IMG/VR virus record: IMGVR_UViG_3300033562_002408
Span: 1-39,154 of that record
Reading direction: 5' to 3' (one strand)
DNA length: 39,154 nucleotides
Source: a virus
Taxonomy: Duplodnaviria > Caudoviricetes
A program made the position numbers and the translations under genes. The notes beneath the pieces are model-generated. The model saw nothing but the letters and a program-made list of their open reading frames with translations. It did no database searches and had not been told where the DNA came from. Numbering within the stretch: position 1 is the stretch's first letter; every line of letters begins with the position of its first letter. Shown piece after piece: positions 1 through 39,154 of the stretch.

Positions 1-690
1 ATTATAATTTTGTACTGCTTTGTTTCTAGCAGGAGCTTTCTTTTTATATTTAATACCATCTTTTTTCTTTTCTTTAATAGTATATGCATATTTTGTATAT
101 CCATTTACCATTCCTGGTTTTGCTACGTCTGGAAGTTGGAGACTAAAAAATTCTTCTTTTACTTTTCTCATATAAGTCATGACTTCAAGTTTTGTTGTTC
201 CTTTAAGAATCATATCCAATACAACTGACATATGCTTCTTTGAAATATAAAGAGCGGTTTTCTTTTTAATTGGAATTCCTGTAACTTTGGTTTTTGGATC
301 ATCAAAGAATGTATCATCATCATCTCTAACCATTGATAATGCGTAATTCTTTCCACCAGTTACAAACATTGATCTAATAATTTTTTCATATCCAAATTTG
401 AAAATATTAGGAACACCAAAATCGAATGCATATTCTTCAAGAGTTCTATTAATCTCTGGTTGAATAACATCATCCACGAAATCTCTCATCCAAGTATCAA
501 ACTCTTCATAATTATCAAATGTCTTGCCTAACTTATCAATTACCTCTTCTAAAGACAAATAATTTGAATTATGTACTAACACATTATTACCGAAAAAATT
601 ATGATTATCTTTTACTTCAATATCATAAACCGGTAACTTAAACTTACCTAATGACTTTATTGAAAATGATGAACTTTCAACTACCTGCAT
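1..690 (-). CDS. 43: DNA polymerase B (gp43-like) C-terminal fragment carrying an N-terminal split-intein C-half; runs off window edge
   Basis: Hand translation from ATG 690 (SD AGGAG): MQVVESSSFSIKSLGKFKLPVYDIEVKDNHNFFGNNVLVHN|SNYLSL...GGKNYAL...PKTKVTG...; open frame to base 1. Ser+1 fits the Ser of PolB YxDTDS; KNYAL and PKxKxxG match gp43 palm/thumb motifs. Not in ORF track. Confidence 0.9.
   Translation of the reverse strand, partial: MQVVESSSFSIKSLGKFKLPVYDIEVKDNHNFFGNNVLVHNSNYLSLEEVIDKLGKTFDNYEEFDTWMRDFVDDVIQPEINRTLEEYAFDFGVPNIFKFGYEKIIRSMFVTGGKNYALSMVRDDDDTFFDDPKTKVTGIPIKKKTALYISKKHMSVVLDMILKGTTKLEVMTYMRKVKEEFFSLQLPDVAKPGMVNGYTKYAYTIKEKKKDGIKYKKKAPARNKAVQNYN
568..690 (-). mobile_element. 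Split intein C-half (41 aa) of DNA polymerase
   Basis: Block F VYDIEV..NHNFF and block G LVHN followed by Ser+1 (565-567); begins at its own start codon. Confidence 0.9.
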
Positions 691-760
691 TTGCTCTCCT
701 TAGTTTTACTTTCCTATAATCCTATAATTAAATATAACATATTAAGATCAATATAAAACA

Positions 761-789
761 AAAAGTACTAACTTTTTTGTTAGTACTTT
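761..789. terminator. Intrinsic terminator-like hairpin
   Basis: aaagtactaac-tttttt-gttagtacttt inverted repeat downstream of ORF 813-1100. Confidence 0.6.
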
Positions 790-812
790 CTAATTTTGGA
801 AATGAATGGATC

Positions 813-1100
813 TTAAATGTGGGTTGTTGTGATAACGTCTTTCATAAACTTTCGCACTGCACTTTCACCAAATTTTTTCAACACTTCTAACATCCCTTCT
901 GGATTATCTCTGTTCTTTAAAATTTGTTGATGAAGCTCTCTATGTGAATTAATCGCTTGATCAGAACTGTATAAATCTTCATCAAATGCTTTCATTAACA
1001 ATCGAGGACAATCTTCAATAGTATCATAACTAACCACTGTTTGTTCTTCAATAATTTCTCTGATTATTTGTTTAATAATTGTTTTTACATCCTCATTCAT
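813..1100 (-). CDS. Hypothetical protein, ELKQII-leader family
   Basis: IIKQIIREIIEE near N-terminus; start 1100 preferred over 1112 from AAGGA spacing. Confidence 0.7.
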   Translation of the reverse strand: MNEDVKTIIKQIIREIIEEQTVVSYDTIEDCPRLLMKAFDEDLYSSDQAINSHRELHQQILKNRDNPEGMLEVLKKFGESAVRKFMKDVITTTHI

Positions 1101-1127
1101 AATTTTAATCATCCTTCTATTATAAAT

Positions 1128-1370
1128 CTATTCAACTGGTTTATCTTCAAGTGATTCTTTAGCAATTTTAAGTAGTTCACTCCATTTTTTGCCAGTTGAT
1201 TTAAGCAATTGTTCTCTTGTAGTTTTCATTGCAGACGCAATTGCCATATTTCTTGTAGGCTTATCAAAATCTAAAATAAATTTGATTTGTTTTTGTGTAA
1301 GCTTAGGTTCATTGGTTTTTGATTCTTCAATAACCTCACGAATGATTTGTTTAAGTTCAGATTTTTTCAT
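1128..1370 (-). CDS. Hypothetical protein, ELKQII-leader family
   Basis: Starts MKKSELKQIIREVIEE; SD AGGAG. Confidence 0.8.
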   Translation of the reverse strand: MKKSELKQIIREVIEESKTNEPKLTQKQIKFILDFDKPTRNMAIASAMKTTREQLLKSTGKKWSELLKIAKESLEDKPVE

Positions 1371-1770
1371 TTAAATTCTCCTTTAGTTCAAAATAAAATA
1401 TTCCATTCCATTTATTTATTTTTTCTATAAGTCCATATTTTTTGCCCATATAAACACAATATGTATTTTCAATTCTAGTATGTAATTCTTTTAGGAATTT
1501 CCTGTATGTTTCAAGTGACTTTGCTTTTTTATAAAAATTACATTTTTGACAGCTAGGCATTAAATTATCAATATGATCTAATTCTTCAACAGTATATTTT
1601 CTATTTCTAAATGCAATAAGATGATCGATTTGCATGTTTGCAATTCCAGTTTCAAGTGACTCTTTTTTTGTCATTACTAAATCACAGCCACAATATGCGC
1701 ATTTTTTATTATACTTATTAAAAACTAATAATTTAGTTTCTTTTTTTATTGAATTTCGTTTTCGAGGCAT
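1357..1770 (-). CDS. HNH endonuclease
   Basis: CAYC...QIDHL...DNLMPSCQKCN, zinc-binding HNH signature. Confidence 0.85.
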   Translation of the reverse strand: MPRKRNSIKKETKLLVFNKYNKKCAYCGCDLVMTKKESLETGIANMQIDHLIAFRNRKYTVEELDHIDNLMPSCQKCNFYKKAKSLETYRKFLKELHTRIENTYCVYMGKKYGLIEKINKWNGIFYFELKENLNEKI

Positions 1771-1812
1771 AATTTTAACTCCAAACTATTCTTAAAATAA
1801 ATTTGTTTTTCG

Positions 1813-1947
1813 TTTGTTTTTCCCTAACTTGTTTTATATCATATACTTATAAAGATTAATAAAATGATATAAGTATATGATATAAAACAAGTTAGAGAAA
1901 TCATTCATTTTTTAATGGATATATCTTACTTTTTTAATGATTTTTTA
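1813..1947. repeat. Palindromic element copy 1 (28-bp inverted arms, 16-nt loop, conserved tail)
   Basis: Arms 1824-1851 and 1868-1895 are a perfect inverted repeat; loop aagattaataaaatga; tail shared with the copy at 15644-15778. Confidence 0.9.
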
Positions 1948-1962
1948 TGAAAAATTATATTT

Positions 1963-2175
1963 TTAGCAAAACATATGTTTAAATCCACCAAGGTCTTCTG
2001 GATGTAATCCAAGTGGTGTACATGCAGAACTAAATATTCCAGAATAGGTAACACCACATTGCATTACATTACCTTCAACATCGCCATTATTATCATATGT
2101 TATGGTTAAAATTTCACCACATTTAATACATGGAGTACAAAACCATAACTCTGACTTAATTGGTTTATTTTTCAT
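1963..2175 (-). CDS. Small Cys-rich hypothetical protein
   Basis: CxxCxxC cluster; abuts upstream ORF. Confidence 0.6.
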   Translation of the reverse strand: MKNKPIKSELWFCTPCIKCGEILTITYDNNGDVEGNVMQCGVTYSGIFSSACTPLGLHPEDLGGFKHMFC

Positions 2176-2352
2176 TTATTTTTCTTTTTTAAAAAGTCCA
2201 ACAATAGATTCAATTTCAACTAATGTATCAAATTCAGTTTTTAAAACTTTTTCTGATACAAATTCTTTTACTTTTGCTAAAACAGTATTATATGTATCTT
2301 CATCAGGGAAAAAGAATACATGTTCAATAACATCGCCTACTTCAATGGTCAT
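2176..2352 (-). CDS. Small hypothetical protein (58 aa, MTIEVGDVIEH...)
   Basis: Hand-translated ORF with GAGG SD filling the gap between two co-oriented genes; not in ORF track. Confidence 0.65.
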   Translation of the reverse strand: MTIEVGDVIEHVFFFPDEDTYNTVLAKVKEFVSEKVLKTEFDTLVEIESIVGLFKKEK

Positions 2353-2362
2353 AAAATTCCTC

Positions 2363-4309
2363 TTATCGTTTACGGTCTGTTAAAATTGTTCTCCAATGAG
2401 CTGCTTTATCTACAGGTTCCACATAGATAGCTCTAAAGTGAATTGTTTTATCTCCTTGATCAGTTTCTACATCCCATTTAAAGCCATTTCCTCTAAAGAT
2501 TGAAAGGTTTTCATCCATATCAGTATCTACAACTTTTAGAACTTTAATATCTTTCATTTGTGAAATAATCTTCTTAATGGTAATTTCCATTTTTTCTTCG
2601 ATTATTTTTTTAAATGCAATTTTTATATTTTCATCAGACTCATTTTGAATTAATTGATATCCTTCAGAATCAGCAACTCGTTTTGTAAATTTATCACCTT
2701 TAAATTGAGGCAACCGAAGTTCTCTCTCCATTTGTTTATAAATTTTAGTACCTTCACCCCAAGTATTCCATGAATAATCACTAGGCAATAAAAATTCATT
2801 CCACGATTTTGTAGATTCTAATTTTTCAATTTCAGCAAGCCATTTTAGATCATATTTAGGTTTTAATTTATTTGAAATATAATCTTTATGTTCAATCATC
2901 CATAATGCTTGTTTCTTATATGTGTCTTTTGTCAATTTATTTCCATTAGCAATAGACAATTTCCAAAAATCAAAATCGTCTTCAACAATCTCAGGAATGG
3001 CTGCATTCAATCTATCAATAATCATTCCAAGAATATCTGTATCATCATTAGCATCCGATCCTAATTGTTTCTTTGATCGAACAACATTTGTAGTCTTTGT
3101 TAATTTAGTATATAAATCTTTAAGTTCTAACATTAGGGTACCTTCTGCTGAATATTTTCCACCAAAAAGATTTGGTAGTTCTACAGAAGTTCTTCCTGTA
3201 ATAAAATCAGGGATTTGATTGTATCTATTTTTATATCCAAACGTACCGGATGATCTTGAATTTGCTTTTGCATATTCGCGCCAAGAATCACGGAATCCCT
3301 CACCTAATTTTATATATTCACTACTTAGATAATTTTTATATTCTTCAAACTGATCTGAATCAACTTCTCCAGAATTTAATACATTTTTAATTTCGACTAA
3401 TTTAGGATCAAGATTATTTGAAAAACTATCTTCAAGACCAAGATCTTTTTTATTACTTTCGCCAACATCTAGAGTCTTTAATATATTTCTTAATTCAATT
3501 ATGTCTTTAAATTGTTTTAAAATTTCAGGATTAAATAGGTCATTATAAGCATCATACATTTTCATTGCTGCTTTATTAGTTTCACCAATATGATGTTCAA
3601 TTGGAAGTTCAAATTCATTATAATAATACTCAGAAAAGACCTTATTAACTTTATGTAATAAATTATACTCTTCTGTTGACCAATTACTCCAATTTTCACT
3701 TAAGCGAGAAAGATATTGTTTTGCTGTTTGTTCATTAATATTAAATTCATCTTTAATAAGCTTAATTACTTCTGGAGTTTGTTTGATGATTTCTTTACCA
3801 TATTTCTTATCAAATGTTTTATATAAACTATTTGGACTTTGTTTATCTCCTGCATACGAATTACCAGCAATATACTCTTGAATTTTATTAAGTTCATTTT
3901 TAATATCTGAAAGCTCGCTTTTAGTTTTCAGATATCCGCGTTCTAAAACAGCTTTAGTTCTTGGAAGATTACTAAAATCAACTGTACTTATATTAAATGG
4001 TTGATCAACTTTAGGTTCTTTAATTGATTTTGTTACTTTAGGTTCTTTAATTGATGGTGTTGATGGTGTTGATGATGTCGATTTCCCTAGACCACTAACT
4101 ACATCAGTAATTTTTTTAGTTCCATATTTTTCTGAGTGTTTATCAATATTTTCAATTTTTTTAGTTACATCTTCAACAGACGTTCCAAGTTCATCTGCAA
4201 TTTCTTTAACTGTAATTGACTTTCCTCTTTTTAGAACATCTCTAACATCATTCATAGTCGCCATTTCTTCAAACAAAACTTCTTTTATAACTTCCTTTAA
4301 TTTTTTCAT
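2363..4309 (-). CDS. Large hypothetical protein with leader-like N-terminus and possible HTH
   Basis: MKKLKEVIKEVLFEE leader; ITVKEIADELGTSVEDV resembles an HTH; STP and SIKEPKV linker repeats. Confidence 0.75.
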   Translation of the reverse strand: MKKLKEVIKEVLFEEMATMNDVRDVLKRGKSITVKEIADELGTSVEDVTKKIENIDKHSEKYGTKKITDVVSGLGKSTSSTPSTPSIKEPKVTKSIKEPKVDQPFNISTVDFSNLPRTKAVLERGYLKTKSELSDIKNELNKIQEYIAGNSYAGDKQSPNSLYKTFDKKYGKEIIKQTPEVIKLIKDEFNINEQTAKQYLSRLSENWSNWSTEEYNLLHKVNKVFSEYYYNEFELPIEHHIGETNKAAMKMYDAYNDLFNPEILKQFKDIIELRNILKTLDVGESNKKDLGLEDSFSNNLDPKLVEIKNVLNSGEVDSDQFEEYKNYLSSEYIKLGEGFRDSWREYAKANSRSSGTFGYKNRYNQIPDFITGRTSVELPNLFGGKYSAEGTLMLELKDLYTKLTKTTNVVRSKKQLGSDANDDTDILGMIIDRLNAAIPEIVEDDFDFWKLSIANGNKLTKDTYKKQALWMIEHKDYISNKLKPKYDLKWLAEIEKLESTKSWNEFLLPSDYSWNTWGEGTKIYKQMERELRLPQFKGDKFTKRVADSEGYQLIQNESDENIKIAFKKIIEEKMEITIKKIISQMKDIKVLKVVDTDMDENLSIFRGNGFKWDVETDQGDKTIHFRAIYVEPVDKAAHWRTILTDRKR

Positions 4310-4347
4310 TTTTTGATCCTTTATTTAAATTAATTTTATAATAGAAA

Positions 4348-4355
4348 TATTTATA
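4348..4355 (-). promoter_or_regulatory. T4-type late promoter TATAAATA
   Basis: Exact TATAAATA about 40 nt upstream of ORF 2363-4309; gp55 is present in the window. Confidence 0.55.
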
Positions 4356-4356
4356 A

Positions 4357-4386
4357 TAGTAATATAACTCAAAAATAAAAAAGTAC
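4357..4386 (-). promoter_or_regulatory. Repeated putative early promoter motif
   Basis: GTACTTTTTTATTTTTGAGTTATATTACTA on minus strand; one of at least 8 copies. Confidence 0.65.
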
Positions 4387-4426
4387 CAACTTTTTGTTAG
4401 TACTTTTTCATTTAATAATAAAAATA

Positions 4427-4798
4427 TCATTTAACTAAATTATGAAACTGTTCAATTGTAATTTCAAAATACTCATTAAGTTCTTTGTTCCAAACATTTA
4501 TTTTACTATCACCATGAACACATTTACCACACTGGCGAGGAGCTAATGTAACAATATTATATCTATCATCTTCAACTGTTTCACCTGTCATTAATTTTAA
4601 CATTGTTCTCTGATAATCATATAAACTAATCAACTGTTTACCATGATCTAATGTAATAATATAACAATACGTCTCTGCAAAATATTCGATATTTTTTGCA
4701 CAACGTAACATCTCTGCCAACTCTTGCGGGGTAAACTCACGCTTGCGAAACTCTCTGCGTAAATTTGGATTACCTAAATATCCTTTCTGATCACTCAT
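4427..4798 (-). CDS. terL: Terminase large subunit fragment 1 (aa 1-92 extein) + split intein N-half (aa 93-123)
   Basis: YLGNPNL, YFAETYCYI, LYDYQ and PRQCGK match the gp17 N-terminus up to the Walker A Lys; then CVHGDSKI (intein block A) at 4430-4522 and stop. Confidence 0.93.
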   Translation of the reverse strand: MSDQKGYLGNPNLRREFRKREFTPQELAEMLRCAKNIEYFAETYCYIITLDHGKQLISLYDYQRTMLKLMTGETVEDDRYNIVTLAPRQCGKCVHGDSKINVWNKELNEYFEITIEQFHNLVK

Positions 4799-4825
4799 TA
4801 AATATCTCCTCTATTTGTAAAATTT

Positions 4826-7666
4826 TCAGATGACTACATTTGGAATTTTGGTTGTTAAACTATTCGCAGTTGTGTGCTGACCAGGTTTATCCGAGGAGAA
4901 TACAGGTTTTTGTTGATCTTCTTTACTATTACTTTCGGTATTGGTCTTTAAAAAATCAATGCTAAATTTTTCTTTCAATTTCTCCTTATTTGCTAGCGGA
5001 TCCAATAGCATTTCCTCCATAATTAGAACAATTTTGTCAGATAAATTCTCCCCGATTGTTATAATTTTATTAATGGCATTATTTTTACCATGAAAATCTT
5101 TTTTCTTGTTAAAATCAGTTACCAATTGTGCAAGTTCATTAATCATTTGTTTTAATTCATTAAATGATGGGGTCTTTAGTTTACTTAAATTTGTGGTAAT
5201 AGTAGATAACCTAGATTGTAATGTTGATATTGCATTTGAAAAGTCTTTATTATTTGTAATTGTAAAATCAGGTGCTGCTTTAAGCGGCATTATAGTATCA
5301 ACAATAAAATCACCAATAAATTGAAGAGTCTTTTGATATAATTCAGCGTTTCTAAAATCCACAGCTTCAAATTTAGTTGTTGATTTTTGTACTGCGATAT
5401 TTGATTTAGCATTTGATGTACCTTGATCAATTTTTGGCTCTTCTTTAGGGAATTCAAAATTATTTGAAAATATTTTTTCAAAATCAGCATGCTGATCTAT
5501 AATAGATTCAACAATTTTGTCTATAGTACCATTGTCTTTAATTTGTATTTTAAATTGATCCATGACTTGTGTTATTGCTTTTTTTAATTTTTCTTTAGAC
5601 GTTTTCTCATTTGTCAATTTCATTCTTGTTGGAGATACTGTTGGTTTTGGGTCTTCTGTATTCTGCGTAGTTGATTGAGATGTTGGCTCAGCTTCTTTTA
5701 TATTTTCTATGGTATTATTTATCTGATTATCTTTTAAAAGTGCTTCAATATCGTCTTGAGATAACAAATCATCTTCTTCATAAAGTTTAAATATCTCCTT
5801 CAACTTAGATTCTAACTTTAATTTTTCAAGATAGTCTTTAATTTCTTCATCATCTAATACTTTTAAAATTTCCTTCAACATACTCTTTGAATTAGTTATA
5901 ACTGGAGATTGATTTACCATATTTGATGAAACTGATACTGAATCAGGATTTATATTAGCTGCTTTCAACTTTGCATCAATTTTATCTTCTAATATATCAA
6001 ATGCATCGCCAATATATTCAATATTATCTGTAGATAGTTGTTCATAAATCATTCCACTTTCTGATAATCTACTTAAAAACAACAATGAATAATAATCACC
6101 TAAAAAACCTAAATTACTAATAGAACGTCTGACCTCAGCATCAGCTTGAATTTTATCTAAATTCTTATTAATATCACTTAAAATTTGTCTTATTGTTTTT
6201 GAAAATTGAGTATCTATTTTATCTATAAGTGTAATTCCATTTGAAAGCTCAGCTTTTAATGTTGCTTCAAATGTTACTAATTCTGGTAAAGTTGCTTGTT
6301 TTTTTGCGTCATCAGATTCATCATTGTACTTAAGTAAAATTTCATCATACTCAGTTACTATTTTTCCAAAAATATTTTTCTCTATTTCATAATATGCTTT
6401 AATATTGTCAATATCTAAATCAGCTTGCATAATATCAAATGATGTGACTGTTACGTTAATTCCTAATGATTTTAATTTTGGAGAAAGTTCACCTGTTGAT
6501 AGCTGTTCTGATGTAGACGATGCGACACTTTTTAAACTTTCAACATCTTTAAGTTTAAATATTTCTTTCCAAGAATTTTCAATTAAAACCTTAAATGATT
6601 GTTTTTCTTTTTCATCTTCAAATGCAGGAATCACATCTTTATCAATAATATTTTGGAGGGCATCAAATAATTCACGAATGTAAGATGGATATTGAATATT
6701 ATTACTTATTTTTAATAATGACTGATTTTTTAAAGGTTCAAACACTGATATTGTTTCACCTTCTTTTGGATATAAATCTAGTTGATTTTTTAATTTAAAA
6801 AATTTTTCAGTTACTGTTTTAATGACTACGTCTGAATTTTTAAATTTATTTTTTTTACTTTGTAAAACATTAATAAAAGAGTTTTTATTTTTTTTATCTA
6901 AAACTGAATTAAACCCATTACTCCACAATTTTAGTTTATCAATAATATCTTTTGTGACTTGTCCATTACCATCTTTAATTCCTTTTAATGTTAAATATTG
7001 AGCATGACCAGGAACAATAGTATGATATAACGGTTTTGTTGTTAAAATTTCTTTGTCTCTATATCTATCATTGTATGATGAGTCCATAATTCTAGTTTTA
7101 AATGCCTCTGCTCCAGGTCTTGCTGTAAGTCTGTTAAACGCTTGAGATCCACCACTAAGCCCACCTGCTAATAATTGTTTAAAAATATTTTTATATTCAG
7201 TTTCAAAATTTGTTTTATTTTCAGCATCAAATAATTGGTCAATTTCTTCAGCAGATTTTCCACTTAACGTCATAAAATCCCTAACATTATTATAGTATGT
7301 GCCTTCTTTTCCAGATTCTTTAAGAAGTGCCATTCCTTTGTCAAGTATTATATTATATAAGTTATCTTTTTGTTCTTTTGAAAAATTTCTAATAGCACCC
7401 ATCATTGATAAAAAAGGATTTGTTGCGAAATCAGCAGTTTTAGCAATTATTTTCAAAGGTGCAGTCAAACCTACTCTTAATAGTTTGAAAAAATCATCGT
7501 CAAGACTAGATTTTGAGTCAAACTCACCAACATACTTATTAACTCCTTGTTCAACTGCTGTTTTTGTTTTTTCAGGACCTTTTGACCAATCCTCAGATTG
7601 CCACTCTTCAACTAAACTCTCTTGAATAAGATTAAGTGATCTGTTATTTCCATAGTTAAATCTCAT
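4826..7666 (-). CDS. Large hypothetical protein (946 aa), possibly virion-associated
   Basis: Long ORF, helical K/E/D-rich; no recognised motif; overlaps upstream ORF by 4 nt. Confidence 0.75.
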   Translation of the reverse strand: MRFNYGNNRSLNLIQESLVEEWQSEDWSKGPEKTKTAVEQGVNKYVGEFDSKSSLDDDFFKLLRVGLTAPLKIIAKTADFATNPFLSMMGAIRNFSKEQKDNLYNIILDKGMALLKESGKEGTYYNNVRDFMTLSGKSAEEIDQLFDAENKTNFETEYKNIFKQLLAGGLSGGSQAFNRLTARPGAEAFKTRIMDSSYNDRYRDKEILTTKPLYHTIVPGHAQYLTLKGIKDGNGQVTKDIIDKLKLWSNGFNSVLDKKNKNSFINVLQSKKNKFKNSDVVIKTVTEKFFKLKNQLDLYPKEGETISVFEPLKNQSLLKISNNIQYPSYIRELFDALQNIIDKDVIPAFEDEKEKQSFKVLIENSWKEIFKLKDVESLKSVASSTSEQLSTGELSPKLKSLGINVTVTSFDIMQADLDIDNIKAYYEIEKNIFGKIVTEYDEILLKYNDESDDAKKQATLPELVTFEATLKAELSNGITLIDKIDTQFSKTIRQILSDINKNLDKIQADAEVRRSISNLGFLGDYYSLLFLSRLSESGMIYEQLSTDNIEYIGDAFDILEDKIDAKLKAANINPDSVSVSSNMVNQSPVITNSKSMLKEILKVLDDEEIKDYLEKLKLESKLKEIFKLYEEDDLLSQDDIEALLKDNQINNTIENIKEAEPTSQSTTQNTEDPKPTVSPTRMKLTNEKTSKEKLKKAITQVMDQFKIQIKDNGTIDKIVESIIDQHADFEKIFSNNFEFPKEEPKIDQGTSNAKSNIAVQKSTTKFEAVDFRNAELYQKTLQFIGDFIVDTIMPLKAAPDFTITNNKDFSNAISTLQSRLSTITTNLSKLKTPSFNELKQMINELAQLVTDFNKKKDFHGKNNAINKIITIGENLSDKIVLIMEEMLLDPLANKEKLKEKFSIDFLKTNTESNSKEDQQKPVFSSDKPGQHTTANSLTTKIPNVVI

Positions 7667-9825
7667 TCAATGCCTCCTAATAATTTTTTTATATTATAAT
7701 CTTCAGATAATGATAATCCTTCTCGAATTTTCAACTCTAATTCTTCTTCTGTTAAATCATCAAATACTTCTCTTAATACTTCAATATAATTTATTATACT
7801 TTCTTCAATCATTTTATTCTTATTATGAGATGTACTTGCTTTAACTAGTTTTAGGTTATCCCATATTTTTTGATGGTCTTCAGTTGTTTTTATTCCATTA
7901 GTTTCAAAAATATTAATTAATTCTTTTTTATCATTTAGTGGCATATTATCCCATGAAATATTAAGATTTTTTGTTGCAATTTTTTGAATTTCTTTATTTG
8001 CAAAAATAGCATCTGTTACAGTATTCTCGGCTGCGTCCTGATCTCCATCTTTTGAAGTTCCATTTTTAGATTTTGTAGAGTCATTAGGAAATTTTATATC
8101 AGGTAATATCCTTATTAATATTTCAGTTTGATGTTCCGGTGTTATATTTGGAAATTTTTCTTTTATTTTGTTTATAATTACATTTTGAGTTGTAATTGGT
8201 AATGTTTCCCATTCTTTTTCTTTATTATTTTTATTAAACTTTCGAAACTGAGCTACAAACGTGGCATCTTCATAAATTAATCTCGTTGTTCTGTTTATAT
8301 CAAATGGTTTTTGTTTGTCTTCATTATCACTAGGAGTGGTTGAAACTACTGTAGTTGCATCAGCTGTCTCATCAATAATATTTTTAATAAATTCTTCGTC
8401 TGCAAGAGTTCTATCTTCACCTAATGTGTTTTCAACGTTTGATAAAAACCATGTATTATTAATAGTGGAGACACCAATTTCTTTGACTTTTTCAAGGGCA
8501 GTTTTTAATTTATCATATGACTCTTTTTGTTCTTGTTTATCTACTGATTTATAAGATTTTGAAAAAAGATCCTTGAATGCTTGATCATTTGGTTTTAAAA
8601 TATCAAAGAATCTATTAAATTCATCTTTTGTAAATGGAGTATTAAATAATTGTTTAATATTCTCAGCAGTAAAATTAGCGTCTCCTGAAATTCCATTTCC
8701 AAGTGCTGTAATAATGATTTTTGAATCGTCTTCAGTTATTCCTGTATCAGCATTCATTAAAATTTTTGATAAATTTGTCATTGTTGTTTCATCTGCAGGA
8801 GTTGCTTTCTTCATAAAATCAATAATTGTATCTTTATCGGTTGTTGATAATTTATTTCTAAGATCATTTATTTGGTCAGAAGTATATTTAGAATTTATTT
8901 TTCCTTTAGTTACTTCACCTTCTATTTTAGCGGTTCCTAAACGAGCTTTAACAATTTTAATTGATCTTTCTTTTTCAATTTTTTGTTTTATTAATGCGTC
9001 TTCAAATGCTATTTTTGTTTCATCAAGTATGGTTTTATCAACAGGTTTATCATCTTGAGTATCAAAAAATAATTGTTTTTGTTCATCTGATAAAGAATTA
9101 ACTGCTTGTATAATCAATTCCAATTCTTTTGATGCATCACCTAAAAATTCATTAACAATTTCTTTAGCTCTTGCATCTTCAACTTTTTGTTTTATTAATG
9201 CTTTTTCAAATGCTGCTTTTGTTTCTTCAAGAATATCGGCACCAACAACAATATTGTCATCGTTAATATCTTTAAATAATTGTTTTTGCTCTTCTGATAA
9301 CGATTCAATTGCTTTATTAATTAAATCTGCCTCATCAACAGCCAATTTTGCATCTTCTTCTAATTTTTTAGGATTAACTGTTTTTTTCAAATTCATCATT
9401 TGTTTTGTAGACATATTTTCAATTTTTGATACAAACGCATCTGCTAAAATTTCAGATTTATCTTTCCCACGTTTTATTTTCCCAGTATTATTAACTTGTG
9501 ATAATACTTTTTTACCATCTGTTTTATCAAACATATTATAAATTTCATTTCTTATAGTAGGATCATAAAATATTTTTTGAAAGAATCCATCGTCCCTTGT
9601 TAAGTCCTTTAATGATTTATTAATATCACCGACTATTGCATTTTTTAATTTATTAGCACCGAGTTTTCCAAGACCTAGTGCACCTGTTCCAATGTCTTTT
9701 ATAAAATTATAATAGTCATAAACTTCTTCTACTAATTTATCACTTTTATTTTTACCTTCTTCATAAAATGCAATTCTGTTTAAATCATTTAAAAATTCAA
9801 TATCTGATTTTAATCGTTTATTCAT
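7663..9825 (-). CDS. Large hypothetical protein (720 aa) with internal 69-aa tandem repeat
   Basis: SLSEEQKQLF...ILEETKAAFEKALIKQK repeated as SLSDEQKQLF...ILDETKIAFEDALIKQK, 207 nt apart. Confidence 0.75.
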   Translation of the reverse strand: MNKRLKSDIEFLNDLNRIAFYEEGKNKSDKLVEEVYDYYNFIKDIGTGALGLGKLGANKLKNAIVGDINKSLKDLTRDDGFFQKIFYDPTIRNEIYNMFDKTDGKKVLSQVNNTGKIKRGKDKSEILADAFVSKIENMSTKQMMNLKKTVNPKKLEEDAKLAVDEADLINKAIESLSEEQKQLFKDINDDNIVVGADILEETKAAFEKALIKQKVEDARAKEIVNEFLGDASKELELIIQAVNSLSDEQKQLFFDTQDDKPVDKTILDETKIAFEDALIKQKIEKERSIKIVKARLGTAKIEGEVTKGKINSKYTSDQINDLRNKLSTTDKDTIIDFMKKATPADETTMTNLSKILMNADTGITEDDSKIIITALGNGISGDANFTAENIKQLFNTPFTKDEFNRFFDILKPNDQAFKDLFSKSYKSVDKQEQKESYDKLKTALEKVKEIGVSTINNTWFLSNVENTLGEDRTLADEEFIKNIIDETADATTVVSTTPSDNEDKQKPFDINRTTRLIYEDATFVAQFRKFNKNNKEKEWETLPITTQNVIINKIKEKFPNITPEHQTEILIRILPDIKFPNDSTKSKNGTSKDGDQDAAENTVTDAIFANKEIQKIATKNLNISWDNMPLNDKKELINIFETNGIKTTEDHQKIWDNLKLVKASTSHNKNKMIEESIINYIEVLREVFDDLTEEELELKIREGLSLSEDYNIKKLLGGIE

Positions 9826-9869
9826 ATTAGTTATCCCTTCCTTTAAGATATAATTCTATTTATTTTTCA

Positions 9870-10934
9870 TTATATCTTTTCAGAATCAAGTTCCAAAAAC
9901 TTAGCATTTATATAATTAAAAACTTCTTTTTTAATTTTTGAGGAAAAATCCATAGCTTCTAATTTAGCTTTAACCATATCAGGAATACTTTTTACTTTTG
10001 ATATGTCTTCTTGATTTATATCTTCACCAGTTTCAGAGTAATCATAATGAGTAATTACATTTACAGATAATGGAGCTCCACCCTCATATGATTCAATTAA
10101 TTCAACATAATTATTAATCTTTTTAGAATCAAAATCATGTTTTACATTTACATGAATATCAATAATATTGTTTGGGATTTCAACTTTTGTAAGATCTGTT
10201 CCAAAAGGAATCACAATATACTTCAAGGTATTCTTACTATAAACTCTTTCCCACTTTTGTGTTTCAAAATCTAATACAATAACACCTCTGTCTCCATTGG
10301 AATCATTACGATCCAAATGATATGGACAACCGATATAAGTAATTTCTTTCTTTCCAGATTTATATGTTGATGGTTCATGGAAATGTCCTGTAAATGTCAT
10401 TTTAAAATTCTTGTGGAAAAATGATTGATCGTTCCCACCTTCATTTACTTGTTTCTTATTTAACTTACAACCATTTATCGCAAAATGTCCAAATGCAATT
10501 TCTCCTTTATATTTTTTAGATTGAAATATATTGTCGGTCTGCCAAGGAAAAAATGTACAATCAACTCCAAATATATTCATTTCAGAGATTGAACTTATAA
10601 CCGTAATGTTATCAAATAATTCAAAAAATCGTAATGAATGAATTTCATTAGATGTATTAAAAAATACGTCATGATTTCCTAATAAAATTAAAACTTCAAT
10701 ATCATTTTTCTTTAATTCATTTAACACACTAAAAACTACATTTGACACTCTAACGTCTACTGAAGTACGAGTATCAAAGAAGTCGCCTAAAATAAACAAC
10801 TTCTTAATTTCATTTTCAATTAAATATGGGATAAGCTCTTTCATAAAATAATTCTCCATTGAATTAAGCATGAATAGAGCACCTTTCTTTTTACCCCAAT
10901 GAACATCTGATATTAGGCAAACCTTTTTATTCAT
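9870..10934 (-). CDS. 47: Recombination nuclease subunit, gp47/Mre11/SbcD-like
   Basis: Metallophosphoesterase motifs SDVHWG, LGDFFD, LGNHD, FGHF, GHFH. Confidence 0.93.
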   Translation of the reverse strand: MNKKVCLISDVHWGKKKGALFMLNSMENYFMKELIPYLIENEIKKLFILGDFFDTRTSVDVRVSNVVFSVLNELKKNDIEVLILLGNHDVFFNTSNEIHSLRFFELFDNITVISSISEMNIFGVDCTFFPWQTDNIFQSKKYKGEIAFGHFAINGCKLNKKQVNEGGNDQSFFHKNFKMTFTGHFHEPSTYKSGKKEITYIGCPYHLDRNDSNGDRGVIVLDFETQKWERVYSKNTLKYIVIPFGTDLTKVEIPNNIIDIHVNVKHDFDSKKINNYVELIESYEGGAPLSVNVITHYDYSETGEDINQEDISKVKSIPDMVKAKLEAMDFSSKIKKEVFNYINAKFLELDSEKI

Positions 10935-10943
10935 ATTATTCCT

Positions 10944-11432
10944 TTATTTTTGATGTCTTACTTTTCCTGAATCAATTTTAGCAGAACCTGAATTATCACT
11001 AAGCGTATATTCTAATCCATTTGTTTGCAAATGTTCTAAACTAACATAACGTTCAAATCTAAGTTTCATTCGTTTTAAATGTTGTCTAAAAACATTATAT
11101 GAAATGGTCGTAAAAAATCCAAAAGGATTTGAAAAAGCTTCATGATCATAATGTTTTAAATTTTTGATCATGACATATATTGAATCTTGTATCATTTCTT
11201 CTTTTATATCAGATGTGTAATTTCTGAAATTCCCTGATAATGCTAATTTCTCGGCAATCATCTTCAAAGCAACTCCAATTTTTTCATAGGCTTTTCTGCC
11301 TTCGCGAGATTCAGGATTATTATTGTATAAAATCAATAACTTTACTAAATCTGCATTTTTTATAAAATGATTTGAATTATCTACTAATTCAGTGATCTCT
11401 TCCTCTATATCTGGTAAACTATCTTCTTGCAT
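10944..11432 (-). CDS. 55: Late transcription sigma factor gp55-like
   Basis: HFIKNADL...IAEKLA..NFRNYT...EEMIQD...NPFGFFTTI pattern typical of gp55; located next to 46/47. Confidence 0.88.
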   Translation of the reverse strand: MQEDSLPDIEEEITELVDNSNHFIKNADLVKLLILYNNNPESREGRKAYEKIGVALKMIAEKLALSGNFRNYTSDIKEEMIQDSIYVMIKNLKHYDHEAFSNPFGFFTTISYNVFRQHLKRMKLRFERYVSLEHLQTNGLEYTLSDNSGSAKIDSGKVRHQK

Positions 11433-11445
11433 ATATATTACTCCT

Positions 11446-13233
11446 TTATTGAAATTCTATTTTTGAAAACCCATCTTCTTTTGTAACTACTATATTTCTA
11501 TCAAAAATTTCAGCATGATCGCTTAACTTATGTGAGATAATAAATGTAGTTAATTGTTCATCAGCAACAATTTTCTTTACAGTATCTAAAATCAATGTTA
11601 ATCCTTCAGAATCTATCCCACCGTCAAAAATTTCATCGAAAACTAAAAAATTTGCATTCCAATTTGATATTTTTTTACTAATTTTAATGAATGTTAATAA
11701 TACTGAGATATCAATTCGTTTCTTTTCACCTTCAGAGAATGAATAATAATTTATTTCTTCTTCACTATTTTGTATTGATTGAATAGTGTAATCAAATTCA
11801 TGATTAAATGTCAAAATATAAGGTAATTCAAATTTTGTCAAATAGTCATTAACTGAATTATTAAATATAGGAGTTATAATGTTATAAAATTCTGTCTTAA
11901 TTCCATTATCAGATAAAAGATAGTCTGTGATATCTAATACAATTTCTCTATCAGAACAAATGCTTAGTTCTTCATTTGAAGATTCTAAATTTTTATTATT
12001 ATCATCTATCAATTGTTTTGTAACGTCAATATTAATATTTAAATCTTCATTACTCTTCTTACCAAATTCTTGTTCATACTCTTCAATGTTATTTAATAAA
12101 CTAGTTATCTTAGTCTTTAAACTTTGATAAGTACTTTTAACTTGCTGCATATCTTCTAAACTTTTCTGTTTATCTGCATAATTTTCATCAACAATTTTTA
12201 TCTGATTTCGCATATCTTTACGTTCGGCAATAGCATCCCTAATAACTGAACTGAAATTATTTTGTTCCATCTTACGATGAGTTTCTGTAATATTAGTATT
12301 ACAACTAGGACATATATCATTATTATTCAATGAATCTAATATTTTTTCAGCATGCTTAATTCTTGCATTACATTCGCCAATATTGTGATTCAAAGTCTCA
12401 CGTTCTTTTACTAATTCTTTCATACCTAAATCAATGCTATCATACAAACTTCTATCAATAAATTGTTCTAAACCATCAACTCTTGCTTGTAATTTATTAA
12501 CTTCATTTTTAGTATTTGATATCTTATCTAAAATCAATTCCAAGTCTGCTTCTTTACGCTTTGTAAAATTTTCTATAGCTTCTTTAGAACTATCAAATTG
12601 TTTAATTAACTGAGCCAACATACTAGTATATAAACTAACTGAATTACTTGCATTCAATAATTTAGATTTATTCTCACTCTTGTCCATTTTTACAAGTTTC
12701 ATCAAATCACCAATCATTTCTAAATTGAATACTGATTCGATTAATCTTCTTTTATCACCAGCAGATAAAGCAAGGAATGGTTTAGAATGACTTGCTGAAC
12801 TTGCAATCGCAACAATATGTTTAAATGTATTAAAATCAATTCCGAAGATTTTATCAATCTCTTCTTGATCCAATGCTTTTGAAGACAACAATTCTTGATC
12901 AACATAGTCTTTGGAGTGGGGGTCTCGTTTTTCTATTTTTATAGAATTTGGATGTAAGGTCCTGGTAATTCTATAGTCAACCAAGTTCTGTTGGAAGTAT
13001 ACTTGTACAAATAAATTCTTTTTATTTTTTCGATTCAATAATTGATTAATTTTTACTTTCCTGTAAGGTTTTCCATAAAGAGCAAATGTTATTGCATCGA
13101 GGAATGAACTTTTACCACATCCGTTAGCTCCACTTAAAGAGATTAACCCAGGAGTAGATAATTCTAATACTGTTTCTTTATTTCCATAAGATAAAAAGTT
13201 TCTGAAAATAATTTTTTGAAACGTAATCTTCAT
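11446..13233 (-). CDS. 46: Recombination ATPase subunit, gp46/Rad50/SbcC-like
   Basis: RNFLSYG, Walker A GANGCGKS, zinc hook CPSC, signature FSEGEKKR, LVFDEIFD, ISH; start moved to 13233 (GGAGG SD). Confidence 0.95.
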   Translation of the reverse strand: MKITFQKIIFRNFLSYGNKETVLELSTPGLISLSGANGCGKSSFLDAITFALYGKPYRKVKINQLLNRKNKKNLFVQVYFQQNLVDYRITRTLHPNSIKIEKRDPHSKDYVDQELLSSKALDQEEIDKIFGIDFNTFKHIVAIASSASHSKPFLALSAGDKRRLIESVFNLEMIGDLMKLVKMDKSENKSKLLNASNSVSLYTSMLAQLIKQFDSSKEAIENFTKRKEADLELILDKISNTKNEVNKLQARVDGLEQFIDRSLYDSIDLGMKELVKERETLNHNIGECNARIKHAEKILDSLNNNDICPSCNTNITETHRKMEQNNFSSVIRDAIAERKDMRNQIKIVDENYADKQKSLEDMQQVKSTYQSLKTKITSLLNNIEEYEQEFGKKSNEDLNINIDVTKQLIDDNNKNLESSNEELSICSDREIVLDITDYLLSDNGIKTEFYNIITPIFNNSVNDYLTKFELPYILTFNHEFDYTIQSIQNSEEEINYYSFSEGEKKRIDISVLLTFIKISKKISNWNANFLVFDEIFDGGIDSEGLTLILDTVKKIVADEQLTTFIISHKLSDHAEIFDRNIVVTKEDGFSKIEFQ

Positions 13234-13562
13234 GCAACCTCCTTTCATTGTATTTTAATATAACATTTTATTTTAAAATAGTTCTATGATTAATTGTATG
13301 TCTTGTAACAACCTTTGTTATGAATCCAATTCATCTTTCCAATACTAAAATAGTTTTCATTTTTAATACTTCATTAAAAATCATTTACTTAAATACCTTT
13401 ATTAAGAATTACTAATATCCCTTTTAATAATATTATAAAAATAAATAAAAAAATAATTGTTTTGAACTCGTTGCTATAATAAAGATATTGAAAATGAATA
13501 AATAGAAATAAAGGTAGATCATTTGAACAAAAAGAGATTATATTTGAAAGGTAAGGTTCAAG

Positions 13563-14042
13563 ATGGCAAAGGCAAAGAAAGAAAAAGTAAATCATGCATG
13601 GATATGGCAAGATGACTTATTTGATGGGAAAATCGATGAGTGGTATGGATTTATATATATGATCCGTGATCATGAGAGAAATAAGTATTATGTTGGGGAG
13701 AAATCGTTTTGGAGTTTTAAAGTGCCTAAGGGAAAGATTAATAAAGTCAAGTCTGAGAGTGAGTGGCGTAGATACCCAAGTTCAAACGCAGAGCTTTCAT
13801 GTCGAGTGAAGTCTAGTGGAGAGTTGTGTAATGAGAAGTATAGTTTTGAAATTTTAGCATTATGTAAAGATAAATCAGTAATGCATTTTGAAGAAGCATA
13901 TTGGATTTTTAATAAAAATTGTTTAGTGACTGACAATTGTTATAATGACAATGTCAAAATAAATCGCATAGGAAGTATTGCTAATTATTCTGAAAGAGTC
14001 TTAAGAAGCACAACATGTAACACTATTGAGTTAATGAAATAA
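13563..14042 (+). CDS. GIY-YIG family endonuclease
   Basis: YGFIYMI...KYYVGEK...ESEWRRY, conserved Glu (FEE) and YN. Confidence 0.75.
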   Translation: MAKAKKEKVNHAWIWQDDLFDGKIDEWYGFIYMIRDHERNKYYVGEKSFWSFKVPKGKINKVKSESEWRRYPSSNAELSCRVKSSGELCNEKYSFEILALCKDKSVMHFEEAYWIFNKNCLVTDNCYNDNVKINRIGSIANYSERVLRSTTCNTIELMK

Positions 14043-14054
14043 GGATAGTATAAA

Positions 14055-14975
14055 ATGAAGCGTTCAGAATTAAAACAAATTATTAAAGAAGTGATTGAGG
14101 AATCTAATATATTAGGCAAGACAAAATTGAAGATTTATCATGGAGATAATTTTGGATTGACTGACATAAATTCTAATTTCAGATTAATGAGTCTTGAAAA
14201 TTCAAACCAACAAGAAGGTCCAGGAATTTATTTTTCAACAAATAAAGAAACTGCAGAACACTATGGTAGTAAAGTAGTTTCAATAGAAATTGATCTAGTA
14301 AGATTCATGAGTTCGAGAGAAAAGATTTCAAAATATTTATCAACTAAAGTAATAAAAACAATACTAATGAATATATCAGAAAACGATGATAAGTTTTTGG
14401 ATATATTATCAGATTATGGCGAAGATGTATCATCTTATTCCAAAGTTCCTTCATTATATTGGGATAAATTATCTAAGATGATGGGAATTGAACAAGTAAG
14501 AAATTTTCTAATAACATTATGTGAATATACTTCAGTAGAAAATGTAATTACAAGTTTTACTAATAATTGTGCATATTATGGAACACAAAATAAACAAAAC
14601 GAAGATAATATTTGGTTTGCTGTATTTAAAACTGATAGTCATATAATAGAGGAGAATTTAAAATCAAAAATTCAACAGGAATCTGTTGAATCTGAAAAAC
14701 ACAATTGGATGAAACATGTGCAGAAAGAGATTGAAAATGAATTGAGTAAGCTGAATGCTAGATATAGTAAGTTATATTCGGATTTACTAGATTTATCAGA
14801 TAGTGGTGATTTCACATCAACAGATGTTAGTGCTAGGAAAGCTGAACTTCGTCAGATAAAAATTGATGAACATCTAATTAAGAAACTATATGATAATGTT
14901 GGTGATTTTTATGATGGTTTTAAAAATAAGTCAGGGAAAGAAATTATTGATAGTATTTTGAAAAAAGAAAAATAA
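14055..14975 (+). CDS. ELKQII-leader protein with ADP-ribosyltransferase-like domain
   Basis: MKRSELKQIIKEVIEE then KIYHG...EGPGIYFSTNKETAEHYG (ART-like YHG / GxGIYF / AxxY). Confidence 0.6.
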   Translation: MKRSELKQIIKEVIEESNILGKTKLKIYHGDNFGLTDINSNFRLMSLENSNQQEGPGIYFSTNKETAEHYGSKVVSIEIDLVRFMSSREKISKYLSTKVIKTILMNISENDDKFLDILSDYGEDVSSYSKVPSLYWDKLSKMMGIEQVRNFLITLCEYTSVENVITSFTNNCAYYGTQNKQNEDNIWFAVFKTDSHIIEENLKSKIQQESVESEKHNWMKHVQKEIENELSKLNARYSKLYSDLLDLSDSGDFTSTDVSARKAELRQIKIDEHLIKKLYDNVGDFYDGFKNKSGKEIIDSILKKEK

Positions 14976-14989
14976 GAAGGAGAATTATT

Positions 14990-15604
14990 ATGGTTATTAC
15001 TAAAGATCAATTTAAAGAATTATTTCCAGTTGCAAAACCAGGAGCATATGAAGCATTGATAAAAGTTATGTCAGAAAATGGAATAACTACATTAGCAAGA
15101 GTTGCTGCATTCTTATCTCAAACAGGAGTAGAATCAGCAGGGTTTTCTACATATATTGAAAACTTAAATTATTCTGCAGAAAGACTTCCTGTAATTTGGC
15201 CTAAACACTTTACTAAAGAGACTGCAAAAAAATATGCAAGAAAACCAGATATGATTGCAAATAAAGCATACGGAGGTCGCATGGGTAATGGGCCTGAATC
15301 TAGTGGTGAAGGTTGGATTTATAGAGGAAGAGGATTTATTCAATGTACAGGAAAAGACAATTATACTAAATTAGGAAAGTCACTTGGAATGACTCCCTTA
15401 GAGGCTTCTAAGTTTTGTGAAACTATTGAAGGTGCGGCTGCAAGCGCTGCATGGTATTGGACTATTAATAATCTAAATAAATTTGCTGATAAAGGAGACT
15501 TGCCTGGATTGACAAAAGCTATTAATGGTGGCCATCATGGATTAGATACTCGTATTTCAATGAATACAAAAATAGTTGAATTAATAAAAGTAAATTTTAA
15601 ATAA
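14990..15604 (+). CDS. Glycoside hydrolase family 19 endolysin
   Basis: AAFLSQTGVES, ENLNYS, YRGRGFIQCTGKDNY, AAWYW, INGG..G. Confidence 0.92.
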   Translation: MVITKDQFKELFPVAKPGAYEALIKVMSENGITTLARVAAFLSQTGVESAGFSTYIENLNYSAERLPVIWPKHFTKETAKKYARKPDMIANKAYGGRMGNGPESSGEGWIYRGRGFIQCTGKDNYTKLGKSLGMTPLEASKFCETIEGAAASAAWYWTINNLNKFADKGDLPGLTKAINGGHHGLDTRISMNTKIVELIKVNFK

Positions 15605-15643
15605 TTTAAAACTAAAAAGTAAGAAAAAAAAACAAATATTTCA

Positions 15644-15778
15644 TTTGTTTTTCTCTAACTTGTTTTATATCATATACTTATATCATTTTATTAATCTTTA
15701 TAAGTATATGATATAAAACAAGTTAGAGATATTACTCATTTTTTAATGGATATATCTTACTTTTTTAATGATTTTTTA
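15644..15778. repeat. Palindromic element copy 2, loop inverted relative to copy 1
   Basis: Arms 15655-15682 and 15699-15726 are identical to copy 1; loop tcattttattaatctt is the reverse complement of the copy 1 loop; tail in the same orientation. Confidence 0.9.
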
Positions 15779-15825
15779 GAGAAACTAAAAAATATCATAT
15801 ATTTTATGAAATAATGCAAGTAAAA

Positions 15826-15833
15826 TATAAATA
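15826..15833 (+). promoter_or_regulatory. T4-type late promoter TATAAATA
   Basis: Exact motif upstream of a short ORF-free structured tract. Confidence 0.5.
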
Positions 15834-15837
15834 GAAT

Positions 15838-15950
15838 TAGAAATATCCATATATCCTTGCTCGTCAGGATAGGCTGCATAACTCTTTCCAAGAGGTAGTT
15901 ATTTCGTATCTAGAAAAGGAGAAACTATCTTGAAAATAGTTTCTCCTTTT
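15838..15950 (+). ncRNA. Candidate small structured late RNA
   Basis: Between TATAAATA and a terminator; locally GC-richer; two hairpins (15852-15871, 15878-15902); no ORF. Confidence 0.35.
15914..15950. terminator. Bidirectional intrinsic terminator
   Basis: aaaaggagaaactat-cttgaaa-atagtttctcctttt between convergent units. Confidence 0.85.
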
Positions 15951-16091
15951 TATTTTATAGATAATTATTCATTATAAAAACGATCCATAACGATAATCAT
16001 TCCAACTCTAACAATAATGTTAAATTGATCTTCATCATATACTTTAAATGCATAATTCGGTTTTTTGTTATCATAAATCATAAATCATCCT

Positions 16092-16451
16092 TTAATTTAA
16101 TAATTCAAGTTTATATTCTAAATTTAATTTGGACACAATTTTATCTACTTCAAGTATTACTGCTTTGTTATTAACAAACTTTCTTACCTTATTATGTTTA
16201 ATATTGTTACAGAAATTTTTTGTTACGTCTTCAATAGTATCAGCCGAAACAAATTTAGTATCATAAATACTCCACCAATGTGGCATTTCAAAACCATCAA
16301 CCCAAACATTCCATTTTTTAGTTTCAAATTCATTAATTATTTTAGGAATAAATAATTTTACTTTAACATGTCTCTTATAAATACCTAAACTATCACAAAT
16401 ACTTTTCTTTATAACTGTACCGTTAATTCTAATTAATTTTGCAGTTTCCAT
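16092..16451 (-). CDS. Hypothetical protein, C-terminal YKLELL family
   Basis: Ends LEYKLELLN; N-terminus similar to ORFs 16699 and 18209. Confidence 0.75.
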   Translation of the reverse strand: METAKLIRINGTVIKKSICDSLGIYKRHVKVKLFIPKIINEFETKKWNVWVDGFEMPHWWSIYDTKFVSADTIEDVTKNFCNNIKHNKVRKFVNNKAVILEVDKIVSKLNLEYKLELLN

Positions 16452-16464
16452 TAATTACTCCAAG

Positions 16465-16689
16465 TTATTCAAAATATTTCTTCAAATGAAAGATTGAAAT
16501 TGCAAAACAATCTGGAGAGTCATGTCCAATTAAATAATGATTCCAGTCAGACTTGAAACTAATTACTTCATTTTCAGGAATATGTTTTTCAACAATTTCC
16601 CAAAGTATTTTTGCTTTATGTTGATTGTGTTCTCTACGACACATAACATTATTTCTAAAATTATTGAACACATCTAATTTGTTTTTCAT
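16465..16689 (-). CDS. Hypothetical protein
   Basis: SD AAGGA; tightly packed in minus-strand cluster. Confidence 0.65.
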   Translation of the reverse strand: MKNKLDVFNNFRNNVMCRREHNQHKAKILWEIVEKHIPENEVISFKSDWNHYLIGHDSPDCFAISIFHLKKYFE

Positions 16690-16698
16690 AATATTCCT

Positions 16699-17088
16699 TT
16701 ACATTGTTAATGTATCTAATTTATCTAGCAACTGAAGATTTTCAATTAAAGTTTCAAACCTGATTTTTTGACTAGAGTCCAAAGGCCAATTACATCTACT
16801 GCTTCTTAAAATAAAACCACCCAGACCTGAATAAAAATCTGTAGATGAAATTTTAATAATATCATCAACATTTTCAAATACTATTAGATATGCTTCATCA
16901 GCTTTCCAAAAAATTGTGAGTTCCCATTCATTAATCAAAATGCCATATAATAAGTTTTTTGTTTGATAATCTTTTACAATTTTTACTTTTAAGTATTTAG
17001 TGTTAATTCCTAAAATATTAGCAAGTGATTTTTTTACTTTACTGTTTGTAATTAATTTTTTATCAATCATAAGAAGTTCTTTAATCAA
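16699..17088 (-). CDS. Hypothetical protein, C-terminal KLxxL family
   Basis: ITNSKVKKSLANILGI similar to 16092 and 18209; ends LLDKLDTL; start uncertain. Confidence 0.7.
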   Translation of the reverse strand: MIKELLMIDKKLITNSKVKKSLANILGINTKYLKVKIVKDYQTKNLLYGILINEWELTIFWKADEAYLIVFENVDDIIKISSTDFYSGLGGFILRSSRCNWPLDSSQKIRFETLIENLQLLDKLDTLTM

Positions 17089-17860
17089 CTAGTTCATGTA
17101 GAAGGTCATTTAGTTTTTTCCAATCAGGTGCATATTGCAGAGTACTTTGTTCATAAACAGTTTTAAGTTTTTGTTCTTTTCCACGAGCGATTTCTTTGAT
17201 TTCACCAAGAGTATATTTTCCTGTTCTGATTTCTTTCAGAAGATCGGTGTTATCAAGTCTCAGGTTCATAGTAGTATGTTCAAGAGCATAGATACCTTGA
17301 TCAAGCAGTCTGATAGTATGATAGGCATTCTTAGTTGAATATCCATTTTCCTCAACATCAGATTTTCTTTTAGAATTTTCATAAGTTTTCTTTTCAAGTT
17401 TGCTTAGTTGAGCAAATGCATATCCAGAATAAGTATGATAGATTTTCTTTGAAAGGAAAAGATCACGGTTGTCTCTCACAAGTTTTGCTTTTGGACTTAG
17501 ATGAATTAGACAATCATCTGGTACAAATAGAGAATCAATCATATTAGGATTATTTTCTGCTACAAGTTGAAAATATTTTACAACATTGTAAACATTAACA
17601 TCATATTCCTGCTCACCTTTCATGATATGATGTTTCTGAAATGAATCAGAAAAATTTGGTTTTAGTCCAAAACCAATATATCCAGTAAGATGAGGATAAA
17701 CTACTTCTTTTTGTGGAATTGCGAATGAATAAATATCCACATCAGACATATTAGTACTTACACCATAAGCAACTGATCCCATGATTACTTCATAATGAAT
17801 ATCAGAAAGGTGTGCTGGAACTTCATCGGTTACTTCTTGAATTCTTTTTACATCAATCAT
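17081..17860 (-). CDS. Pol-beta superfamily nucleotidyltransferase (RlaP/YcgL/NrdC.11-like)
   Basis: GSVAYG....SDVD motif, NNPNMIDSLF, YSGYA..Q, K.AYH.IRL. Confidence 0.85.
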   Translation of the reverse strand: MIDVKRIQEVTDEVPAHLSDIHYEVIMGSVAYGVSTNMSDVDIYSFAIPQKEVVYPHLTGYIGFGLKPNFSDSFQKHHIMKGEQEYDVNVYNVVKYFQLVAENNPNMIDSLFVPDDCLIHLSPKAKLVRDNRDLFLSKKIYHTYSGYAFAQLSKLEKKTYENSKRKSDVEENGYSTKNAYHTIRLLDQGIYALEHTTMNLRLDNTDLLKEIRTGKYTLGEIKEIARGKEQKLKTVYEQSTLQYAPDWKKLNDLLHELVD

Positions 17861-17910
17861 ATTTAATTTCCTTTAGTTAATTTCAATTTTTCTTTTTTTA
17901 AATAAAGTTA

Positions 17911-18138
17911 TTATCTCATAAGTTCTTGGTTCATAAATTCTTTAGAGGGCAGATCTCCTCCAAATTCAGTTTCACCCATCAATCGTTCGATCATAGCACA
18001 ACGTTTACATCTGAATTCACCAGTATTATGTTGAGAGTACCAGCCGTTAGAAACATTATCATCAGAACAAGAGTCTCTATCATGCTCAGGACGAACCAAA
18101 TTTAAAACTTCAAGCTGTTCGTAATTTAATTTTGACAT
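17911..18138 (-). CDS. Small putative zinc-binding protein
   Basis: H....C and CKRC; follows repeated promoter motif. Confidence 0.65.
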   Translation of the reverse strand: MSKLNYEQLEVLNLVRPEHDRDSCSDDNVSNGWYSQHNTGEFRCKRCAMIERLMGETEFGGDLPSKEFMNQELMR

Positions 18139-18164
18139 TTTAATTTCCTTTGTTAATTAACCAT

Positions 18165-18204
18165 TCCTTATATTAGTAATATAACCCAAAATAAAAAAAG
18201 TACT
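18165..18204 (-). promoter_or_regulatory. Repeated putative early promoter motif
   Basis: AGTACTTTTTTTATTTTGGGTTATATTACTAATATAAGGA. Confidence 0.75.
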
Positions 18205-18208
18205 AAAA

Positions 18209-18556
18209 TTAATTAATACTTTTTAGAAGTTCAAGTTTATATTGTAATTGATGTTTTTCTAGTAAATAGTCAATATGAATAACAGTACTTTTTGATCCAA
18301 TGCCTATTCTGTATGTTGTATGTATAACTATTTGTCCTTTAAGTTTGTTTAAAAATAAATTAGATGCTTCCTGAAACTGTTCTTTAGTATATTCGCTATT
18401 TTGCTTAGGAATACTCCACATCACTGGCATTTTATAATTATCAACATATACAATCCAACCTGTTGAATTATTTCTTACAATCTTTATTAGTTCTTTATGA
18501 ACACCTAATGTTTTTGAAAGATTTTTCTTTAAAATATTTCCTGTTATTTTTTTCAT
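18209..18556 (-). CDS. Hypothetical protein, C-terminal YKLELL family
   Basis: Ends LQYKLELLKSIN. Confidence 0.75.
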   Translation of the reverse strand: MKKITGNILKKNLSKTLGVHKELIKIVRNNSTGWIVYVDNYKMPVMWSIPKQNSEYTKEQFQEASNLFLNKLKGQIVIHTTYRIGIGSKSTVIHIDYLLEKHQLQYKLELLKSIN

Positions 18557-19008
18557 TTAGTTTCACTTTCATTTGATTCTGGAAAAAGAATGTTTAGTTT
18601 CTCTTCAAGAATATTAAATTCTCTTGTCCAGTTATTTCCATGTCTATTTTTTATTAATTCAATTGTTATTGTATTATGATCTAGTGTACCAATAATAACT
18701 ACATTACTTTTATACGCTAACCTGTGATGTTCAATCATTGGTGTTCGTGATCTTGTTGTTTTGATGAAACAAAAATGATTTTGTTGAAGATCTAATAAGT
18801 CTAATGAATTGTCATTCATGTCTTTCATATAATTCCAAGAATTATATGTAAATTCAGTTCCTATGCATTCAAAATATTTTTTCAAAACAGGAGTATTTAT
18901 CATTATAGTACAAAGACCATAATAATTAACAATTGTTTTATTGAAAAGTTTTATTTTATCATATTTTAGTTCAATTGAATGTAGATCAAAACTAATGTTA
19001 TCAATCAT
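18553..19008 (-). CDS. Hypothetical protein
   Basis: SD AAGGA; C-terminal IELIKNRHG recalls the DnaB-type terminal strand; no Walker motifs. Confidence 0.65.
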   Translation of the reverse strand: MIDNISFDLHSIELKYDKIKLFNKTIVNYYGLCTIMINTPVLKKYFECIGTEFTYNSWNYMKDMNDNSLDLLDLQQNHFCFIKTTRSRTPMIEHHRLAYKSNVVIIGTLDHNTITIELIKNRHGNNWTREFNILEEKLNILFPESNESETK

Positions 19009-19009
19009 A

Positions 19010-19285
19010 TTAATTCCTTATAGATTTAAAATATTGATCATGAACTTTTTTAAGATTTTGTAGAGAGTAATCTCCTTCAAGATTCTTTTCAAAGTATTGA
19101 ATGATTTTTTGTCCTTCCTCAAGGGAGTCAATGAAAACAATAAGAGGTGCTGATGTATTAGGTTTAAAGAAGATCGAGAATTTTCTTGAAACTTTTCCAA
19201 GATGTTTGTTTCCAACAATTGCAAACATTTCAGTTTCAAATTTTGGTCGTACATTAAATGTACCAGTTCTAAAAGAGACTTGCAT
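19010..19285 (-). CDS. Hypothetical protein
   Basis: SD AAGGA; packed between neighbours. Confidence 0.65.
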   Translation of the reverse strand: MQVSFRTGTFNVRPKFETEMFAIVGNKHLGKVSRKFSIFFKPNTSAPLIVFIDSLEEGQKIIQYFEKNLEGDYSLQNLKKVHDQYFKSIRN

Positions 19286-19294
19286 TTTAATTCC

Positions 19295-19672
19295 TTACAG
19301 TAAATAAATTAAATTGTTTTTTTCAAGGATTTTTCCATACGCTTTAATAAATGCAGGAAAATCATCATAAATATCAAGACCTGTATTTGTTTTATATTCT
19401 ACCGTAATATCAGTAATGATTTTTCCTGCCTTCTCCATTACTTCATTATAATCCCATTCCTGAAGAATATCTTTTGTTAGACGTTCTAAAATTTGTACAT
19501 TTGAAATGTATTGCCATCCTGAATATACATTATTCCAAAGCAATACATTTTTAATTGTATTATGTTCAATAATAGCATATGATAAATCATTTCGTACATA
19601 TGAACAAAACAAAAGATTAGCATTGGATTTGTCTATAAGTTTTTGAATTGAAATTGTTTTTTTCTTAGCCAT
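19295..19672 (-). CDS. Hypothetical protein
   Basis: SD AAGGA; co-oriented cluster. Confidence 0.7.
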   Translation of the reverse strand: MAKKKTISIQKLIDKSNANLLFCSYVRNDLSYAIIEHNTIKNVLLWNNVYSGWQYISNVQILERLTKDILQEWDYNEVMEKAGKIITDITVEYKTNTGLDIYDDFPAFIKAYGKILEKNNLIYLL

Positions 19673-19724
19673 ATTATTTTCCTTTTAACCCCAAATATAG
19701 AACGAATAAATAAAAGCGTTATGT

Positions 19725-20015
19725 TTATTTTGCATTCAGATAATATGTTTTAAATACTTGACTCGCGGTAATGATATATTTTCTATCAACAATCATCTTA
19801 CCTTCTTTAGTACTGATTGTGTAGTATTTGATATCTGGTCTGGTGTTTCCTTTTTCAACATCTACAACATAATCATTAAGATCATAATCCTGCTCAATTG
19901 CCATATAAATTGGGTCAATAATTAATTCACTATTTTCTAATTCAAGATAACCATGAGTATATGTCTTGCCTACGACATTAGTAATTTCTGTTGTAATTTT
20001 ATCAATAGCTTTCAT
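19725..20015 (-). CDS. Hypothetical protein
   Basis: Start corrected to ATG 20015 (AGGAG SD); the track start lies inside the promoter motif. Confidence 0.7.
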   Translation of the reverse strand: MKAIDKITTEITNVVGKTYTHGYLELENSELIIDPIYMAIEQDYDLNDYVVDVEKGNTRPDIKYYTISTKEGKMIVDRKYIITASQVFKTYYLNAK

Positions 20016-20041
20016 ATTAATCTCCTTGGTAAATACCTTTT

Positions 20042-20100
20042 TCCTTATATTAGTAATATAACCCAAAACAAAAAAAGTACTGAAATAATTCAGTACTTTT
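20042..20100 (-). promoter_or_regulatory. Early promoter motif fused to terminator hairpin
   Basis: Motif 20042-20081; aaaagtactgaa-ataa-ttcagtactttt hairpin uses the AGTACT box as one arm. Confidence 0.75.
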
Positions 20101-20157
20101 TAAAGATTAACCTAACGGAATGAACATTGTTAAGAGGTTTGTTAGGTGTTATTAAGT

Positions 20158-20778
20158 TTATTTATTTTCTAAATGATTTAGGATTGCATTTATAAATTTA
20201 TTTTTAATTTGAATTAGTGACATATCAGAATTAACAGAAATGTTTATTCCAGTTTCTTTAAGTAACTCTTCAATTCTTTCATCTGTCATATTTATTAACT
20301 CATCTTTAGTATATGATCCATTATTTTTAGATTCGCATGCAATTTTTTTGAAAATGAATATTTCACATTCTTCATCTGCAAAAATAGTTTGAGTATACCC
20401 ATCACTATATTGTTCACATAGTCGATCAAAGTTAAATTTTTTTCCATTTCGCAATGATTCTCTAGATCTTACTAAAATGAATGCATCACATTGTTCTTTA
20501 AAAGTGTCAATTCCAAAATTTACTTCCCAAGGAGCGCTTGTATTTGTTGTAATACCTAATGCAGCGTTTCGTATACTTTTAGGTAAAGTTTTGTGAGTAT
20601 TAGGAGAACACAAAATTATTTTATCTTCAGCAAGTCTAGTTATAAGTTCTTTATCAAATGAAGGACGTTGTGGTAATGATCCATTTTCAGAAATATAGAA
20701 CCAATCTTTTGAACAGAGAACAATTCCAATTTTAGGATTATCTAAACTATTAAGTTCATGCATTATAGTTTCAATCAT
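20158..20778 (-). CDS. Divergent dihydrofolate reductase-like protein
   Basis: ISENGSLPQRPSFD..I..L..DKIILCSPNTHKTLP aligns by eye with DHFR IGxxGxLPW...D...F......VIMGRKTxxSLP. Confidence 0.5.
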   Translation of the reverse strand: MIETIMHELNSLDNPKIGIVLCSKDWFYISENGSLPQRPSFDKELITRLAEDKIILCSPNTHKTLPKSIRNAALGITTNTSAPWEVNFGIDTFKEQCDAFILVRSRESLRNGKKFNFDRLCEQYSDGYTQTIFADEECEIFIFKKIACESKNNGSYTKDELINMTDERIEELLKETGINISVNSDMSLIQIKNKFINAILNHLENK

Positions 20779-21011
20779 TTTTTTCTCCTTTTATTTTTAC
20801 CAAAAGTTTTACCAACCTTCTTTCGTTTTTTTCTAGCATCTCTTGCTTGTTGTTCTCTTAGTTTTTGTTTCTTTACTAAATTCCAATCTATCATTGCATC
20901 AGCCATCTTAAGAACTTCCGCTCGTTGATCTTCAGGGATTAAATTAACATCAAATTCTCCTGTTACTGGATCAATCGCAACCAGTTCTTTTAAACTTCTA
21001 CCCTCAGTCAT
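20775..21011 (-). CDS. Small protein with highly basic C-terminal tail
   Basis: SD AGGAG; ends RKKRKKVGKTFGKNKRRKK. Confidence 0.7.
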   Translation of the reverse strand: MTEGRSLKELVAIDPVTGEFDVNLIPEDQRAEVLKMADAMIDWNLVKKQKLREQQARDARKKRKKVGKTFGKNKRRKK

Positions 21012-21089
21012 ATTTTATCTCCTTTATTAAAAATAAATATCTAATATTATTCTAATACAAATATAATCTTTTTACAGGAGAAATAGTAA

Positions 21090-22403
21090 ATGAAAAAACA
21101 ATATCTAAAGAATGCTGTTAGACAATTAGTTACTGAAGGTAAAACTCATGCAAAAATGGATTGGCGAATAAAGTTAATCATTTGTGACATGATTGAAGAA
21201 GGCTTAATTGAAGAAGGTGGTAATGTATCTGTTAATACAATTAGCGGAACAAGAATTAACGCACAAAAAACTGATATGTCTAAAATATCAAAAGGAGATT
21301 TTACAGAAATATATTTAGATGCATTTAGAGAATTAAATAATCTTTTTGAAAAAAAGTATAATAAACCGTTATGGACAAATTTTGGACAACTTGAAAGTGG
21401 ATACGCATTTAATGGAAGCGCTGAGGCATTATTTTCTGATAATATTAGTCATGAAGAATTTGCAGAACTAAAACCGTTTGTTGGTGATATTGATGTTACA
21501 ATTCCACATGAATATTTAAAACCGCTATGGCATTTACTTAAAGAAATTCAAGGGACTAAACTAACTCCGTATGTTGAATATGCAGGAAATAATAAAGCAA
21601 CTGAAAATACAGGAGAACAAATAAATGCATTGTTACCATTATCATTTAATGGATATACTACAAATGTTCAAGTTGATTTTGAAGGTGTAGGATATACAGA
21701 AGGTAAACCTGATGAATTTTCTAAGTTTGGTCATTCAAGTAGTTTTGATGATATGAAACAAAATATTAAAGGTGTTGCTCATAAATTTTTAATGATGACA
21801 CTTGTTAGTTTAATGTCAAGAGAAGATAATGCAGTATTAGTAACTCCTTCATCAACTCCAGAAAAATGTAAAGTTGCTCCAACTAAAGGTGTAGATAAGT
21901 TAGTTAATAAACATGCATTTTCAATTGATAAAGGATTAAGAATTAAAGTTATTCCATTTATTGGTGAAAGTGGTGATCAGATTTTTATAAATGATAAACC
22001 AGCATTTAAAGAATTGCCAACAGTTGATAGCGATTATGAAAGAGGGTTAAATAGTATTTTTGAATTTATGTTTGGTACAACTCCAACAGATCAGGATATG
22101 AAAAGTTTTTGGAGTTTTGTAGGTCTTTTAAATATTTTAGATCAATATGCAGATAATGATAAAATTGAGAAAATCTTTAGTGCATTATTACAGAAATTAT
22201 GGGGACCAGGTGCTCAAGGTCTTGAAGTTGAACGTGGAGATGGAAGTGGTAAAGAAAGGGATTTTGCAGTTAAAGATTCAATTGCACAAAAGTATATTGA
22301 AAAATTCCCATTTGTGAAAAAGTATTTAGATGATCTTCAACCACGAATTAATGAGTTCTATACTAATTATAGAGTAACAAGTGCCGATGACGATTTTGAA
22401 TAA
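21090..22403 (+). CDS. Leader-bearing nucleotidyltransferase-like protein
   Basis: LKNAVRQLVTE leader, LIEEGGNV, then NGS...GDIDV...QVDF (GS/DxD/D pol-beta pattern). Confidence 0.7.
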   Translation: MKKQYLKNAVRQLVTEGKTHAKMDWRIKLIICDMIEEGLIEEGGNVSVNTISGTRINAQKTDMSKISKGDFTEIYLDAFRELNNLFEKKYNKPLWTNFGQLESGYAFNGSAEALFSDNISHEEFAELKPFVGDIDVTIPHEYLKPLWHLLKEIQGTKLTPYVEYAGNNKATENTGEQINALLPLSFNGYTTNVQVDFEGVGYTEGKPDEFSKFGHSSSFDDMKQNIKGVAHKFLMMTLVSLMSREDNAVLVTPSSTPEKCKVAPTKGVDKLVNKHAFSIDKGLRIKVIPFIGESGDQIFINDKPAFKELPTVDSDYERGLNSIFEFMFGTTPTDQDMKSFWSFVGLLNILDQYADNDKIEKIFSALLQKLWGPGAQGLEVERGDGSGKERDFAVKDSIAQKYIEKFPFVKKYLDDLQPRINEFYTNYRVTSADDDFE

Positions 22404-22429
22404 TTACCTAGTAATTTACTTTTAAAAAT

Positions 22430-22455
22430 AAAGGATTCTTTCATAGGAATCCTTT
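22430..22455 (+). terminator. Intrinsic terminator
   Basis: aaaggattc-tttcatag-gaatccttt followed by T tract. Confidence 0.75.
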
Positions 22456-22522
22456 TCTTTTTTATAAAAAATAGTTATATTAAATTGTAAATAATTTTAA
22501 TATTTAAAAAAGAAGGTAAATT

Positions 22523-23470
22523 ATGAAAAAAAATCTATTAATTGACGTGAGCAATGTATATTGGAGATGTGCACATGTCGCGCATGTTGAGGGCGACAAA
22601 CAATATATGACTCAAATTGAGATTCATTCATATTGGAAACATATGTGTATTCAATCTATTCTTGCAGTTGTAAACAAAGAAGAATGGGACAAAGTTATCA
22701 TGTGTTACGACTCAAGAGGATATTGGAGAAATAAAATTTATCCTGCCTATAAAGCAAATAGAAAAACCGAAAAAGCAAAAGGAAGAATTGATTTTGAAAC
22801 GTTTATTCTAGAAATTAATCAATTGACTATTGATTTGAAAGATAAATTTCAATCAGTATATCATTTAGAGGTTAAAGAAGCAGAGGCAGATGACATTGCA
22901 GGAGTTGTTACAAAAGAGCTTGTTACAAAGGGTGAAAGTGTTACGATTATGACTGGTGATAAAGACTATAAACAATTGTTGAAATATCCAAATGTTGTTA
23001 TATATGATCCAAGAACTAAGAAGAATATGACAAGTCTTAATATTGCGAAAGAAATGGAAGTCAAGTATATCATGGGAGACCGTGGAGATAATATATTTGC
23101 TATTAAACCAAAGACAGGTGAAGTCAGAGCTAAAGCAATGGTTGAAAGTGGGAAGATGCATGAAATGCATGTTCAGTATCATGAAAATATACAGAAACTT
23201 ACAGAAGAAGAAGTTGATATGGTTGAACGTTATGAGTTGAATCGTCAGTTGATATCTTGGGAGTATATTCCAATGAATATTCAGAATGATATTCGCAAAC
23301 AGTTTAATGAATACCAGTTGACTAAATTTGATCAAGGTAAGATGCTAATTTGGTTGAATGACAATGATTTGACAATATTAGGGCAGAAGTTTTTGAAGAG
23401 TCAATCATTAGTATTTATGAATTTACATAATAATTTTGTAAATAAAAATTTAAATTCGGAGTTTTTCTAA
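22523..23470 (+). CDS. rnh: T4-type RNase H / 5'-3' flap exonuclease
   Basis: LLIDVSN, YWRNKIYPAYKANR, EADDI, TGDKDYKQL, GDRGDNI. Confidence 0.92.
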   Translation: MKKNLLIDVSNVYWRCAHVAHVEGDKQYMTQIEIHSYWKHMCIQSILAVVNKEEWDKVIMCYDSRGYWRNKIYPAYKANRKTEKAKGRIDFETFILEINQLTIDLKDKFQSVYHLEVKEAEADDIAGVVTKELVTKGESVTIMTGDKDYKQLLKYPNVVIYDPRTKKNMTSLNIAKEMEVKYIMGDRGDNIFAIKPKTGEVRAKAMVESGKMHEMHVQYHENIQKLTEEEVDMVERYELNRQLISWEYIPMNIQNDIRKQFNEYQLTKFDQGKMLIWLNDNDLTILGQKFLKSQSLVFMNLHNNFVNKNLNSEFF

Positions 23471-24225
23471 TGTATAAATTTGAAGAAGTAATTGAACTAC
23501 CAAAAGGAACATGGTTTATTGAAAGTGATTATGGTTGGTCTGAAATGACTCACAGTCTCAAAACAATTCCTTACCAAATTTGGTTTGTTAAAACCACAAA
23601 CTTTGAAATTAAAGTTGCAGATAAACATAAATTTTTTGGTGAATATAATAATGAAATTTATGCTGATGAATTAATAGTAGGTACTATGATAATTACTAAA
23701 AATGGTTTAGAACCTGTTGTTGAAGTATATTCAATGGGATATACTGAAAATACATATTCTCCAACTGTTTTAAATAGTGATAATTCATACTATGCAAATG
23801 GAATTAAGAATAAAAATACTACCATCGTAGGAATATTTTTGGTCCATTACTTATTGTTTAATAAAGATAAAACAATCGCAGTTCTCGCTAATAAGATGCA
23901 AGGAGCGACTGAAATTGTAGATAGAGCAAAAGTAATTATTGAACACTTGCCAGATTTTTTAAAGCCAGGTGTTAAGAATTATAACAAGAAAACTATTGAA
24001 TTGGAAAATGGATGTAAGCTTATTGCTGCAGCAACTTCCCCATCAGCAGTTCGAGGATTATCAATCAATTGTCAAGAATCGGATAATATAATTGAAATTA
24101 GGGATACAATAACAGGAGAGATTGAACAATTGACGTTTGAACAATTACATCGTAGATTGTTATTAGAATCATCAGGGCTTATAGAAGAATTAATGAATGT
24201 ATCAATAGAAGGAGATAAAAAATGA
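23470..24225 (+). CDS. terL: Terminase large subunit fragment 2: IntC (aa 1-116) + extein (117-200) + IntN (201-251)
   Basis: SYYANGIKNKN|TTIV junction at 23817/23818; gp17 motifs AVLANK, LPDFLKPG, IELENG, TSPSAVRG; C at 24070 begins CQESDNIIEI. Confidence 0.93.
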   Translation: MYKFEEVIELPKGTWFIESDYGWSEMTHSLKTIPYQIWFVKTTNFEIKVADKHKFFGEYNNEIYADELIVGTMIITKNGLEPVVEVYSMGYTENTYSPTVLNSDNSYYANGIKNKNTTIVGIFLVHYLLFNKDKTIAVLANKMQGATEIVDRAKVIIEHLPDFLKPGVKNYNKKTIELENGCKLIAAATSPSAVRGLSINCQESDNIIEIRDTITGEIEQLTFEQLHRRLLLESSGLIEELMNVSIEGDKK

Positions 24226-24539
24226 AATACGAAGCAATGGGTAAAAATATAATTGTTGTATTGAAAAAAGAGAAAGATTTGAGTCATGGTGAGAACCAAC
24301 AAGAATCTGGAATTATTTTGATTGGTAATGGAGAAGTTGATAAAAAAACAGAAGCAGATAAGAATACTGGAGAAGTAATTTCAGTAGGTTCTGAAGTTAG
24401 TGGAATCGTAGTAGGAGACTTTGTTAGAGTTCGTTCAATGGTAGGAGATGTATTGGAAGAAATTGAAGGTGAAACTGAAGTAACGCGACTATTAGTATTA
24501 GACTTTAGTTTTGTGTTGGCAAAGATACTTAAGGATTAA
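24222..24539 (+). CDS. groES: GroES/gp31-like co-chaperonin
   Basis: ESGIIL mobile loop, TGEVISVG, VVGDFV. Confidence 0.8.
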   Translation: MKYEAMGKNIIVVLKKEKDLSHGENQQESGIILIGNGEVDKKTEADKNTGEVISVGSEVSGIVVGDFVRVRSMVGDVLEEIEGETEVTRLLVLDFSFVLAKILKD

Positions 24540-24544
24540 TACAT

Positions 24545-25051
24545 ATGTCTGACTTATATAAAACTCACTTAGAAGTTATTGAATTTGTTTTAGATAATTG
24601 TGATATTAAAAAAGTTATTGAGTTTGGTCCTGGTAATTATTCAACAGATCTATTTGTTAAAAGACAAATGGATCTTGTTAGTGTTGAACAACAATCATTT
24701 GATTGGTATAAACACATAAAAGAAACATTCCCTAAAATATCTTTATTTTATGAGCCTAATTTAGATTTTACATTTTCAAGATTTAAAATGAGTTATAATC
24801 AGTTTGATTTAGTATTTATTGATGGTCATGAACATTCTAGAGCAGTGTTGACTAACATAGCAACTAATAAAACAAAGATAATTATTTGTCATGACACTGA
24901 GCCTAAAAATAGTCATATTTATGGTTGGGGTGTTGTTGATAAAACTATTGAAGGTTGGGAGTGGATTGATATTAAAAATTCAGAGGTTTGGACAAGTGTC
25001 TTTACATCTAATGACGAATTAAAACAAAAATTAAAATTGCGATTTGAATAA
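24545..25051 (+). CDS. Class I SAM-dependent methyltransferase-like protein
   Basis: VIEFGPGNYST, VSVEQ, FDLVFIDG...R, ICHD. Confidence 0.8.
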   Translation: MSDLYKTHLEVIEFVLDNCDIKKVIEFGPGNYSTDLFVKRQMDLVSVEQQSFDWYKHIKETFPKISLFYEPNLDFTFSRFKMSYNQFDLVFIDGHEHSRAVLTNIATNKTKIIICHDTEPKNSHIYGWGVVDKTIEGWEWIDIKNSEVWTSVFTSNDELKQKLKLRFE

Positions 25052-25101
25052 TTAGTTACCGCATAATGATATGATGATATAACCCAAAATAGGAGATAAT
25101 A

Positions 25102-25542
25102 ATGAGTGGAGTTAATAATTTAATTGAACCTAACTTTATTCCAAATAATAGATATGAAATTAAGACCATTGATGGATTTAAATCATTCAGTGGTCTTATT
25201 TTTGGTGAGTCTGAAGATCTTTATTCATATGAAGATAAAATTTACACTGCAGAACATTTAATTAAAAATGATGGTGATTTTAAACTTGTTAAAGATATTG
25301 GAATTAAAGTAAATAAGAAACAAATGATGTATGACCCTTTTGAAGTTGAAGGAGGTCATACTTATATCACAAAAGATGGAAAAGAACATCATAATTGTCA
25401 AACAGGTGAACAATTTGTTGATATTTTTGATAAAGTGACTAATGAGAAGATGAAGGTAACTTTAAAAGAACTTGAAAAAATGATTTTACTTGATAATGCT
25501 GGATTAGACTACAAGACTTCAACAATTATAAATATTCAATAA
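25102..25542 (+). CDS. Extein-less IntC(1-98)-IntN(99-146) intein fusion, candidate trans-splicing relay for TerL
   Basis: TAEH (block B), MYDPFEV..GHTYIT (block F), HHN|C at 25395/25396, then CQTGEQFVDI..., colinear with the IntN of fragment 2; strong AGGAG SD. Confidence 0.85.
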   Translation: MSGVNNLIEPNFIPNNRYEIKTIDGFKSFSGLIFGESEDLYSYEDKIYTAEHLIKNDGDFKLVKDIGIKVNKKQMMYDPFEVEGGHTYITKDGKEHHNCQTGEQFVDIFDKVTNEKMKVTLKELEKMILLDNAGLDYKTSTIINIQ

Positions 25543-25607
25543 ATAAATAGTTTAGATTGATAACAACCATCAAATATTAAAAAGTTCATCAAAAAGGAGA
25601 TTTTAAA

Positions 25608-26432
25608 ATGAAACGTAGTGAATTAAAACAACTTATTCAAGAATGTATTATGGAAGAAGGACGTGCAGGAGAACTTGATTCAATCGCAAAAGTTCCTGTA
25701 CATGTAATTAAAAAATTAGCAGACTCTTATGGAACATCATTTGATCCAATTAATTCTGAAGTATCTAAATTAATTATAGTAGATTCATCAGACGCTGCTT
25801 GGAAATATATTGGCAATTTAGTAAAACCAGGCCCAGGTAAATATGGTGGAGATGGCCAATTTGTTGCATTATATTCTGATGAATCTGGAGATTCATTTAG
25901 AGGTATCGTTCAGCCTAAAGGACGACAATATACAATTATTGATTCAACTGGAACATTCATTAAATTCCCAACAATTGCTGGAGTCAAAAACTGGGCATAT
26001 ACAAATGTAGTAAAAGGTATTAGAACAATAAACTTTAATGAATGGCGATCTTATGATGATAAAGAATCACAAGCACCTAGAAGTGATATTGCTAGAGATC
26101 GCACAGTACCGTCATACGAAACCAATAATATTGAACAAGCAAAAATTAGAGCTTGGTCTAAGTTTATTGATAAACACTTTACTAAAGAGATTGATAGATT
26201 AATTATTGCAGGTATCCTTGATTTTATTACAAAAAATCAAGAATCTATTGTTGATAGAGTAAAAATAGGTTATAGTAGTATTGATATCAGTGATGCATTA
26301 GCAAAAAGAGATTGGTCTACTGGAGAAGTTTCTGATGGTATTAAAGACCGTTCTACAGTTGAAAGAGAAAAAGGTTTAAAACTTGATAATGCTCGTAGAA
26401 GAGCTAGGGGCGAAGAAGAAAGAGAGTGGTAA
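25608..26432 (+). CDS. Hypothetical protein, ELKQII-leader family
   Basis: MKRSELKQLIQECIMEE; SD AGGAG. Confidence 0.8.
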   Translation: MKRSELKQLIQECIMEEGRAGELDSIAKVPVHVIKKLADSYGTSFDPINSEVSKLIIVDSSDAAWKYIGNLVKPGPGKYGGDGQFVALYSDESGDSFRGIVQPKGRQYTIIDSTGTFIKFPTIAGVKNWAYTNVVKGIRTINFNEWRSYDDKESQAPRSDIARDRTVPSYETNNIEQAKIRAWSKFIDKHFTKEIDRLIIAGILDFITKNQESIVDRVKIGYSSIDISDALAKRDWSTGEVSDGIKDRSTVEREKGLKLDNARRRARGEEEREW

Positions 26433-26454
26433 TCATTTCTTTAGATTAAAAAAC

Positions 26455-26481
26455 AAAAGGAGCTAATATTTAGCTCCTTTT
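26455..26481. terminator. Bidirectional intrinsic terminator
   Basis: aaaaggagctaa-tat-ttagctcctttt. Confidence 0.85.
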
Positions 26482-26610
26482 TTATTCTTCAATTTTATTT
26501 TTATGTTTTCGATTTCTGAAATCTTTCGATTTCTTTTTCTTGTCAGCGATTACTTGAGTGACCCTACCACCTCGTAATTTCCCATCTTTGATTTTTTCTT
26601 CAACAGTCAT
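26482..26610 (-). CDS. Small basic peptide (42 aa)
   Basis: MTVEEKIKDGKLRGGRVTQVIADKKKKSKDFRNRKHKNKIEE; GAGGAGG SD, own promoter motif and terminator; not in ORF track. Confidence 0.75.
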   Translation of the reverse strand: MTVEEKIKDGKLRGGRVTQVIADKKKKSKDFRNRKHKNKIEE

Positions 26611-26634
26611 TTTGTCCTCCTCTTTATCTTTATT

Positions 26635-26670
26635 TATATTAGTATATATAACTCAAAACAAAAAAATAAC
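26635..26670 (-). promoter_or_regulatory. Variant of repeated early promoter motif
   Basis: TTTTTTTGTTTTGAGTTATATATACTAATATAA on minus strand. Confidence 0.6.
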
Positions 26671-26682
26671 TTTTTATTTTTT

Positions 26683-26690
26683 TATAAATA
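26683..26690 (+). promoter_or_regulatory. T4-type late promoter TATAAATA
   Basis: Exact motif about 42 nt upstream of leader-family ORF 26733. Confidence 0.55.
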
Positions 26691-26732
26691 GTTTTAATTA
26701 AAACTAACTTAAAGAAAGGATAATATTTAAAG

Positions 26733-27119
26733 ATGAAAAAAATAGAATTAAAAAATTTAATTAGACAAATAATTGAAGAAGAAACGAAGACTGATTTAAT
26801 TAAAAAACCATTTTTAGATGATTTTAACAAAACCATTCAAATTCTTGCTAAAAAAATAGTAAGAGGAAAAATTGATCCTGATTGTTTTAGTGAAATGAAA
26901 AGTGCTCTTGATACTATGACAATTATTTTAAATTTCGCAAAACTAAAAAATACTTATAAAGAACCAACATATAATGAAATTGAAGAATTATTCGATGAAC
27001 TAATACCATTTGAACAAAGTAAACAATATGCAGAAAATGATTTTGGTGATTATCATAAAATAGATTATAATGAAGCCACTGTAAATAAATATGATACTGA
27101 TGAAGATGATTACTTGTAA
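26733..27119 (+). CDS. Hypothetical protein, ELKQII-leader family
   Basis: MKKIELKNLIRQIIEEE. Confidence 0.8.
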   Translation: MKKIELKNLIRQIIEEETKTDLIKKPFLDDFNKTIQILAKKIVRGKIDPDCFSEMKSALDTMTIILNFAKLKNTYKEPTYNEIEELFDELIPFEQSKQYAENDFGDYHKIDYNEATVNKYDTDEDDYL

Positions 27120-27204
27120 ATTAGTTTCATTGATATTAGATGAATTTAGTTATTTTAAATAATAAATGTGTTATATTTAATTAGAAATAACTAAAGGAGA
27201 CTAT

Positions 27205-28077
27205 ATGTCAAAATATGAAAAAATTTATGAAGAGCTTTGTCAAAATGCAAAACAACGAAACATTTTAAAAGAAACTGGATTTGAAGTTCATCACATTAAA
27301 CCAAGATGTCTTGGCGGAAATGATCACAAAGATAACTTAGTTAAACTAACTCTTAGAGAACATTTTATCGCTCATAAACTTCTTGTTAAAATTTATCCTA
27401 ATAACGAAGATCTTAAATTTGCAGTTAGAATTATCTTTAATATACAAGGAAAAGGTCTTAATAGAACTGCAAGAGAATATGAAAAATATAGACTAGAAGC
27501 AATGGCAAATTTCAAAGATCAAGTAATAGTAAAAGATGAAAATGGTAAAACAAGAAAAGTTTCTAAAATGGACCCAGATTGGATTTCTGGAAAATTAATA
27601 TGCAATGCAAAAGGAACTGTACTTTGCAAACATATTACAAATCATTCAAGAACAAAAAGAATTTCTAAAGATGACACTGAATACAACAAAACATGGATCC
27701 CTTTTTCAAAAGGTGTTTCTAAAACAAAAGAACATAAAGAAAAACTTTCAAAAACCAGACTTGATAATGGATTATCAAAAGGTGAAAATAATCCTATGTT
27801 TGGTCAGGGACATAAAGTAACTGGTGAAAAAAATGGAAGATTTGGAAAACCTACATCTGATTCAGCAAAACAAAAACAATCAAATGCAAAAAGAAAATTC
27901 ATTGAAGAAAATGGGGTAGCTTGTTTTGGATTAGGCAAAATTTACATGACTGAACCAAATAACGGAAAACTAAAACGAGTTGATATAAAAGATGTAATTA
28001 AACTTGAAAAACAAGGATATACTATTTCAATAAGTGGAAAACAAAAACTAATAAAACAAGGACTTTATCATGAGTGA
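27205..28077 (+). CDS. Free-standing HNH homing endonuclease with NUMOD3-like repeats
   Basis: EVHHIKPRCLGG.D..DNLVKLTLREHFIAH; KTKEHKEKLS, GENNPMFG, GEKNGRFGK. Confidence 0.88.
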   Translation: MSKYEKIYEELCQNAKQRNILKETGFEVHHIKPRCLGGNDHKDNLVKLTLREHFIAHKLLVKIYPNNEDLKFAVRIIFNIQGKGLNRTAREYEKYRLEAMANFKDQVIVKDENGKTRKVSKMDPDWISGKLICNAKGTVLCKHITNHSRTKRISKDDTEYNKTWIPFSKGVSKTKEHKEKLSKTRLDNGLSKGENNPMFGQGHKVTGEKNGRFGKPTSDSAKQKQSNAKRKFIEENGVACFGLGKIYMTEPNNGKLKRVDIKDVIKLEKQGYTISISGKQKLIKQGLYHE

Positions 28078-28777
28078 TATACATCTACAACAAAATGTCG
28101 AAATTAATTTTCAATCTGGGAGATTTCAAATACTTTCTCAGGATAATATTTATAGGGACTTCAAAGGAATTGCAAAAGGATTTAGTTCTGAATTCCTTTG
28201 GGAAGTGGATGGATTTCTTTATACCAAAGATCATACTTTTATTATTAATGGAAAAGACGTTAAAGCATCTGAAATAGGAATAGAAACAAATAAAAAAGAA
28301 TCTATATATGATATACTACATGTGCAAGAAACACATAACTATATATCAAATAATAAATTACAAAAAAATTGCTTAGTGCTTGATGAATTTGGGCATGTTG
28401 GTAATGGAGGAAAAGGAGATTTAGCATTAGAGTTTGTTATGTCAGTATTTCCAACGATTTCATCTGCGAAGAACAAGAAAAATTCTAAAATAATAATCAT
28501 TAGTACTCCTAACGGCATGAATCAGTTTTACCAAATTTATTCTAAAGCGCAACAAAAGAAGAATGATTTTACGGCATTCAAGATTGATTGGCAAGATATT
28601 CCTCGAAGTGTTAGTCCAGATCAATTTAGACAAAATCAAGTGAATACTATTGGAGAATTAGGATTTGCACAGGAGTATGCGTGTGTTGGTGAAGATACAT
28701 TAGTAACAATTAAATATGATGATCAAACAAAGACAGTTACGTTATCAGAGTTAGAAGAACTTTTAAATAAAGAATAA
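28070..28777 (+). CDS. terL: Terminase large subunit fragment 3: IntC (1-100) + extein (101-204) + IntN (205-235)
   Basis: TKDH, IYDI..V...HNYI...QKN|CLVLDEF (Walker B) at 28370; PTISS, IIISTPNG, FAQEYA|CVGEDTLV at 28682. Confidence 0.94.
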   Translation: MSDIHLQQNVEINFQSGRFQILSQDNIYRDFKGIAKGFSSEFLWEVDGFLYTKDHTFIINGKDVKASEIGIETNKKESIYDILHVQETHNYISNNKLQKNCLVLDEFGHVGNGGKGDLALEFVMSVFPTISSAKNKKNSKIIIISTPNGMNQFYQIYSKAQQKKNDFTAFKIDWQDIPRSVSPDQFRQNQVNTIGELGFAQEYACVGEDTLVTIKYDDQTKTVTLSELEELLNKE

Positions 28778-28816
28778 TAAATATTCATATAAAACAAATA
28801 ACATAAGGATATTTTT

Positions 28817-29572
28817 ATGGATTATTCAGAATTAAAACAAATTATTAGAACTATAATCGAAGAGGAATTGATAATTAGTGATGATACTATTGATTTTGTA
28901 TCTGGCGGTGAAATTTCCAGTAATTTTGGTAAGTCTAAGAAAATGCAAGCATACGAAACAGGAGCAAGACCAACCACTGAATATAAACCTTTGAGTATTT
29001 TATCTGTTTATAAATCTAAAAGAAGCGACGACACAACAGCAGCATTAAAGAGATTAAAAGCAATGTCAGTTACAAAACCAGAAAGTTATTTGAAGTTTAT
29101 TAAACGATCAGCGATTTATATTGCGAATAAGTTGTTAAAAGGAACTGATTATGTAATTACTCCAAAATCAAGTCATCAAGTTTTGAGTGATTTAAAAACA
29201 GAGATTTCAAAGATAAAGCCACATTTAAAATGGTTAGATGAAGGTTTTTTAAAGAATGATGTTTCTAAAATAAAGTTAAGAACCGATTTAAAACTTAGTG
29301 ATAAAACAGTAAAAACATTAAGGAAAAATATTGATAATCAAGGTGGAGATTTTCAAATGAAGAATACACCAAAGAAATTTGCAAAAGCGTATTATGATAT
29401 ATTTGATTTTTCAGATACAGTTGTACTTGATAAATTGAAGGATTCCAAAATTACAATATTAGATGATGTATTAAGTACAGGTGCATCTGCTTATGATATG
29501 TATTATCAGTTTGAGAAATTTGGAATTGATAATGTAAATATGGTCACGTTATTTAAACAATTCGATAAATAA
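28817..29572 (+). CDS. Leader-bearing type I phosphoribosyltransferase-like protein
   Basis: MDYSELKQIIRTIIEEE; PRPP-binding loop ITILDDVLSTGAS; ITPKSS. Confidence 0.78.
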   Translation: MDYSELKQIIRTIIEEELIISDDTIDFVSGGEISSNFGKSKKMQAYETGARPTTEYKPLSILSVYKSKRSDDTTAALKRLKAMSVTKPESYLKFIKRSAIYIANKLLKGTDYVITPKSSHQVLSDLKTEISKIKPHLKWLDEGFLKNDVSKIKLRTDLKLSDKTVKTLRKNIDNQGGDFQMKNTPKKFAKAYYDIFDFSDTVVLDKLKDSKITILDDVLSTGASAYDMYYQFEKFGIDNVNMVTLFKQFDK

Positions 29573-29595
29573 ATATTATTAAAAAGGAGAGTATA

Positions 29596-29916
29596 ATGAA
29601 AAGAGACGAACTTAAACAACTTGTACGTCAAGTTATAGAAGAATCATTTGAATCAGAATCTACATTGAACGATGAAACAGATTCAGGATCTTTATGGAAC
29701 GAAGAAGATGTAGAAGTAAAAACATCTAGCAAATACATTGATGTTAGATTTGAATCTAATGTAGAAACTAATGAATACAAATTATTTGTTGAAGATGAAT
29801 TAATTTGTTCTGGTGAATTCGGTGGTGGAGGAGTAGAATCAGTTGATTATGAAAAGGGAGACGAATTTGATTTAGTGAACACTATTTATAGTTTAATGGG
29901 ATCAAATTTTAAATAA
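29596..29916 (+). CDS. Acidic hypothetical protein, ELKQII-leader family
   Basis: MKRDELKQLVRQVIEE; SD AGGAG. Confidence 0.8.
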   Translation: MKRDELKQLVRQVIEESFESESTLNDETDSGSLWNEEDVEVKTSSKYIDVRFESNVETNEYKLFVEDELICSGEFGGGGVESVDYEKGDEFDLVNTIYSLMGSNFK

Positions 29917-29937
29917 GTTATCGTAACATAATTATAA

Positions 29938-29967
29938 AAAAGGAATAGATTTAAATCTATTCCTTTT
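29938..29967. terminator. Bidirectional intrinsic terminator
   Basis: aaaaggaatagattt/aaatctattcctttt between convergent genes. Confidence 0.85.
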
Positions 29968-29986
29968 ATTTTTGTATCATTAATGG

Positions 29987-30760
29987 TTACTTACCTACAA
30001 ATTCAAAGCATTCTTGTAAAGTACCATTAAATACTTCAGTATGCGATTCTTCTTCATCATCTCCGGTATAGTCATATTCGATTACAGAGTAATCATTTTC
30101 TAACTTGTCATTTTCATAAATAACTGTTCCTTCTGCCCTTGATCCACTTATTCTCCAAGCATTATCTGCCCAGTCTGCCGATCCACCAATATTCCTGAAT
30201 GTTGATAATTTATCATATGCTTCTTCAAAATCTTTATCAACAGTTTCATCATCTTCAAGACCATCTAAAAGAACACCTAAAACTTCTTCACGCATTCCAG
30301 AATTATTTCCCTTATCGTAATAATTATCATAAAAATCAATGATATCTAATTTATCACCTTTAAATACCCAAGTAACCCATGGTCCATTAGTACCATCTAC
30401 ATCAATGTTATATTTATCAATTGCATTCCAAAGTCCTTTGTCGTCAGGTTCTGTAATTTCTAATTCTATGGTCGCTTCATACGTTTTAGTTGCAAAACTA
30501 GATCTAGAAAGAGTATCAATTTCATCATTTTGATAATAAGAATCTAAAAATAAGTTAATACGTTTTGCTTCACCTTTTAGTAACCAATTTTTATTTTTTG
30601 CTTGTGAACTAAAACTAATATTAAATTCTTGCATAAATGACCAAAAGTCCCAATCAAAAAATTCTTCTTTAGCAATTGTAACAACAACTTCATTTGAATT
30701 AACTTCATTAGATTCTTCTATAATATCTCTAATGATTTGTTTAAGTTTAGATTTATCCAT
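29987..30760 (-). CDS. Acidic hypothetical protein, ELKQII-leader family
   Basis: MDKSKLKQIIRDIIEE; SD GAGG. Confidence 0.8.
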   Translation of the reverse strand: MDKSKLKQIIRDIIEESNEVNSNEVVVTIAKEEFFDWDFWSFMQEFNISFSSQAKNKNWLLKGEAKRINLFLDSYYQNDEIDTLSRSSFATKTYEATIELEITEPDDKGLWNAIDKYNIDVDGTNGPWVTWVFKGDKLDIIDFYDNYYDKGNNSGMREEVLGVLLDGLEDDETVDKDFEEAYDKLSTFRNIGGSADWADNAWRISGSRAEGTVIYENDKLENDYSVIEYDYTGDDEEESHTEVFNGTLQECFEFVGK

Positions 30761-30823
30761 TTAATTCCTCATTCCTTTAAAGTAAAATTTATAAATGTAT
30801 TTATTTTTTAAACAAATTAACTT

Positions 30824-30831
30824 TATAAATA
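30824..30831 (+). promoter_or_regulatory. T4-type late promoter TATAAATA
   Basis: Exact motif upstream of gp4-like gene. Confidence 0.6.
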
Positions 30832-30874
30832 TAACTATTGATATGGTTAAACATTTAAAAAGTTGAGATTTTAT

Positions 30875-31366
30875 ATGAGTGGATTTTATCAAGGATTTTA
30901 TAAGATTTCTAATCCTAGTAAATATCTTGGAAAAAAACCTCCTATTTATAGGAGCTCTTGGGAGGCAGATGTTTGTCATTTCTTTGATACAAATTCAAAA
31001 GTTGTTAAATGGGTATCAGAACCACCGGAATTTGAATTAAGATATGAATTGCCTGATAGGACTACTCATACATATCACCCAGATTTTTATGTAGAGATGT
31101 GGGATGATAGAAAAATATTACGTAAGTTTTTAGTAGAAGTAAAGCCAATGTCTCAATCACCACGTCATAGCCCTCCACCTAAAGAGCCACGAATTAAGAA
31201 GAATAATTCTATGCAAAATTGGGCTGGAAGAATGAGGGATTGGATGATAAATAAAATCAAATGGGAAGCTACTGAAAAGTGGTTAAAAAAATATAGACCT
31301 GATATTACATTTATTGTTATTACAGAAATAGAAACAAAAATTTGGGGCAATAAAAAGAAAAAATAA
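30875..31366 (+). CDS. 4: Head completion nuclease gp4-like (TnsA N-terminal fold)
   Basis: YQG.YK..NP.KY.G, YRSSWE, W.SE, YHPDF, LVEVKP, N..KWEA; ATG start 30875. Confidence 0.9.
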   Translation: MSGFYQGFYKISNPSKYLGKKPPIYRSSWEADVCHFFDTNSKVVKWVSEPPEFELRYELPDRTTHTYHPDFYVEMWDDRKILRKFLVEVKPMSQSPRHSPPPKEPRIKKNNSMQNWAGRMRDWMINKIKWEATEKWLKKYRPDITFIVITEIETKIWGNKKKK

Positions 31367-31392
31367 TTAAATACTTTAAAGGGAGAATTTGA

Positions 31393-32016
31393 ATGAAACG
31401 TTCAGAATTGAAAGATCTTATTAGAAAAGTAATTGAAGAAGGTACTGAAATTGAAGATACAATTCTTACTGGAAAAAAAGTAGAAGAAGATGAAGAAGCT
31501 GAAGATTCAGAAGATGAAGATTCAGAAGAAACTGAAGAAGATTCTGAAGATGAAATTCCAGCAGGGTCTGATTTAGAAAAGACTTATATTGGCATGATAG
31601 AAAAAAGCATTAAAGATGAGCTTTCCGCAGTAATCTCTTATGTTATTATGGCAAATGTTCTTGAAGGTACAGATGCAGAAGGAGATGTATCTGCACATTT
31701 GCTTGAGCATGCTGATGATGAGTATGTTCATTTTAAAGAGCTTATTGCTTATGCAAATAATCATGGAGTTCTTGATAAGATTAAAATTGAGATTGATTCA
31801 GAATTGGTAAATAATTTACCATCAGAGCTTGAAGATGTGGTTGAATTGACTCAAGAGTTGGAAACAGGTGCTATTGAATTGTATAATGAGATGGCAAATG
31901 TTGCGTTAGATGCTAGAGATTTTGAAACATATGATTTCGCAAAAGATGCAATGACTGATGAAATGGGACACTTTGATGATTTTTCAATCTGGTCAGGGGA
32001 TGTAAGATCATTCTAA
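31393..32016 (+). CDS. Leader-bearing ferritin/bacterioferritin-like diiron protein
   Basis: MKRSELKDLIRKVIEE, acidic linker, then DELSA...Y, DEYVH, LETGAI..Y, DEMGH (E/ExxH twice). Confidence 0.8.
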   Translation: MKRSELKDLIRKVIEEGTEIEDTILTGKKVEEDEEAEDSEDEDSEETEEDSEDEIPAGSDLEKTYIGMIEKSIKDELSAVISYVIMANVLEGTDAEGDVSAHLLEHADDEYVHFKELIAYANNHGVLDKIKIEIDSELVNNLPSELEDVVELTQELETGAIELYNEMANVALDARDFETYDFAKDAMTDEMGHFDDFSIWSGDVRSF

Positions 32017-32038
32017 ATAAATGAAAGCCTAAAAAATA

Positions 32039-32068
32039 AAAAGACCTGAACAAAAATTCAGGTCTTTT
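32039..32068. terminator. Bidirectional intrinsic terminator
   Basis: aaaagacctgaa-caaaaa-ttcaggtctttt. Confidence 0.85.
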
Positions 32069-32071
32069 CTT

Positions 32072-32638
32072 TTACACATTTATTTCTTTGATATCTGATA
32101 TTTCATTAACAATTTCTATAAGGTTAGAACTTTCAGCAATTCGTCTGAATTGATGATTCCAGGTAGTTTTATCATTACTAACAAGGTAACATTTTTCTAC
32201 AGTAGGACAATTTAATGCAGTCATAATGTTTTCAAATCTATCATCAATAATTATGTTTGCATTTAGTTTTTTATAAAGTTTTTCTTTACTTCCACCAGTT
32301 GAGTGAATTTGATATGGTCTAATGACAAGTGGGAAATGTCCACAAATTTGATTAACTGTAAATTGATGCAACTCAATGTTTCTTGCGGTTCCAAGAGTTA
32401 CTTGATGTTGATCCGATAATATTTTTAGAGCATTTAGTGCTCCTGGAATTGGAGTTCCAAGTGCCATTTTTTCTGTTTGATTGAATGCCCAGAAGATTGC
32501 TGTTTTTGCTTCCTCAGGCCAATTTGAAAAAAGATAGTCTGTTGGTGAACTTATTCCAAAGTATTCCATTACTTGTTTACGTAATGGTGATAAGTCCATA
32601 AGAACATCATCAATATCAATTACAATTACTTTTTTCAT
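32072..32638 (-). CDS. HAD-family 5'(3')-deoxyribonucleotidase-like protein
   Basis: IDIDDVL, P.PGA, TAR, K, IIIDD. Confidence 0.82.
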   Translation of the reverse strand: MKKVIVIDIDDVLMDLSPLRKQVMEYFGISSPTDYLFSNWPEEAKTAIFWAFNQTEKMALGTPIPGALNALKILSDQHQVTLGTARNIELHQFTVNQICGHFPLVIRPYQIHSTGGSKEKLYKKLNANIIIDDRFENIMTALNCPTVEKCYLVSNDKTTWNHQFRRIAESSNLIEIVNEISDIKEINV

Positions 32639-32677
32639 TTTTATTTACCTTTCTAGGTTTGTTAATCGGCTGATATT

Positions 32678-32735
32678 TCCTTATATTAGTAATATAACTC
32701 AAAATAAAAAAAGTACTGAAAAATTCAGTACTTTT
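32678..32735 (-). promoter_or_regulatory. Early promoter motif fused to terminator hairpin
   Basis: Motif 32678-32717; aaaagtactgaa-aaa-ttcagtactttt hairpin directly after the hsp20 stop. Confidence 0.75.
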
Positions 32736-32745
32736 ATGTAAAAAC

Positions 32746-33171
32746 TTAATTAATAACAAACTTTAATTCTTTAGGATGTGAAACATCTTTAGGAATTGTA
32801 ATAGAAAGAATGTTATTTTCATATTTAACACTTGTTTTTGAAATATCAAAGTGATCTGAAATATATAGATCTAAATTAATATTTTTTCTTGAAATGTTTT
32901 CACAAATGTATTTACGATTTTCATATTTACTTTCTGGTTTTTCATAAATGATTCTAAGGTTTTTCGATCCTTCCGGAATGAATACCTTTATATCTTCTTT
33001 ATTAGCGCCAATGATTACCGCATCAAGTCTAAGTTTATCATCTTCTTCCCAAGCATCCACAGGAGCTCCGATTTTTGCATTTGCAAGTGGAATTAAATGT
33101 GAATCATGATTTAGTAAGTTTCTGAACATAAGATCCATGTCGTAAAAAGGGTCTCGAAATAGTTTGGTCAT
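32746..33171 (-). CDS. Small heat shock protein (Hsp20/alpha-crystallin)
   Basis: PVDAWE, G..KEDIKV, YENNILSITIPK. Confidence 0.85.
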   Translation of the reverse strand: MTKLFRDPFYDMDLMFRNLLNHDSHLIPLANAKIGAPVDAWEEDDKLRLDAVIIGANKEDIKVFIPEGSKNLRIIYEKPESKYENRKYICENISRKNINLDLYISDHFDISKTSVKYENNILSITIPKDVSHPKELKFVIN

Positions 33172-33238
33172 AATGTACCTCCATAGTTTTGTTTAACATA
33201 CAATACGTAATTCCATTCGGTAATTACAATCTATATTA

Positions 33239-33343
33239 TATAAAACCGTGCCAGTCCGTATTTTCCGTTGTTTTTTATTAAAGATGTTTCAAATTGAAAC
33301 AGATTAAAATAATCACAAAATTGGAGTGTTTCATTTTTTAACA
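33239..33343 (-). promoter_or_regulatory. Sigma54-like -24 box with two TGT-N11-ACA sites upstream of hsp20
   Basis: TGGCACG at 33253-33247 (the -12 GC is absent); TGTTTCAAATTGAAACA 33285-33301 and TGTTTCATTTTTTAACA 33327-33343. Confidence 0.4.
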
Positions 33344-33673
33344 GGTATGAGCAACAACATAAAGTTTAGGGGATCTGTATTCGAATCCAAAAGAGTCGCA
33401 AAATATTTTAACTTCTTTTATCACTTTTTCAATATCAAAATTAAAATTACTTGATACTTCTGATGGCGTTGAACAATCCTCATCATGAATCGCTAATACT
33501 TTCCCCCAACAAATTGGCCATGTAGTTGTACCAAAATTACCATGACTAACTAAACCCCATTCGCCAACATGTGGATCACTATTCATTTCATCTAAATTAG
33601 TTTCACAAAACGATTTTTCTTCTTCTGTTAATGCAAGTCCAAATACAACAATTGCTTCAGCATTATATGACAT
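33338..33673 (-). CDS. Hypothetical protein
   Basis: SD AGGAG. Confidence 0.7.
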   Translation of the reverse strand: MSYNAEAIVVFGLALTEEEKSFCETNLDEMNSDPHVGEWGLVSHGNFGTTTWPICWGKVLAIHDEDCSTPSEVSSNFNFDIEKVIKEVKIFCDSFGFEYRSPKLYVVAHTC

Positions 33674-33691
33674 TTAAATTCTCCTTTTAAT

Positions 33692-33877
33692 TTAGTCAAC
33701 TGATTCCATGTTTTCATCCCAATATTTTTTATCAATAGTGACTCTAAATTGAACTTTTTGTGGGTCTTTAATAGAAGTCCAAACTAGTTTCAACCATTCA
33801 AAAAATCCTACAGGAGTAACAGTTGCCCTAACAAGATTCTGAGTTTCATAAAATTCTTCTTCACAATAATTAGCCAT
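33692..33877 (-). CDS. Hypothetical protein
   Basis: SD AAGGA; packed cluster. Confidence 0.65.
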   Translation of the reverse strand: MANYCEEEFYETQNLVRATVTPVGFFEWLKLVWTSIKDPQKVQFRVTIDKKYWDENMESVD

Positions 33878-33892
33878 TATAGTTTTCCTTTT

Positions 33893-34198
33893 TTAAATTT
33901 TTGTAATCATATCTAATTTATAAATTAAAAGTTCATTATTTATTTTTTCCAATTCTCGTGATATATAATCATACATATTACGATACGTACTTTCAGTAAC
34001 GTCATTTTCAAACAACGCTGAACTTCTTTTATTTTTTAAAACAATAACTCTAGTATTATAAAATTGAAATTCCCAAATATCATTTGTAATCCCTTTTGAT
34101 TTTTCAGTAAGGAATGTACAAACATCACTAATCAATGGGAACCACAAATCCTTATCAGCACTAATTAATTCTCTAACTTGGTGTCTCCAAAGCATCAT
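33893..34198 (-). CDS. Hypothetical protein, C-terminal YKLxxI family
   Basis: Ends ELLIYKLDMITKI. Confidence 0.7.
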   Translation of the reverse strand: MMLWRHQVRELISADKDLWFPLISDVCTFLTEKSKGITNDIWEFQFYNTRVIVLKNKRSSALFENDVTESTYRNMYDYISRELEKINNELLIYKLDMITKI

Positions 34199-34204
34199 TA
34201 GGAT

Positions 34205-34522
34205 TTATCTACCATCTTCTGAGTTTCTAATAAAGCCACACATAACACATCGATCATAACCACCATTAGCAGTAATTCCATCAGGTACCCAAACATACAT
34301 GTGATTCTTACAATTAGCTTGAGCATCAACTTCAGTTTGAGTTTTCCGCCATACTTTTACAAGCTCAGAGTTACGAATAAACTCTTTACAAATAGTTTCA
34401 ATTTTTTCTGCTGACTTTACAGTAAGGCCTTCAGATTCTAAAATTTGTTTAATTTGATCTTCTTGTTCGTTTAATTTAGCATGGAGATTGTTAGCATGGT
34501 TTGTCCAATATTGATTAATCAT
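34205..34522 (-). CDS. Hypothetical protein with C-terminal CxxH/CxxC
   Basis: Start corrected to MINQYW (GGTGG SD, ATGA overlap). Confidence 0.7.
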   Translation of the reverse strand: MINQYWTNHANNLHAKLNEQEDQIKQILESEGLTVKSAEKIETICKEFIRNSELVKVWRKTQTEVDAQANCKNHMYVWVPDGITANGGYDRCVMCGFIRNSEDGR

Positions 34523-34662
34523 TTTAGTCCACCACTTTCTGATTTTTGAGAAAGTATACCATAAGTCAACCAATACAAACATAAAATGAGATTTACTACC
34601 AAATTACCATTAGCAGCAACAAACATATTACACATTAAAAAACCAAACTGAGAATTCGACAT
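34519..34662 (-). CDS. Small hydrophobic protein (47 aa)
   Basis: MSNSQFGFLMCNMFVAANGNLVVNLILCLYWLTYGILSQ...; stop overlaps next ATG; not in ORF track. Confidence 0.5.
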   Translation of the reverse strand: MSNSQFGFLMCNMFVAANGNLVVNLILCLYWLTYGILSQKSESGGLK

Positions 34663-34853
34663 GTTCTACCTATTTCTTTTAAATTATTGAAAAACTCTAA
34701 TATCTAAATAATCCCCAACATACGATGGAGTATGATCTTCTATTATAATATCTATTCTATTTCTAATAAAACTATCGTAATGTTAGCTTCAAGTTTTGAA
34801 TATAAATTGACATTAAGATCTAAAGATTGACCTTTATATAGTCGTCATACTTA

Positions 34854-35498
34854 TCAATCAACCGTAATGTATTTTGTTTGTCCATCTTTCATTTCTTTAA
34901 TACAAAATGACGGAAAGTTAGTACGTTTTTGAACCATTGATTCAACACTAAATACAACTCCACGTTCAGCTGCTTTTTCAGCATAAAATGGAATCATATT
35001 TGTCGCAAGAAAAGTAAAGTAACTTAAATCATTATTAAGTTTGAGATATTCATCACTAAGTTTAATATTATTCATTTTTTCAATGAGTTCATTTGCTTCT
35101 TTAATTGCATTTTCGGCAATGTCTTTTGATCTTTTAGATTTCAATTTAACATAATGATTGTGTGTTTCAAGAATAGATTTACAATCGTTTTTAAGGTTTT
35201 CAATTTCTTTATATTTTTCAGAATAAGCATTTCTTAATTCCATTGCTTTATTCTGATATTCAACAACCTGTTCTGGTAGTAGTGGTTTTGGAATTTCAAT
35301 CCCAAGTGGGTTTCTAAGATCATAATTATTTTCTTTTATAATTTTAAAAAATTCGTCAACAGATACTTCAATACCATCCCAAGTATATTTACGAGATCGT
35401 GGGTCACCACGGCCATACCGCCCACAAGTATTCATATACTCCGCGTCATCTTCATTAGTTGGTGTAATTGTGTGTCTTAGTGTTTTTGCATTTTCCAT
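34854..35498 (-). CDS. Hypothetical protein
   Basis: SD AGGAG, directly downstream of promoter motif. Confidence 0.8.
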   Translation of the reverse strand: MENAKTLRHTITPTNEDDAEYMNTCGRYGRGDPRSRKYTWDGIEVSVDEFFKIIKENNYDLRNPLGIEIPKPLLPEQVVEYQNKAMELRNAYSEKYKEIENLKNDCKSILETHNHYVKLKSKRSKDIAENAIKEANELIEKMNNIKLSDEYLKLNNDLSYFTFLATNMIPFYAEKAAERGVVFSVESMVQKRTNFPSFCIKEMKDGQTKYITVD

Positions 35499-35526
35499 AA
35501 TGATCTCCTTGATCTATAACCATTCT

Positions 35527-35560
35527 TTATATTAGTAATATAACTCAAAATAAAATAATA
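35527..35560 (-). promoter_or_regulatory. Repeated putative early promoter motif
   Basis: TTTTATTTTGAGTTATATTACTAATATAA. Confidence 0.7.
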
Positions 35561-35679
35561 GACTAAATTATTTTTTAATATTTGTATCTAATACTGTTAT
35601 AAGTATCAACCAATTTATTTTTACATATATTACATTTTCAGTATATTTCTATAGTTTATGATTAAACATTATTTTATGA

Positions 35680-35985
35680 TTATTTTTCAGTGTCGAATCC
35701 ACAAAATGGACAACAATTAGGTTTTTCTAAATAATATTCATTTATACAATCATCGCTTTTGAAATCAACTTCAAGATCAACTAATTTTGTAAATATCAAT
35801 GAATAATCTTTTATATTAACGCCAGTAGTTACAAGTATTTCTTCCCAAAAATTTGAAAAATAATATTCAAAATTTATAAATGATTTTACTTTTCCAAGAG
35901 TCTTTGCAACCCCTGGACGAGTAACAATAGCATCTTTATTCTGCTTGGCCCATTTTATTGCAAGTGTTTCATTTGTAATTTTCAT
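35680..35985 (-). CDS. Hypothetical protein
   Basis: SD-like AAGGG; terminal CPFC. Confidence 0.65.
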   Translation of the reverse strand: MKITNETLAIKWAKQNKDAIVTRPGVAKTLGKVKSFINFEYYFSNFWEEILVTTGVNIKDYSLIFTKLVDLEVDFKSDDCINEYYLEKPNCCPFCGFDTEK

Positions 35986-35999
35986 TATAATTTCCCTTT

Positions 36000-36314
36000 T
36001 TAATTACTTAACATTTCTAACTTTTTTAATAAAATCCAATTTTTTACAGCCGCTCCCCAATTTCTAACAATTATATCCTGGTTATTCCATTTTGAATAAT
36101 CAATCCATTCATAATATTTCCAATAAACATGACATGCATATCCTAAAATAGAAATTGTAACTTTTACAAACTTATTAACATTATTTTCCTTGCACCATTC
36201 CAAATGATGTTTATTAGGAAGCCTTTGTATATCTATAGGAGGCATCATTTCAACTGTTGTGTTAAAACAAGTTGCTAAATAATTGAGAACATCCTCTTCA
36301 GTTATGTCCGCCAT
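36000..36314 (-). CDS. Hypothetical protein, C-terminal KLExL family
   Basis: Ends ILLKKLEMLSN. Confidence 0.7.
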   Translation of the reverse strand: MADITEEDVLNYLATCFNTTVEMMPPIDIQRLPNKHHLEWCKENNVNKFVKVTISILGYACHVYWKYYEWIDYSKWNNQDIIVRNWGAAVKNWILLKKLEMLSN

Positions 36315-36982
36315 TATTTTTTTCCTGCTTTATATTTATCCAGTTGTTCATAAACTTTTTGTTTACCTTCTGGAGTGGTTACATCAATGTTATTATTGAT
36401 AACATATTCACGAACCTTAGCCAGAACATCCCCAATGATTTTGCCTTTGATTCCACAATAATCCATAACCAGATTACCATTCAGAAACAGCTTGGCGGTT
36501 TTGTTTTGGATTACAACAGTTTCCAGTCTTTTGATTTTATCAACAATTTGTTGATGTTCAGTTTCATTGAAAGCGAATATACGAGATTTATCATCTGCAA
36601 AAGAAACTGCTTTCAGTACTTCCCAGTTTTTATCTTCCATCATAGTAACACATTTACTGTCTCGCATTTCACAAAAAGAGTGCATTTTCATATGTCCTCC
36701 AATTGCAAAGTTGATTGCAGATCTTTCATTATTACTAATCTTCATACGGTCAGCAATATCATTGAAGATTTTAACCCCAACCGCATCATGACCATAAAAG
36801 GTTTTCTTACCTTCTCTGTCTTTATAAGTCGCAGGTTTACCAACATCATGAAACAAAGCGGCAAGTTTAATCAGTGGTGATTCATCATCTGCCTGTTCAA
36901 GTACAGAAATGATATGATCTTTTACAGAGCCTTCTCTAAAATTTTCGTCGATTTTGTCAGTTTTTTCATAATCTTTCCACAT
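36314..36982 (-). CDS. HD-domain protein resembling the HD/tail part of CCA-adding enzymes
   Basis: EGSVKDH, LAALFHDVGKP, FYGH..VG, HM, D..SR, LNG..VM...G..G..IG; start corrected to MWKD (AGGAG SD). Confidence 0.8.
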   Translation of the reverse strand: MWKDYEKTDKIDENFREGSVKDHIISVLEQADDESPLIKLAALFHDVGKPATYKDREGKKTFYGHDAVGVKIFNDIADRMKISNNERSAINFAIGGHMKMHSFCEMRDSKCVTMMEDKNWEVLKAVSFADDKSRIFAFNETEHQQIVDKIKRLETVVIQNKTAKLFLNGNLVMDYCGIKGKIIGDVLAKVREYVINNNIDVTTPEGKQKVYEQLDKYKAGKK

Positions 36983-36996
36983 ATAGATCTCCTTTG

Positions 36997-37033
36997 TTAT
37001 ATTAGTAATATAACTCAAAACAAAAAAAGTACT
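36997..37033 (-). promoter_or_regulatory. Repeated putative early promoter motif
   Basis: AGTACTTTTTTTGTTTTGAGTTATATTACTAATATAA. Confidence 0.75.
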
Positions 37034-37036
37034 GAA

Positions 37037-37345
37037 TTATTTTTCAAGTATTTCTAATTTATAGAGAAATTCGACTTTTTTAATAAATTGTATTAATGCA
37101 ACACGATAGTTATCAAATTGATCAAAATTAAAAACAGTTTCATTGGACTCCTTATCATTTATGTCTGAACACCATGAATTGGATGTCATATAATATTTTC
37201 TTCTACCAACAATTTTATTTAAAATTTGGGTTGCTACAAGTGAATATTGACCTTTTTCAAAATCTACATTATACTTCAAACAATATTCCATTAATGTATT
37301 TGTAGGATTTGTTTTATCTTCATCATTAATCATATAACAACTCAA
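37037..37345 (-). CDS. Hypothetical protein, C-terminal YKLExL family
   Basis: Ends EFLYKLEILEK; start uncertain. Confidence 0.7.
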   Translation of the reverse strand: MSCYMINDEDKTNPTNTLMEYCLKYNVDFEKGQYSLVATQILNKIVGRRKYYMTSNSWCSDINDKESNETVFNFDQFDNYRVALIQFIKKVEFLYKLEILEK

Positions 37346-37625
37346 GTTTATGTATTAATTCTTCAGTTTCAATTAAGATTAATAATTTTGTCCATCTACC
37401 CTCAAGTTTATCAATAAGTGGTCTCCAAGAAAATAAAATTTCACCATTTTTTAAAATTTGTGATGTATCATCATTTTCAGGTATTGCTGGACGATATTCA
37501 TATTTTAAAGAATTGGTATATATATTCAAATACTTTATGATAGACACACCTACATTATAACTGAGTTTTTCACCATTAATTTTTTTACATAGCGGGTGGT
37601 TTTTCCAATCATTAATATTACTCAT
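37326..37625 (-). CDS. Hypothetical protein, C-terminal KLELL family
   Basis: Ends TEELIHKLELLYD. Confidence 0.7.
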   Translation of the reverse strand: MSNINDWKNHPLCKKINGEKLSYNVGVSIIKYLNIYTNSLKYEYRPAIPENDDTSQILKNGEILFSWRPLIDKLEGRWTKLLILIETEELIHKLELLYD

Positions 37626-37909
37626 AATAACTCCAATTTGAAAAGTAGTTCTTCTATTTTAATAGTTTTTAAAATTCTATCATATAACTTATTAATAGGC
37701 TCCCATTCTCTAGATGACCAAGAACAAATACAAAAATCATCTTTAAAGATTTTTCTTGTAATTTCTTTTAGATCATTAGTATATTCTGTGGTGAATTTAG
37801 ATGAATTTGTAACTCTATTCAAATAATTACATATTTCATCAACTAAAGAACTATTCTCATTAAGATTTAAAAGAGTTGTTAATTCGTGACGTGGATATTT
37901 AAAACTCAT
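37622..37909 (-). CDS. Hypothetical protein, C-terminal KLELL family
   Basis: YLNRVTNSSKF; ends EELLFKLELL. Confidence 0.72.
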   Translation of the reverse strand: MSFKYPRHELTTLLNLNENSSLVDEICNYLNRVTNSSKFTTEYTNDLKEITRKIFKDDFCICSWSSREWEPINKLYDRILKTIKIEELLFKLELL

Positions 37910-38196
37910 TTAGAATCTCCAGTAAGTAAACTAAATTTATAATTTAGTTCTTCAGTTTTAATTACTTTTATAATTTTATCATAAAGTGGTTCAAAATCAA
38001 TATCAACTAAACTCCATGAATGTATAATTATTTCTTTTTTAAAAAGATAAACGTCTTTACCTTTAACCGTTTCATATTTTCTAATATTAAAATCTGAGGA
38101 GTTGGCAACTCTATTGAGATATGCTGCTATATTTCCACTTACAGTATATTCACTTCTTCCTATAAGGTTCTTTAAAATTTCAGCATTAGTTTTCAA
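37906..38196 (-). CDS. Hypothetical protein, paralog of 37622
   Basis: YLNRVANSSDF...SWS...LYDKI.K.IK.EEL.YKF. Confidence 0.72.
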   Translation of the reverse strand: MKTNAEILKNLIGRSEYTVSGNIAAYLNRVANSSDFNIRKYETVKGKDVYLFKKEIIIHSWSLVDIDFEPLYDKIIKVIKTEELNYKFSLLTGDSK

Positions 38197-38206
38197 AATT
38201 TAATTC

Positions 38207-38512
38207 CTACAATTTATTAGTAATCATTTTTAACTTGTAGAGTAACTCAAAGTTCTTAATAAAATTAACTTCAGCTACTAGAGGATTTATTTCAGATGAT
38301 TTAAACGTTACTTCTCCAGTGGTAATATCAATAATACAAATAACTTGTCCATTAGTATCTTTAAGTGAATATTTTTGTTCCCCAACAATCTCATTCATAA
38401 TACAACAAACAATATATCCATCTTTCATTATTTCGGCGGTTATTCCATACTTTGTTCTATAGCTAAGTAGAGTGTGACCCGCTGAAAAATATTCAAGTAC
38501 CTTTAACTTCAT
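38207..38512 (-). CDS. Hypothetical protein, C-terminal YKLxxI family
   Basis: Ends ELLYKLKMITNKL. Confidence 0.7.
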   Translation of the reverse strand: MKLKVLEYFSAGHTLLSYRTKYGITAEIMKDGYIVCCIMNEIVGEQKYSLKDTNGQVICIIDITTGEVTFKSSEINPLVAEVNFIKNFELLYKLKMITNKL

Positions 38513-38563
38513 ACAAATTAATCCTATTTAAATGGATTGCGTGATAAATGATACAGAAAAAGA

Positions 38564-38947
38564 TTACTTAAGCATTGCACAAATTGTTGCTGCGGATGTG
38601 ATGTAATTTTTACCGGTAGCTGATGTAATTTGCACAACGTTTTTGTGTTTGTTAGGAAGAATTTTAGTGATTGTGTGTTTAGCGCTACCAACGATTACAG
38701 TCATTCCAAACCATTCAGGTTTCATTCCATAAAGATATGCATGTTTATCCCATTCTTTTTTTGCACCATCCGCCGAAGTAAGGTTTCCTGTTTTTGCAGT
38801 AAGTTTAGTTGTGAATTGGTTTTCTGAGAAAGAGATGTTGCCAATTTCCAGAAGGATTCCGTGTTTTTTCATAACATCAGCAAGAGCTGCATTAACATCA
38901 GTACGAAGTTCAGAAAGATTTTGTTTTGTGAAATTTGTAATAGCCAT
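38564..38947 (-). CDS. Hypothetical protein
   Basis: SD AGGAG, downstream of promoter motif. Confidence 0.8.
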   Translation of the reverse strand: MAITNFTKQNLSELRTDVNAALADVMKKHGILLEIGNISFSENQFTTKLTAKTGNLTSADGAKKEWDKHAYLYGMKPEWFGMTVIVGSAKHTITKILPNKHKNVVQITSATGKNYITSAATICAMLK

Positions 38948-38980
38948 AATTATCTCCTAGATCAGTATTTAATAGTATTC

Positions 38981-39038
38981 CCTTATATTAGTAATATAAC
39001 TCAAAATAAAAAAAGAGTTGGTTTATTTTACCAACTCT
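38981..39038 (-). promoter_or_regulatory. Early promoter motif fused to terminator hairpin
   Basis: TTTTTTTATTTTGAGTTATATTACTAATATAAGG plus aagagttggt-ttatttt-accaactctt hairpin. Confidence 0.7.
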
Positions 39039-39154
39039 TAAAAATATATTCATAACAAAACACTTATTGTTTTTTACCATTTTTAAAGTAATATTCACCA
39101 ACTTCACCAGTATAATTTGTATTTGCAAACATACCATCAATAAATTTTATATTA

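Follow-up and report, generated by a model that had tools for sequence, protein, structure and literature searches.

What is the function of a gene that encodes two intein halves, an IntC followed by an IntN, and no extein on either side? Such a gene, here called the adaptor, is found in 39 kb of DNA from a large T4-like phage (the window, 39,154 nucleotides, the whole stretch of DNA that was analysed). It lies among the scattered fragments of the phage terminase gene, TerL, which is itself interrupted by split inteins. The coordinates of the relevant features and the parts of each fragment are collected in Table 1.

Table 1. Terminase fragments, adaptor gene and neighbouring features in the window (aa, amino acids).
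Feature	Coordinates	Strand	Basis	Parts and remarks
TerL fragment 1	4427..4798	-	homology	extein to Walker A, aa 1-92; IntN, aa 93-123
TerL fragment 2	23470..24225	+	PF03237, intein comparison	IntC, aa 1-116; extein, aa 117-200, last residue Asn; IntN, aa 201-251, from 24070
GroES-like gene	24222..24539	+	profile match	between fragment 2 and adaptor
Shine-Dalgarno AGGAG	25091..25095	+		6 nt upstream of adaptor ATG [sequence]
Adaptor candidate	25102..25542	+	ORF, homology, fold	extein-less IntC-IntN gene, 146 aa
Adaptor IntC	25102..25395	+	Thr49/His52, Asp78, terminal His97-Asn98	aa 1-98
Adaptor IntN	25396..25539	+	starts with Cys99	aa 99-146, conserved C-terminal tail
HNH/NUMOD3 homing endonuclease	27205..28077	+	phrog_655, E 2e-37	free-standing; overlaps fragment 3 start
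TerL fragment 3	28070..28777	+	homology, intein comparison	IntC, aa 1-100; extein, aa 101-204, first residue Cys at Walker B; IntN, aa 205-235

The anatomy proposed in an earlier note on this DNA, that of a standalone gene with a Shine-Dalgarno sequence in which an IntC is followed from Cys99 by an IntN, is confirmed. Residues 1–98 terminate in His-His-Asn, and Cys99, the sole cysteine of the protein, is the first residue of the IntN-like part. In intein motif naming, we take Thr49/His52 to be block B and Asp78 to be block F. The ungapped match of the adaptor IntN to the IntN of fragment 2, which the note had counted as 12 of 37 identical residues, recounts to the same figure; it has a local score of 73 (z 11.7), reached by none of 2000 shuffles, and is the top-scoring of the window's six IntN pairs. 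The likeness seen earlier between the adaptor IntC and that of fragment 3 holds equally (score 113, z 14.8) and ranks first among the six IntC pairs. Two runs from separate studies each yielded one contig that covers the gene, and no contig in four runs joins the flanks while skipping the adaptor alone, a comparison in which contigs cannot show absence. Pfam returned one unrelated, sub-cutoff match for the adaptor and PHROGs none. Within the coding sequence, a hairpin at 25157–25202 is the longest inverted repeat of the interval 23400–28900, and the 141-nt 5' region of the gene folds at z −2.96; sigma-70-like sites occur at chance level (35 vs 42).

Exteins 2 and 3, placed end to end, reproduce exactly the register of the intein-free TerL from locus L067, in agreement with the earlier statement that the adaptor lies between fragments whose exteins meet without a missing residue. 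The exteins of fragments 1 and 2 are likewise in exact register with that protein. Fragment 1 is encoded on the opposite strand, ~18.7 kb from fragment 2. TerL consists of at least four extein-bearing pieces, and the piece downstream of fragment 3 was not seen within the window. In six-frame profile searches of the window only the intein halves already listed matched, with the exception of the fragment 2 IntC, which is of another type. Service of the adaptor at another TerL junction was considered and ruled out by homology, its halves being nearest those at Walker B.

Two other features of the window are recorded here as separate observations. A DNA polymerase piece at 1–690 on the minus strand, recognized with PHROGs, opens with an IntC of 41 aa, one of the ordinary short inteins' kind, and represents a second split gene of this phage. 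An N-terminal motif of ~16 aa, ending in Ile/Leu-x-Glu-Glu, is common to 10 of the 56 ORFs of at least 80 aa (813–1112, 1128–1370, 2363–4309, 14055–14975, 25608–26432, 26733–27119, 28817–29572, 29596–29916, 29987–30760 and 31393–32016), the last of which encodes a ferritin-like protein (PF00210, E 6e-14). The shared motif is reminiscent of the T4-type leader that targets proteins to the capsid and is cut by the head protease.

The adaptor belongs to a conserved family. A full-library phmmer search gave 24 matches at E <= 0.001, comprising five full-length extein-less proteins, one shorter variant (P0008) and, for the remainder, extein-bearing intein proteins or unrelated repeats; a profile search matched 13 of 847 candidates, all 13 with the identical junction. 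The extein-less layout is present in 14 clusters at 90% identity, 33–82% identical to the query, so that the IntC-IntN-only genes that the note had proposed to look for in related phages do exist. Those family members that carry a name are annotated 'hypothetical protein'. In all 15 aligned rows, zero residues separate Asn98 from Cys99, and Asp78, Asn98, Cys99, Gln100 and Thr101 are all present; Thr49 and His52 are found in each of the 14 rows covering those positions. Among five phages in which a fragment 2 and an adaptor could be paired, the adaptor IntN averages 0.51 identity and the adaptor IntC 0.42, compared with 0.38 and 0.37 for the IntN and IntC of fragment 2. Four of these five pairings come from contigs of identical nucleotide count (4 matches among 25 x 19, with ~0.075 expected by chance). 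Pairwise identity averages 61% among adaptor IntNs vs 41% in the commonest fragment-2 IntN type.

One variant departs from this pattern. P0008 (126 aa, on a 1003-nt contig) is an IntC-IntN fusion whose IntC groups with the fragment-3 IntCs (98/89) and whose IntN starts unlike the adaptor family; it may represent another kind of adaptor or come from a truncated gene. Searches in other collections added no close relative. IMG/VR scans with single window proteins found none, and a scan with the adaptor family alignment returned only one distant contiguous TerL; a junction-pattern scan gave 12 loci, all unrelated, and none of the 17 loci retrieved with the fragment-2 alignment has an intein half at the Walker B site. 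GTDB scans yielded no relative or only unrelated pattern matches, and among GenBank phages no record covers 80% of the adaptor, the 13 matches being weak and partial.

In class 1 inteins, splicing proceeds through an N-S shift at Cys1, transfer to the +1 Cys and cyclisation of the terminal Asn. Sequence comparison suggests that the adaptor is probably the connecting element in a two-step trans-splicing relay built on this chemistry, one that would join fragments 2 and 3 at Walker B. Intein A would be formed by the fragment 2 IntN and the adaptor IntC, intein B by the adaptor IntN and the fragment 3 IntC, and the two inteins would be orthogonal. If A spliced first, Cys99 would serve as the +1 nucleophile, transferring a new IntN onto fragment 2, and would next act as Cys1. 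If B spliced first, the adaptor IntC, handled as an N-extein, would pass onto the first Cys of extein 3; fragment 3 would now bear a new IntC, pairing with fragment 2. In either case, the product would carry no adaptor residue. The order should not matter because B meets an Asn at −1 and A meets a Cys at +1 in both orders, and the same TerL should result because Asn is the last residue of extein 2 and of the adaptor IntC alike, and Cys is the first residue of both extein 3 and the adaptor IntN.

The relay reading of the earlier note is the part that stood, and we rank it best supported because of the conservation of the family, the kept catalytic residues, the gene position and the look-alikes of both intermediates, all of this evidence being computational; the fixed order that the note had assumed is not needed, since the reverse order would yield the same product. 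A stronger form, in which the relay is obligatory and order-independent, the gene is essential, its product is wholly consumed and one Cys is both +1 nucleophile and Cys1, is put forward more tentatively. The note had also raised a checkpoint or timer role in packaging, for which no evidence was found. A selfish insertion turned indispensable is the simpler explanation.

Several metagenome proteins have the makeup expected of the two relay intermediates. The adaptor IntNs form one group (98/98, rough supports over 47 columns), as do the four fragment-3 IntCs (98/94). Among 20 aligned fragment-2 homologues, five have an IntN with an adaptor-type start. The four complete IntNs of this kind score 11–28 on the adaptor tail, truncated P0043 being left out, compared with −16 to 9 for the other fragment-2 IntNs (n=16). 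These five homologues, known as metagenome proteins alone, resemble in sequence the product of A-first splicing. The counterpart on the other side is P0004, likewise a metagenome protein, in which an adaptor-type IntC is followed by a Walker B extein (grouping support 96/90); its exclusion from the adaptor-type IntC group is rejected in a post hoc quick test (AU p 0.024), and its sequence resembles the product of B-first splicing. A special closeness of this phage's adaptor IntC to the fragment-3 IntCs was considered and dropped, the support being weak (81/81) and a single adaptor clade with P0004 included not being rejected by the AU test (p 0.35).

Co-divergence of the halves across the five paired phages points in the same direction, depending on the metric. 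By identity, the fragment 2 IntN and the adaptor IntC co-diverge strongly (r 0.89; 0.88 as a partial correlation on the extein), compared with r 0.40 (partial 0.17) for the two halves of the adaptor, with a Mantel p of 0.008 for both comparisons. With normalised BLOSUM scores the gap narrows (0.72 vs 0.52), and without the closest pair it is gone (0.25 vs 0.25), so that the preference for the fragment 2 IntN/adaptor IntC pairing is suggestive only. Two further measures are neutral: the within-phage identity of the halves (22–32% for IntN in five phages, 29% for IntC in two) is not a readout of orthogonality, and net charge does not discriminate the pairings.

The order of the genes is that of a fractured gene with one substitution. 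In the window, the IntN-bearing adaptor, the endonuclease and the IntC-bearing fragment 3 follow one another, with two further ORFs interposed, and the adaptor has an IntC where the N-terminal part of the host enzyme is expected. Homologue DNA was examined at two independent loci, L002 and L003 (a third, L001, is identical to the window). In L002, the adaptor, an endonuclease remnant resembling the end of the window's endonuclease, and fragment 3 directly adjoin. In L003, a GroES-like gene, judged by eye, directly precedes the adaptor, as one precedes it in the window. At five control loci (L017, L018, L020, L022 and L023), one split intein alone occupies the corresponding site and an adaptor is absent; in the last four, the order is IntN, one endonuclease-like gene (GIY-YIG type by eye) and IntC, and it is the place of their N-part gene that the adaptor occupies in L002.

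These loci display other interruptions. A group I intron of ~328 nt (L002 3514–3853; RF00028, 50.8 bits, E 4.7e-12) is located inside the Walker B of fragment 3, four codons past the intein junction; P0014 and P0004 also end just past the Walker B motif and may be interrupted likewise. In control L017, four unrelated ORFs separate IntN and IntC, and the TerL N-part at 9517–10054 matches in two frames near 9920, reflecting a frameshift or an assembly error. Elsewhere, in the TerL proteins P0009 and P0022, a pair of inteins at Walker B is separated by only 8 and 6 residues, respectively, and in P0009 four contiguous inteins are apparent by eye.

A plausible origin of the relay would be two allelic split-intein elements placed head to tail at one Asn|Cys site. 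A second allelic element could land or recombine there because a terminal Asn and the next Cys recreate the insertion site. The need for an adaptor would have arisen as the two inteins diverged, and no regulatory benefit would be needed for its origin. Terminases may have acquired the relay layout on more than one occasion.

Three alternatives to the relay were weighed. In the first, which we consider unlikely, the adaptor closes up into a circularly permuted intein, equivalent to a SICLOPPS layout with zero insert, and acts as a decoy, a sink or a domain-swapping regulator; it would be latent or self-cleaving at Asn98–Cys99 and would not be a covalent link in TerL splicing. Structure prediction speaks for this fold. 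AlphaFold2 returned a closed monomer (pLDDT 92–94 over residues 101–130, pTM 0.81), residues 26–128 of which align with the SICLOPPS construct 5ol6, spanning the junction. Apart from the question of closure, residues 5–98 of the model match the IntC of the Cat intein best (6dsl_B; Z 7.7, rmsd 2.2, 90 aligned). All of rows 1–31 of the 41 in the structure comparison are HINT-fold entries. Foldseek placed the Cat IntC in its top row with no hit at E < 0.001, and a PDB sequence search with the adaptor gave a chance match only. In a control, the non-cognate IntN of fragment 2 did not dock confidently to its own IntC (pLDDT 52–69, pTM 0.49), an imperfect comparison given the more distant intein and its 84-aa spacer; therefore, closure in cis is not automatic. 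By this model, the adaptor's own halves are, at a minimum, compatible in structure, and both derive from the same-site intein family. Against a closed adaptor, however, a monomer prediction offers the protein no alternative partner, and its best-conserved part, the tail at 131–146, is the least confident region of the model (78 and 47). The co-divergence by identity, lower between the adaptor halves than between its IntC and the fragment 2 IntN, also argues against it, as does the full catalytic set, for which a spent or inert fold offers no clear reason. A three-chain prediction of the fragment-2 IntN, the fragment-3 IntC and the adaptor scored 0.20, 0.62 and 0.22, with a median below the 0.32 mark, and counts neither for nor against any reading.

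The second alternative, to which we give marginally less credence, accepts the relay reaction and makes it optional: fragments 2 and 3 would also splice directly, and the adaptor would be a selfish passenger or an aid to compatibility in mixed infections. The gap-free joining of exteins 2 and 3 and the use of a single split intein at the same site by other phages are both in keeping with this. In this phage's clade, moreover, the fragment 2 IntN groups with the adaptor IntN lineage (94/94), and the two are about equally identical to the intermediate-like IntNs (0.39 for fragment 2, 0.37 for the adaptor); because of this kinship, the fragment 2 IntN may still bind fragment 3 directly. Yet an easily bypassed gene should decay, and this one is intact in 14 clusters down to 33% identity, with an IntN better conserved than that of fragment 2. 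In three of the five paired phages, the fragment 2 IntN is of a distinct type that lacks the conserved tail, which speaks against this alternative. Finally, a non-functional relic of tandem duplication, an idea of the earlier note, is very improbable: head-to-tail duplication of a split-intein element yields the same layout and P0036, a homologue of only 86 aa, has an altered sequence, but the conserved family and its (nearly) invariant catalytic positions rule out a neutral relic as a general explanation, the ribosome-binding site is good, and the paralogous intein halves retain no DNA-level repeat in the window.

If the relay is correct, stacked selfish elements alone would have made a natural gene essential: inteins would stack at a single site, adding essential genes that are absent from the final enzyme. 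Natural trans-splicing would be able to exchange one intein half for another, and a traceless adaptor would render ligation dependent on a third component. Pairs of same-site split inteins that have evolved to orthogonality would also become available. With no significant Pfam or PHROGs match, extein-less adaptor genes escape annotation.

The adaptor gene is real and conserved and is apparently undescribed in print, with known chemistry and a new architecture. The earlier note knew of no described precedent, and a literature search that reached few of the subscription journals, home to much of the intein chemistry, likewise found no natural extein-less IntC-IntN gene. AceL-TerL is an atypically split TerL intein. 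With this class and the consensus Cat intein (PDB 6dsl), the adaptor shares a short IntN, an IntC of ~100 aa and the HINT fold, and with atypically split TerL inteins also Thr-x-x-His, the block F Asp, the terminal Asn and the +1 nucleophile; in those inteins, however, each junction is served by a single IntN and a single IntC, each carrying an extein, whereas the adaptor has no extein. The micro-extein TerL proteins P0009 (8 aa) and P0022 (6 aa) also have an IntC closely followed by an IntN around Walker B, but at two distinct sites, and the intervening extein residues, of which the adaptor has none, are retained in TerL. Fractured phage genes, in which split inteins accompany a free-standing endonuclease, include a GOS terminase split intein (Dassa et al. 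2009, PMC2677866). As far as the available text of that paper describes them, these genes resemble our locus in three respects: the host enzyme is a T4-like terminase, the intein is divided close to its N-terminus and has a long C part, and an endonuclease gene separates the genes for IntN and IntC. There, both halves carry an extein, whereas here the gene upstream of the endonuclease is extein-less and carries the IntC of a second intein. Related work is found in PMC10189870, and the accessible part of the Gosselin preprint (10.1101/2025.01.02.630785) contains neither 'tandem' nor 'two inteins'. Two engineered systems come closest in layout. SICLOPPS, as outlined in the accessible part of a review (PMC7314982; structure PDB 5ol6), is likewise a single chain ordered IntC-Cys-IntN; there the halves are cognate and a peptide insert is cyclised, whereas the adaptor has no insert and its halves would be non-cognate under the relay reading. 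In the tandem trans-splicing with orthogonal split inteins engineered by Humberg et al. (2025, PMC12707363), to judge from the available portion of the report, a middle piece ordered IntC-segment-IntN bridges two outer pieces by means of two inteins, as the adaptor would; the engineered middle segment stays in the product, whereas here it is of zero length, and one Cys would be both +1 nucleophile and Cys1.
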